DNA from: Thecamonas trahens ATCC 50062
Lineage: Eukaryota > Protista > Apusomonadida
Assembly: GCF_000142905.1 (NCBI RefSeq)
Contig: NW_013657663.1
Coordinates: 372,001-436,000, forward strand
Direction: 5' to 3'
Length of the DNA: 64,000 bases
Both the position numbers and the translations under genes were made by a program. The notes beneath the pieces are model-generated. The model searched no databases and was not told the origin of the DNA. It saw nothing but the letters and a program-made list of their open reading frames with translations. This document shows positions 1 to 64,000 of this stretch, piece by piece; positions within the stretch are counted from its first letter, which is position 1, and every line of letters begins with the position of its first letter.

Positions 1-385
1 GCAGCGGACAACGTCGGGCATTGTGTCCATCCAGATTGACACCCATGAGGCGATGAAGACGCCACTCTTTGCGGTCGCCATCCTGCTCGTCCTTGCCTTC
101 CGCATTCGGGACTACCAGGAGATGCGTGACCTGGCCATGTTTTCGGACGACGAGGAGGAAGCACTCGAGCAGACCGCGCGGACCACAGCCCGCGCACCGG
201 GCGGTGCCATGCCCATTGTCCGCAAGGTCTCCCGTGAGTCGTACGTCCACTACCCGGTCCAGGATCCGGGCTCTGCCGACGACCCGCACTCATCCGAGTA
301 CACCTTTGCCACCGACGCCACCATGTCGACCGAGACCACTACCGATGATGGCTCGGGCTCGGGCTCGTCCTCGTCCTCATCGTAG
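1..385 (+). CDS. 3' end of a gene entering from the left edge; one hydrophobic segment followed by an acidic/Ser-rich tail; function unknown
   Basis: Frame is open from base 2 to TAG at 383-385. It has GC3-rich codons and the hydrophobic stretch PLFAVAILLVLAF. Confidence 0.6.
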   Translation, partial: QRTTSGIVSIQIDTHEAMKTPLFAVAILLVLAFRIRDYQEMRDLAMFSDDEEEALEQTARTTARAPGGAMPIVRKVSRESYVHYPVQDPGSADDPHSSEYTFATDATMSTETTTDDGSGSGSSSSSS

Positions 386-405
386 AATGGGCACATGTGA
401 TGCCT

Positions 406-2040
406 TTAAAGTTGCCATGGGCTAGTCAAAGCCCGAGTCCTCCGAGTCCCAGTCTTCGGTCTCGCTCTTCTTCTCGTCGTTCTCCCATGCAATGTCGGCG
501 TACGAAGGCGGTGCGTCAGTGACAGAGTATGCCGGAAGCTCGGGGGCGCTGGCCGCTCCTGAACCAAAAACAGGATCGATGGGATGATCTGTTGGGAGTC
601 GCCCGATCCGACCACCAGCTGGTACGGAACGGTGCCGACGACCTGGCCGAGCGTTGAGAGCGGCGAGCGGAGGAGCATGTACGCGCGCATCTCGGCGAGC
701 AGCGGGTACCCACGGAGCTTGAGAGCAAACGCGAGTTGCTCGCGAATGCGCCGGGCACCGTAGCGGCCCTTGATCGGCTTCCAGCCGCGCTGGATGCGGA
801 GGCCGATGCGTTCAAAATAGTCGGCCATGGAAGTCTTGACGGCGGCCGGGGCCAGCGCAGAGGTGTGTAGCGTGTCGCCGTGGGTGGTCCAGACCGAGAA
901 GGCGCGCGGCGCTGGTTGCGCCACCCCGCTCGGAACCGCTGGCACAAACAGCGTTGCGGTGTTGGCAACAAGCGAGCCGACAATGACACCAAGTGACCAG
1001 CGCTCCTGCAGCAGCTGCCAAATGTGCGGGAGGCTCGACATCAGCATGTGGTTGGTCCAGCTGAGCGGATAGCCGCGGAAGACGAGCTTGTCCTCGCGGC
1101 CCCACTTGCTGCTTGCGTGAGCTTCGCGCTTGACAGCCAGCGGCGGGGTCTCAGCCAGACGCGCGGCGTGCCCCGGGTCAAAGTTGACCACCGACTCGGG
1201 CGTGTAGCCGACAATGTCGGCCGACTCGGCGATAATGCCGGCAAAGATCGGGTGAAACTCATCGGGTGTGCTGGCAGAGAATCTGACGGTATCTGCGGTG
1301 AGCGAGATGGCCATGTAGGGCATCTCCCTCGCTGCATCCGGGTTGTAGCGCACGAGAAAGGTCCGCTCCGTGAGCGGAGTCTCTATCATGAGGCCGACAG
1401 CAGCGGCGGCAGTAAAGACGTCCGCGGCAGCAGTCAAAGACTGCATGGGGTAGCCCTTGAACTTGACCCGCCAGCGCTCATAGACGGGCATGCCGTCCTT
1501 GCCTGCCTTGGCCACGATGCCGTGCTTGTCGAGCGTCCGATGGAAGCGCGGCGCCTTCTGGGCCTTGTACAGCTCAGAGATCCCCACAAACGAGGCGGCG
1601 AGGGCGGTGATTGGTGCAATCGGCCCGCGGCCGGAGAGATACAGCTCATCCGAGCCAAAGGTGAGCACAAAGAGCTCTCCGACCGGCGGCGGAGGGTCGA
1701 GCGCTCCGCGTGGCCAGCAGATGAGCTCCGAGTAGTTGCCAAGAGTGAGGTAGGCGTAGCCGAGGGCAGTCATGGTATCGATGAGCAGGGTCCAGACCAA
1801 GCCTTTGGTGTTCACGTTCATGTAGCCCTTGAACTTAGCGACCGTCCTGAGGGCGGTGGTCATCCCGGCCTTCTTGGTGAACAGATCGCGCTGCAGCAGT
1901 CGCCCGGCATCGACAAAGACTTTCACGATGTGGTCCATGACCTCGGGCGGCGTGGCAGGCGAGAACGCGAGCGAGTCGCCCTGGTACAGGCTGACCACAA
2001 ACATGCCCGGAGACGCCGGAGGCGGGTTAGATGCAGCCAT
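406..2040 (-). CDS. Uncharacterised protein with four internal ~130-aa repeats (hydrophobic strand-D-x-L-x-x-S ... K/F-K/R-GY-P)
   Basis: Part of the 640-aa ORF, with likely ATG at 2040 (MAASNPP). Repeat cores: SLYQGDSLAFS..KFKGYM, TFGSDELYLS..KFKGYPM, SLTADTVRFS..VFRGYPL, TTHGDTLHTS..KLRGYPL. Confidence 0.7.
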   Translation of the reverse strand: MAASNPPPASPGMFVVSLYQGDSLAFSPATPPEVMDHIVKVFVDAGRLLQRDLFTKKAGMTTALRTVAKFKGYMNVNTKGLVWTLLIDTMTALGYAYLTLGNYSELICWPRGALDPPPPVGELFVLTFGSDELYLSGRGPIAPITALAASFVGISELYKAQKAPRFHRTLDKHGIVAKAGKDGMPVYERWRVKFKGYPMQSLTAAADVFTAAAAVGLMIETPLTERTFLVRYNPDAAREMPYMAISLTADTVRFSASTPDEFHPIFAGIIAESADIVGYTPESVVNFDPGHAARLAETPPLAVKREAHASSKWGREDKLVFRGYPLSWTNHMLMSSLPHIWQLLQERWSLGVIVGSLVANTATLFVPAVPSGVAQPAPRAFSVWTTHGDTLHTSALAPAAVKTSMADYFERIGLRIQRGWKPIKGRYGARRIREQLAFALKLRGYPLLAEMRAYMLLRSPLSTLGQVVGTVPYQLVVGSGDSQQIIPSILFLVQERPAPPSFRHTLSLTHRLRTPTLHGRTTRRRARPKTGTRRTRALTSPWQL

Positions 2041-2371
2041 TGCGTGGTCCTGCGAGCGTGGGTGGTCCTGCGAGTGTGGTTGGTCGTGCAGAGAGTGCGG
2101 TCTGTCGAGGCGACGAACACTGTTATTGGAAATGTGTTCGCTTTTGATGGGAAATGGCTGGAAATGGCTTTGGTGGTTCTCGCCACCCAATGGTTGCAAC
2201 TCGCACATGCGAGTGATGTCCTCAGCAATTTGGTTGTGCCAGTGTCCGGCCACCCCCCCACAATCCCACCAAATCGCTGTCACCATCCAATCGCTGCCAG
2301 CCGGAGTAAACGTCACTCCATCAGTCACCCCTCCCCCTCACAGTCCTCTGTCGTGAGACACACGCCCACAC

Positions 2372-3858
2372 ATGGCCGACTACCACGTTGTGGTTGCGGA
2401 AGATCCCGAGGGGCGACTGTATACGCCCGCATCTATGCGGATGAGAAGAGGTCCATCGACGTGGACACAGGATGAGTACACCATGTTTGCTGTCCAGGTA
2501 CGTGGCATGGATGGCTGGGTGGGTAGGGGAGTGAGAGGGGGGGGGGGGGGTGCGTGCTGACGGCACCTGCCGTGGGTTACTGTGGGCCGCAACGCATACC
2601 TCCCAAGGGACCGGAAGTGGCCTTTTCGACAACCGTACACTCCGTACTCGCACAACAGATATGTTATACTTGAAGCATGCTCCACTGCTTGCGAGGTGTT
2701 CTGTCTTTGCTTGGTCCGCCCGGAGTGCCCCCCCCCCCCCCCCCCAAGGCCCTCCATGCCGAACATTGCCGGCAGAAGATCAAACTGCCGAGAGCGAGCG
2801 CGCGTGCCGCAGGGCTGACAGAGCGACTCACCGGAGCGAGGGATGCTGGCGGGCGGGTGCGTGGACGACAGCAACGTATCGGGCTGGGGAAGAAGCCACG
2901 GAGAGTCACAATTCGGGTCTCGCCCAACGACTTGGCAATTCTGGACCCGAGCGATGATGACAAGGTCATCTCGACCCATCCGTTCACCGCCATCCGGACG
3001 TACCAGGCCGACACGGCTCGGCACTCGTTTGCCTGGCAGGAGGTCTCGGGCTCGGACGATGTAGTCCATGAAGTGTACTTGCCGGATCCCAAGCGCCTGC
3101 ATGTGTTTGTGACTGATACCGTTCGCGCGCTCGCGCGCAAGATCCAGATGGAGAAACAGGCGCGCAAGGCGCGCAAGGTCGCCGAGCAGCACCAAAAGGA
3201 GCGCGAGGAGGCACTAGCCGCTGCCCATCCGCCACCGCTCGAGCCGCCGCCACCGCCATCGAGCACTGCGACTCGCAAGCGGACTATCTCGTCGTCCAAG
3301 CATGCGTCGGCTGCGACCGAGGCCATGCTCGAGGGCCTCATCCGCAACGCGTCGGGTGACATCAACCCGTCGCTCTCACCGATGGCGACCCACTCGGGCC
3401 TCCGCGAGCGACGCAACTCGCTGGCGGACCTCCTTGCCCGGCGCCCGTCCAAGCCGGACCTGATGGGCTCGTCAGTGATGCAGTCACCGCCGGCCGATGC
3501 GCCCATTCTTCCGTCAGACGTGCTGGAAGCGCGTGTAGCCGCAGGCGAGCCCGTTCCGCGGTCGCCTCGTCCGCGCCTGGCTGGATCACCGCGCGGCACA
3601 ACCGCCACCGGCTCGCCGCTCATGCGCGCACTCTCGGTGACCAAGCTCGAAGCCAAGCTCCAGCGGCGGCCGTCGTTGGAGGAGATGTCAGAGCGAGGCC
3701 TCATCCGCCACGAGTCCGAGGACGAGGTCCGGCAGTTCAACCGCGAACGCCGCTCGTCGATCTCCGACCATCTCCGGCGCCGTCCATCGGTCGACCAGCT
3801 TGTGGAAGCGTCGATCCTCGACGACGACGACGCCTTCTTTGCTGCTCTCCGCAGCTGA
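2372..3858 (+). CDS. PH/PTB-like domain plus three RPEL (G-actin-binding) repeats; join(2372..2497,2872..3858)
   Basis: Donor CAG|GTACGT at 2498 and acceptor ACAG at 2871 give a phase-0 join in frame. RPEL motifs: LADLLARRPSKPDL, LEAKLQRRPSLEEMSERGLI, ISDHLRRRPSVDQLVEASIL. Confidence 0.75.
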
Positions 3859-4039
3859 CGACACCCACCCGCCCACCGCCCACCCATCCCTACTCTGCTC
3901 ATCACATGGTCCGGCAGTAACAAGCTGCAAAATCAAGCAAAGCTACCTGCCTCTGCTGTCGAGCCACCCTCCGGTGTCTGTCGGCCACCACAGCCGCCGG
4001 CCGGCCACCTCCCCTCCACCTGGCGACCCACTCCACTCG

Positions 4040-4080
<41 letters not shown>

Positions 4081-4104
4081 CACTCCGCTCCCCTCTCCTC
4101 CACC

Positions 4105-6724
4105 ATGGCCAGTCCCGAGCCTCCAAGCAGTCGACTGAGTGTGCCCGGGTGGCCAGAGCACGGGACAGAAGACACGGACGAGGGCGGGCGGCAGGCCCGT
4201 CGCATGCTCCGAGCCTCCTCGGACCTCCTGGCCACCCCGGACCTCAGCGTCGTCGACTACATCAACACAGTCTTCCCTGACCGTACGAACCAGCTTCTCC
4301 ATGTGTGACCCCACTACCCCTCCTTGCCGTCTACTCACTAGCCCCCGCCTTCTTCCTCACAGAGGCCTCGCTCCAATACCTGCCTAAGGTCACGTCGCGG
4401 GTCCAGTTTCGGCTGCGGGAGCTGGAGGCGCAGATCAACTCGACGGTGCGGGAGCAGGCGACGGCCGGGACAAGTCGCGGGAGCATCTGAGTGCCGCCAA
4501 GAAGGCCATCTCCGAGCTCTTTACCAAGATCGCTGAGATCAAGGCCAAGGCTGCAGAGTCCGAGGCCATGGTCCAATCCATCTGCGCCGACATCAAGATT
4601 CTGGACACGGCCAAGTGCAACTTGTCCAAGACCATCTCGCTCTTACATCGTCTGCGGATGATGGTCAAAGGCGTCGACCAGCTGGAGCGGGCTCGCGAGC
4701 GCGGCGACTTTGCTGAGGTCGCCCAGTTGCTCAAAGCCGTCACCTCGCTCTCGTCCGACTTTGAGAGCTACGGGCACATTGCCAAGATCCGTGAGATGCA
4801 GCAGAACATTGCCGCTATTCGCGGCGAGCTCAAGGGCCAGATGCTGGCAGACTTTGAGGATCTTGGCGCACGGATCAACGAGGGCAACCGCCCTGCGTAT
4901 GCTGCACGCACGGCAGTGGTGGCTGCGCTCGGCGACTCGGTCGTGTCGTCGCTCGTCGACGCCTTTGTCGGCGCCATGGTCGGGACGTACGAGGCCGAGT
5001 TTGGTCGCGAGGGCGGGCCAAACTGGAGTCTCGAGTCGTCAGACGCTCGCTTCACCTGGCTAGTCAAGGCCATGCGCTCGTTTGACGACACGTACGCCGG
5101 CGTCTTCCCCGACTCGTGGCGGGTGGCCGAAAAGGTGGCCATCGGATTCTGCGAGATGACCTGCGAGCACCTCCGCTCGATTCTCGAGGGCCAGCAGGAC
5201 AACCTCAACGTGCCCGAGTTCTTGCGGGTTGTCCAGTCGACGCTCGACGTCGAGATGAAGCTCGCCGCCAAGTTCAAGGTCGAGCGTGTGGCGGCCGCGC
5301 CCGGTCGCGCCGTCACCGGCGACGGTTCGCTCTCGTCCATGCTCTCGGTTGAGGAGCCCGAAGTCGGCGGCCTCTCTGAGTCTGAGGCGCTCAAGCTCAA
5401 GTACAAGCGGTACCGGGCGTCGCGCCACGAGGCCGAGGAGCCTGCAGGTGGCAGCAGCTCGTCGGGTGCACCGGCAGTGTCGTACGAAGACAACGCGCTG
5501 TTCAAGGGCATCATCTCGCGCTCGTTCGAGCCGTACATGAACCACTACATCGCGGTGGAGGACAAGAACCTTGCCGAGATGATGGAGCGGTTTGTGGCGC
5601 AGAACGCGTGGTACCCCGAGGACGAGCACTCGAACATTTTGACCTCGGCCACCGACCTCGTCTTTTACTTCCGCAAGTCGCTCATGCGGTGCTCGTCAAT
5701 TTCCAAGGGCCAGGCCCTGTTTGACCTGTACAAGACCTTCCGCAAGTACCTTGTGCGGTACACCGAGCTCCTAGTCGAGCAGCTGCCCAAGGGCAAGGTC
5801 ATCGGCGAAGCCAGATCGTACGACGGCATCAAGGTCCGTCTCTCGCCCACGCTGGTCATCAACATCACCAACATCATCCACACTGCCGTCTACGTCCAGC
5901 AGCAGATCGAGGCGCTGCAGGAGACGCTCGCCCGCAAGATTGCGCGGGTCTTCTCGGACCACATCGACTTTGGCGCCGAGACCCGCGAGTACACCGCTCT
6001 CATCGGCAAGGCCGTCCTCGTCCTCGTCATCGGCACGCTTACTGTTGTCCGCTCGCAAGCGCTCGAGCCGATGACTAAGCTTGGATGGGGAGCGTGGACC
6101 GGCATGACCGAGAACCCGCCGCACCTTGTTGCGCTCGGCGCCGCGCTGGCTGACGACGTCCCGCAGTTCCGCGACCTTCTTCCAGACGTCTACTTTCGGC
6201 GGTACTGCGACAAGCTCGTCGTCCTTCTCGTCCAGGCCTTCCGCGACACCGTGCTCCTCCTCGGCCGCATCGCCGACGAGGGCTCAGACCAACTGCTGCT
6301 CGACTCGCAGACGCTGCGCGCCCTTCTCCTCGAGCTTCCCAACCTCGCCGCGGAGCCGCGGCCCATTCCGCGCGGATTTGTCCGTGTCGTCAACAAGGAG
6401 CTCGACAAGCTTGATGCCGTTCTCAAGGTGCTCAAGACGCCGCCCGAGGCCATGGTCGACATGTACACCGCCTCGGTCCCGTCCGGTAACGCCTCGCAGC
6501 TCCGCAAGATCTTTGAGGCCAAGGGCCTCAAAAAGTCGCAGATCAACGCGTACATGGCTCTCTACACCGGCCCGCCAGGCGATGTCGACGCTCCTGACGA
6601 CGACCTCCCGTCCGAAGACGACCCTGCTGGCACCTCGGCTGCTGCCAGCGAGTCCTCCTCCCGCACCGCCCGCCTTGGTCGCAAGCTCCTTGGCCGCTTT
6701 GGCCGCGAGAAGGGGAAAGAGTAG
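4105..6724 (+). CDS. VPS53: Vps53, GARP/EARP tethering complex subunit; intron 4283..4362; apparent -1 frameshift at GGG 4467-4469
   Basis: VDYINTVFPDQASL, AISELFTKIAEIKAKAAESEAMVQSICADIKILDTAKCNL, FKGIISRSFEPYM and LTSATDLVFYFRKSL match Vps53 motifs. Intron is GTACGA...CTACTCAC...CACAG. Confidence 0.9.
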
Positions 6725-6913
6725 TAGTTGGCGAGCCCCGATCAACATCAACGTGATTGAACAAAAAGGCCACGACCGTACAAAAGTCGATCATGTCTTT
6801 ATCGGACCACTCTCCGCCGTCCCCACCACCACTCGGCCGCCACCGACCCGCCGCTGCCCTTGACTCGCCAGCCGCCTGCCGCCAGAGACACACACCCAAC
6901 ACCGTTTGCAGCC

Positions 6914-7017
6914 ATGGCCACCCATGGCATATCCTACACCGAGCTCATGGCCGAGTACAACGACGTCATGGGCGAGCTGAAGAAGTACGCCCTCCCCCTC
7001 CCCTCTCCCCTCTCCCC

Positions 7018-7052
<35 letters not shown>

Positions 7053-8109
7053 TTCCCACTCACCCCCCCCCCTCACCTCTCACCGCCACAGACGAAACGT
7101 CAAGCCGGCCGCCATCTCAGAGGCAGCAGGACGGCTGGAGGTTCTAGCACGACGTGTAGGAGCGGCTCGAACGGGGGCACCATATCTGGCTATGGTGCTC
7201 AAGGCTTTAGCAAAATGTGAGGCAGCGCTGGGATCTGGGGCGCAGGAGGCGGCGGCGTATGTGACGGGCGGCGTCGAGCTGTGGAGGCATGTGACGGATG
7301 CGGCGAGGCGACGGGTTGGATCGGTGGACTCGATGGCCTTGGATGCCTTTGAGCTGTACTCGGCCGCCATCTCCATCTACGTCTCGGCCCGCAAACACGC
7401 CCTGGCCGCCGCCCTCTTCCTCGACATGGCGTTTCAGGTCCACACCCTTGGCGAGCACGATGAGGCTCTCGGGCTACTGGCCAAGGCTGCCGATATGGTC
7501 TCGCGCTCGCTGCCGGTTGGCGAAACACTCAGCTTTGCCGTCATCGAGTGTGAGAACGTCCAGGTCGACCTACTGGTTGCCGCTGGCGAGTACGAGCTCG
7601 CGGCGGCCAAGCTCGACAACCTGGTGGCTTTGCTCCTGGCGCCCAGCTCGGTCCTTGATGCTCCGCTCAAGGGTGCGGCGCTCAACGCTGGTGGCGCGGC
7701 GTTGCCAGCGGCTGAAGCTGCACCGCGGGTGGCTGCGCTTGTCCGCGGTTCGGCGTCGACGCCGTCGCTCTTCTCGGCGGCCTCCAGCAACGCACTGAGC
7801 GTGGAGGCCCTTGACTTTTACTCGCTCACTCTCGTCGATGCCTACATCGCAAGGGTCCTCCTCTCGCTGCTGGTTGGCGACACGGCGTCGATTGCCGGCC
7901 TTATCGAGGCCGTTGTCATTCTCTCCGACTCGGCGTGCGTCGACCCGGTCGTAGCCGACCTCCTCGACTCGCTCGCCCGCGCTCTCGACGAGAGCAATGT
8001 CGCAAACATGCGCCTCCTTGCTGCCGAGCTCTGGCCCATGCTCAACGAGAGCCACGTCCGCCTACTCTCGGAGTTTGGCAAGGTCCACGGCCTGGTGCTC
8101 GGCTCATGA
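6914..8109 (+). CDS. F8A1: HAP40 / F8A1 (40-kDa huntingtin-associated protein) homolog; join(6914..6984,7092..8109)
   Basis: Spliced N-terminus ELMAEYNDVMGELKKRNVKPAAISEA..PYLAMVLKALAKCEAALG and C-terminus LLDSLARALDE..LAAELWPML resemble HAP40. Phase-2 intron GTACGC..CACAG. Confidence 0.8.
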
Positions 8110-9776
8110 CTCGGGTTCGGGCGCCAACCACGCTCCGACCGACTTGATCGCGGTCCGCGCCTCGCGTGAGCTCACCGCCATGTTGAGGAAGCCGTGCGGG
8201 GTACCCGCCAGCCGCTCAAAGGCGGCTACTTTGCCGCCGCCGGCAGCCACGGTGTCCACAAACGCTACCGAGTCGTCGAGCAGCGGATCGCACTCGCCGC
8301 ACACCACGTACTTTCGGCTGGCCATGTCAGCCGACGCCAGTAGCCACGCCGGCGCCGCCAGTGGTGAAATTAGCGGGTGCGTCGCAGACACCGCCCGCAA
8401 CGTCGTGGGCACGTACGCTGTGTGGATGAGAGGGTTGAGCTCAGCTGGCAAGAGCGGATCGAGAGCAAGTGCCGCCCCCATGAGCCCGGCCCGTTGCCGT
8501 GCCCGGACCAGCGAGGGATAGATGAGCACAAGCGCGTCGATGGCTGGCAGCTCGCCGGCGAACGCCGTGTAGTCGCGAAGGACTGATGCGGTCGGACCCA
8601 GCTCCAGCATGAGTGCAGCATCGGCCTCGGGCTCACCGCGGGCGCGGCCACGCGCAGCAGCCACCAGCAGGCCGAGCGCTGCTGCAAGATTGCCTCCGGC
8701 TGAGTCGCCGACTACAGATATCGGAGCCGTCGAGCAGGAAGCGGCGATGGCATACAGCGCAAAGGCGTCGTTGAGCGCAAGCGGGAATGGCGCCTCGGGC
8801 GCAAGTGGGTAGTCCAGCGAGATAAAGAGCGTGCGCTCCATGCCTGGTGCCCTTGCCCAAGTCTTGAGGTAGTCTGCATGATCGGCTGGCGACATGGCCA
8901 CAAACCCGCCGCCATGCAGATGGATGACCAGCCGATAGGCGACTGTCTCACCTGCCGCCAGCGCCGCCACTGCCGCCGCCACCTCGACAGCATCGCCCTG
9001 GGCCACGACCAGAACCGGGAGGACTCTGTCTGATGCCGCCGCCGCCAACTGAGCCTCCACCGCTACCACCTCCGGACCACGCGAGCGCGGCTTGAGCTTT
9101 GTCAGACTGCGGATGATAACTGATGCGCCCGGCCCGGACCAGAGAGCGCGGATGGTGGCTGCAGCGAGGACAGGCGGCACGTTGTCAAGATCAGCATACG
9201 CCCGGCGGACAGCAGAGGCAGCTGCTGCCGGAAAGCATGCGTAGAAGGCCACCATGGGGAGCATGGCCAGCTCGAGGAGCAGCCGCGGGAGGATGTCAGC
9301 GGCGAGGGCCGCACCAGGCAGAGAGCAGGCGAACAGCATGGCGCCGTGGAGGGCAAGAAGCAGCCGCAGAGTGATCCGGTACGAGCCCAGCAGGCCGCTC
9401 CACACCACCTCAAACGGGAGCACTGTCGAGCGTGTCGTCGCCTGCGCCTGCGACTGTGTCATGATGACAATGGCAACAATATCACGAGAGGTGGCCCACT
9501 GTTGTTGTGTAGACCAGGAATGGCGGTACCAGTCATCAGCCATGCTGACTTGGTAGTCAGCGCGATGCGACGCCACAAAACGCGCGACGCTCACAACGAT
9601 CCATAGCCAAGACCTGTGAGACGAGGGATGATAGAAGAGAGGGAGATGGGGGAGGGAGGGGGGGGGCTCAAAGGCCGAGAAATTGCCTCTGACTGCGCCT
9701 TGCGGCGAACCGCAAGTGAGCCAGAGGGGTGCGTTGTCTATTGGGAGACGGCATCAGGGGCCTACGTTACGATCAT
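8104..9776 (-). CDS. Hormone-sensitive-lipase-like alpha/beta hydrolase (Abhydrolase_3); main exon 9613..8104, possible 11-nt first coding exon 9776..9766
   Basis: HGGGF oxyanion motif, GDSAGG nucleophile elbow, DPLLDDS and HGF. Acceptor CTCACAG at 9614. The first exon is tentative. Confidence 0.85.
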
Positions 9777-10044
9777 TGGCTCCCTGGAGCTGCCCCAGAC
9801 GAAGGACGACTTGTTGTTGATGAGCAGAGAAAAACGAGCCGTCTTGACCTGGGTCCGCCCAACGACAGGCCGCTCGCCAAATGGGTTTGCTCTTCCGACT
9901 CGCACGCGAGAGGTTATGCGCAGGTCACGCGGACGAGCGTCGGTCGGGCAGAAGGCCCTGCGACGACCACGTGACAGTGGCGACCAGAGGGAGCGATAGA
10001 GGCGAAGTCGGGCAAGGCACACCTCACTCCATCCACACCTCAAC

Positions 10045-11162
10045 ATGCATACTGTTGCTGCTGTGGCTGTTGTGGCCATTGTTGCCTCTGTGCTCTGTGT
10101 GTCGGTGACGGCTCGGCCGACGCCGCCTGCCTTTTGCCAGGACCCGCCCTCGCTGCACTTCTGCTCTGTTCTTCCCGGCCAGGGCGTGCCTCTTCCTGCG
10201 CCCATTTCTGATGATGACACGGTCGATGTCTGGGTTCTCCAGGCTCCTGTCTGGGAGTTCATCCCTCTCCTTGGCAACATCACCAAGGAGCTCAAGCTCA
10301 TCCACACAGCCATCGGGCTCGTCGTCAACTCGACCGGCGCAGAGTACTCGTTTGAGGCCGAGGGCCTCTTCGAGTCGCCCAACGTACGCCCTCTCCAACC
10401 ATCATCCCCTCACCCTCGCCCCCTCCACCCCCTCACCCCCCTCGTATCCGTACTCACTCTTGTCTCTCTGTCTCTCAATCTCTACAGGCTTCGTTCCCGT
10501 ACATCGTCACCAACGCGTCAGCGCCCAACGGCAAGGAGCTCATCCAGTGCGATGCTGGCGGTGTGTGCTGGGACGCCGGCATCGACTGGGACTACTACAC
10601 TGAGGACAAGATCAAGTTGGGCACCATCAACGGGACGGTCTTCAACAAGCTCATGAAGTGGATTCCCATGGACAACGACACGTACTCGATCACCTACGAG
10701 ACGTTCCGCGTCATGTCCGAGTGGGACAACGGCGATGGCAAGGTCTACTTTGAGTCATACACCTGCGATGACTATGCTTGGCGAGTCCTCGGCCTCCTCA
10801 AGACTTGGGGCGCCGACTTTGCTGATGTGGCCCCGGCCCGCGTCTACCTCAACTTCTACGTCGGCGACAACGCGCCGACCAAGGTCGACCAGAACGATCC
10901 GGCTTCCATGGCCAAGGTCATCGACTACTTTGAGCAGTACAACATTCTTGAGCGCGGCAACGAGTGCGCAAAGTCCAAGACAGTCGTCGACAAGGCCGTC
11001 TGCGCCTTTGAGGTCCTCGAGAAGACCTTTGAGTGGCTCGAGAACTCAAAGTACATCATCTACTTTGGCGAAATCTACTGGCTCGACCAGGTGCCCAACG
11101 CCGAGGGTCTCTCCTTTGACTGGAAGTACGTTCCGACGCCCATCACCCCGGTCGCAGCCTAG
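10045..11162 (+). CDS. CLN5: CLN5 homolog (secreted/lysosomal, permuted NlpC/P60 fold); join(10045..10383,10488..11162)
   Basis: Signal peptide. DDDTVDVWVLQAPVWEF, IHTAIG, GTINGTVFNKLMKW, YETFRV and FESYTCDD match CLN5. Intron is GTACGC..TACTCAC..CTACAG. Confidence 0.9.
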
Positions 11163-11218
11163 TTGATCTCATCCCACCTACATCAAACACGTTTCGTCCT
11201 CATGCTTGCTTTCACTGT

Positions 11219-14200
11219 TTACAACCGCTCCTTCTTGCCCACCCGCTCGCTGCGGTCGGTGCGCTCGCTGCGGTCGGTGCGATCGCCACGCTCACCGCGC
11301 TCACCACGCTCGCCACGCTCGCGCGGCCGACGCTTGTTCACCTTGCGCTCCTTGGCCTTGGCCTCCTTTTCACGCTCACGCTCCTTGGCCACCGCTAGTT
11401 CGGCAGCCTCGCGCGCCGCGGCGTGCTCGGCCGCTTTGCGCGAGCGGTAGCTTTCGCGGAGCCGCGCATCTCGCGTTCGGTACCGGTGCAGCTTGGCACC
11501 GAGCGACTCGAGCTCGTGATCGAACGCGGTGTGGCTCTTGTTCCGGGCCTTGCGCTCCCGGTTGCGTCGTCGCCACTCGCCGCGCCGCGCCGACCGGAAC
11601 GCCCGCTCGGCGTCGCGGATGCACTCAGCCTCGTCTGCCCGCGCCTCGGCGTCCTTCAGCACCGACTCCTCGTCCGCGCCGCGGATGACCGGCTTGCTTG
11701 TCGCCACCCGCAGCTCGTCGGTGATGGCAGGGTGTGCGTCGACCGGTGGCGGCGCAGTCTCGCGCGTCGATCGCTTCTTCGACGACCGTGACGATCGCGT
11801 CGACCGAGAGCCCGACGGTGTTTGCCGTCCGCTACGCGACGCCGACCGCTTCAGCTGCGCTCCGTCATCGTTGGTCATCGACAACGACGACGCTGTCCGC
11901 TCAGCCACAGATGCCAGCGAGACACCGCTGCGCAGCTCGCCCGACGGTGCGTACGACTCAAGCCACAAGGCCCGGAGTTTGGCCGCCTTGGTCGCCCGCC
12001 CGGGCGCCTCGGCTTCCCAGCTCTCCTTGATCGTCTCCAGCTCCTTTTGCCGCGAGTCGTCGACTTCGAGCCCAAGCGGCACGTCCGAGTACACCGTCAG
12101 CGACCATGGGAGCTTAGCCTCACTTGGATCATCATCCACAAGTTTGGACCGTGACTCGGAGGTCCGCAGCTTGGATGACATAGCTCGCCGATCGCGTGAC
12201 TTGGACCGCCGCTTGCGATCCTTCTCCTTCTCGCGCGTCGCGTCGCGCGGCTCGCCCGCGCTCATTCCGCCTGCACCAGAGCCGGAAACCATCGACTCGT
12301 CACCTTCGCCGCTCCGCCGCGACCGGTTCCGCCGCTTCGGTGGTGCTCCTGCGCCCGACATCCCATCTGGCGAGGCGCGCGCCACGTCCGACAGCGAGTC
12401 TGGCGACGCCAACGAACCGGCCCAGCTGGCACACTGGAGCGTGCCAACCACCACGTACCGCGAGCCGCGATGGAGCGTCACAGCACCTCCCACACCGCCG
12501 TCCCCAGCCCCGCTGTTGTCGCCGCCGATAGCGCTTTCGTCAACTTCCAGCAGCGTGGTAAGGCCGCCCAGGGGCGACGACGCCGAGCTGTTGAGCCACC
12601 CAGCCCCGCCGGCCTTGCCTCCATTGCCGCCGCCCTCACTCGCCTCGGCCGGCGACAGCGACGGCCCACCGCCCTCGGTCACCGCAGGCAGCCGCACGTA
12701 TGGCAGCACGACACGCCCACTGGCCTCGGCCTCGCCAAGCACCCGCGCCGCAGCGTCAACCACATCTAGGCGCGCCCCGGTGAGCGCTGTTCCCACGTCG
12801 AGGACTCGGAGCTGCACCTTGACCTGCGGGTCCAAAACTTTGAGAGCAAACGCGACCGTGGCGTCGTCCTTGGGCGTCACCACGTAGCGGAAGACCATGC
12901 CGCGGTGCGACCGCCGGTACCAACCCTGCTCCACCACGCTCTTCGTCTCCTCGGCCACCGGTGACAACGGCTTGTCGGACAAAACGTCAACCGCCACCGC
13001 CCGCCAACCTGCCCGGCCTCCTTATCGAGCGGGACGATGCAATCGGCCTGGACAGTGTACAGCGCGTCGGCGCCTGTTGCCGCAACAGGCTTGTACACCC
13101 GCGCCTGCGCCGTGTGTAGCAGAGGCGTCGTAAACCGCTCATCGCGCGAGTGGTCCAGCACAGACAGCTGCGCATACTTGGCCGCCAGCGGCGTGTCCAC
13201 AGACAGCTGTACAGACATCCGAAGCTGCTGCGAGACGCGCATGTTGTAGCGGAACCAGAGCGACCACGCCCGGTCTGGCGCCTCCGGCACCCGCCCGGTA
13301 AACTCCTGGACGTGGACACCGAGGAAGGTCTCCAAGACGCGCTGCTTGGGCGCGAGGTAGATCTTGACACATGCCCCGCCCAAGAACAGGAGTACGTCGC
13401 CGGGCGCGCCGTCGACGTGAACAGTAAAGGTGTGCGCGCCCGGCCTCAGGTGCACGCTCGCCGACGCCACCTCTCCAGGCGGCGTCTCCACCAGCGCCAT
13501 GGTCGGCCGGTTTCCGCGATCGCGCCAGTCAAACCCGTTGAGCACCACCGTCGACGTCGCCGAGTTTCCTCCCGACGCTGCAAGCACCAGCGAGAGCTCG
13601 TTGCCTGGTGGTGGCGGAACCGTGTACGCTTGCCCGTTCACCAGCGGTGGTCCGGTCCGCCGCCGCCGCCGCTGCTCTCCGCTCTCGCCAGAGCCTGATC
13701 CGCTCCCACCTTCGCTTCTGTCGCCCTCGTCATCGTAGTACTCGTCGTCCGAGTCAAACGAGGTCGAGGTTGCCATCGACACCCGTGAGCCGCCGCCGCC
13801 ACCACCGCTCACGTCATTCACCGCGGCTTCAGATACGACAACGTGCAAGATCATTGGCGTCGCCGCCCGGCCGGCCACCGCAAATGGATTGATCGCCAGC
13901 GCATCGCTCGACGACCCGCCTAGCATGCTGCCTATGCCACTCGCCGCGGACGAGTTGGCAAACGTCGGCCCGGTGCTTGTCGCTCCCTGATCACCAGACT
14001 CGCCACTAACCGCACCGCCGCCGCCGCGGGAGCGTGCTTGCCGCTTGCCACTGTCGCGCCCTAATACACCACTGGCGCTGCTTGCGCCAAGACTGTGACC
14101 ATGCCCATGCCCGTGCCCGTGCCCGTGCCCGTGCCCGTACCCATGTCCGTCTCCGTGCCTGTCTCCGCCGCGCTTGCTGCTTCCTCCAGCCTTGTCGTCG

Positions 14201-17200
14201 CCACCCGAGGCAGACTTTTTCTTGCGCGACGCACTCTTGCGGCTCTCCGTCCCACTGCTGGAGGTGTTGAGGCCCGAGGCCTTGGCAAGGTCGACGTTTC
14301 CGACACCGATCGAGAGGCTCGCGTGTTTTGCACCCACATACGACGACTGGTACGCACGCATCGGGTTTGCGACCATGAGCGCATAGCGCGCCAGCGCTGG
14401 TGGTGCACGGTCGTCGACCCCAACGTCGCCCAGCTGGATCGCGTGGTGCGCCGGCTTGGGCGGTGCAAGAACATCGCGGGCAGGGTCCACAACATGCGTC
14501 GCCAGCCGCGCGTGGTATCCACGCGGGTCGCGGAAAACAAAGAGGACCGAGAACAGCTCCATAAAGTCGAGGTAAGAGACCCACTCGGGTGTCTTTTGCT
14601 GGATCCGCACAGGGTGCTTGACCACAGACGGGAGCTTGATCGGCGCGTCGAGCGTAGCCTCGCGTGCGGTGTCGTGGCCAGCCACGCCGGTCGGTGTTGA
14701 CGCCTCCGACGGCCCAGCTCCGCTCGGTGCAACGTCGGGCAACTCGGCGAACGAGACTGCCCGCCGCGCTTTGGGCACCTCGGCCACCGACGACGCCGAC
14801 GACGTCGCCCGCTCTGAAGCCTCGGCCGAGTCGTAGTACTCGGACGAGGCCGAAGGCGACGACGGCCGCGGCCCGCTGGACGTGGTACCCGCCCCGGTCT
14901 GTGCAACGTTGGGCATGGTGTGGAAGGTAGCCGTCCGCTGGATGCGGGCCATATCGCCGAGCGCCGGCCGGCGCCGGACAGGCGCATGGACCTCGGGCGC
15001 CGCCCGGGCCCGCCCGGGTGAGTCAACCGCAGCAAAGCTGCCCGGCCGTGGAGCCGTCCGCGATGCCCCAGACGGTGCTGGCTTGGGCGGCGTCGCTGTA
15101 TCCACTAGCAACTGCCGGCCGTGGACCGGGTGGATTCTAGTTTGCAGGCACACATACACGTGCTTCTTGGAGTTGACATGCGCCTCGGCCACCACAATCA
15201 GCTGCCGCTTGACCGCGTCGTGAATGGCATCCCACACGCGCTCGCCGGCAAGTTCGGATGCATGCGACGGGTGCGGAATGGGCACCGCTGTTGGTGCCCA
15301 CCCCGTCAGCCACGAGAGCATCCACGGCGTCGCCGATGCCGACGGCGCCTGCCGCAGGAACCGGTGTAACGCAGAGAGGGTTCGCTGTGACGGGGCAGGC
15401 CGGGTAGACGCCAGCGGCCGTGCAGGCGCGGGCTGGGCGACAACGCCGACACTCACACTCGAGCTTGTGCCCGTATCCACCAGTCCAAGCCTAGCATGAA
15501 GAACCAGGAGCGCCTTGGCCATCAGCCACGGCCAGACTTCACCGCGATGCGCCGACCGTGGCAGCAGGACCTCGCCCGAGGCCGAGACAGGAAGCCGGTC
15601 GTCAAACGGAAGCGCGTAGGCCGTTCCGCCAAGATGGACCTTGAGCAGGTACTTGCCCGCTGGATTGAAGACCGGCACGCCGTTGACCTGCGGATAGAGA
15701 TTCTCCCACAGAAAATCGCTCCGTGCCAGCGTCTTGCGCTTGATGTGCATGATGCGAAGTGTCCACGCCAACGTCATCACCGTCTCGTCGCGCTCCGACG
15801 GAAGAACGAGCCCGTACATGTCGCGGACGTCCGAGACTCGCTCCTCCGTGACTTTGGCAGGGAGGACCGAGAGCTTGGCAGGCGGAGCCGAAGCGGGACC
15901 ATCGAGCACCACACCCTCATCGCACGTCTTCCACATCCGCGGCAGCGTCGCCGTCTCGCCGCCGCCCGAGCTACCGCCTCCGCCTCCACCCGAAGCACCA
16001 CCGCCAGCATCGCCACCGGTGGCCCGCCTTGAAACCTTGGAAGACTTGCCGCGCCGCGCGCGCTTGGCTGCAGCTTTGCTCGCGTGGCCGCTGGAGGCCG
16101 TGTTCTTGTGCGACGAGCCGCCCGAGCCGGGGGCAGCATCGTCGTCACCGCCACCGCTGCTAGCCTTGTCGTTGTCAAACACCAGCGCTTTGCGCTTCAT
16201 CGTGCCCGAGTGCCCGAGATGGCTGGCAATGGTTGTAAGGAGCGACGGCACATCGTTAAGCGGCGTGCCGGGCGCAACGCCGGCGTCAACCAGCAACTGT
16301 AGCGGATGCGGGAGCTTGCCGATGGTGCTGGCAATCGAAACTTCGGTCTCGCGGACAACCGGAATGTGGACAGCCGGCACCGCAGGAAGGACCGAGACCT
16401 TCTGCTGGCTCACATACTGACTCTGTGCCTTCTCCAGCGCCGACGCCAGGGAGACGCCGTGCGACGAGACCAGCTCATGTGACGAAAGGTGGCGGGACAT
16501 CGACTTGCGTCGGCTCGCAATCGAGGCGCCAGTCGCGGTCTCGGCCGTCACTTCGCCGTCTCCGCCACTCGCCTCGCCGCTCTTGCCGTTGCCGCTACCA
16601 CCGCTCCGCGAGCTCGACGAGCTCTCGCTTCCACTCGGTACAGACACGGTGGTTGTCCCGTACGTCCGCAGGTAGCACGGATACAGCCTCTCCCAGTGAT
16701 CGATGAGCGCGGCCATTGACTTGGGAACCTTGGGCTCGCCGTACACAAGATCCTCGTACAGCGGCGAGAAAGATGATGTCTTCGGCGCCGACGGCCCCGG
16801 TGAGGGACCGCTTCCGCCGCCACTCCCGCCATTGCTGTGGCCAGACTTGCGTGACTTGCGCGAGCCGCGAGAGATAGAGGTCGCCGATGCCGAGCCCTGG
16901 TGTGCCAGAGACGACCGCTCGCCAACGCTCCGGCCACTGCCGGTTCCTGCCCCACCCGAACTAGCGTGACTGCTGCCGTTGCCGGTTGTCCTCGGCTTTG
17001 GATCGAGCGACGACCGCGGCGAAGGCGGCTTAGACGAGCCGTGCCACCGAGTCGAGGCAAGCAACGAGTCTGACCACAGCGGGAGGTCGATGTTGAGCGG
17101 AACGGCCGGCGCAGCAGCGCTGGTCCCTCCACCCCCAACACCACCACTGCCGCTGCCACCGCTGCCACCGCCACTTGGACTTCCACCAGCACTGCTTCCA

Positions 17201-17379
17201 CCTCGTCCCAAGTTTCGCGGAGGCACCATGGGCGACAACGATGCTGCAGCTTGGGCCGAGCCAGTAGCACCACTCCCGCCGCCAGAGCCACCGCCAACAC
17301 CGCCATCGCCAGCACCACCTCCAACCAAGCCTCCTGCTCCACTATTCCCTTCTCCACCTCCCATACTCGGGCTGCTCAT
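11219..17379 (-). CDS. ADGB: Androglobin-like protein (calpain-like N-terminal domain, C2-like domains, ADGB C-terminal region); two ORFs joined by an apparent -1 frameshift at 12981-12984
   Basis: WENLYPQ..PVFNPAGKYLLK..DDRLP..LLPRS..EVWPWLMAKALL, and LEVDDSRQKELETIKESWEAEAPGRATKA resembles ADGB DTERADEIRAMKQAWETTEPGRAIKA. Confidence 0.8.
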
Positions 17380-17838
17380 GGTCTGGCGCTTGCTCTTGCC
17401 AGCTGTTCCCTCGTGAGAGCCGTGGTCAAACCTCTTTGCCCTTAGTAACTCTCAACGTCCGACCTCGCCAGCACCCACCCCCGCCCGCCGCCAAGCACCG
17501 CCGTTACAAGCGGAACATGGCCGCGCCTTTGATTTGCTGGACACGATCGCGATCGCGATCGCGATCACGATCATGATCACCCACCTTCCGTCACCCCGTG
17601 GGTAGACATGGTTGAGAGCAGGAGGGGATAGCACCTCTCTTCAACCTCTCTCCTTTGGACAAGACAACGAGAGTTGGAGGTGTGGGAGGGTGTGCGTGTG
17701 GGTGGCTGGTTGATTGATTGGCTAACAGGCTGGCTGGTTGCTGAGAGGCGAGGCGTGGAAGGAAGGTGAACGACGGCCAGAGGCGTCCAGGGGCTGACGT
17801 GCTGCTGCTGATTGCGGCTGACTGTTGCGATCACGATT

Positions 17839-18753
17839 ATGCTGTTTGAGGGCGTACCGGGCTTTGTCAACGCTTGGGTGTCCAAGGGTGTGGTGGTGGG
17901 TGTGGGGCTGGCCTCGATTCTGGGTTCTGTCTTGGGATGGAGGCATGCGTGGACGTTGTACTTGCCTGGTGTGGTACGCAACGGGCAGGTGTGGCGGCTA
18001 GCCACGGCGCCATGGGCCTTTGGCTCGGCCGCGGAGCTCATGTTGGGGTTGCTCCTGCTTTACTACTTTCGGCAGTTTGAGCGCCAGCTGTCAGGGCCCA
18101 AGTTTGCCATGTTTGCCATGCTGGTAACGAGCGTGGCGACGCTGCTGCAGATCGGTCTTCTCTCTCTGCTCGCGCCCTACGGTGTGGTGGCGCTCTTGCC
18201 CGGGCCATACGGCCTCATATTTGCTTGTCTCGTCAAGTTCTACTACGATGTACCGATGACGTACCGCTTCACGGTGGCACACCTTCCTCTCAACAACAAG
18301 TTGTTTGTCTATGTCCTGGGCGCGCAACTGGCGCTTGCGTCGGGCTTGCACTCGCTTGCCGTGGCAGCAACCGGCGTCGCGGCTGGCTTGCTCTACCGCT
18401 CCGACCTAGGCGGCATGCACTCGATGGTGGTGCCCAAGGCGGTGACAGCCGTGTGTGTCAAGTGTTTGCTGCCTGTCCTCGCCCCACTCCCATCGCGGCC
18501 GTTTGCTCCGCCACCCGCCACTGGCTCCGGCGGCACCTCCGGCGATGCGTCCGCTGAGGACGTGCGTCTAGTTCCGTTCTCCATTCCTATGACTGCGCTT
18601 CCTTTCACCCGCACGCCGGTGAACCGCGCTTCCCGCAGTAATGCAGCCGGAGGCCGGACCAGTGGCGGCGACGACGATCTGCACGATCTGTTTGGCTCAT
18701 CGGCCTCGGACGATGCCCACCAGTTTAATGGACGCGGAGACGAGCTTGTCTAG
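17839..18753 (+). CDS. UBAC2/Dsc2-like rhomboid pseudoprotease; no C-terminal UBA domain visible
   Basis: GFVNAWVSKG, QVWRL, LLLYYFRQFERQLSGPKF, GPYGLIFA; several transmembrane segments. Confidence 0.8.
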   Translation: MLFEGVPGFVNAWVSKGVVVGVGLASILGSVLGWRHAWTLYLPGVVRNGQVWRLATAPWAFGSAAELMLGLLLLYYFRQFERQLSGPKFAMFAMLVTSVATLLQIGLLSLLAPYGVVALLPGPYGLIFACLVKFYYDVPMTYRFTVAHLPLNNKLFVYVLGAQLALASGLHSLAVAATGVAAGLLYRSDLGGMHSMVVPKAVTAVCVKCLLPVLAPLPSRPFAPPPATGSGGTSGDASAEDVRLVPFSIPMTALPFTRTPVNRASRSNAAGGRTSGGDDDLHDLFGSSASDDAHQFNGRGDELV

Positions 18754-19414
18754 CTATCTACCTCCAACGCGCGAATCAAAGCTCACTACCGCCAAAGCAC
18801 GAGGCCATCAGCGTCCGTAAGATGACCGCCGGCAGTGAGTGATGTAAATGGCCGCAGCGATCAACGCGGCAGAGGTAGCTACTTTCACACCAAAGATCTC
18901 TGATTGCAAGCAATTGCTCGCCGCAGTCGTCGTGTGTGCAGCTGGTGTCCAGCGGGCGGGAGCGGGCTTTGCCAGTCAGGCATGCCTAGCTCAGCTGGCA
19001 AGGGGGCCACACGGCTAAGCGAGACGACAGCCAATGCCAATGGAAGAATGCGGAGTTCGAGGTAGTCACCTCTTCTCGCTAGTACGTACGGGTGGGGAGT
19101 AGTGGGGAGGAGAGCGGAGGATACAGCATATATATCATAGGCCACCCACGGTGTGTAGGGCGGAGGGTAGAAGGAGGGGACAGAGGTCGAGAGGGTGTGG
19201 AAGGGTGTGGCGGTATGGGGTGTGTGGTGGGGGGGGGGGGAAGGAAGGGGGAACAGCGTTCGATGACCGGACTGACGAAAGCGGTGTGACGCCACACAGG
19301 TCGCAGTCCCCGCTCCCGCCCCTGTCCGGTTTCTGAACTACGCGTTGCTGGGTGTGAAGGCAAAGAAGCAAGGTTGGCAAGTTGGAGAGGAACAAGCAAG
19401 GAGACACAACATAG

Positions 19415-22400
19415 ATGAAGATAGAGGTTGCTGATAATGCGCGGGGCAGGCTGCCACCGCTTCCCAAGACGGTGGCCGAGTGGGCCGAGAGCTTGGAGAC
19501 GGTCGACGTGGGCGACGAAGCAGCCTTGGTTGACTGCCTCCTCGGCTTTCCCGAGTACACCGGGCCGGTGTACTTTCTCTCGCTGGCGCCCATTCTCAAC
19601 ATTTTTGACGAGGTGCTGGAGCGGAGCGTGGGGGCGACCCAGGTGTGGCCCGAGGGCGACGATGCCGCTGTGCTCCGGGTGGCGAGTGAGAGCTTCCCGG
19701 AGCAGGCTGTGGTTGAAGTTCTCCGTGTGACGTGCATACTGCTGGAGAATGGCGGCGCTTCGACCAAGTACTACGGCTCGTGGCCGTATGTGGTGGCGCT
19801 GGTGCACATGTGCTCGCGCAGCATCCGGCTGGCTGCGTTTGAGGTGTTGGTGTACTTTCCGCTTGACACTGACAAGCCGGAGCTGCTCCCGGTCCGCGAT
19901 GCGGTTCTCGACGTGGGCGGCCACTTCGCGGCAGGCCTCGGCTCTCACGAAGAGGGGCTCGACTGCTTTTCGTCGGTGGCAGCGGCGCGGGCTGAGGCCA
20001 CCGACGCAGCGGCGACGGCTGCGGCCGGCCTTGACTGGGCGTGGCCACAAAAGCCAACCAACAAGAGCAATACTGTTGGGCCGCTGGTCGAGTTTACTGG
20101 TCCGGCGGTTGTGGCACCGACGACTGCAGCGGTGGAGGAGACGGTGATGCGGCTTTGGTCTGAGCATGCCGAGTCGAGCAAGCTTGCCGGATCGGCCATC
20201 ATGGGCCTTGTAGCGGCTGTAGAGCGATCGCACGCGCTCAACTCAGGCCGTGACGCCCGTGTCCGAGCCGTTAATGAGCGGTTGGTGGTCTCGGCTATGC
20301 TCCTCATGCACTGGGGTACGCTCCCGCCGCGTTTGGCCAACACGCTTCACATGATCGAGCCGAAGTTTATGACAAGCGCGATGCAGGTGGCGCTCGCCAA
20401 CGAGGCCGCCGGCGTGCCGGACGCTACGCGGATTCTGGTGTTCAAGGCTTTGGTCCCGATCCTCAGCACAGCGTCGCACCACCGGAAGCAAGTCCTGGAA
20501 GCGCTGGATGTGACCCATCACGCTGGGGCGCTGCCGACGCGGCTGCGGGTGGTTCTGTCGCAGCTCAAGGCCGGTAAGGCGTCTGTGGCCGAGGCGCTGG
20601 CGCTGCTCGAGGTGGTGCGTGTGGTGGTCCTCCTTATGCCATCGCGGATAGCGCAGTCGGGCGTGTTCAACGCGCTTGTACCTCTGCTGGAGCGGCTGAC
20701 GCCAGCGTATCTTTTGGTTGCCGCAGCCGCGCTGCGCATCATGAATCTTCTGCTGGGCGAGCCGGTAGCGATCGCAGCGCTGTTTGAAGGCGACGGATGG
20801 ACCAAGGTGCTGCAGCGGCTGACGACCGAGGTTGCACTGCTGCAAGCGTCCGGCGAGGTCGACGGCACGAACAGCACGAACGAGGCAACGAGCAGTGGGC
20901 CGAGCCTCCAGCTTCCGGGCGGGGCGGGCGGGTCGCTCCGGATCCCGCTACCACGGTCGACGTCGACGATGTCGATCCCAGACCCAGAGGCGTCCGACGC
21001 GGTGGAGGACGCGCAGCGGGCAGATGTTGTTGTGGCGGCGATGGAGCTGCTGACGGACTCTGTGAGGCGGCCAGAGATGGCGATGCACCTCGGAACGATT
21101 GCACAGTCGCCGCTGGCGACGGCGCTGAAGGACATGTTCTCGCGCGGCGCAGCTACAGACTCGCCGTACACGCCCGAGGTGGTAGCGGCGGCGTCGTCGT
21201 TGGTCTACCATTTGATCAACGCGGACGCGGCAGCGGCGGAGCCTCTCTTCGCAGCTGGGCTTCCTGAGGCATACCTGACAGGGCTCGAGTCGCGAGTGCT
21301 GCAATCGTCGCACGAAGCGATGCAGATGGCGTGCATGGTGCTGCACGCGATCTGTGTCCGCAACGAGGGCTTTGAGCTTGTCCGCAGCCGCGGCTCGGTT
21401 GTTCACATGGTCAACAGCCTGTGGGTACCGGAGACCGGTTTCACCATCACCAACATCGGCCCATCGCTCTCGCAACTGCTCCAGAGCCGGCGCGAGCTGC
21501 TCGACCCAGCCATGGACGCGCTGGTTGAGCTCTTGCATACTGTCATCGAGGGCATGCGGAGCGAGACGAGTGAGCTCGCCGATGTGCACACCGCATTCCG
21601 GGCGATTGTGCATGCCATCGACAACGAGGCCATGATTGAGGCGCTTGTGGTGCGCGGCGGGCACCAGCTCCTCATTGCTGAGTTTGGCGCTCTGCCCGAG
21701 GGCTCGCAGGTGGCTGTCATGTCTGTGGTACGGCAGGTGGCGGTCGGGCATGCGACGGCGACGCTCAACGACATTCTGGCGCAGGTCTCGATGCATGCCA
21801 CCAAGCCGCTGGCAGCACGGACGCTCGAGGTGCTGCGGGCGGTCCGAGCGTACAGCAAGCTTCTCAAGCAGCTTGCCAACGACTTTATTGGCAACAACTT
21901 GCCGTCTTCGGCGCTGCAGGCGTGGACGTCTGCACCGTCGCGGGCCCACTGTGAGCAGCTCTTTAGCATGTACGCTCAGGTGGCTCAAGTGCTCGCCGAC
22001 GACGGCTACGTAGTGGTGGTGCCCGCCGAGGGTCTTGGGGCTACACTGGTGGTCAAGCCCGAGTCGGATGAGGCTGCCTCCGGATCGGATGTGACGCTGG
22101 CTCAAGTGGAGCTTGTCCGTGTTGTCAACCAGCTGTTTGGCGCGGTCATGGCTATTGTGCAGCAGACGCGTCGGTCGCGGCGATACGGGTACTCGCCGCA
22201 CAGCTCGGACCGCGACGGCGCGAGCAGCGCGCTGGATCTGGCCGACTTGCTGGTCAACGCGTACCACGCTTGCGTGTCGGCGCCGTCGTGGACAGTGTCG
22301 CCTCACACGCTGCTCGACGCGCCGGCGCTGCGCTTTGCCGCGGGCATTCTGGACACGTTCCACGTGTTTCTGTTTGGCCCGTCCGGTGGCTCGGCCGCCG

Positions 22401-25400
22401 ACGCCTTTCTGCTCAACGCCATGGCGGCCATGGGTCCGTTCCTTGACAACGTCCTCAGCATGGGCGGGTGCATTGTGGCTAGTCTCGTTGACTGGGTCTC
22501 GGCGCACCCGGATGCGGACGCCGAGCTGAGCGAGACCGAGAGTGAGCAGCGGGCAGCGCTGCTCAAGGCGAGCAGCAACTTGCTTGACCTCGTCACTGGC
22601 CTCACTGACTCGGCTAGCCTCGCCGAGTCGCAGCAGTTTACCCGGCTTGTCAAGGCCGCGAGCAACTCGGATTTACGGAGCCGGATCTTCAACCCGGTCT
22701 CGTGGGTGGAGCAGACCCAAGCGTCGGTGTCAAAGATGCTGGAGCCGCTGTGGCTGCCGTCGCCAAGCGGCGCCCGCCTCTTGACTGTCCTCCATGAGGA
22801 GGCGCAGCTGAGCGTGGTGGCAACGCTGATGAACTGCGTGACCAAAGCCGACCCGCTGGCTGCCGTCGTCGCGTCGGCTGCGTTGGGCACCGAGTCGGGC
22901 TCGTCCAGCGGGCGGGGAAGCGGAAGCGGCTTGGCATCTTCGATTTCGGATCTGATGCGGGTCATGCGGACCAACCCGAACGAGCCGGCGCTGTCGTACA
23001 TGGAAGGTTTGCTGGACTCTGCGCGTGAGGCGGAGGTCGCGCTCGAGGGCGCGCTCGAGGACGAGGAAGGCATTGGCTCGCTCTTTGATGCATTTCGGCG
23101 GCGGGCTGGCTCGCAAACCGGCGGGCCGGCGAGCGGTGGAGCCAACGGCCCGCCGCAACAAAGCGAGGTCGAGGTGAGCGCGACGTCGCTGGCGGCAGTC
23201 ATGTCGATGGGTGTTGAGCGCGTGAACGCTACCACTGCGCTGCGGGCCGTCGGTGGCTCCGATGTCAGTGCCGCTCTCGACTGGCTCTTTGCTCATCCGC
23301 CACAGCAGGCCGAAGGCGGCGCGTCGACTTCTGCCGGCGGCAGTGCGGAGGACGAACTTGCGCGCGCAATTGCGCTCTCGCTCCAAGAGGCTATGGGTGA
23401 CGAGGCTAGCGGCGGTGAGGCGATGAGCAACGCCGCTGACGACACAGCGGTCGAGCCGCAGCCTGAGCTCGAGCCGCAGCCCGAGCCTGAGCCGCAGCCC
23501 GAGCCTGAGCCGCAGCCCGAGCCCGCAATTGTCTGCCCGCTACTTGACTTTGCGCTGTGGCTTGCCGGACGGCCTGAAGCGTCGCATGCCATGGTGGGAG
23601 CGGCGCGGTCGCTGTTCAACACGCTTCTGACGTCGGAGCGAGAAGAGTTTGCGCCCGTGACGCCCGACGCTGTTCAGCGGCAGCTGCTGAGCGACTTGCA
23701 TGCGCCGGGCGCGGCAGCGCTCCTCGTGCAGCTTGTGAGCGAAGAGTCGGTGGCGCTGGAGGACAAGGAGCTTGCGGCAGTGGCGAGTGCGCTGCAGTCG
23801 TGCAACCAGGTGTCGACGCTTGGGCCGCTGCTTGCGCTTGTTGAGCACGGACTCAAGGTTGTGGGTTGCCGGGTCGAGGACGGCTGTGTTGTGTTTTCCA
23901 AGACGTCCTCGCTCCCGGTGGCTCCTGCCGAGGTGGTGCACGGGGTGCTTGCCGCGCTCTCGGCTGTGGACAAGGCATTGAGTGCAGACGTGCTCGAGGC
24001 TGCAGTGCGTGTCCTTGTCGTGGCAAGTGTCGAGAGCGAGGCAGCGGTGGCATTCCACGAGGCCGACGGCCTGTCTACTGTTGTGGCTCTTGGGGCCAAG
24101 TACCCGTTCGACAATCTGCCTCTCCTTGCGTCGATGCTGATGCACCACGTGCTCGAGAGTGAGCCAGGCGTGCTGCAGGCCGAACTAGAGACTGAGCTGG
24201 AGCGATTCCTGGACGAAGCGGGTACGCGTGCGCAGCTTCCAAACATCCACGACTTTGTCAAGACGACCGAGGCGTTGATGGTCCGCGGCGGTGACACCTT
24301 CCTTGCTGCGCTCCGGGCTGTCGCAACCAACTCGACGGTTCAGCCGGGCTTGGTGGTGTCCAAGACGGACGAGCGGCGTGACGTGCTCAAGGCGCTGGAG
24401 CGTGCACTCGGCACTTCAAACAGCCCTCCCGCGAGTGGATCGGGTGACGAGCCGGGTGCCAAGGCGGCACTGGCGCGAGGCGATCTTCCGGAGCGTGGCC
24501 TGGGCGTTCTCAAGTGGGCAGTGAGCAAGCTCGAGTCTCTGGCCGTGTCCAGCAGCAAGGGCAAGGAAGAGGCGGAGGCGGGCGAGGCCGAGTTGGAACG
24601 CAAACTTGTTCTTGTCCTGTTGGCCGAAGTTGCACTCAGCTGGCCGGCCGCCGTGTCATTGGTGCTCTCACCAGCGTGCGTGGCAACGGTTCTTCACGAA
24701 GTGGTAGAGAGCAAGGATGAGGCGACGCGGCAGGCTGCCGGCGCGGTGCTGGCAGGCGTGGGCTCGAGCAAGGGTCCGGCTCGCAGTACGGTGGCTGGAG
24801 CTGTGGTTGGCGCGCTGGAATCGCCCGGCTCGGAGGAGCAGGCAATGCGGCTGGCACGCTGGCTTCGGACGGCACTGGTGACAAAGAATGGCACGGTCCG
24901 TGTGGGTGTGGCCGCGATGCTGATCGAGGCCGGAGCGGTAACGGCGCTCTGCCGGCTCCTTGAGGAGATGGACCTCGAGTCGGCCAACGCCCGGGCGATG
25001 GCTAACGCGGTGATGCATCCGCTGGCGGTGCTCATTCACTTCCGCAGGGTGCGGGCCGGGCCAAGGCGCGGACCGGAGCGATGAATGCATCGACTCTGGA
25101 GTCGCTGCACCCACCGTCGGAGGTGCAGAGCCAGGTCCCGCTGCCGGCGTCGGACGAGCACATGGTCGTCGGCGTGTGGGCCGAGGACGACAGCGAGACC
25201 GAGTCGACGAGCTCGTACGACGAACACGACGACGAAGAGCATGACGACGGTGAGATGGGGAGGGAGGAGCGCGCCGGCCAATGGCCCATTCAGGCCAACG
25301 AGTTGTACTCGGACTCTGATGAGACCGGATCTGATCTGAGCGACGGCGAGGCTGTGGCGGCGCTCTTCCCGGATACGGCCAGCATTGTGCAATCGCTTCT

Positions 25401-28400
25401 TGAGGAAGACGGTGTGCACGCGATGGAACAGCTTGACGCGCTTTCGTCAGCGACGTACTCGGACGACGAGGCGGATCACTTTGACGACATCGACGACGAC
25501 GACGACGGTGTGTACCTGGACGACCTCCCGATGTCGGACGACTTTGAGCTTGATGAGGTGCTGGGTGGGGCAAGCCGGGTCATCGAGCCCGAGTGGGAGG
25601 CTGAGGACGGGTTTGAACTGCGGACGGGCGAAGCCGGCGGCGAGGACAACCTTACGCCTGCGGCGCGTGCCGGGCTTGACATCCAGCTTCTGGAGCATCT
25701 CGGCCTGCCTGTGAGCAACGTCGAAGATACAGTCATTTCGATCAATGGGCGCCTGACGCGGCTCTCGCAGCTGAGCTACGAGCAAGCCGCCAACGTGGTG
25801 GTTTCACTGCGGCAGGCTGACCCGCGCGCGGCCGAAATGCTCTCTGCACGCGCCGGCACAGCCGCTCATACGGTGTCGTACACGCTCGCGCATCCACTTC
25901 TTCCAGACCTGTTTGACTCGAACACGATAGTGCCGCACACGGTGGTGGTGCCGGTCGAGCGGCGCCTTGACTACGAGATGGTGCTCACTGCGCGTGGCGA
26001 CGTTGTCTCGTCGGACGTTGTCGAGCTGGTGCGGGCCATTCTCGGCGAGGAGCAGATTGCCATGCAAGCCGAGTTTGAGAATGTTCGTCGCGAGCGGACA
26101 GAAGCGATTGAGGCCGAGGCTCAAGCCAAGGCTGAGGCCGAGGCTCAGGCCCAGGCCCAGGCCCAAGCCCCTGTGGAGACAGAGGGCGGAGCGGAACCGG
26201 CCGTGGATGCTGTCGAAGCCGACGAGGAGGAGCGGCAGCGGCAGCGTCTCGAGGTGGAGCTCGCGATGGCGGGTGCTCAAGTTGAGGCCGAGGCGCAGGT
26301 GACTGCGTTGGAGGGTGAACCCGCGGCCGAGGCTGGAGCCGAGGCCGAGGCAGGGGTCGAGGCCGAGGCAGGGGTCGAGGCCGAGGCAGGGGTCGAGGCC
26401 GATGCAGGAGTCGAGGCCGAGGCAGGAGTCGAGGCCGAGGCAGGAGTCGAGGCCGAGGCAGGGGTCGAGGCCGAGGCAGGGGTCGAGGCCGAGGCCCAGG
26501 TCGAAGACCGGGAGGAGACCCTGTCTGAGCTCGGCATTGAGCCGATTGACGAGGCTTTCCTGGCCGCACTGCCGTCTGAGATGCGTGCCGAGGTGGTGGC
26601 CGAGCACGAGGCACTAGTGGCACAACGGCGGCGCGAGCGGCGGCGCGAGCGCGAGGCCGCGGCCGGCGGAAGCACCGGTGGTGACACCAGCGGTGGAGTC
26701 GGTTCGGTGAACCCAGAGTTCCTGGCGGCGCTGCCGCCCGAGCTACAGGCGGAAGTGCTGGAGCAGGAGCGACTGCAGCAGGAGCGACTGCTGCGCGGCG
26801 CCGGCGGCGGAGGAGGCAGCGCGTCCAACACGCAGTCTGCGGCCGAGGAGAATCTTGCGTTTGTGATGTCACTGACGCCGGACCTCCGACGCGAGGTGCT
26901 GCTGACGTCGGACGACGCGTTCCTCAACACGCTACCGCCAGACATTCGGGCCGAGGCGTTTGCGCTGCGCGAGCGGAGCGCGCGGCGGTTTGGGCTTGGC
27001 AACGGCGGTGGCGGGCGTGGCGGCGGAGGCGTGCCGCATGCTGGCCGCGGTGGGGCAGGAGGGGCAGGAGGCGGGTCTGGATGGGCAAACATGGCCCGTG
27101 GTCTGCCGAGCGCGCCGCGGGCGACTGGGCTTGCGGCCGAGCCTGACCGTGTCACGCTGCATACCGAGGACGCCGATGTCGACGGCGAGCCGTTTGTGAC
27201 TCGTGGTGCGCTGTACGCGCTGGTTCGGCTGCTCTATCTGTCCAAGCCGGTGGAAAAGGCGGTGATGGAGCGGGTGCTGGCGAGCGTGTGTGCACAGGCC
27301 AAGCCGCGGCGGCGCATGCTTGCGCTGCTGGTGGGTGTGCTCAAGGGCTGGCGCGGAGTGCCGCGGGTTGCAGGCAAGGGCAAGGAGGAGGTCGATCCGG
27401 CGGACGAGATGGCGCGCGCGGTGGCTAGTCTTGTTGCCGCGCCGCTGTTTGGCGTGAAGCGGCTGACGCTGTTTGGGCGTGCTCACGGCGGCGAGCGCGA
27501 GAGCCGGGTGCCGAGCCTTGTGCTTCGGCGGGTTGTAGAGATCCTCACCTTCCTCTGCTCGGTCAACAAGCCTGTGGTGGCGATGCTGAGCGGGAGCTCG
27601 CTGGCGGCGCTGGTGGGGCTGGTGGGCCAGGGGCCGTTTGCCGAGGCCCATACGCTCTCGCTCCTCCTCCGGCTGCTCAACGTGGTGCTGAAGGGCGCTG
27701 CCGACGTAGGTGAGGTGGAGCAGGCTGTGCTCGCTGCTGTTGTCTCGGTCCTGCGTGGCTCGTACCCCGAGGCGACGATGAAGCAAGTGCAGGAGGTTGT
27801 TGCGGCGCTGGCGCGCACGCCGGCCAACCGGGCGGAGCTCAAGGCCATGCTCATGGCGGCGCTGGAAGGCGTGGTCGCCTCAGTCGTGGCCTCGTTCAAC
27901 AAGCTGGTGGCGGCGGCAGCGGGCTCGGGCTCGAGCCCTGCTGCCCACGCCAGCCTTGATCTTGTCTCGCTCTGCGCGGTGCAGGACCAGGGCGTTCTCG
28001 CGCGGCTTGTGGAGACTTTGAAGATGGTGGCGGCAAGCGGAGAGGCCGAAGCCGAGGCTGAGGTTGCATCCATGGCCGAGCCAGCGGTCGAGCCAGAGCC
28101 TGCGACTTCGGTCGAGGGTGAGGGCGAAGGCGAGGGGGAGGGGGAAGACGACCAAGCAGCAGCGGCAGCGGCAGCGGCAGCGGCGGTGGCCAAGGCGACA
28201 GCAGCAGCAGCGGCAGCGACCAAGGCGGCGGCCGAGGCCGAAGCCGAGGCGACGATGGAGCAGCTCGGCATGGTGCTCGAGCCGCTGACCACCGGCCTCG
28301 ACCTCGTGCTTGCGGCGCTTGGCGAGCAAGCTGGAATTGCGGCGGCGGCGGCGGCTGGCGAGGGCGAGGCCGGCACGTCGGGCGGTGGCGAGGGCGGGTC

Positions 28401-29880
28401 GAGCATGATGTTCGAAGAGGCCGAGCTCGAGGCAGCGCAGGTGTCTGCGGCTGTGCGCGACGTGATGCTCCAACTTGTGCCGTCGATTGCCATGTTTGCG
28501 ATGGTGTCGCGACCTAAGCCGCCGCCGTCGACGCTCACGACGTCGCCGTCGACTGGCAAGCTCAAGGAGGAGGCCGAGGAGGGTAGCAGTGAGGGCACAG
28601 TGCTGGACTTTGTGACGTTTGCGTCGCGGCACCGGCGGCTGCTGAACGCACTTGTGCGCGACAACGTTGAGCTGCTGCACTCGAGCTTTGCGGTCCTGCT
28701 CGAGCGGAAGGACGTGGCCAAGGCTGTGCTCGACTTTGACAACAAGCGGGTGCTGTTCCGTCAGGCTGTGCGCGAGGCGGCCGAGGCTGCGCGCGGCGGG
28801 CGGATCTCGATCCGTGTCCGGCGCGACCATGTGTTTGAGGACTCGTACCAGCAGCTCTGGTCGCTGCCTGCCAATCAGCTGCGCGGACGGATGCGCGTGG
28901 CCTTTGAGGGCGAGCCTGGTGTTGACGCAGGCGGCGTGACCCGCGAGTGGTACCAGGTGCTTGCGACGGAGATGTTCAACCCGGCGTACGGGCTGTTCGA
29001 GTCGTCACAGGAGGGCTCGACGTACCAGCCGAACGAAAAGTCGGGCGTCAACCCGGCGCACCTCAACTACTTTACGTTTGTGGGCGTGGTGCTCGGCAAG
29101 GCGCTGTGCGACGGCCAGGCACTGCCTGTCTACTTTACACGTGCGCTGTACAAACACATGCTTGGCGAGCGCGTGACGCTCGAGGACCTCAAGGCGTACG
29201 ACCCGACACTGTACGCCTCGCTTGTGTGTGTGCTCAACACGGCTGTGGAGGAGCTCGGGCTGGAGTACCAGAACTTTACGACGGCAGTCGATGAGTTTGG
29301 TGCACACAAGATCGTGCCGCTCGTCGACGGCGGCGAGGACATCCTGCTGACGGACGAGAACAAGGCCGAGTACGTGCGGCTCCTCGTGGAGTTCAAGCTC
29401 ACCACCGGCATCGCCGACCAGCTCAAGGCCTTCCTCGGTGGCGTGCACAAGCTCGTGGATCCCGAGCTGCTCGCCGTGTTTACGCCCAAGGAGCTCGAGT
29501 TGCTCATTGCCGGTCTTCCTACCATCGACATCAACGACCTGCGGGCCAACACCGAGTACGGCACCGGGTACAAGCCGTCGTCGCCGCAGATCGTGTGGTT
29601 CTGGGAAGTTGTCTCGGCCTTTGACCAGGAGCAGCTGGCCAAGCTCGTCCAGTTTGTCACCGGCTCGTCGCGGGTCCCGGTCGCCGGCTTCTCGGCGCTG
29701 CAGGGTATGCGTGGCATCCAGCGGTTCCAGATTCAGGCAACCAAGCGCAAGGACGCGCTCCCGACGTCGCACTCGTGCTACAACATGCTCGATCTCCCCA
29801 AGTACGGCTCCAAGGAAGAGCTCGAGCGCAAGCTGCTACTCGCCATCGGCGAGGGCTACGTCGGCTTTGGCTTTGCTTAG
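19415..29880 (+). CDS. HUWE1: HUWE1/Tom1/UPL1-type HECT E3 ubiquitin ligase (ARM region, UBA, acidic region, UBM repeats, HECT); split into ORFs 19415..25084 and 25081..29880
   Basis: UBA (MSMGVER..AALDWLF); UBM motifs IDEAFLAALPSEMRAEV and VNPEFLAALPPELQAEVL; HECT domain DFDNKR, GVDAGGVTREW, FVTGSSRVP, LPTSHSCYNMLDLP, GFGFA*. Confidence 0.93.
23452..23525 (+). repeat. Coding 18-bp tandem repeat (EPQPEP)n in HUWE1
   Basis: gagccgcagcccgagcct units, about 4 copies. Confidence 0.85.
26341..26496 (+). repeat. Coding 18-bp tandem repeat (EAEAGV)n in HUWE1
   Basis: gaggccgaggcagg(g/a)gtc repeated about 8-9 times. Confidence 0.9.
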
Positions 29881-29935
29881 CCTGCTGATAAATGCCTCTG
29901 GCATTGAGACAAGGTTGGGAGTTTACTCCGTGCGA

Positions 29936-30926
29936 TTAGCCCGACTTGAACAGGAGGACCGCGATCTGGCCGAGGTAGAAGTAGATGAACGCGCGGGTCT
30001 CGTGGGTCACGTACGAGCCAAAGTTCCGGCCCACGATGCAGTGCCAAGTCGGGTGGTGCTTGCGGTCGCTGTGAATGGAGAGATCCTTGTGAGTGAGGCA
30101 GGGGATATGGGGAGGTAGGGGAGAACGAGGAAGAGGAAGAGGAGGAGGACTTACACTAGATGCGGGTGACGAGTGCGGGCGGGGGGGGGGGAGGGAGGGA
30201 GGGGGGAGGAGGGGGAGTGAGTAGAGGGTGAGGGGTTGAAAAGGAGAAGGGGAAGCGGAAGAGGAAGCGAAAGGGTAGTGATGACAACGACGGGGAGAGG
30301 GAAACCGATGGTCACCATCTTCTTGGGCATGATCCTGGGCAACATCACCATGGGCAACATCACCATGTCATCGCCCTCGCATCATACGTACACTACACAC
30401 ACACACACACACACAGGTATACATCCATACGCATGTGCATATGGCAAGGGTTAAACGTGAGTCACAAGCACAAAGAGTGTTGGGTGATGGTGAGGGGAAT
30501 GGCAGCCAGAGAGGGTGGCAAGAGTGCTGGCGCGCCAACCGGAACCGGTGTGTGCTGCTGTGTGCTGTGTCGCCCACAAATGGTCAAACTGAGGCAAAAA
30601 ACGGTCCGGCGGGAAACGGAGGGAGCGCGCCGAGTGGGGGGGCAGGGGGGGGGGGAAAGGGGGGGGGGGGGGGGAATGGAGATAGAAAGGGGTGAGGGGA
30701 GTGGGGAGAGGGGGAGGGAGTGGTACATGCAGTGTATATGTAGTGTGTGTGATGGTGGTGGGAATGGTGGGAGGTACATGTCTATACGTACCTCCTTCTT
30801 GATGTGGGCAGCAATGTCCTTCTCGATCGAGTGGCGGTCAAGGGCAGCCATGGCGCAGTCGACGGCGTCCTGCTGCATGTCCTCAGACATGTCAGCGTTC
30901 TTGATCACAGCTTGCTGGGACGACAT
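29936..30926 (-). CDS. DYNLL1: Dynein light chain LC8, 89 aa; complement(join(29936..30068,30155,30392,30792..30926)), with two 1-nt exons
   Basis: Exon 1 [30 protein letters not shown]; last exon (C)[24 protein letters not shown]..LLFKSG*. 135+1+1+133=270 nt. All three introns are GT-AG with ACTCAC branch motifs. Confidence 0.93.
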
Positions 30927-31574
30927 AGTAGGTGAGGGAGACGAAAGTGTGAAATGAGTCGAGTATTGCTAATCCGCGCCCTTCCCACCCCGCCCCCCGC
31001 CCCTCCTCCCCTCCCCCAGCACTACCAAGCAACCTCCCGCCTGTCCCGCCGTTGGTCGCTCGGGTCGCCCGAACGCCCTCGGTCTGCCATGCAACCGATG
31101 GACAAAGTGGACAAAGTGGACGAAATGTCGTCTATTTTGTCCTCGTTCGTTCGTCCACCTCCGCCCTCCCACCAAACGGTCGGCCTCTTCTCACGTGCCA
31201 CTCAGCCTTGCTCCATTGCCAGCGATTCTGCTTAATTTCGTCTCGAGACCGACCAGGTACGGGGGGGGGGTAGCAGTGACGACCTGTGTGGAAGGAGAGG
31301 ACGCATAGAAGGACGGGAACCATTTAGGTGGAGATGGTGTGGGGGAGGGGGAGGAGGGGGTACAAGGGGTTGAGCTCTTCTCCTCCCCTTCCCCTTTGTC
31401 CCTTTGTAGCTGGTGTGAATAAGGTGGAGGAGGAAAGGGGGGGAGGGTGGCTGCCCAAACAACTTGCTTTGCCACGGGTGCCGAATCGGAGAGTAACGGC
31501 TGGGGGGAAGGGGGGGGGGGGAAGAAGGGGCGAACGTCATGAAACTCATGCGGAAGGGAGTGAGGAACAACAGC

Positions 31575-33122
31575 ATGGGAGACGCACTCTCGAAGGAGAT
31601 CAAGAAGGCGTCGAAGAAGCAGAAGCTCGACCTGTCTGACCGGCAGATTGAGGAGATTCCGGACAAGATTGGCAAGTGCGTCAAGCTGGTGGAGCTCGAT
31701 GTGTCGACCAACTCGCTGGCAGACTTGCCGCCTGAGGTCGGCCTGTTGACCAATCTAGAAATCTTGAACATTGCAAACAATCGAATGAATGGGCTATTCC
31801 CGGACATCGGCAAGCTCAAGAAGCTGGAGGACCTCTCTGCCCACCACAACCGGCTGTTCTTTGCGGGCATTACGCCCGAGGTGGGCAAGTGTGCGTCACT
31901 GACCCGCGTCGACTTTTCATCGAACCAGCTCGACACGCTCCCGTCCGAGTTCTTCAAGCTTCCGCTCAAGGTGGTGGACCTCTCGCAGAACGCGTTCAAG
32001 ACGATGTCTGAGGAGTTTGGCAAGGTCTCGTCGCTGCAGGAGCTGTACCTGCAGGATAACAAGATCAAGTTTGTGCCTGCCGAGCTTGGGCAGCTCGTCA
32101 ACCTCCAGGTGCTCAACCTGGCGAACAACGAAGTGCCCGGCCTGCCGAACGAGATCGAGTCTGTGCTCCAGCTCCGCAAGCTCGACGTTGGCTTCAACCA
32201 GCTTCGTGAGCTTCCCGAGTCGATCTGCCGGCTGACCAACATGACGGAGCTCATCATCCGCGACAACCCCGCGCTGGCGGACCTGCCGTTTGACCTTGGT
32301 GCGATGCGCAAGCTCAAGGTGCTCTCGCTCCGCAACACGCGGGTCGAGGAGCTGCCCGACGACATTGCCGACCTGACCGCCCTGGTTGAGCTCGATGTTC
32401 GCGACAACGTCCAGCTCGCCGAGGTGACACCGGCCGTGGGCGAGCTGGTCAACCTTCGCAAGCTCGACCTGTACGGCTGCGGCCTGGCATCAATCCCGAT
32501 GTCTCTCGGCCAGCTCTCGCAGCTCGAGTCGCTCGACTTGCGCAACAACCAGCTGACCGCCATCATGCTCCCGCAAGAGCTCTCAGCACTCACCACGCTC
32601 ACCAAGCTCCACCTCGGCAACAACCCGCTCGAGTCGGTCCCAGTAGACGTCATCTCCACACTCACCAACCTCGAGGAGCTCGACCTTTCCAACTGCCGCC
32701 TCGAGCGGCTGCTGGAGGAGATCGGCGAGCTGACTAACCTGACCAAGCTCTCGCTCGCCTCGAACCGCCTCGAGACGCTGCCGTTTGAGATCGGAGACCT
32801 GACCCTGCTCCAGATCCTCGACCTCCGCTCCAACAAGCTCACTTCGATCCCCGTCGAGATCTCCAAGCTTGCTGCTATCACCAAGCTCGATCTGTCGTAC
32901 AACTCGCTCACCGAGCTGCCGCCCGAGATGAGCGCGCTCGAGAACCTTGAGACCCTTGACCTCAAGAACAACTCGCTCATCACCCCGCCCAACCCGGTCA
33001 TCCGCAAGGGTACCGGTGCCGTCATGCAGTACCTCGCCCAGCAGCTTGCCCAGCGCGAGTCGGGCGGCGCAGGCCCGTCGGGCGCCGCCGGCGGTACCGC
33101 CCTCGACGCTGGCGACTTTTAA
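31575..33122 (+). CDS. Leucine-rich repeat protein (about 20 LRRs; SHOC2/LAP-like)
   Basis: Repeated LxxLDLSxNxLxxLPxEIGxL. Likely ATG at 31575 after a 5'-UTR intron (donor GTACGG at 31257, acceptor CAACAG at 31573); the ORF is open from 31539. Confidence 0.9.
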   Translation: MGDALSKEIKKASKKQKLDLSDRQIEEIPDKIGKCVKLVELDVSTNSLADLPPEVGLLTNLEILNIANNRMNGLFPDIGKLKKLEDLSAHHNRLFFAGITPEVGKCASLTRVDFSSNQLDTLPSEFFKLPLKVVDLSQNAFKTMSEEFGKVSSLQELYLQDNKIKFVPAELGQLVNLQVLNLANNEVPGLPNEIESVLQLRKLDVGFNQLRELPESICRLTNMTELIIRDNPALADLPFDLGAMRKLKVLSLRNTRVEELPDDIADLTALVELDVRDNVQLAEVTPAVGELVNLRKLDLYGCGLASIPMSLGQLSQLESLDLRNNQLTAIMLPQELSALTTLTKLHLGNNPLESVPVDVISTLTNLEELDLSNCRLERLLEEIGELTNLTKLSLASNRLETLPFEIGDLTLLQILDLRSNKLTSIPVEISKLAAITKLDLSYNSLTELPPEMSALENLETLDLKNNSLITPPNPVIRKGTGAVMQYLAQQLAQRESGGAGPSGAAGGTALDAGDF

Positions 33123-33217
33123 TCTGCCGCCCCACTTGCACAAAACAAGAAACGAACACGCACACACACCTCCGTCCACCCGCACTCTCCGCCTCTCCCA
33201 GCGAAGCCAAACACAGT

Positions 33218-34153
33218 TTACTCGTCCGAGTCCGAGTCCGAGTCGGACGAGAGCTCGAGGCCGGCAAAGAGGGCCGCGTTGACGGTGTTGGCATCAGCAG
33301 CAGCATCGGCAGCGGTGTTGGAAGCCGGAGTGGCAGCGCCCGAGGGAGGTGCCGACGAGCCAGCCTCGGACGGAGCCTCCGAGTCGTCACGGACGAGGCC
33401 AGACTCAAAGATGGCCCGACCGGAGAGTCGGCCGGCCCGCTTCTGCATGGCCTTGCGGGCCTTGGCGGCCGACGACGCCGATGACGACCGCTTAGCAAAC
33501 ATGGCCTCGGCGCGCTCGCGGCGCTGGGCACGGATAACGTCGTTAAAGTCCGGCGCCCACTGAGCAAAGAGCTCGCGGGTGACGGCGGTACCCTTGCGCG
33601 CCTCCTCTGCAGCCGCAAAGGCAGCAGCCTCGGCAGCTTTGATCTCGGCGAGCTCCTCCTCCGCGTCTTCTGCAAGCTCGTCCAGCGCATCACGAGCAGC
33701 CTGGACCATAGAAAAGACCATGATGTCGCCGATAGAGTCCTCCACAGACTCAGCCACAGCCTCTTCGACCCTGGCAAGACCATCCGCGTTGAGACCACGC
33801 TTGCGGCGGAGGGTCCAGCTCGGAGCGACCTCTGGGTACTCGGCAACATAGGTGACAACGAGGAAGACCTGGGGACGGAGACGATGAGCCAGTGGCATCT
33901 CTGCCGTATCATCCTCATCATTATCATCACCATCACCGTTATCGCCAGCAGCAGCAGCAGCACCAGCATCCCCAGCATCCCCAGCATCGTCATCATCATC
34001 ACTCTCCTCGCTCTCCTCGCCGTCGCCCGTCGCTGTGACCAGGACCTCAAAGGAGGCAAAGGGCTCATGGCAAAGGACCTTGAACTCATCAGACGACGGG
34101 TAGATAGACTCAAGCACCTCCAGCTCAGACGCCTGCTCCTCTGCAAAGTCCAT
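33218..34153 (-). CDS. RWDD1: RWD-domain protein RWDD1/Gir2 (DFRP2, DRG GTPase partner)
   Basis: MDFAEEQASELEVLESIYP, YPEVAP, IGDIMVFSMV, GTAVTRELFAQW, RLSGRAIFE. Confidence 0.85.
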   Translation of the reverse strand: MDFAEEQASELEVLESIYPSSDEFKVLCHEPFASFEVLVTATGDGEESEESDDDDDAGDAGDAGAAAAAGDNGDGDDNDEDDTAEMPLAHRLRPQVFLVVTYVAEYPEVAPSWTLRRKRGLNADGLARVEEAVAESVEDSIGDIMVFSMVQAARDALDELAEDAEEELAEIKAAEAAAFAAAEEARKGTAVTRELFAQWAPDFNDVIRAQRRERAEAMFAKRSSSASSAAKARKAMQKRAGRLSGRAIFESGLVRDDSEAPSEAGSSAPPSGAATPASNTAADAAADANTVNAALFAGLELSSDSDSDSDE

Positions 34154-34196
34154 TTTGTTGTGAGGTGTGTGGGTGGGGGGAGGGGGTGGGGGAGGG

Positions 34197-34421
34197 NNNN
34201 NNNNNNNNNNNNNNNNNNNNNNNNNNNNNNNNNNNNNNNNNNNNNNNNNNNNNNNNNNNNNNNNNNNNNNNNNNNNNNNNNNNNNNNNNNNNNNNNNNNN
34301 NNNNNNNNNNNNNNNNNNNNNNNNNNNNNNNNNNNNNNNNNNNNNNNNNNNNNNNNNNNNNNNNNNNNNNNNNNNNNNNNNNNNNNNNNNNNNNNNNNNN
34401 NNNNNNNNNNNNNNNNNNNNN
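34197..34421. other. Assembly gap (N run) flanked by G-rich sequence
   Basis: Run of n characters. Confidence 1.
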
Positions 34422-34923
34422 GGGGGGTTAAGGGATGGGATGGGATGTGATGTGCTTGGATAGATCATAGGGGGTGGTTGATGCGAGTGGTAGAGTAGAG
34501 GGGGGAAGGGGGGGAAGGGGGGGGGGGGAGGAGGGGGGGAGGAGGGGAGTCGGGCCCGAGGGGAGGGATCTGGTCCTAGGGGGTTTGGATTGGATTGGAG
34601 TAGGGGTACGGGAGAGTGTGTGTTGGATCCCTGAAACAGATGTGGTTTCTTTTGTTCCATGAGGGGACAGGAAGAGTTCAGCTGGGTAATACAGTTCCTG
34701 ATGAGGGGAAGCAGAAGGCAGGGCTGAACACGACAAGGAGGCGGGAGTGGGGGGGGGGGGCGGGGGGGGACTTATGGTTGAGGATGTTGTTCATGGACGT
34801 GGTGCTGGTATTGGTTATGTATGGTGCTGGTGCTGGTGCTGGTTGTCGTCATGGTGTTGGTTGTCGTCATGGTGCTGGTGCTGGTTGCTCGTCGCTTTCA
34901 TCTCTCTCGTCACGCTTGATACC

Positions 34924-37900
34924 ATGTCGCTTAACCCGCCACACAGGATGGCAGCGCCAACTGGCCTGCTTTGGGTCGTGGCAGTGGCGGCAACGCTCGT
35001 CATGGGCAGCGCGGCTGCCGCCACAACAGACGTCATCATACCAGACATTCCGCAGTGTGTGAGTGAGAGGTTCGTCGCGAGCAAGGTCGTTGAAGCTGTT
35101 CATCGCGGGCTCGCCACTGTGCTGGCAGGCGACATCGATGGCGACGGATGGGACGACCTGGTCCTCACCGCCCCTGCCGCAAATGCCATTTTCTGGCAAC
35201 AGTTCAACACTTTGTCGCTCTCCTTTGGCTCGCAAAGGCTCATCTCGAGCGAAATCAAGGACCCGGGCGCCATGGTTCTGGTTGACATCGACGGCGACTC
35301 GGACTTGGACATCGTCGTCGGCTCACCGCAGCTAGACGTCATCGTCTGGCTCCGCAACTCACAGTCTGGCGGCGAGATGAAGATCGCAGCACCAGTCACC
35401 AGCGATGCTCGCGACGTCAGCGCTCTCGTCGCTGGAGACGTCGACGGCGACGGTGACTCTGACGTCGTCTGGTGCTCTGATGCCGCCACAGGCACGGCGT
35501 TTCTCGCTTGGCATGTCAACGAAGACGGCCTCGGCCGCTTTGGCCGCATGATTGCCCTTTCGACGTCCTGGGTGACCGGCTCCGCCGTCGGTCTGGGCGA
35601 CGTTGATGGCGATGGTGACCTTGACGTCGTCGCTGCTTCAAAGTTTCAAATCAACTTTGGCTGGTTCGAAAACACCGACGGCAACGGCACCTTTGCGCCC
35701 GTCGTTGTCCTGGTTGAAAGCGAGTTGAGCCTCCCCACGTCGGTCGCGGTCATCGACTTGGATGCTGACGGCGACAACGACCTTCTTGTCACAGACACAA
35801 CAGGCGGTGGCCAGCTAATAACCTTTACCAACAACGGCGGTGGCGTGTTTGGACCAGAGTCGATAACACTGGCCGACATCGTCGGCTTTGTTATCCCTGC
35901 GGACATCAACGCTGATGGCCTCCCCGACCTCGTCTCCGTCCGCAACCTCAACGACGGCAACGTCGGCTGGTTTCGCAACGACGGCAGCAACGGCACGGCG
36001 TGGACACAAGTCCTTGTTCAGTTCATGGCCGGTGCTGTCAATGGCATCACCGTCGCTGACTTTGATCGCGACGGCGACCGCGACATAGCTTGGATCATCA
36101 GCGAGGCCGAGAATTCGGACGACTTGGTCACCTTTTGGTCCGAGAACACCGACGGGCTTGGCACCTTTACCGCCCCAGCTGACATTCAAAACGGCGTCAA
36201 TAACGTCAAAGACGTCTTTGCCGGCGACTTTGACAATGACGGCAATGTCGACCTCGCTTATGTCGGCAGTGAGCCGAGCCTTGTCGCCTGGCGCCCCAAC
36301 ATCAACGGCGTGGGCGATTTTGGCGAGGCTGTCGTCGTCGACGCCTCGGTCGCAGTGCCCCTCGCCATCATCGGCGGCAACATCAACGGCAAACCAGGTC
36401 TTGACCTTGTTGTTGGCATAGAACTGGGCGCTGCCATCGTCTGCTACACAAACTTGGATGCTGCCGGCCGCTCGTGGAACAAGACCATCATCGCCACCGG
36501 CATCGTCGATCCTCTTGCGATCGCCTTTGCCGACATCGACGCCGACGGCGATCTCGACGTTGTTGTCGGTGCCAACCAGCTCGGCTCTGTCACCTGGTTC
36601 GCGAACAGCGGCCTAGGCGCCTTTGCTGCAGTGAACTCCGCCATCTCGGTCGACGTCTTTGGTCTCACCGCGCTTGTCGTCGCCGACATCGACCTCGATG
36701 GCGCCGCAGACGTCATCACCACCGCAAACCATGCTGCGCCTGCTTTTGACGTCGTCGCCTGGCACCGCAACGTCGGCGGCGACGGTCTCACGTGGGCCAC
36801 CGTCAACGTCACAACTCTGCTCAACAAGCCGTTCGATGTCGTTGCCTTTGATGCTGACGCTGACGGCGATCAAGACCTTGCTGTCGCTTCAATCAACGAC
36901 CGAACTGTCTCACTCTTTCTCAACTCGGACAGTGCAGGCTCGTTCAGCAGTCGAGTTCTCATCGACGTCGGCGTCAGAGGATACCGCAGCATTGCTGCCA
37001 TCGACATTGACGCTGACGGCGACCTTGACCTTGCTGCCGCCCAAGGCAGTGGCATAGTCAATGTCTTTCTCAACGCCGCCAATTCAGGCTCATTTGGCCC
37101 CGGCCAGGCGCTGACCAACATCGACGCGACCTTTGTCGCTATGACCACCGGAGACTTTGATGGAGACGGCCGCCAAGATGTGATGAGAGCTCACTACAAT
37201 GGAGGTGTTTACTCGCACATCGAGTGGTTCTCGTCGCAACCATCCGTCACCAACACCTTGGAAAGCTTTGGCACCGCTAGCGAGTCGCTCACCATCGCCG
37301 GCTCGCCCAAGCCGCGACATGTCGTCCTCGCCGACCTCGACTCGGACGGTGACCTCGATCTGGTGTCGGTCTTTGACACAACTGTGGCTTGGTTTGAATA
37401 CCTCGACGCCCGTGCCGGCTTTGACCCCGTCGCCAACGTGCTGGCATCCGTTGCCGCTGGCGCTGCTGCAGCCGTCGCAGACTTTGATCGCGACGGTGAC
37501 CTCGACCTTGCCTGGGTCTCTGGCTCGGGCCTCTACTGGGCGCGCAACAATGGTGGCGACAGCTTGTTTGGCCTTCCCGTCAGCCTTGACACGTCCATTG
37601 TTCTTACAGACCTTGCCATCGGTGACATCGACCGTGACGGCGACTTGGATCTGGTTGTTGCTGGCCAGGACTACGCTGCGCTTTATCGCAACCTTGACGG
37701 CCTCGGCTCGTTTGGTCCTCCCACCGTGGTGGCCGGCTCTACTGGCACCGTCGCTGCTGTCCAGCTTGCGGATGTTGATAATGACGGCGCACTCGATCTG
37801 GTCGAGGCAAGCTTTTCCCGCAACGAAGTTGTGTGGTACCCTAACGACGGTTCAGGCTTCTTTGGCTTCCCGAAGCTGATTGCCTCGGTCACCGGCGTCT

Positions 37901-40900
37901 CTGCCCTTGAGCTGGCAGACTTGGACCAAGACGGCGACATTGATGTGGTGACCGGTGACAACGGCGGCGACAACTCCGTGATGGTCTTCGCTAACACGGA
38001 TGGCTCCGGCGCTTTTGATCTCCTCCAAATCGTGGCCACCAACGTCATTACGGTTCAGTCCGTCCAAGCTGTGGATGTCGACGGTGACCGCGTTCTCGAC
38101 CTACTGGTGGCCGCAAAGGATAGCAACTCGGTGCTTTGGTTCCGCAACATTGGGGCTGGTGGCGTCACGACGTTTGGCCCGACTCAATCGGTTTTGTACG
38201 GCGTAGCGTCCGACAACCCAGCATCGGCTGCCGGTGGCGACGTGGACGGTGACGGCGATCTCGACGTCATCGCGGCCATGGCGACTTTCCAGGTTGTTCT
38301 TCAGAAGACCCGAGTTGCGTTTCACACCTACCAGTCGACAACGCGTGAACTCGATACCCAGCTCTCGCTCTGCGTCTTCGACCCGTTCTCACTTGCATGT
38401 ATCGAGGAGAACATGCAGCGACTTTCTAGCTGTGTCCGCGACACCTTGATCCTACCGCCGGGGCGCTACGCGCACGCGCGGCGTGGGCAGCATGCCTCGG
38501 TCACTCGCCCCATGGTGCTGGCGGCTCGCGAGCCGGGCTCAGTCGTGCTCGACGGCGCGCTGCCGGACCGCGCTCGTGGAGGCGTTTTCTTCCGCTCGCA
38601 TCCGCACGAGCGCCAGTCGAACATGCCGCTGCAGGGCGCGCTGCGACTGGAGAATATCACTGTGTCCAACACTGGCATCGGGGTCTCATCCCCCTACGGC
38701 ACGCCTGGCCTCAGAACTGATGGTCCAGGTGCCGTCTTGGAGCTCGTCAATGTTAACGTGACGGGCGCGATTGCAGACACAGAGCTCACAGCTACTCTGT
38801 TCAGCGCCGGTACAGGCGGCGCAATTCTTGCCACCGATGGCAGTGAGCTGCGACTCATCGCAACTCATGTTTATGGCTGCTCCGCCTCGCTGCAGGGTGG
38901 TGGCGTTGCGCTGCACGGTGCCGCTACCCGGGCGAGGTTCGAGCGTTCGGTTGTCGCCGGCTCGACAGCCGGTCTCGACGGCGGCGGCATCGCGATTCTG
39001 GGCGGTGCATCGCTCGAACTAGTCTCGACAGACATTCGTGATAACTCGGCTCGGACTGGATCGGGTGGCGGTTTATACGTTGCTTCTCTGGCGCAAGTCA
39101 ACATGACGAGCTGCACTGTGTTTGGCAACGAAGCGCCCAAGGGCATTGGTGGCGGACTCTTGCTGCGGCCGGATGCCGACTCACAGTTGTACCTCTCGCA
39201 GATCCGCGGCAACCGCGCACGAGTCGGCGGTGGGATGGCTCTTGCGCTTGGCGGCTATGATGACGGTGTGCTCGTCGACGCTGTGCAGGACGTGGCGACC
39301 GTGGCATCTGTTGACGTGGTGGTGGGGCCGAAACTCATTCTTGACACCGTCGTGGTTGTGGCAAACGAGGCCTCGCTCGGTGGTGGAATGTACGCCTGTG
39401 GCGGTGATGTGACGATCCGCGGCTCAGGCGGCGAGTGGACCAACAACGCGGTGCGTTTGTCGCCAGTTGTAGACTCGGCTGCGGATGTGTTTGTCTGCGC
39501 AGTGGCTGGGACAATGCCAGGCAGCCCTCCGCCTTGGGTGCTGGTCGAGCCTGGAGCAGGTGGCCCAACTTCTGTGCATGGTCCGCCCGGCGCAGTGTTG
39601 TGGGAGATCAAGCCTGTGGCGACGGCACAGATTGGTCATTCTGTGGTGGGCACAGTCCGTCTTGTCGATGCTTTCGGGCAGAACGTAGCTTACGCAGGCG
39701 CGCTCGCAGAGCTGGTGGTGAGCGGGCCCGGGCTGTTAGCTGGCGTCGCAGAGGATATCCAGTTTATGCTCGACACTGTTCCACTGCCGTCGCTACAGTT
39801 GTGGGTGCGGGCAGACGTCCTGGTCGGCAGCGCCTTGCCTGATGTGGATATTCAGGTGGTCATGAGCTCTTCGTCTCCGGTCACTTCTCTCTCTCCGCCT
39901 GTGGCGGTTCAGGCGGTTACATCGCGAACAAGCCTCGTTCCGTGTGGACTCGGGTTTGGTCTTAACGAGCTCTCGGTCATGGTAGGTGCACAAGTCGTTG
40001 ATGCGGTTGAGTGTATTGCGTGCCCAAGTGGGACGTTCTCGTCTACGGTTGCTCTCGAGCCATGCACGCCTAACCGCGGATGCAACGCCAACTCGATCAG
40101 CCTGGATGGCGGAAATGTCACCGATGGCGCGACCGGCCTCAAGTGCCTGTGCGATACCGGGTTTACAGCAAGGGGCTACGACAGCGATGGTCTCGTGCTG
40201 TGTGAGCGATGCCCTTCAGGCGGGCGGTGTGCCCGCGGGTTGGGTCCGCCTGTCCCTGCGCCTGGTTTCTACGCCGATCCGAAGAAGAACGACACGTTTG
40301 TCCAGTGCAAGCGGGTGAGGGGCTGCCCGGGCGGCTCGCTGCTGGTCCAGTGCGCAACCGGTTATCATGGGTATATGTGCAACGAGTGCGACGACGACTA
40401 CTACTCCAACTCGATTGCAGAGTGCATCAAGTGTCCACCAGCGGCAATGGGTGGCTTTGTGGCTGGCGTGCTTGTCCTCCTTGGACTGGGCGCGGCAGCA
40501 GCTGTTCTTGTCAGCATCGGAGTGGTGCGGATGCAGTCGTCAGAGAGCCTGCATCGGGCGTCAATGGATGTGCTGCGGCAGCGAAGCCTGCCTGCGACTG
40601 TGGGGATGGTGGTGATGGTGTTCCAGATCATGGGCATTCTGTCGACCGGCAAGTATGGCTGGTCGGACGAGGCGCAGAGTGTACTTTCGGTCTTTAACGC
40701 GGCGAATGTGGACGTCAATCTCTTTGCATCGGAATGCTCGCTTGCATCGTTCCACACAAAGTACGTGGTCTCGATTGCGCTTCCGATTGTGGTCCTTGGT
40801 GCTGTCGTGGTCGGCCTCCTCGTCCTCAAGGGCATGGCGGGCGCTGGGATGGTGCCGTTTCGGCTGCGCGGGCTGGCCAGTGCGCGGATCAGGATCCTTG

Positions 40901-41745
40901 TTGACGCGGCGCTGTTTACAGTCACACCTGTACTGTACATTCCGATGGCGCGGGCGACACTGGTCATGTTTGACTGTGTCCAGCTGCCCAACGGCGACTT
41001 TGTGCTCGATGTGGACCCTGGAGTGGCATGCTTTGATTCTGGCTGGCTCGGCATTCTCCCTGTTGGCCTCGTGGGGCTTGTTTCGTTTGTATTCGGCTTT
41101 CCGCTCTACTTTCTGTTCTCGCTCGTCACGCGGCGAAGCAAGCTGCTGCAGCCTGCGACGTTTGTACGGTTTGGTGGCCTGTACAAGCTCTTCCGTGTCT
41201 CATACTACTGGGGGGGCATGGCCGATCTCGGCAAGCGTCTTGCGATTGTGCTGACGAGTGTTTTTCTCTCCGAAGTGCAGCTTGTGCAGCTCGGGCTGCT
41301 GATGGCGATCCTCCTCGTCTGGGTTTATCTGGTGGTCAAGACTCAACCGTACTACTTCCGGCTGTACAACGAGGCGGACGTGCGGCTGACGTACGTGATT
41401 GTGGTCATGGTCGGGGTTAGCAGCGCGAGCTATGCTGAGCGAGCCAATGACGGCGCGAGCCAGACGGGCATTCTGGTAGTACTGGTGCTGGCGGTCGTTG
41501 CGCTGTGTGCTTTGGCGGCGCACGCGATTGTGCGCGACGTCCTTCAAATCGTCTCTGACTCGTACTCGTCGTCTGGTGAGCGGGCTATGCAACTGTCGCT
41601 CATTCTCTCGCGCGAGCAGGATGACCTTGAGGGCGAGGTTGCCGAGGTGCTCGAGGGAACAAAAGTTCGGCTCTCGCTGGCCATCGACGAGGAAAAGGCG
41701 AACGAAACTATGGGGCTGGACGGCGTGGCACTCGACGAGCTGTAG
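34924..41745 (+). CDS. Large surface protein: signal peptide, about 20 FG-GAP/VCBS repeats, GG-rich beta-helix-like repeats, Cys-rich stalk, C-terminal multi-pass membrane domain
   Basis: Many DxDGDGDxD motifs; GGAI/GGGV/GGGL repeats; CxxCPxG motifs; about 8-9 hydrophobic helices. Likely start 34924 or 34948. Confidence 0.85.
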   Translation: MSLNPPHRMAAPTGLLWVVAVAATLVMGSAAAATTDVIIPDIPQCVSERFVASKVVEAVHRGLATVLAGDIDGDGWDDLVLTAPAANAIFWQQFNTLSLSFGSQRLISSEIKDPGAMVLVDIDGDSDLDIVVGSPQLDVIVWLRNSQSGGEMKIAAPVTSDARDVSALVAGDVDGDGDSDVVWCSDAATGTAFLAWHVNEDGLGRFGRMIALSTSWVTGSAVGLGDVDGDGDLDVVAASKFQINFGWFENTDGNGTFAPVVVLVESELSLPTSVAVIDLDADGDNDLLVTDTTGGGQLITFTNNGGGVFGPESITLADIVGFVIPADINADGLPDLVSVRNLNDGNVGWFRNDGSNGTAWTQVLVQFMAGAVNGITVADFDRDGDRDIAWIISEAENSDDLVTFWSENTDGLGTFTAPADIQNGVNNVKDVFAGDFDNDGNVDLAYVGSEPSLVAWRPNINGVGDFGEAVVVDASVAVPLAIIGGNINGKPGLDLVVGIELGAAIVCYTNLDAAGRSWNKTIIATGIVDPLAIAFADIDADGDLDVVVGANQLGSVTWFANSGLGAFAAVNSAISVDVFGLTALVVADIDLDGAADVITTANHAAPAFDVVAWHRNVGGDGLTWATVNVTTLLNKPFDVVAFDADADGDQDLAVASINDRTVSLFLNSDSAGSFSSRVLIDVGVRGYRSIAAIDIDADGDLDLAAAQGSGIVNVFLNAANSGSFGPGQALTNIDATFVAMTTGDFDGDGRQDVMRAHYNGGVYSHIEWFSSQPSVTNTLESFGTASESLTIAGSPKPRHVVLADLDSDGDLDLVSVFDTTVAWFEYLDARAGFDPVANVLASVAAGAAAAVADFDRDGDLDLAWVSGSGLYWARNNGGDSLFGLPVSLDTSIVLTDLAIGDIDRDGDLDLVVAGQDYAALYRNLDGLGSFGPPTVVAGSTGTVAAVQLADVDNDGALDLVEASFSRNEVVWYPNDGSGFFGFPKLIASVTGVSALELADLDQDGDIDVVTGDNGGDNSVMVFANTDGSGAFDLLQIVATNVITVQSVQAVDVDGDRVLDLLVAAKDSNSVLWFRNIGAGGVTTFGPTQSVLYGVASDNPASAAGGDVDGDGDLDVIAAMATFQVVLQKTRVAFHTYQSTTRELDTQLSLCVFDPFSLACIEENMQRLSSCVRDTLILPPGRYAHARRGQHASVTRPMVLAAREPGSVVLDGALPDRARGGVFFRSHPHERQSNMPLQGALRLENITVSNTGIGVSSPYGTPGLRTDGPGAVLELVNVNVTGAIADTELTATLFSAGTGGAILATDGSELRLIATHVYGCSASLQGGGVALHGAATRARFERSVVAGSTAGLDGGGIAILGGASLELVSTDIRDNSARTGSGGGLYVASLAQVNMTSCTVFGNEAPKGIGGGLLLRPDADSQLYLSQIRGNRARVGGGMALALGGYDDGVLVDAVQDVATVASVDVVVGPKLILDTVVVVANEASLGGGMYACGGDVTIRGSGGEWTNNAVRLSPVVDSAADVFVCAVAGTMPGSPPPWVLVEPGAGGPTSVHGPPGAVLWEIKPVATAQIGHSVVGTVRLVDAFGQNVAYAGALAELVVSGPGLLAGVAEDIQFMLDTVPLPSLQLWVRADVLVGSALPDVDIQVVMSSSSPVTSLSPPVAVQAVTSRTSLVPCGLGFGLNELSVMVGAQVVDAVECIACPSGTFSSTVALEPCTPNRGCNANSISLDGGNVTDGATGLKCLCDTGFTARGYDSDGLVLCERCPSGGRCARGLGPPVPAPGFYADPKKNDTFVQCKRVRGCPGGSLLVQCATGYHGYMCNECDDDYYSNSIAECIKCPPAAMGGFVAGVLVLLGLGAAAAVLVSIGVVRMQSSESLHRASMDVLRQRSLPATVGMVVMVFQIMGILSTGKYGWSDEAQSVLSVFNAANVDVNLFASECSLASFHTKYVVSIALPIVVLGAVVVGLLVLKGMAGAGMVPFRLRGLASARIRILVDAALFTVTPVLYIPMARATLVMFDCVQLPNGDFVLDVDPGVACFDSGWLGILPVGLVGLVSFVFGFPLYFLFSLVTRRSKLLQPATFVRFGGLYKLFRVSYYWGGMADLGKRLAIVLTSVFLSEVQLVQLGLLMAILLVWVYLVVKTQPYYFRLYNEADVRLTYVIVVMVGVSSASYAERANDGASQTGILVVLVLAVVALCALAAHAIVRDVLQIVSDSYSSSGERAMQLSLILSREQDDLEGEVAEVLEGTKVRLSLAIDEEKANETMGLDGVALDEL

Positions 41746-41755
41746 CTTGCCTGGA

Positions 41756-43684
41756 TTACACATAGTCTTCGCGAGAGTCCATCGAGTCAAAGGCGGCAAA
41801 CATGGTAGCGAGCTTGTGGTCATCAAAGATGGAGTCGACCATGTTGATTCGGAGAAAGGCTTCGGGCGGCTCTTTGCGCATGTGGTACTCGCCTGCGTCG
41901 TCGCGGAAGACGTGATAGAGCTTGCCCGGCGGAACGAGGTCGATGCGAGCATCAAGGGCCGAGGTTTCGACATGAAACGGGTCGGGTTCGGCTACACCGA
42001 CGGCGACTGAGGTCGGACGAAGCCACGCGGCGAGGGTCGACATAGTGGCAACCGACGCGTTCCAAACCGACGAGGAGGCTGCCACAAGCTGGGCCGGTGG
42101 CTGGATGTCGGGCAGAACGGCGGCGACTGAGGAGACGGCGGCAACCGGTGGAGCGAGCCACGGCGACGCCAACATGTCGGCCTTAGCCCGCTCCCACCAC
42201 GGAAAGGCCTTGATCTCGCGACGCAGGTGTTCGAGGGCCGAGAGCGAGGCCCGCGGCACAATGTCGTTGTTGCACACAAACGAGGTGCACACTCCCGACA
42301 GGTCAAAGGCGATCGAGGTTGCCAGGTCAGCGCACGGAGGCGGGCCAAGTGCAAAGGCATGGACATGCTCGTCATGCGGGCGGAGTAGTGCAGCAAGGAG
42401 CGCGGCAGTCCCGCCACCGAGCGAGTGGCCAACGAGAGTGATGTGGCGGCGTGGATCGCCGACCAGCAGCTCAACGAGAGTAGCCAGCTCCGAGTGAAGG
42501 AACCAAAGCGCAGCACGATGCATTCCCGAGTGGACAAAGCCGCCGTCTTCAAACGGCACGCCGCATGCACAGCAGTCGGTGAGCAGGTCGAGGTTGTTGT
42601 CGGTCCCGCGAATGGCGAGGACGATCTCAAGACGGGTGTGGTCGACGGCAATAAAGTAGCCCGGGCGGAGCAGCGTCGACTTTGGTTCGAGCTTGATGAG
42701 CTCAAAGCCTGCAACGGCATCAACCGGCGAAGCTGCAGACTCGGGTGAAGTCGGAAGTCGCGACAACGCTAGCGGGGCCATCAGCTGGCGCCACTCGGCT
42801 GGCGAGCGAGCGTACGCGGCCTGAGCCAACAGTGCGTAATGCATGCCCACATCAATGAGCTCGCGGTGCAGAAAAGCACGATCTGTCGATGGCGGACGCC
42901 ACTTTGCGGTGTTCTCTGCCTGGAGATACGAAAGGCCGACAGCGAGGTCGGTCAACGACCATTCGCCCAGCTCCGAGTAAGTAGCCAGCAGCAGCGACGC
43001 AACAGCCTTTGTGGACTCTGCCACGCCCAGCGAGGCCACCCATCGCAGCCAACCGCCTGCATCCGTCGACGACGACGACGTCGGCGGCACTGGAGCCGGC
43101 ATTGGTGACGTATCAGTGTCACCGGCCATCGGCATCATGGTTGTTGTCGAATTCTCTAACATGTCCTGATCGACCGAGTTGTCCGTCTCGACCGAGTTGT
43201 CCGCCCGAACCGACTCGACGTCCTCCTTCGCCTTGCCCGAGCCCACCACCTCTGTCGATCCGCGTTGAGACTCTGCATTGTGGCCCATGGGCACGACGAC
43301 TGTCGCCGCCGCCACATCACCTGGACGAGCCAGGCCCCCACCACCACCACCACCACCACCACCACCACCACCACCACCACCACCACCACCACCACCACCA
43401 CCACCACCACCACCACCACCACCACCACCACCACCACCACCACCACCTGCGTCCACACTCCCTCGTTCAACACCTGGTTCTCTTCCCTCTCCTTCCATCC
43501 GTGGTGGGAATGCCTTCCCTGGCTCGGCGTGACGTGTCGTGTGTTGCTCGGCCGGACGAGCCGGCTCATCGCTCATGGCCCATCGCTCATCGCTCGCCTC
43601 CATGGCTTGCCGCTCATCGCTCGCCTGCATGGCTTGCCGCTCATCGCTCGCCTGCATGGCTTGCCGCTCATCGCTCGCCTGCAT
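41756..43684 (-). CDS. Class 3 lipase (diacylglycerol-lipase-like); true start uncertain
   Basis: IVLAIRGT, VHSGM, GHSLGGG, NNDIVPR, PPGKLYH, DDH. Confidence 0.88.
   Translation of the reverse strand: MQASDERQAMQASDERQAMQASDERQAMEASDERWAMSDEPARPAEQHTTRHAEPGKAFPPRMEGEGREPGVERGSVDAGGGGGGGGGGGGGGGGGGGGGGGGGGGGGGGGGGGGGGLARPGDVAAATVVVPMGHNAESQRGSTEVVGSGKAKEDVESVRADNSVETDNSVDQDMLENSTTTMMPMAGDTDTSPMPAPVPPTSSSSTDAGGWLRWVASLGVAESTKAVASLLLATYSELGEWSLTDLAVGLSYLQAENTAKWRPPSTDRAFLHRELIDVGMHYALLAQAAYARSPAEWRQLMAPLALSRLPTSPESAASPVDAVAGFELIKLEPKSTLLRPGYFIAVDHTRLEIVLAIRGTDNNLDLLTDCCACGVPFEDGGFVHSGMHRAALWFLHSELATLVELLVGDPRRHITLVGHSLGGGTAALLAALLRPHDEHVHAFALGPPPCADLATSIAFDLSGVCTSFVCNNDIVPRASLSALEHLRREIKAFPWWERAKADMLASPWLAPPVAAVSSVAAVLPDIQPPAQLVAASSSVWNASVATMSTLAAWLRPTSVAVGVAEPDPFHVETSALDARIDLVPPGKLYHVFRDDAGEYHMRKEPPEAFLRINMVDSIFDDHKLATMFAAFDSMDSREDYV
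43338..43447. repeat. Perfect (CCA)n trinucleotide tract, about 36 units (poly-Gly in the lipase frame)
   Basis: Uninterrupted ccacca run. Confidence 0.95.
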
Positions 43685-44030
43685 GGCTCAACGCTCATCG
43701 CTCGCCTGCATGGCTCAACGCTCATCGCTCGCCTGCATGGCCCATCGCTCATCGCTCGCCTGCATGGCTCAACGCTCATCGCTCGCCTGCATGGCTTGCC
43801 GCTCATCGCTCGCCTGCATGGCCCATCGCTCATCGCTCGCCTGCATGGCTTGCCGCTCATCGCTCGCCTGCATGGCTTGCCGCTCATCGCTCGCCTGCAT
43901 GGCTTGCCGCTCATCGCTCGCCTGCATGGCCCATCGCTCATCGCTCACCTGCATGGCTCATCGCTCAATCGCTCGCTTGTATGGCTCAACGCTCATCGCT
44001 CGCCGGCATGGCACATCGCTCAATCGCTCA
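43574..44030. repeat. 27-bp minisatellite, about 14 regular plus 3 degenerate units, with three main 4-bp variants
   Basis: Constant cgctcatcgctcgcctgcatggc plus variable ttgc/tcaa/ccat. Confidence 0.95.
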
Positions 44031-44082
44031 TTGCCCACAGGTCACAGACTAAAAGAAGCTCGTCAAGAAGGGGGGGGGGGGT

Positions 44083-46968
44083 TCATTGAAGACTGCCTTC
44101 CTCATCATCGTCTTCTTCGTCGTCATACTCATACTCGTCATCATCAGCGGGGAGAAGATGGGCGTAATCGATGCCGTTGTCGTCGAGAAGAGCCTTGAAG
44201 GCCGTAATCTGCATCTCCATCTCACCAAGGAAGACAAGGAGCTCCTCGTGCTGGGTGTTGAGGTCGGCATGCTCGTCGGCAAGCTGTGCCGCTTGGCTCT
44301 GAGCCTCCTGCAGCTCAGCCGCGAGTCGTGAGGCATCACCGGTCGGCGTCGACGCTGCCGATGCCGATGACACGTCCTGGATCTCGCGACGGAGTGAGGC
44401 GTTCTCGGCGCGAAGTCGCTCAAGCTCGCGCGGATCAACCTGCGGAATTCCGGTCTTGGCGGCCATCGCCTGCGACTTGAGCTCATGGACCTGCTCGCGG
44501 AGCTCGAGGTTTTCGCGCTCGAGAGACTCCAGCATGGCAGGCGGGACAGCCGGAGGCGCGACCGGCGGCGGCGCGGCGGCGGCAGTAGCTTCGAGCTCGG
44601 CGACCCGCGCCTCGAGCTTGGCGTTGTCGTTCTTGAGCGATGCGTTGGCCGACCGCAGCGAGGCGAGCTGGTGCTTGGCCTGCGCCAGCGCGCGTGTGTC
44701 CGGGTGCGGACCAGCAGCGGCGGCGGATGGGCGGCCCGAGACGAGGGCCGCATCGAGGGCAGTAACCGTCGACTTGCAGAAGCGAGCAAAGGCGTAGTCG
44801 AAGAAGACCAGCTTGTGGACGTCGTCGGCGTCAGCGCTGTGCATGACCGGGACTCGGGCCTGCTCGGTGGCCTTGAGCTGAACCGAGTTGAGAAGCTCAT
44901 CTAGAACGCCAAAGTAGGCCTCGACGCCAATGCGGTTGCGGAGGAGAACGACGATGGCACCGGCGTCGAGCGCGTGCGAGTCCTCGCCCGCGCTGGAGGC
45001 AGGACCGTGGAGAACAAACTGGCCGAGGAGGAGCGCGCAGAGCGCGCGTCGCAGTAGCGGGCCCGAGGTGAGAATGACGGTCTCGACGAGTGCAGGCACC
45101 AGGGTGGCGTGCTGGACCAGGGCCTCGAGTGTCGCCGGCGACGACGACGACCACACATTGAGGAGCGAGAGGAGGGCAGCTTGCGGGCGCACGACGTCGG
45201 GCTCCTCACTCGGGTCGTGGATGGAGCTCAGGACGGCATCAACAACAAGGTCCAGGAGGTGGACGGGCTCGGCGGCAGCGGCCGGCATCTCGAGCGGGAG
45301 ATGGAGGACGAGCTGCTTGCACTCGGCGTTGTTGTAGAACATGTGTGAAAGGACCACCGCCGCGAACCAGGGCGCGAACGACGGGCCGCCCGAGTGGGAT
45401 CCAGGCATGACCGGCATCTGCCCGCCAAGCGCCAGCGAGACCTCCTCCAGCAAGTTGCCACCGTGCGTGAGACCAGCGTCTGCGCCAGCGCCAGATCCGG
45501 ACCCACCGCCGGCTGCGTCGCCGGCGAGCAGCGAGGCAACAAGGAGGCGGCCAACCGAGCCAACACCGACCGGCGAGTTGGCCCCGCCTTCCAGCTCCTC
45601 CGGCGAAGGCGCCAGTGTCGACGCCAGCGCCATCTGGCCCTCGGCGTTGCCCTCAAGAAACGAGATGACGGCGCAGGCGGCTGAGGCGCGCTCCTCGTAC
45701 GCGGCGGCGTTGAGAACAACGGTGATGAGGTGGGCGAGCGAGGAAGTCTTCCACACTGCTGGGTCGGCGTGCCGGGAAAAGTTGCCGGCCGGAACACCGA
45801 GAGTCATGAACGCCCGCTGGTGCTCGTCAGAGCCGGCGAGCATGTCCCCGACAGTACGGAGCGCGCGGGCGCGGAGGCTGGGGGCGCGGACCCGCTCGGC
45901 TGACAGATTCCAAGCGAGCTTCAAGAATCCGAGCTGGCCAGCGGCAGCCTGGTTGGCCCGGGCAGCCGGCGACGAGCCACTCACCAAGATAGAGAGCAGA
46001 TCAAGGCCGAGGACATAGTTTGTGCAGGCACCGTCGGAGAGCCCACGCAGCTCGTCAGGATCGACCTGCAGCAGCGGGACAAGATACTCAAAGCACGAAG
46101 TCTCGCGGAAGAACAGCTGGTTGGAGGCGTTGCCGTCGAGCAGGTTGCGGAGGACGGCGAGTGCGTCGGCGACGACAATGTTCCCGTCGGCGTAGCCCTC
46201 GTTGCCGATGATGGTGAAGAGACGCTGGAAAGCAGACTCAAAGGCGATCACCTTTTGCACCTCCTGGTTGCCATGAGTCAGCTCGAGAAGGAGAAGCAGG
46301 CCCTCGTTGCGCAGCATCTCGCGCGACTCGTCGAGCGTGTCCATGATCTTGGCAATCCCATGCGGAGCCATGAGAACCTTGCCCTGAACCACGCCAGTCT
46401 TGACCTTGAGCAGAGCGGTGAGAAGGCGAAGAGCGTAGAAGCGCACGTAAAAGTCGTCGGCGCCGACCAGGCCAAGCAGCGTTTCCACGTTGCCGTCCTC
46501 GTCGACGACCAGCGAGGCGTTAAAGCCGGCCGGCGAGTGATTAAACGCGTGGTTGCTCTCGCCATCCGAGGGCGAGACCATGACAGCGAGCAAGCCAAGA
46601 GCAGCTCGAGCAGCTTCAGCATGTAGCGGAGCAGAAGCAAGCGTATGCATGGCATGATCAATGACTCTCATGCCAATCTCCGCTTTGCTCGCCGGCGCCA
46701 TGGAGACATGTTTCTGGACTTCAGAATAGACTTTGGCCAGCTCTTCCCCGACCAGTCCACCACTACTGCCATTTTCACCGTCACCAGTACCAACGTGCCC
46801 GTCACCACCACCACCACCACCGCCACCATCTTCAGCAAGCATAGCCAGCAGCACTTCCAACTCCCTCAGGCCACCGCCAGCACCACCAAGACCACGACCA
46901 CGACCACTCCCAGCCTGACCACCCTTACCCATCATGGCATCCTTCATGAACCCAGGAAGGAACGACAT
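44083..46968 (-). CDS. USO1: Uso1/p115 ER-Golgi vesicle tethering protein
   Basis: DFYVRFYALRLL, PHGIAKIMDTL..REMLRNEGLLLL, VQKVIAFESAFQRLF, NASNQLFFRE; coiled coil, EELLVFL, acidic tail. Confidence 0.92.
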   Translation of the reverse strand: MSFLPGFMKDAMMGKGGQAGSGRGRGLGGAGGGLRELEVLLAMLAEDGGGGGGGGDGHVGTGDGENGSSGGLVGEELAKVYSEVQKHVSMAPASKAEIGMRVIDHAMHTLASAPLHAEAARAALGLLAVMVSPSDGESNHAFNHSPAGFNASLVVDEDGNVETLLGLVGADDFYVRFYALRLLTALLKVKTGVVQGKVLMAPHGIAKIMDTLDESREMLRNEGLLLLLELTHGNQEVQKVIAFESAFQRLFTIIGNEGYADGNIVVADALAVLRNLLDGNASNQLFFRETSCFEYLVPLLQVDPDELRGLSDGACTNYVLGLDLLSILVSGSSPAARANQAAAGQLGFLKLAWNLSAERVRAPSLRARALRTVGDMLAGSDEHQRAFMTLGVPAGNFSRHADPAVWKTSSLAHLITVVLNAAAYEERASAACAVISFLEGNAEGQMALASTLAPSPEELEGGANSPVGVGSVGRLLVASLLAGDAAGGGSGSGAGADAGLTHGGNLLEEVSLALGGQMPVMPGSHSGGPSFAPWFAAVVLSHMFYNNAECKQLVLHLPLEMPAAAAEPVHLLDLVVDAVLSSIHDPSEEPDVVRPQAALLSLLNVWSSSSPATLEALVQHATLVPALVETVILTSGPLLRRALCALLLGQFVLHGPASSAGEDSHALDAGAIVVLLRNRIGVEAYFGVLDELLNSVQLKATEQARVPVMHSADADDVHKLVFFDYAFARFCKSTVTALDAALVSGRPSAAAAGPHPDTRALAQAKHQLASLRSANASLKNDNAKLEARVAELEATAAAAPPPVAPPAVPPAMLESLERENLELREQVHELKSQAMAAKTGIPQVDPRELERLRAENASLRREIQDVSSASAASTPTGDASRLAAELQEAQSQAAQLADEHADLNTQHEELLVFLGEMEMQITAFKALLDDNGIDYAHLLPADDDEYEYDDEEDDDEEGSLQ

Positions 46969-47572
46969 GTTCTCTTCTCTCTGCTCGCACTCTTGGTCAC
47001 TGTCTCTCTCTCCTATACTGTTCTCTGGAAGTAGGTCGTCGTCGAGTTAGTCGGGTGTCTCCAGCCCCCGTCCCCAGCCCCCCCCCCCCCCCCTCCCCCT
47101 GTCACCTTGCCAGCTCAACCATTGCCTCGGCGGCGGAATGCCACTGGCGCCAGTTTTTTGACCAAACAATTGCCGCCACGGCTGAGAGTCGCTAGCACTC
47201 GCAAGCACTCGCAACCGGCACCTTCACCTTACTTCGATAAGAACTTCGACAGCATCGACACAATCAGCTTCACAGGAGCGGAAACTCAGCCATCTCTCTC
47301 TAGGATGACGATCTAGGTCGACGACGACGGTGACGCCCAGATACTACCCTTGATCCCACGTCAACGCGAGCGGACGGGAGCAGCTCAAGTACACCCGCGT
47401 CACCATGCCGATCGGCTCGGCCGTCAGCTGAGAGTGTCTTGCATTTCACACAAAGCGGCTTGATGGCAGCTCAGAGCTCGCTTGGACGATGGAGCATCAC
47501 TGGTGATAGGCAGTACCGCATGGCGACTAGCACGCACCATTGCTCATTGTGGAAGCGATCAGATGGAGGGAT

Positions 47573-49071
47573 TCACTCGGTCGTGGGAGGAGAGGCAGGC
47601 TTGGCTGCTTGCTCGACGGTGGCGGCGATGGTGGTGGGGACGGGCTCACCACGGAGCTGGGCCATGTGCTGGACAAACCACGAGGGCATGGCACCGGGCG
47701 GGAGGGTGCGATCGCCATCGTCGTCGCCGAGGCCAAAACGCTCGCAGGCGAAATCAACGAGGGCGAGCCAGCGGTACATGCAGAGGGAGTCGACAACTTC
47801 GTTCTGAACAATGGTCGGGTAGATGCGGTCGGCAATAAAGGCCTCCTGCTTGTCAGCAAAGGCATCCCAGAGGAGCATCTCTTCCGGCGAGTTCTTGTTC
47901 AAGTTGTATCCGTCGTACTCACAGCGGTAGAGGAAAAGGCCGTTGCCCGGCACCCGCGGGACGCGAACAACCGAGTCGGCAAAAGCGCGCTCGAAGAAAG
48001 CGACCAGGTTGTAGTCGGCAACCGAACCGCCGTGGCGGACAATCATGACCACAAAGCCGATCATCTTTCGGATCATGTGCAACAGGAACGAGTCGCCGTG
48101 GACGCAGAGCCGCACAACCTCGAGGCCTGCAGTGACAAACGGGTCCGAGACGGTAAAGTCGCGGATGTGCCGCTGCGATTGCGGGTCCGAGTACCGCTTG
48201 CCCGAGGTAAAGTTGTGGTACTTGCGGGTTCCGACATAACGCTGGAAGAGCTCGCGCGCCTTGGCAATCGGCTCGTCGCCGATACGAAAGTCGACCAGCG
48301 CCTGCGGCAGCTGCTGGATCTGCTCCTCGGCCTTCACGCCCTTGACCGCCTTGATGGCAGCAATGACCTCGTCCGCAGACGCCGGAGAGGCGGGCGCCGG
48401 GGCAAGCTCGTCCGAATCGAGCCGGAAGCGGCGGAAGAGCTCGGGCGCGAGCGCAAAGGTCGGCAGCAAGTACTCATACCGCCGCGAGCCGCACGAGTGG
48501 CGAGCGTTGAACTTCTTGGTCACCCGCTGCCCGCCAAACACGCTGACATCCTCGGGTAGGACGTCGTTGATGCGGTCGACGAGGGTGTCGATGCCGCCCT
48601 CGGACGGCACCTCGAGCTTGGCGGCCACAATCATGCCCGCAGCATGAACTCCCTTGTCAGTCCGACCTGCGCGGCTTAGCGAGATCTTTGTGGCCGAGAG
48701 CGCGTTGTCGTTAGAGACAGCGCCGGCCTTGACAAAGGCCATCATCAGCTCACGCTCGACCGTAGGCAGATTGCTATTGATCTGCATGCCAAAGTACTTT
48801 GTCCCGTTAAAGCCAAGGAACAGCGCCAACTTTCGCTTGGGCTCTTTGACATACCACTCTGGGTTCACCACATCAGCCGGAATGTCCACTTCCACCGACC
48901 GACGCTTTGCCCGCTTAGCATCGTTCCAACCCCTCTCCCGATCGCTGGACGCACTCCGCCTCCTCTTCCCGCTTGCGCCACCTTGTTCCGTCTGTACCAC
49001 CTCGCTCACTTCTTCCTGCCCTTCAATCTTCATCTCGGTCACCTCGGTCGCCGTTCCCGTCGTTGTTGCTG

Positions 49072-49123
<52 letters not shown>

Positions 49124-49228
49124 TGCTGTCGCCATCGTTGTCGAGGCTGTCTTCATCCCACTAGCTGCTACAGCTCCTGTAGTGGCAGCCATCGCTCTCC
49201 GTGTTGTCGCCCGGAGTGCTGGGATCAT
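47573..49228 (-). CDS. PUS1: tRNA pseudouridine synthase 1 (TruA family)
   Basis: KRKLALFLGFNGTKYFGMQ, RAGRTDKGVHA, RRYEYLLP, YVGTRKYHNFT, SFLLHMIRKMIG. Confidence 0.93.
49073..49122. repeat. (GTC)n tract, about 16 units, encoding poly-Thr in PUS1
   Basis: Perfect gtcgtc run. Confidence 0.9.
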
Positions 49229-50148
49229 TCACAGTCGAGTGTGACACACTCCTCTCCCTTGTCTATCTCCGCACCGACGGCTGTATGCGCTGCTCTGTGG
49301 CTTGATCCGTGGGATGACCCAGCGGGTGATCGATCGGATGCCCGTTCTGAGATGGATGGAGGGACGGCATCGATCACGATGGAAGACACGGCGATGAAGA
49401 GGAGAGCGGGAAGAGGGAATGTAGTGGGTGTGTAGGGGGGGGGGGGGGGAGTGAGATGGTTGAAGAGAGGTGACTTGTGAGAGATCAATCGAATAATGTG
49501 GGTGCTGGATGCCTGTCCGGAGATGAATGGCGTTGATCACGGTGGCACGGCGATGGAGAGGAGAGCGGATTGGGTGGGGAGGGGGGGGGGGGGAGGGGGA
49601 GGGAGTGAGATGGTTGAAGAGAGTTGATGTGCGCCTCTAGTGATCAAGACCATGGCGTGTGTGTAAATCAGTTTAATGATGTAGACTGGAGGATCCACAG
49701 ACGAGCCGAACATCAAACAAAGCCACCGACCGTAGGAAGCGACTTTCCGGGCCCGACTAAGCACAAACTTACTCGTGAGCCTCCTCATGCGCATAAAGTG
49801 CTTGGACTTGGGGATCAAGACCATGACTTCAATCACACTTGCCGTCAACTATGTGTATAAATGGATGATCAGTGAATTTGGCACACGCTCACCGCCATCT
49901 CCCCGACAAACCATCATCGCATCTGTGTGGTGTCACAAGGCCATTTGAGGAAGATACCACGCAGGAATACGCGTTGCCTGACAGGGATCACCCATACGGT
50001 AAGTATTGGCACGAGGCTCACGTGATCGCGGGTGTTTGTTTGAGGAAGCTCGGTTCCAATCTCTCTCCTCCACGATAAAACCAGAGCCAAAACTGGAGCA
50101 AGATGCCAATGCAGCTGGCGAGGGTCAGCTATTACGCTAACGAGATCG

Positions 50149-50538
50149 ATGTGGGGAACTCAAGCAGCAGTTCCGCGGACTACGAATTCGGGTCAGAAGG
50201 TACAGATGCAGACGCAGACGATGTCGCAGGCGGAGATCGACTACCAGGATGAGCTCATTCGGGAGCGGGCGGCCGAGATCGAGGCCATTGCCCAGTCATT
50301 GGAAGACATTGCCATCATCAACCAAGATCTGGCGATGCTGGTGGCCGAGCAGAGCCCGATGCTCGACAATATCGAGGCCAACATCGAGCAAGCGACCGAG
50401 TATACCGCAACTGCGGTGGAGGAGCTGCAGTCGGCAGACCGGAGCGCCCGAAAACGGCGGTCGCGGCTGATTAAGTTCTACTCTGGCCTTGCCGTGCTTG
50501 GAGCCGGCCTGGCGTTTGTTTTTCGTCGGCGATTCTGA
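50149..50538 (+). CDS. Syntaxin-like Qa-SNARE (Stx7/12/Pep12-like), SNARE motif plus TM; 5' exons unresolved
   Basis: LIRERAAEIEAI..DLAMLVAEQSPMLDNIEANIE, basic stretch, then C-terminal TM. Candidate intron GTAAGT 49999..AG 50164. Confidence 0.8.
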   Translation: MWGTQAAVPRTTNSGQKVQMQTQTMSQAEIDYQDELIRERAAEIEAIAQSLEDIAIINQDLAMLVAEQSPMLDNIEANIEQATEYTATAVEELQSADRSARKRRSRLIKFYSGLAVLGAGLAFVFRRRF

Positions 50539-50572
50539 GGTAGATGCGCGTTCATTGTGTCTTGGCGGCTGC

Positions 50573-52228
50573 TCAAGTAAGTGGGACGGCGTGCCGCGGG
50601 CGGCGTGACGGCGAGTGCGGCGGGGCTGTACCCTGTGGACGCGAATGCGGATGCGGATGCGGCGGATACGCCGGCGCATACTGCGGCGAGTGCGGCGGGG
50701 GCAGGTGCGGCATGGGATGAACACGCCTATGCGGCGAGTGCGGCGAGTGCGGCGAGTACGGCATGGCGCGCAGAGCTGACGGCGAGCTGTGCGGCGAGGC
50801 CATCACTGGATGTGGTGAGTGCGGTTGCGGGCGGCGGACATGCGGGACCGGCGAGCGAGCTGCCGCAGCCGACGAGAGCACCGCAGCCGGGTCAAAGCCC
50901 TGGGTCCGGAGGCACTCTTGCCACTGCTCAGCCAGAGCCCGAAGCTGGGCAATCTGCGACCGGCGCTGGGCAAGAACGTTGAGCTTGTGCGCCAGACGGG
51001 CCTGCATCTGCTCAGCCGCAAGGCTGCGAGTATGCAAGTTCCTCAGCCGAGCCTGCACAGAGGCTGCCGTCGGCGTCAGGTCGCGGAGCCGGACAGAGCT
51101 GTTCGCCGCCGACATCTCGAACATCATCACGTTGTCGCGGAGAAAGTTGACGAGGCCATCAAGTGTGAGCGCAGCATCCGGCAGATTGGTAAGAATTAGG
51201 TCGTGGAGCCGGGTAAACGAGCACTCTCCGGCCTCGGTGAGGAGCGCAAAGACCGTGTTCTTCAGCTCAAAGAAGCCGAGCATCCGTCGCTCGACAGCCT
51301 TGTCGGTCTCGACTCCAGTCTCGGCCTCGGTGTCAACCTTGGCCTTGGCGTCGACCTTGACCGCAGCAGCAGTTTGAACATCCTCCTTGGTCGGCGCCAA
51401 GCCCGTCATGCTGCCAAGGACCTGCTTGGCGGCCAGCGATGCCAGGCGCGCCTCCTTTTGTCGCTTGAACCGTGTGATCTCGGCGGCAAACACCTCGGCC
51501 TCGGCCGCCGCCATCTGCAGTGGCGAACCGTGCGGGCTTTGGTCGCTGGCCGCAGACCGCGACGACGGAGATGCTCCCGGCTGGCCGTCCTCGCCGTCGG
51601 CCAGCAGCAACGAAATCGCTCTTTCCCTCCTCTTCCGCCGCCCCCCACCAGCCCCACCGGCCTTGGGCGTAGTTGGACTGTCTGCAGAAGCCATGCCTGC
51701 ACCGCCACTAGCAGCAGTAGGAGCCCGAGCCGGAGACTTGGTCCCCTTTGATCGCGATCGTCTCGACTTGTTCTTGTTGTTCCCCTTGCCTCCCTTGCTG
51801 ACGTTGGTCTTCGACCCAGACTTGATCTTCTTCTGCTTCGCAGCGCTCTTTCCCACATCGCCCGGCTTTCCCATCGCCTTTCCTGCCTTTCCCGCTCCAG
51901 GCGACTCGTGCGGCCTACCCATCACCCCATCGCCACTTCCACCACTTCCACCTGCAGAACGAGCCGGGCCAGTTGGCTTTGTCGTACGAGGCGAGATCGA
52001 TGAGCTGACGGCTGCATTCCCACCAGCAGCAAGATCAGCACCACCACTACCACCAACACTCGCAGCAGCAAGACCACCAGCAGCAGGACTACCACGACCA
52101 CGACCGCCACGACCACCACGACCGCCACCGCCACGACCACGACCCCGACCACGACCACGACGACCACCACCATAGCCACTCTGTCGTGCCTTCCTTCCTC
52201 CGCTTCTCCTACTACGCTTCTTCGACAT
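50573..52228 (-). CDS. Uncharacterised basic protein: RG/RGG-rich N-terminus, small globular domain, coiled coil, PHSP-repeat tail
   Basis: About 550-aa ORF, ATG at 52228; GRGRGRGG, PHSPHSPH. Confidence 0.7.
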   Translation of the reverse strand: MSKKRSRRSGGRKARQSGYGGGRRGRGRGRGRGGGGRGGRGGRGRGSPAAGGLAAASVGGSGGADLAAGGNAAVSSSISPRTTKPTGPARSAGGSGGSGDGVMGRPHESPGAGKAGKAMGKPGDVGKSAAKQKKIKSGSKTNVSKGGKGNNKNKSRRSRSKGTKSPARAPTAASGGAGMASADSPTTPKAGGAGGGRRKRRERAISLLLADGEDGQPGASPSSRSAASDQSPHGSPLQMAAAEAEVFAAEITRFKRQKEARLASLAAKQVLGSMTGLAPTKEDVQTAAAVKVDAKAKVDTEAETGVETDKAVERRMLGFFELKNTVFALLTEAGECSFTRLHDLILTNLPDAALTLDGLVNFLRDNVMMFEMSAANSSVRLRDLTPTAASVQARLRNLHTRSLAAEQMQARLAHKLNVLAQRRSQIAQLRALAEQWQECLRTQGFDPAAVLSSAAAARSPVPHVRRPQPHSPHPVMASPHSSPSALRAMPYSPHSPHSPHRRVHPMPHLPPPHSPQYAPAYPPHPHPHSRPQGTAPPHSPSRRPRHAVPLT

Positions 52229-53040
52229 ACTTGCAAACACTCTCAGTCGAGTGGTGGTGGTAGTCTCCCTCGTCTACCTCGCTACCTTCCAATTCGACTC
52301 CCTCCGTCTCGCAGGTGGCGGCCACCGAAGGCTGCGGCGACTTCCTCCGCGCCGACCCGACAGACACCGCTACTCGACGACGATGGAACTTTTACGCGCC
52401 AAAAAAATGGCGGGAAAGTTCCAATCGCTGCCAGAGTGACCAATCGCTGCCACGCTGTTGCGGCTGTTTGACGTCGAGTTGAGCGGGACGATGGCCATGG
52501 ACATGGTCGCATCAGAATCGCTGATGTTTGACACGTAGTCGATATGGGGCTTTGGACATGATGCTGAGCGTTGTCGCATGGTCAACGCCATGAGAGATGC
52601 AGACGGCAACTCTAGTCGGCTGACGCTGACAATCGATAAGGTCCGGAGATGGGAATGATGCAAAACAGCAAAGCATGTGACGTATGAGTAGAGAGACAAG
52701 GTGGTGTGTGTCTGATGGAGGCGGGAGATGCGCAAGTATGAAGCCAGCCAGCCCAGCCCAGCCACATACTTGCCGGGCCATGAAATCTCGGAGATTTCGT
52801 CGCTATCGACGGGATCTCTCGGCTATGGCTGATTCAATGACGTCGTGCGTAGCGACCGCCACTGCACACATTAATCGTAACGACCACCACCTGTGGTAAT
52901 GATCTTCCCAAGCCCCTGATCACACCCATGACCACCTTGATCATCCAACGATGATGATCGTTTGACAAGCGGCATTGATTGGCAGCAAACCGGCGCAGAC
53001 GCAGACGGCGACACGTCACTCGCTGTGTGAGCAAGGAGCG

Positions 53041-53970
53041 ATGCTGAAGCATGGGCGTCCGCGCAATGCGAGTGAGTGCTTGAAGTATGCCGAAGTTGCG
53101 GTGCGAAGGTCATGGAGAGTCCGTGTTGTGGTGTATGGCTTGGCTCTGGTCTCTGCTGTGGCCCTGGTGTGCATGGTGTATGTGAGCTCGCTCAACAGCC
53201 AGTCGCTGCTGCTGGAGATGGCTGAGTGCAACGAGCGCATTCTCTCGGCCCACAACATCACCACATGGCTGGATGGTGGTCCTTTGCTTGGAGCTATTCG
53301 CCATGGTGACTTTCTGCCCAATGATGACTCGGGCGACTTTGATATCGGCATGGTCGAGGATGATGTGCCCAAGATGTTTGCCCTTCGTGAGACCATCAGA
53401 GCTCGTTGTGGCTGGCTCATCCATCGCTCCGAGACCAACTGGTGGCCCGGCGTGCTGGACACACTCTTCCACATTCATCGAGCCGCTTTTCGTCAGTTTG
53501 CTGGCAAGTGGACCCCCGTCTTTCTCGACTACAAGGACTATGAGGACGACGGCCGCGGGAACCTCGTCGATCTGCACTTTGTCGGCTCCGAGGATGCTGT
53601 TGGCTTTCCGCGCGACGCCATCTTCCCGCTGTGGGACTGTCCCTTTGGCCACACCACGTTCAAGTGCCCCAACGACGCTGAGCTCGTTCTTCGTCGCACC
53701 TACGGCGACGATTGGTGCATCCCGTCGTCCACCCACACGTCTGAGCTATCCGAGACCCAGCGTGGTGTCGCCTTTCACGAGCAGGCCTACCGCGACTTTC
53801 TCAACATCCCCCCCCCTCCGCCACGCCAACTCCGCCTTGCGCCCGCCATCACCACGCCGTGCCCCACCCGCGAGGATCGCCTCGCCCAGGGTCTTGCTGC
53901 TGCTGCCGCCGCCGCTGCCTCGTCGTCATCGTCGTCATCGTCATCGTTATCCTCATCCACCAACCCGTAG
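53041..53970 (+). CDS. LicD/fukutin-related nucleotidyltransferase-fold protein, type II membrane
   Basis: N-terminal TM; WLDGGPLLGAIRHGDFLPNDDSGDFDIG; IFPL..FG..CPN..LRRTYGDDW. Confidence 0.85.
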   Translation: MLKHGRPRNASECLKYAEVAVRRSWRVRVVVYGLALVSAVALVCMVYVSSLNSQSLLLEMAECNERILSAHNITTWLDGGPLLGAIRHGDFLPNDDSGDFDIGMVEDDVPKMFALRETIRARCGWLIHRSETNWWPGVLDTLFHIHRAAFRQFAGKWTPVFLDYKDYEDDGRGNLVDLHFVGSEDAVGFPRDAIFPLWDCPFGHTTFKCPNDAELVLRRTYGDDWCIPSSTHTSELSETQRGVAFHEQAYRDFLNIPPPPPRQLRLAPAITTPCPTREDRLAQGLAAAAAAAASSSSSSSSSLSSSTNP

Positions 53971-54197
53971 ACTGTCGCTGAGTCCATCGAACTAGCTACC
54001 TGCTAAAAGACTTGACCATCGCTGTCCTTGCTGCCATCGCGTGAGGTTGTAGAATGGGGAAGACTTGCTCAGACGAGCCCTTTGCCGCACCGGGCTTCGT
54101 CGAAGGTTCGTTCGTGTTCGAAGCTATCAGGTCGATCGACTCTGCCGTCGACAGCACACGTCACCAACATCACACTCGACTCGGGCAAGTGGCGACT

Positions 54198-55722
54198 ATG
54201 ACGTCTGCTATGACGATTGAAGTCCTTCCTCAAGCAGTTTACGTAGGGATGATTCCCACAACACACATTTCTGTCGCTTCTCATGCGCTTACCCGTCTCC
54301 TTCTCCGTGCACGTCCCCATCCGTATGTTTGCAAGGGATGTCCCCAGTTCTACTGCATTTGCCTCGGCTCGCCCGAGCATAGCTACCCCCATCCATAGAG
54401 AGCAATTACTGTAGTCCCATCAGTATGCTACATAGTTGGCAATCACACTGCTTTTGTCGATATGATGGTCAGATGTGGTATTCAATCTTACTTACTCTTG
54501 GTGGATGTCTATGTATGTGTCTGCTGGCCCCGCTCTCCTCGACTCGCTTGTCGGCCTCGCTGTTCTTGACCACGTCATCCTCCTGTCATCGACGATGTAA
54601 TCCCGCGCTCTCGTCATCGGATGATGTGATCTGCGGTTTGATGGCTCTACTGGATTGTTGTGGTATGATGGACTCGTTGGCCACGTGTTGGGATGCTCGC
54701 TCTCGATCGGACGCGTGGTGGTGGTGTTGGGGCGTGGCATGGCTTTTGGTGTGGCTCGGATCGACAGCTCGCGGGTGGTGTGCATGACAAGGACAAGCGC
54801 GCATGATGGTCTCTCGCTGGTCCTGGATGAGGTTTCTGCGGTGGAGCTGCAGACCAAGTCGCCGACTGCGGCTGCGGTTGTGGCTCTGGATCCGTGTTCC
54901 TGGCGGCTGCTCGCCATCTCCGAGGGCTCGATGGGCGGCAACGTGTGTCTGTCTGTGGCCTCGATCTCGGCAGTGCTTGCAGGAGCAGGCATCTCCATCA
55001 TGGTGCTCTCGTCGTACTCGGGCGAGTACCTGTTGTTTCCGTCCGAGACCCAGGACGCGGTCATTGCCGCCATCGACGAGTCTGACTTGGGCGCAACGCT
55101 GCACATCCTTCCTGCGCACACTGTGAGTGGAGAGGCACTGGCAGTGCTGGCGGGTCTGGACATGGGGGCGTTTGCTGCTCCGGAAGCGTTCTCCGACACT
55201 GTGTCGGGCCGCTCGCCGGACCGGTCGTCGCCGCGGGAGAGCCTCGGCCATGCGCACACGCTCACGTTTGACACATTGACCATGGCGCGGATCGGCGGCA
55301 TTGCGTCGTCGTCTCTGCCGGTCATCCTTGCTCCGCTGCTGGATCTCTTTCTCTTTGCTGATGCCAGTAGCGACCGCCCGGTCCTCCTCTCGATGTTTGA
55401 TGTTGGTGGCGAGGTCTCGATTCTGGCCGACACCGAGTCTGCTAGCGAGCTCGAGGCTGCAGTGGAGGCTGCAGTTGGGGACAAGCGCGCCAGGGTAGTC
55501 CTCCGCATGTGGCGGGGCTCCTGGACGCCGATCCGCGTCGCCGAGACACTTGATCTGGTCGAGACCGGAGTGGTGGCCTCGCTCGCCGGCCCGCTTGCTG
55601 ACGCCGGCATCCACGCCATGTTCTACCACTCGACCTTTTTCACCGACTACACCATTGTGCGGCATGACGACATTGCAACTGCCAAGACTGTCCTCTCGGC
55701 CCGCCATCACATCCCAGAGTAA
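54198..55722 (+). CDS. CASTOR1: CASTOR/GATS-like four-ACT-domain protein; join(54198..54322,54768..55722)
   Basis: Exon 1 MTIEVLPQAVYV..HALTRLLL resembles the CASTOR N-terminus. ACT_7 motifs LAGAGISIMVLSSY and ETGVVASLAGPLADAGI..STFFTDYTIV. Phase-2 intron GTATGT..GACAG. Confidence 0.8.
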
Positions 55723-56019
55723 AGCCACAGATCGATCCCCAACCGGCTCACGCACGATCGCTCCAAGTGGCTGCTGACGATAGGCATGCATCTCTCGCAT
55801 GGCCAAGCACATCCATCTTCTCCGCCAGCCACAGTCTTGGCGATCATTGGATGATGGAGCTGTCTGCAGTGTTCATTGGCGACTTTGTAGCCAACTCGAA
55901 TGGATGGCCACCAATCGGTCCGGTCAGTCTACAGCGAGCAACGGTCGAGCGGTACAGTTTGAGCGGTTTGCGGCAGCGACGGCGGCAGGTTCGACCACTC
56001 GTCGTTTGCCGCAGCGGTC

Positions 56020-57519
56020 ATGGGGAACACCTTCAAGACGCCTTCCAAGGGCGAGCTTAAGCGACTGACTACGCGCAGTGCATGTACGTAATACCATGAA
56101 GAACAAGAGCATATTCATCATCATACTTTAGTGTGTGGCATTGAGAGTGAGAAAGTGTGTTGGTCCCCGTGGCTGCAGTGGGGGCTTTTGGTGTGTGGGT
56201 GTGGGTGTGTGGGGCGGGTGGGGCGAGTGGTGGTTTGGTCACCCTAGTCATGGTCATGTCTACCACAGCAAAGTGGTCACATGTTGAGTTCAGTGATAAT
56301 GGCATGTACTTGCTCTGGTGAATGTGCAGACTCTGGTTTGGTGGGTGGCTGGGTGGTGGGTGTAGGTGGAGAAGAAGTACGGAGGAAAAAGGTGTCTGGC
56401 CAGAGAGACCGTTTGCGTAGGCGCAAACGAGCCGTGGCGGCTTTTTCCCTTTGTCGTTGGTCATATATATATATATATATATATCGATGTTGGAGGTCTC
56501 GTCATGGGTCGATGGCGATGATAGTGCTGCTGCTGGTGATGGTGATAATGGCGATGGAAGTGTGGGAGGGTGACTGACGAGTTGGTGTTGTTGTGTGGGC
56601 ACGGTGACAGGCAACCGGAAGAACCTTGTGCAGGTGAAGGAGATGCTGAAGAAGGTGCAGAAGAAGCACGGCGGGGTGGACAAGGAGGCATGGACTCGGG
56701 CGTGGGCCGAGGCAGACGGATCGTTTGATGGCGAGTGGGTGGACCAGTTTTTCAAGGTGATGGACGTGCACGACACAGAGTGGCTCGACTACAAAGAGTA
56801 TGCCGTGTTCACGGCACTGACGGCGTTCCCCAACGCTGCGTTTATGGTCGACTACTGCTTCCGGGCCTTTGATCGCTCGGGTGACGGCACGCTTGACGAG
56901 GCCGAGCTGGGCGAGCTGATGAAGGCGGTGGTCCGGACGGCCAAGCGTCTGCAGTTTGCGCTGCCGGGCTTCAAGGGCAAGCTTGTCAAGCTTGAAGAGT
57001 CTGATGAGTCTGAGGAGTCTGACGACGAGTCGGGAGGCACGGGCAAGGGCAAGGGCAAGGGCAAGGCGAAGAAGGGCAAGAAGAAGAAGAAAAAGGGCAA
57101 GAAGAAGAAGGGTGTGCCCGACTTTAACCTCACGCTCAAGGAGGAGGCGCGCATCGAGTCGACGGCCGAGACGCTCTTTGTCGAGCTCGACACCGACCAG
57201 GACGGAGCGGTTGACTACAAGGAGTTTGCGGCGGGCAAGGACATGTCGCCGTCGGTCCGGCGCGCCGTCGCCTTCTTTATGACTATTGCCACCGCCATGC
57301 CCCAGGTCTCCGAGTCGGATGATAACGAGTCGGCGGACGATGACGGCAGTGATGCCAAGGGCGGCAAGAGCAAGGGTAAGGGCAAGAAGGGCAAGGGCAA
57401 GAAGGGCAAGAAGAGCAAGGGCAAGAAGAGCAAGGGCAAGGGCAAGAAGAGCAAGGGCAAGAAGAGCAAGGCCAGCGCTCCGAGCGGCGACGATGTTGAC
57501 GGTGCCGGTGCAGAATCTG

Positions 57520-57556
<37 letters not shown>

Positions 57557-57920
57557 TGGCAAGGCCAAGAGCAAGAAGAAGAAGGTCAAGAAGCGGACCA
57601 AGAAGCGGACGGTGGTGACCAAGACCGAGGTTGTCGAGTCTGGTGACGGGTCTGGCGACGGATCCGATTCTGGCGCGGGCAAGAAGAAGAAGAAAAAGAC
57701 CAAGAAGACCAAGAAGCGGGTCAAGAAGACGACCAAGGACAAGAGCGGCGAGGCTGGCTCGGGCTCGGGCTCGGGCTCGGGTTCGGGGACGACGACTAAG
57801 CGTCGCAAGCGGACCAAGAAGAAGCGGGTCAAGGTAAGCAAGGAGATCGACGATGACGGGACTGTGACCAAGAAGAAGCGCAGGAAGTCGGTCAAGAAGC
57901 GGCGCAAGGTGTCCAAGTGA
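56020..57920 (+). CDS. N-myristoylated EF-hand protein (recoverin/calcineurin-B-like) with Lys-rich insert and tail; join(56020..56083,56611..57920)
   Basis: MGNTFK start; donor GTACGT at 56084 and acceptor GACAG at 56610 (phase 1); EF loops DVHDTEWLDYKE, DRSGDGTLDEAE, DTDQDGAVDYKE. Confidence 0.82.
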
Positions 57921-57986
57921 AGCGCAGCGGACGAATAACACAGTGTCGAGCTGAGCTGATGCCAGATAGAGAAAGGCGGCTGGCGT

Positions 57987-59273
57987 TTACGGCGCCGGGG
58001 CAGGCGAGGTGGTGATCCAGGAGCCGACGGCCTCGGTGCCGCCGACGAGTGCACCGTCGACCCAGAACTGCGGAAAGGTGGCAAGGCCCGAGTAGGCTTT
58101 GAGCCGGTGGCGGACATCCCACGAAGAGAGGATGTCAAAGGAGGCGTAGTCGATACCGGCGTCGGCGAGAGCGGTGACGCACTTGCGCGAGAACTTGCAC
58201 CGCGGGCGGTCGGGCGTGCCCTTCATGAACAGCATCCGCGGCGCCGAGGCAATGACGGCGGCGATGTCGCCGTCGATCCGGGCCTGGCGTTCGAGCTCGG
58301 CGGCCTCCACGGCAGCGACGGCATCGTCCACGGAAAGCGCCGACCACGACTCGAGAGACCGCGGCTTGCCGCCGACAAAGACGGCGTCAGCGAGGCCAAG
58401 GCCCGGTGGGAGCAATTCGACGACGGCGGCCGCCTCGTGCGAGTCGGGCGCCACTGTGTGGACATGGGCGTCCGCGATGATTGCCACGGCTGACGAGAGC
58501 CCATCAGCAAAGACGACAACGGCATGGGTGGCCAGCGACTTGGCAACGGCACTCGCGGCATCAGCCTTGGCCTTGGCCTCATCGACCACGGCCTCTGCGC
58601 CCGGATACGGCGGCGGAGCCGGATCGGCGGAGCCGCAGCCGCCTCCCGATCCGCCAGCAGCAGCACACGCACATCCACCACCACTGCTTCCACCGCAGCA
58701 TCCCCCGGCAGCGGCAGCACTCTTCGTCACGCCAGCAGCCAGCAGCTGCTTCGCCTCTGCGAGCATGGGGGCGACGATGGCGACGCCCATGGCATTCCCC
58801 GCCTCTTCGGCAAGATCCGAGGCACGCTGGAGAGCAGCAACAGCCAGCTCCAAATCTGACCCGGAACTCCGAAGAAGGGAAAAGCCCAAACCCGAGAGGA
58901 CCATGCCCTCCTGGACCTGATCGCCAGCAGCACGAGCAGTGACGAGCGCAGCGGCAAAGGTATCCAGAGCGTGCTGACGTTCTTGGGGACCGGCCGCCCA
59001 CTGAGAGTTTGCCACTGCGACCAGACTTGCCACCAGCATTGATCCATCTTTTGTTGACAGTCTCACCGAAGCAGAATTACCACCATCATCATTCGTCATG
59101 GCCATACCCATGGCCCCCGAGCTAGTCATAGTGAGGAGCTCCATGGTCAGGTCAGGGACAAGGATGTTGTGCGCAACAAGGCAGTCTGTGAGGCATTGGT
59201 ATGCTTGTTGGCTCTCGTTCTTGGACACAAGCTCCTTGGCCCGGCTACTTGCTTCGCTAATGTTTGTGCTCAT
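57987..59273 (-). CDS. Monothiol glutaredoxin (Grx3/4/PICOT-type domain) fused to a TPR-like N-terminus and a Cys/Gly-rich linker
   Basis: MLFMKGTPDRPRCKFSR, FDIL..VRHRLKAYS..TFPQ..VDGALVGG. Confidence 0.8.
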   Translation of the reverse strand: MSTNISEASSRAKELVSKNESQQAYQCLTDCLVAHNILVPDLTMELLTMTSSGAMGMAMTNDDGGNSASVRLSTKDGSMLVASLVAVANSQWAAGPQERQHALDTFAAALVTARAAGDQVQEGMVLSGLGFSLLRSSGSDLELAVAALQRASDLAEEAGNAMGVAIVAPMLAEAKQLLAAGVTKSAAAAGGCCGGSSGGGCACAAAGGSGGGCGSADPAPPPYPGAEAVVDEAKAKADAASAVAKSLATHAVVVFADGLSSAVAIIADAHVHTVAPDSHEAAAVVELLPPGLGLADAVFVGGKPRSLESWSALSVDDAVAAVEAAELERQARIDGDIAAVIASAPRMLFMKGTPDRPRCKFSRKCVTALADAGIDYASFDILSSWDVRHRLKAYSGLATFPQFWVDGALVGGTEAVGSWITTSPAPAP

Positions 59274-59412
59274 GATGTGAGTCGCGTGTGATGGGGTGTT
59301 GGGATGTATATGTGTGGGTGTGAGAGGGGGGTGGGAGGTGGTGGGGGTTGTGTGGTCAGTTGGTTGGTTGGCCAGCCGGTCGCGCTCTAGTCCCACCCCC
59401 CACTCCCCCCCC

Positions 59413-59512
59413 NNNNNNNNNNNNNNNNNNNNNNNNNNNNNNNNNNNNNNNNNNNNNNNNNNNNNNNNNNNNNNNNNNNNNNNNNNNNNNNNNNNNNNNN
59501 NNNNNNNNNNNN
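59413..59512. other. Assembly gap (N run)
   Basis: Run of n characters. Confidence 1.
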
Positions 59513-59841
59513 TCACTAGTCCCGACTAACCGTTTCCCTCCCCTCCCCCCCCCCCCCCCCCCCCCCACCCACCCCCTCCGCTCGTCAGCCATGTCGGCGG
59601 AGTTTGCGCGGCGGAATATCCCCATTGCCACTTGGGCCGTCTCACCCCCACTCACTCGCCCGAGACGGCGGCCTTTCACCATGCTCATTGTAGCGATACA
59701 CTCAACTTACGAGCAAGCAAGCAACCCAAGGTACACTCCTTGTTTTCCTCTACATTGCCAACTGTCTGTCTTGAGCAGAAACGTTCTTTTCTATCTCTGG
59801 CTGGCTGTACCGTAGCGGCTTGTCTGGGGGGACAGGGGTAG

Positions 59842-61095
<1,254 letters not shown>

Positions 61096-61892
61096 GCCTG
61101 ACCCTACCTCCAAACCCCCTGTGCATCCGAGTATGGGGACATCCGTCATCAAACGTCAGACAACAAACAGTCTCTCCTCCACCTTTACTCCTGCCTGCAT
61201 GTTTGGCGACGAAAAAACAACCAACACTGATCCGATAAGGGGAGGGGGGGGGGGGCGACGGGAGCCACGGTACGCGTGCGTGCAGTCAGGTCGACTCGTC
61301 ACGCACTGCAATTCCCCGGAAGCGTGAAAAAGGAGTCACCTTTCGTCTCGACATTCACTGTACGTGTTGGTGGCGTCGATCCCGAGTTGTGGTCTTGCTC
61401 CACACCTTCCCTCCCCTGCATGCATCCTTCCTCCTCTTCCTCCTTCTCCTCCTCCCATCATCGTCACGACCATTTTCTCTCTCTCTCCCCTCCACCTCTT
61501 TATCTACACTTTCCCCCTCAACCCGGCCCAGCTTCCACGCCACACATCCCCCCTTCTGGAGCTGCGCCTGGCGTGATGGCGAATTTCTTGCGAAAGCTGC
61601 TGCGCCTGACGGCCACCCGCCCAACGACGACCACCTTTTCTTGCCTTCACCGGCTGCATGCACCCCTGTACTTCCTCCCTCCACCCCCTTCCCTCCTTGC
61701 CTTCCTCCCTCCCCCCCCCTTCACACACACCTGGTCGCCTGACCTCTGTTCACCTGAACGTTTCGCCAAAACTGGGGAAAGCAGAATTTGACGGTGGCAG
61801 CTTTTTTTGGGTGGGCAAAACCAAACGGCAACGTCGACCGACCAATCACCCAGTCGCACACTCACACTCTTTCCCTTCAATCAACTACCCAG

Positions 61893-64000
61893 ATGTCGGC
61901 ACGTACGAACCGTCGCAACCGCAAGAACAAGAACGCCGGTGATGACGATGACAACGCCCGTGTCAAGTACAAGTGGGTGCATGATGACGTCGATGGCTTC
62001 TCGCTTGGCGAGGTGGTCGAGGATTCGGGCGACACGGTGAAGCTCCGTGTGCGCGGCGAGGAGGTGACGCTACCGGCGAGCGAGTTGTCGGCGGTGAACC
62101 CGCCGCGGTTCGACAAGGTTGACGACATGTCGTCGCTGACGCACCTGTCGGACGCCACGGTGCTGCACAACCTCAAGGAGCGGTACTTTGCCAACATGAT
62201 CTACACGTACTCGGGCCTCTTTTGCGTGGTCATCAACCCGTACAAGATCCTGCCCATCTACACGCAGGAGGTTGTCGACCGGTACAAGGGCAAGCGCCGG
62301 GCCGAGATCGAGCCGCACGTCTTCACCGTCGCCGACGAGGCGTACCGGTCAATGATGGAGGAGCGGCAGAACCAGTCGATGCTCATTACCGGTGAGTCTG
62401 GCGCCGGTAAGACGGTGAACACCAAGAAGGTGATCCAGTACTTGGCGGCCATTGCCGGGCGCATGTCGTCGGACGGCAAGCGTGGCGAGCTCGAGGAGCA
62501 GCTCATCCAGGCCAACCCGATTCTGGAGTCGTTTGGTAACGCCAAGACGATCCGTAACGACAACTCGTCGCGGTTTGGCAAGTTCATCGAGATTCAGTTC
62601 ACCTCGACCGGGCTCATTGCTGGAGGCGTCATCGACGTCTACCTGCTCGAGAAGTCGCGCATCGTGTACCAGGCCGACAACGAGCGCAACTTCCACATCT
62701 TCTACCACCTGCTCAAGGGAGCGCCGCAGGCCATCCGTGATGAGCTCCAGCTGACCCGCTGCGAGGACTACCGCTGGCTGCGCGAGGGCACGTACGATGT
62801 GCGCGGTATGGACGACACCGAGGGATACGAGGAGGTCGCCGAGGCGTGGGAGACCATGGGCGTGCCTATGGAGGAGGTCATGGTCACTTACCGGTGCGCC
62901 GCCGCCATCCTGCACCTCGGTAACGCGACTTTTACCCAGTCGCGCCGGTCCGAGGATGCGCAGGCCGACGACACCTGCCGCGCCGCGCTCGCCGCGGCGG
63001 AGCAGCTCCTCGGCCTCGCTGAGGGCTCGCTCGCCAAGGCTATCCTCAAGCCGCGGCTCAAGGCCGGTGGCGAGTGGGTTAACAAGTCGCGCTCGGCCGC
63101 CCAGGCCAAGTACGTTGTCGAGGCCCTTGCCAAGTCGCTTTACGACCGGCTCTTCCGCTACATTGTCGCCCGCATCAACGTCTCGCTCCAGAACAAGGAG
63201 ACCCGCGACCTGTTCATCGGCGTCCTCGACATTTCTGGGTTCGAGATCTTTGAGGTCAACTCTTTCGAGCAGCTCTGCATCAACTACACGAACGAGAAGC
63301 TCCAGCAGTTCTTCAACAACCACATGTTCAAGCTAGAGCAGGAGGAGTACATGCGCGAGCAGATCGAGTGGGACATGATCGACTTTGGTCTCGACCTCGA
63401 GCCCACCATTGCGCTCATCGAGCAGACGACCAACCCGTTCGGCATTCTCTCTATCCTTGACGAGCAGTGCTCGTTCCCCAAGGCGAGCGACGAGACCTTT
63501 GTCGACAAGCTCGCCGAGCTCCATGCCGACAAGCATCCCAAGTTTGAGCTGCCCAAGTTCTCCAAGACCAAGTTCACCATCAAGCACTACGCCGGCAACG
63601 TCGAGTACGATGTCGAGGACTGGCTCGAGAAGAACCGCGACAAGCTTGACGATCCCATTGCTGTTGTCATGCAGGACTCGACCGACAACTCGATCTCGGC
63701 CCTCTTTGACGACCTCAACCCGCCGCGCGAGGGCGTGGCCCTCAAGGCTGGCCGCGGCTCCAAGAAGGTCTCGCGGCCGTACATCTCACAGGCACACAAG
63801 ACTCAGCTGTTCTCGCTCATGTCCACCCTCCGCTCCACCACGCCGCACTTTATCCGCTGCATCAAGCCAAATGAGGAGAAGCGTCCCGGCCACATCGACG
63901 CCCACATGGTGCTCGACCAGCTGCGGTGCAACGGTGTGCTCGAGGGCATCCGCATTTGTCGCAAGGGCTTCCCCAACCGGCTGCAGTTCTCCGAGTTCCG
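61893..64000 (+). CDS. Myosin II heavy chain, N-terminal SH3-like and motor domains (runs off the window; absent from the ORF track)
   Basis: NPPRFDKVDDM, IYTYSGLFCVVINPYK, GESGAGKT, NDNSSRFGKFI, LDISGFEIF, EQEEYMREQIEWDMIDFGLDL, QLRCNGVLEGIRICRKGFPNR. Probable 5'-UTR intron 61360..61892. Confidence 0.95.
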   Translation, partial: MSARTNRRNRKNKNAGDDDDNARVKYKWVHDDVDGFSLGEVVEDSGDTVKLRVRGEEVTLPASELSAVNPPRFDKVDDMSSLTHLSDATVLHNLKERYFANMIYTYSGLFCVVINPYKILPIYTQEVVDRYKGKRRAEIEPHVFTVADEAYRSMMEERQNQSMLITGESGAGKTVNTKKVIQYLAAIAGRMSSDGKRGELEEQLIQANPILESFGNAKTIRNDNSSRFGKFIEIQFTSTGLIAGGVIDVYLLEKSRIVYQADNERNFHIFYHLLKGAPQAIRDELQLTRCEDYRWLREGTYDVRGMDDTEGYEEVAEAWETMGVPMEEVMVTYRCAAAILHLGNATFTQSRRSEDAQADDTCRAALAAAEQLLGLAEGSLAKAILKPRLKAGGEWVNKSRSAAQAKYVVEALAKSLYDRLFRYIVARINVSLQNKETRDLFIGVLDISGFEIFEVNSFEQLCINYTNEKLQQFFNNHMFKLEQEEYMREQIEWDMIDFGLDLEPTIALIEQTTNPFGILSILDEQCSFPKASDETFVDKLAELHADKHPKFELPKFSKTKFTIKHYAGNVEYDVEDWLEKNRDKLDDPIAVVMQDSTDNSISALFDDLNPPREGVALKAGRGSKKVSRPYISQAHKTQLFSLMSTLRSTTPHFIRCIKPNEEKRPGHIDAHMVLDQLRCNGVLEGIRICRKGFPNRLQFSEF

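Follow-up and report, generated by a model that had tools for sequence, protein, structure and literature searches.

Two consecutive one-nucleotide exons very probably complete a single phenylalanine codon in the LC8 dynein light chain gene of Thecamonas trahens

The minus strand of the 64,000-nt window of Thecamonas trahens ATCC 50062 DNA considered here (the whole stretch analysed, whose first letter is position 1) very probably harbors a canonical LC8 (DYNLL-type) dynein light chain gene split into four coding exons of 135, 1, 1 and 133 nt (Table 1). The first coding exon ends with AAG AAG GAG at 30792, followed by GTACGT, and the last one starts after CACAG with C GAC CGC AAG and terminates at the stop codon TAA (29938-29936). 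Untranslated regions reach at least 30960 on the 5′ side and at least 29910 on the 3′ side. In between lie two cassettes, each a single T flanked by splice sites (gtgtag/T/gtacgt for T 30392 and atctag/T/gtaagt for T 30155), and the total coding length of 135+1+1+133 = 270 nt corresponds to 89 codons plus stop. The three introns occupy three consecutive nucleotide positions (G/T, T/T and T/C), so that each base of a conserved Phe codon comes from a different exon, and the mature mRNA reads ...AAG GAG TTC GAC CGC..., i.e. KKE-F-DRK. This arrangement had been proposed in a sequence-only reading of the window, and rereading the minus strand bore out every one of its sequence statements (exon ends, cassettes, 270 nt, 89 aa) along with an ACTCAC branch motif in each intron, present at 30462-30457, 30222-30217 and 30094-30089.

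Table 1. Features of the LC8 locus and of the other loci mentioned in the text. Plain positions refer to the window; L and G000 positions refer to other loci of the genome.
Feature	Position	Strand	Description
LC8 coding exon 1	30792..30926	minus	ATG at 30926 to GAG, 45 codons, ends in phase 0
LC8 intron 1	30393..30791	minus	399 nt: GTACGT ... ACTCAC (branch A 30458) ... TGTAG
LC8 first one-nucleotide exon	30392	minus	T, base 1 of the Phe codon; TAG/T/GTACGT
LC8 intron 2	30156..30391	minus	236 nt: GTACGT ... ACTCAC (branch A 30218) ... TCTAG
LC8 second one-nucleotide exon	30155	minus	T, base 2 of the Phe codon; TAG/T/GTAAGT
LC8 intron 3	30069..30154	minus	86 nt: GTAAGT ... ACTCAC (branch A 30090) ... 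CACAG
LC8 last coding exon	29936..30068	minus	C, base 3 of the Phe codon, then 43 codons and TAA
Predicted 10-bp hairpin (GGAGGUACGU / AUGUACCUCC)	30770..30795	minus	overlies the intron 1 donor
(GU)n just upstream of the intron 1 acceptor	30396..30414	minus	predicted pairing with (CA)n 30751-30732
Acceptor AAG/G of public model P0003	30085..30087	minus	rejected as main site
GH25-like lysozyme, tandem one-nucleotide exons	L023 1716-2008 (G000:C28, about 255215-255507)	minus	from homology and splice logic
Vps55 one-nucleotide exon candidate	L024 1968-2690 (G000:C47:68000-72000)	minus	competes with an annotated exon
Dynein_light paralogues and tandem-match frame	G000:C36:249590-249838, C48:69412-69582, C69:127201-127452, C25:251008-251595

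The two long exons were scanned separately against the 86-position Pfam profile Dynein_light (PF01221, curated cut-off 29.1 bits). Exon 1 matches profile positions 2-43 with 43.9 bits and the last exon matches positions 45-86 with 75.4 bits; both halves exceed the cut-off, as befits a member of the LC8 family. Given the profile gap between 43 and 45, exactly one residue is left unaccounted for by the two exons. LC8 is a highly conserved protein, and among the 174 fetched homologues that cover the position of the KKEFD Phe, 170 carry Phe and three carry Met, the sole exception being the public T. trahens protein P0003. The closest database relative, P0005, is 96% identical over exon 1 and reads KKEFDRKYHP. 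This transcript-derived protein is all that was found of a close relative, with no genomic DNA, and the other high-identity matches come from unrelated organisms because LC8 is so conserved. The T. trahens genome yielded no second copy of the LC8 gene. Three divergent Dynein_light paralogues are present, along with one 477-aa open frame containing two weak tandem Dynein_light matches.

Transcript structure was assessed by aligning Logan contigs of four public RNA runs to positions 29700-31300. A joint between 30068 and 30792 is found in contigs of three of these runs (X1, X2 and X3), which belong to three different studies and derive from seawater, subsurface and marine metatranscriptomes. Each joint skips 723 nt, has CT..AC ends and leaves exactly two letters, AA, between its sides when written along the plus strand. 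Since CT..AC is the reverse complement of GT..AG, these letters are TT in the mRNA sense (AAGGAG-TT-CGACC); loose ends in the same RNA contig output follow the plus-strand convention too. The flanks of the joint contigs have no mismatches to the genome: record 13 of X2 covers 156 nt across the joint (63+2+91), record 16 of X3 extends 51 and 105 nt to either side, and record 2 of X1 extends 151 and 25 nt, while records 16 and 22 of X3 show no mismatches over exon 1. Further RNA contigs match the LC8 5′ and 3′ UTRs exactly, and the RNA source is thus T. trahens itself or a near-identical strain, the runs being environmental metatranscriptomes, not labelled as T. trahens culture, with 100% identity including the UTRs.

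The mRNA therefore keeps two letters between the flanking exons at 30792 and 30068, as one-nucleotide exons at this place would leave them, and TT before the C of the last exon gives TTC, putting the Phe of the KKEFD motif right at the exon junction. The junction AAGGAG-T-T-CGACCGC, anticipated from the genome, is in this way recovered from contigs of three runs from three studies. Assembled contigs lose rare isoforms, so that minor use of other sites could escape this kind of analysis.

Where the two Ts come from was approached through the splice signals of the 723-nt gap. The only sites in it with a single nucleotide between AG and GT are the cassettes at 30392 and 30155. Over both strands, the 64-kb window contains two copies of YAGTGTAMGT, and both fall within the LC8 gap on the strand of the gene, for a shuffle expectation of 0.05 over the whole window and both strands (128 kb); the cassette pair is far beyond chance. 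Nowhere in the gap is a TT bounded by AG on its 5′ side and by GT or GC on its 3′ side; the sole AG-preceded TT, at 30588, is followed by TG. Enumeration of splice models shows that in-frame single-intron models from the strong donor at 30791 end at 30334, 30085 and 30058, and no single-intron model of the gap provides Phe.

On the strand of the gene, the gap contains three copies of ACTCAC, and a blind rule that goes from a donor to the next ACTCAY and takes as acceptor the first AG lying 8 nt or more beyond it yields precisely 30393, 30156 and 30069. Distances from branch A to AG are 65, 62 and 21 nt in introns 1, 2 and 3, respectively, the first two being on the long side, and all three branch-to-acceptor stretches are free of AG except for the AAG at 30086. 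Both cassettes thus present AG, one base and GT together with intron signals of their own. Judging by these signals, the two Ts have no canonical genomic source other than the pair at 30392 and 30155; each T is placed at its genomic position by splice-signal logic, not by direct observation, as no contig joins either T to one neighbor alone.

A pattern search for a branch motif plus cassette returned a pair of cassettes on contig 28, spaced 93 nt, within a gene for a GH25-like lysozyme. Its upstream exon ends with ...GAC GTG TAC ATG TT at L023 2008, followed by GTACGT. The cassettes read CACAG/T/GTACGC (T at L023 1898) and TACAG/C/GTACGT (C at L023 1795), and the downstream exon starts as CACAG/CC TGC TCT... 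at L023 1716. The resulting introns measure 109, 102 and 78 nt, each with ACTCAC or ACTCAT. The downstream exon has a weak GH25 match and 1558 homologues, and in 55 out of 79 homologues placed by motif search the pattern ..VD.Y.-FP-C..CG.. is present. In T. trahens, DVDVYM + (TT/T)(C/CC) + CSSCG supplies the corresponding FPC. Read in this manner, and confirmed by homology, the lysozyme gene would have the same tandem one-base exon architecture as LC8. In the public protein (P0239), translation begins from an ATG within lysozyme intron 2 and the upstream exons are absent, so the same class of annotation error conceals the N-terminal part of this protein. The lysozyme was not recovered by searching for the families PF00959, PF00062, PF05497 and PF01183.

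As for the mechanism, we propose that recognition of the LC8 introns would depend on intron definition only. All three combine a near-consensus donor (GTACGT or GTAAGT) with an ACTCAC of their own and an acceptor that would be the first usable AG beyond the branch, and an exon of one base could hardly be bridged by exon definition. Pairing of U1 at a cassette donor (-3 to +6) would mask the acceptor AG located one nucleotide upstream, and the two introns neighboring a cassette would therefore be engaged and removed one after the other. Either order of removal would regenerate a usable site, in a process resembling recursive splicing but with one base kept per step; the downstream intron perhaps goes first, as published plant microexon data suggest. 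Ordered or recursive splicing of the LC8 cassettes is plausible, although the RNA contigs showed no intermediates. Exon definition would be impossible for such cassettes, and even intron definition would have to be sequential because the donor of each cassette overlaps the acceptor one nucleotide upstream. Two adjacent one-base exons are nonetheless spliced accurately enough for the assembled mRNA of three unrelated samples to carry the correct form.

RNA folding adds two predicted elements to this scenario. A perfect 10-bp hairpin with one G-U pair and arms at 30795-30786 and 30779-30770 is predicted over the first donor (-15.5 kcal/mol, z -4.5, with none of 200 shuffles folding as well) and would fit a delayed removal of intron 1. 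A (CA)n/(GU)n helix is predicted to bridge intron 1 (421-nt fold, z -4.1), with a pairing that rests on microsatellite repeats, and it would fit the correct pairing of the intron 1 ends; both LC8 structures are predictions without covariation support. The cassettes themselves are predicted to be locally unstructured, and no counterpart of the donor hairpin is predicted in the lysozyme gene.

Inclusion of the LC8 cassettes looks constitutive since skipping either T shifts the frame. The same logic, together with a predicted hairpin over the first donor that could modulate splicing, might be taken to favor the on/off expression switch envisaged in the earlier reading, in which inclusion of the one-nucleotide exons varies with conditions and skipping yields frameshifted, degraded transcripts. 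Such regulation would add to the tandem-exon explanation rather than exclude it. We nevertheless regard it as improbable: only the fully included form was observed in the three unrelated samples, neither a regulator motif nor an alternative joint was found, LC8 is strongly conserved and the lysozyme gene has no equivalent hairpin. Nothing in the analysis supports a switch.

A source of TT outside the cassettes is more doubtful still. RNA contigs place TT between the exons without giving its origin, and the bases could in principle reflect an erroneous 2-nt deletion in the assembly where the last exon begins, a non-canonical 2-nt exon (cag/TT/tg at 30588) or addition after transcription. Under any of these, however, two perfect cassettes within 723 nt and on the right strand would be a coincidence (0.05 expected), and any use of them would also be harmful. 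The only AG-preceded TT has TG next to it, and lysozyme, an independent gene, shows an equivalent arrangement in which the bases differ (T then C). Nuclear insertional editing adding such bases is not known. We consider these origins very unlikely and retain the two cassettes as the source.

The public annotation (P0003, 94 residues, the database entry with identical exon 1 named 'dynein light chain 1, cytoplasmic [Thecamonas trahens ATCC 50062]') uses a single intron from 30791 to the AAG at 30087-30086 that replaces Phe46 by DLSIHS and, although in frame, bounded by GT..AG and deposited as the NCBI/UniProt version, it is almost certainly wrong as the main product, given that no contig of the four runs has a joint to 30085 whereas three runs have the 30068 joint with TT, that its AG lies 4 nt past the only nearby branch motif (branch A 30090), that its product is the sole outlier among 174 homologues with six residues inserted into a helix, and that the public annotation also misses the lysozyme cassettes. 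Gene predictors had been expected to overlook the one-base exons of LC8, and the NCBI model did so. With the tandem exons in place, a public sequence of a universally conserved dynein and hub protein is corrected in a reference protist genome, to 89 aa with Phe46 instead of 94 aa with the DLSIHS insert. Explicit support for one-nucleotide exons, runs of them included, is needed in aligners and gene predictors.

Single one-nucleotide exons are already known. One was demonstrated by mutagenesis in Arabidopsis APC11, whose authors reached the same model of sequential, recursive-like intron removal (PMC4674806), and single-nucleotide exons are reported in APC11 and VPS55 of land plants, where introns flanking microexons are removed consecutively with more reads for the downstream-first order (PMC8831610). 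Among fungi, a one-nucleotide exon in Fusarium CYP621A was described by its authors as the second example (PMC12940212), and Coprinopsis cinerea has 13 of them in 13 genes, one per gene (PMC12230235). Like those of LC8, the published cases consist of one base between canonical AG and GT inside what annotators took for a single intron; the base keeps the frame in a conserved motif, was missed by gene predictors and is backed by RNA across the joint. Unlike them, LC8 has two in succession, with three introns at three consecutive phosphodiester bonds and four exons meeting within one codon, and T. trahens is an apusomonad. A non-exhaustive literature search found no published report of tandem one-nucleotide exons and no papers on microexons in Thecamonas or apusomonads.

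Two further systems invite comparison. Recursive splicing at ratchet points, or zero-nucleotide exons, is described in Drosophila and vertebrates (as cited in PMC4674806, PMC8605326 and PMC6224609). Ratchet points resemble the LC8 cassettes in that an acceptor adjoins a donor, a usable 5′ splice site remains and removal is stepwise and intron-defined, but no base of them stays in the mRNA, and the introns they serve are very long. The LC8 cassettes, in contrast, keep one base per step, separate introns of 86-399 nt, and are coding and obligatory. With one base between AG and GT retained in the mRNA, an LC8 cassette behaves as a ratchet point would, yet falls outside that class. The stwintron, a fungal nested twin intron in which one intron is inserted into the donor, acceptor or branch site of another, does not describe the locus either: the LC8 introns stand in a row, adjacent and not nested, with donors, branch motifs and acceptors intact.

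Concerning intron origin, a degenerate-pattern scan of metagenome contigs returned 14 loci (L008-L021; fungal-like and one alga-like) with a plain phase-0 LC8 intron between Glu45 and Phe46. These genes share with T. trahens an intron exactly at the Glu45/Phe46 boundary (GAR/GT...AG/TTY GAY) but their next exon opens with the whole TTY codon, whereas in T. trahens the first T and the second T are each followed by another intron. Scanning metagenome contigs for an intron that splits off the last base of the Phe codon gave no match. In many other LC8 genes an intron seems to lie one codon further upstream, at Lys44/Glu45, judging by predicted proteins truncated there. On this comparison, the position of intron 1 is common to other eukaryotes (fungal-like and alga-like), and introns 2 and 3 look lineage-specific. 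The LC8 introns resemble each other in poly-C tracts only; no Rfam family was found in them, their DNA has no match elsewhere in the genome beyond poly-C, and no evidence was found of an origin by duplication or from an introner.

We speculate, with considerable reserve, that T. trahens and perhaps apusomonads generally might rely on pure intron definition with near-invariant GTACGY donors and ACTCAY branch sites, tolerating arrays of one-base exons as constitutive structure. Such arrays would stem from introns gained preferentially right beside existing junctions, for example by reverse splicing or repair-mediated insertion, with LC8 and lysozyme as two survivors. If this were true, the arrays would offer a natural system for measuring how closely spliceosomes can be spaced and in what obligatory order they assemble.

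One-base exons had also been suspected of being widespread in this genome, which found no support in the case of tandem cassettes. In the 28.7-Mb assembly, where the window corresponds to contig 17, 372001-436000, YAGNGTAMGT occurs 284 times vs 489 for the reversed control, and ACTCAY plus cassette gives 10 vs 12 and 12 vs 10 in comparison with controls; there is thus no enrichment of the cassette motif, either bare or with a branch motif, and the majority of its copies are ordinary sequence. When strict cassettes in tandem were sought at gaps of 25-55, 56-86 and 87-117 nt (the LC8 cassette gap is 228 nt), the scan gave the lysozyme pair as the only real match, adding one more real pair to that of LC8 and supporting tandem strict cassettes as rare but recurrent in the T. 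trahens genome. Two other tandem matches at gaps of 25-117 nt are repeats, and the other YAGNGTAMGT copy of the window, at 8411-8420, lies inside a 496-aa ORF.

Some individual cassettes also came up along the way. Well-formed CAG/C/GTACG cassettes with pyrimidine tract and branch motif exist on the minus strand at L025 ~1918 and L026 ~1768, outside ORFs and just downstream of stop codons, in UTR or intergenic sequence. A minisatellite on the plus strand (G000:C18:156762-156893) has a unit containing CAGAGTACGC, acceptor-like plus donor-like, and looks like a repeat rather than a gene structure. In Vps55, a candidate cassette CACAG/A/GTACGC (A at L024 2067) would make three exons contribute to one CAG codon. 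The annotated model (P0389) instead places a 29-nt exon behind a 41-nt intron, and either alternative keeps the frame; in land plants, a conserved one-nucleotide microexon lies near the VPS55 N-terminus (PMC8831610).
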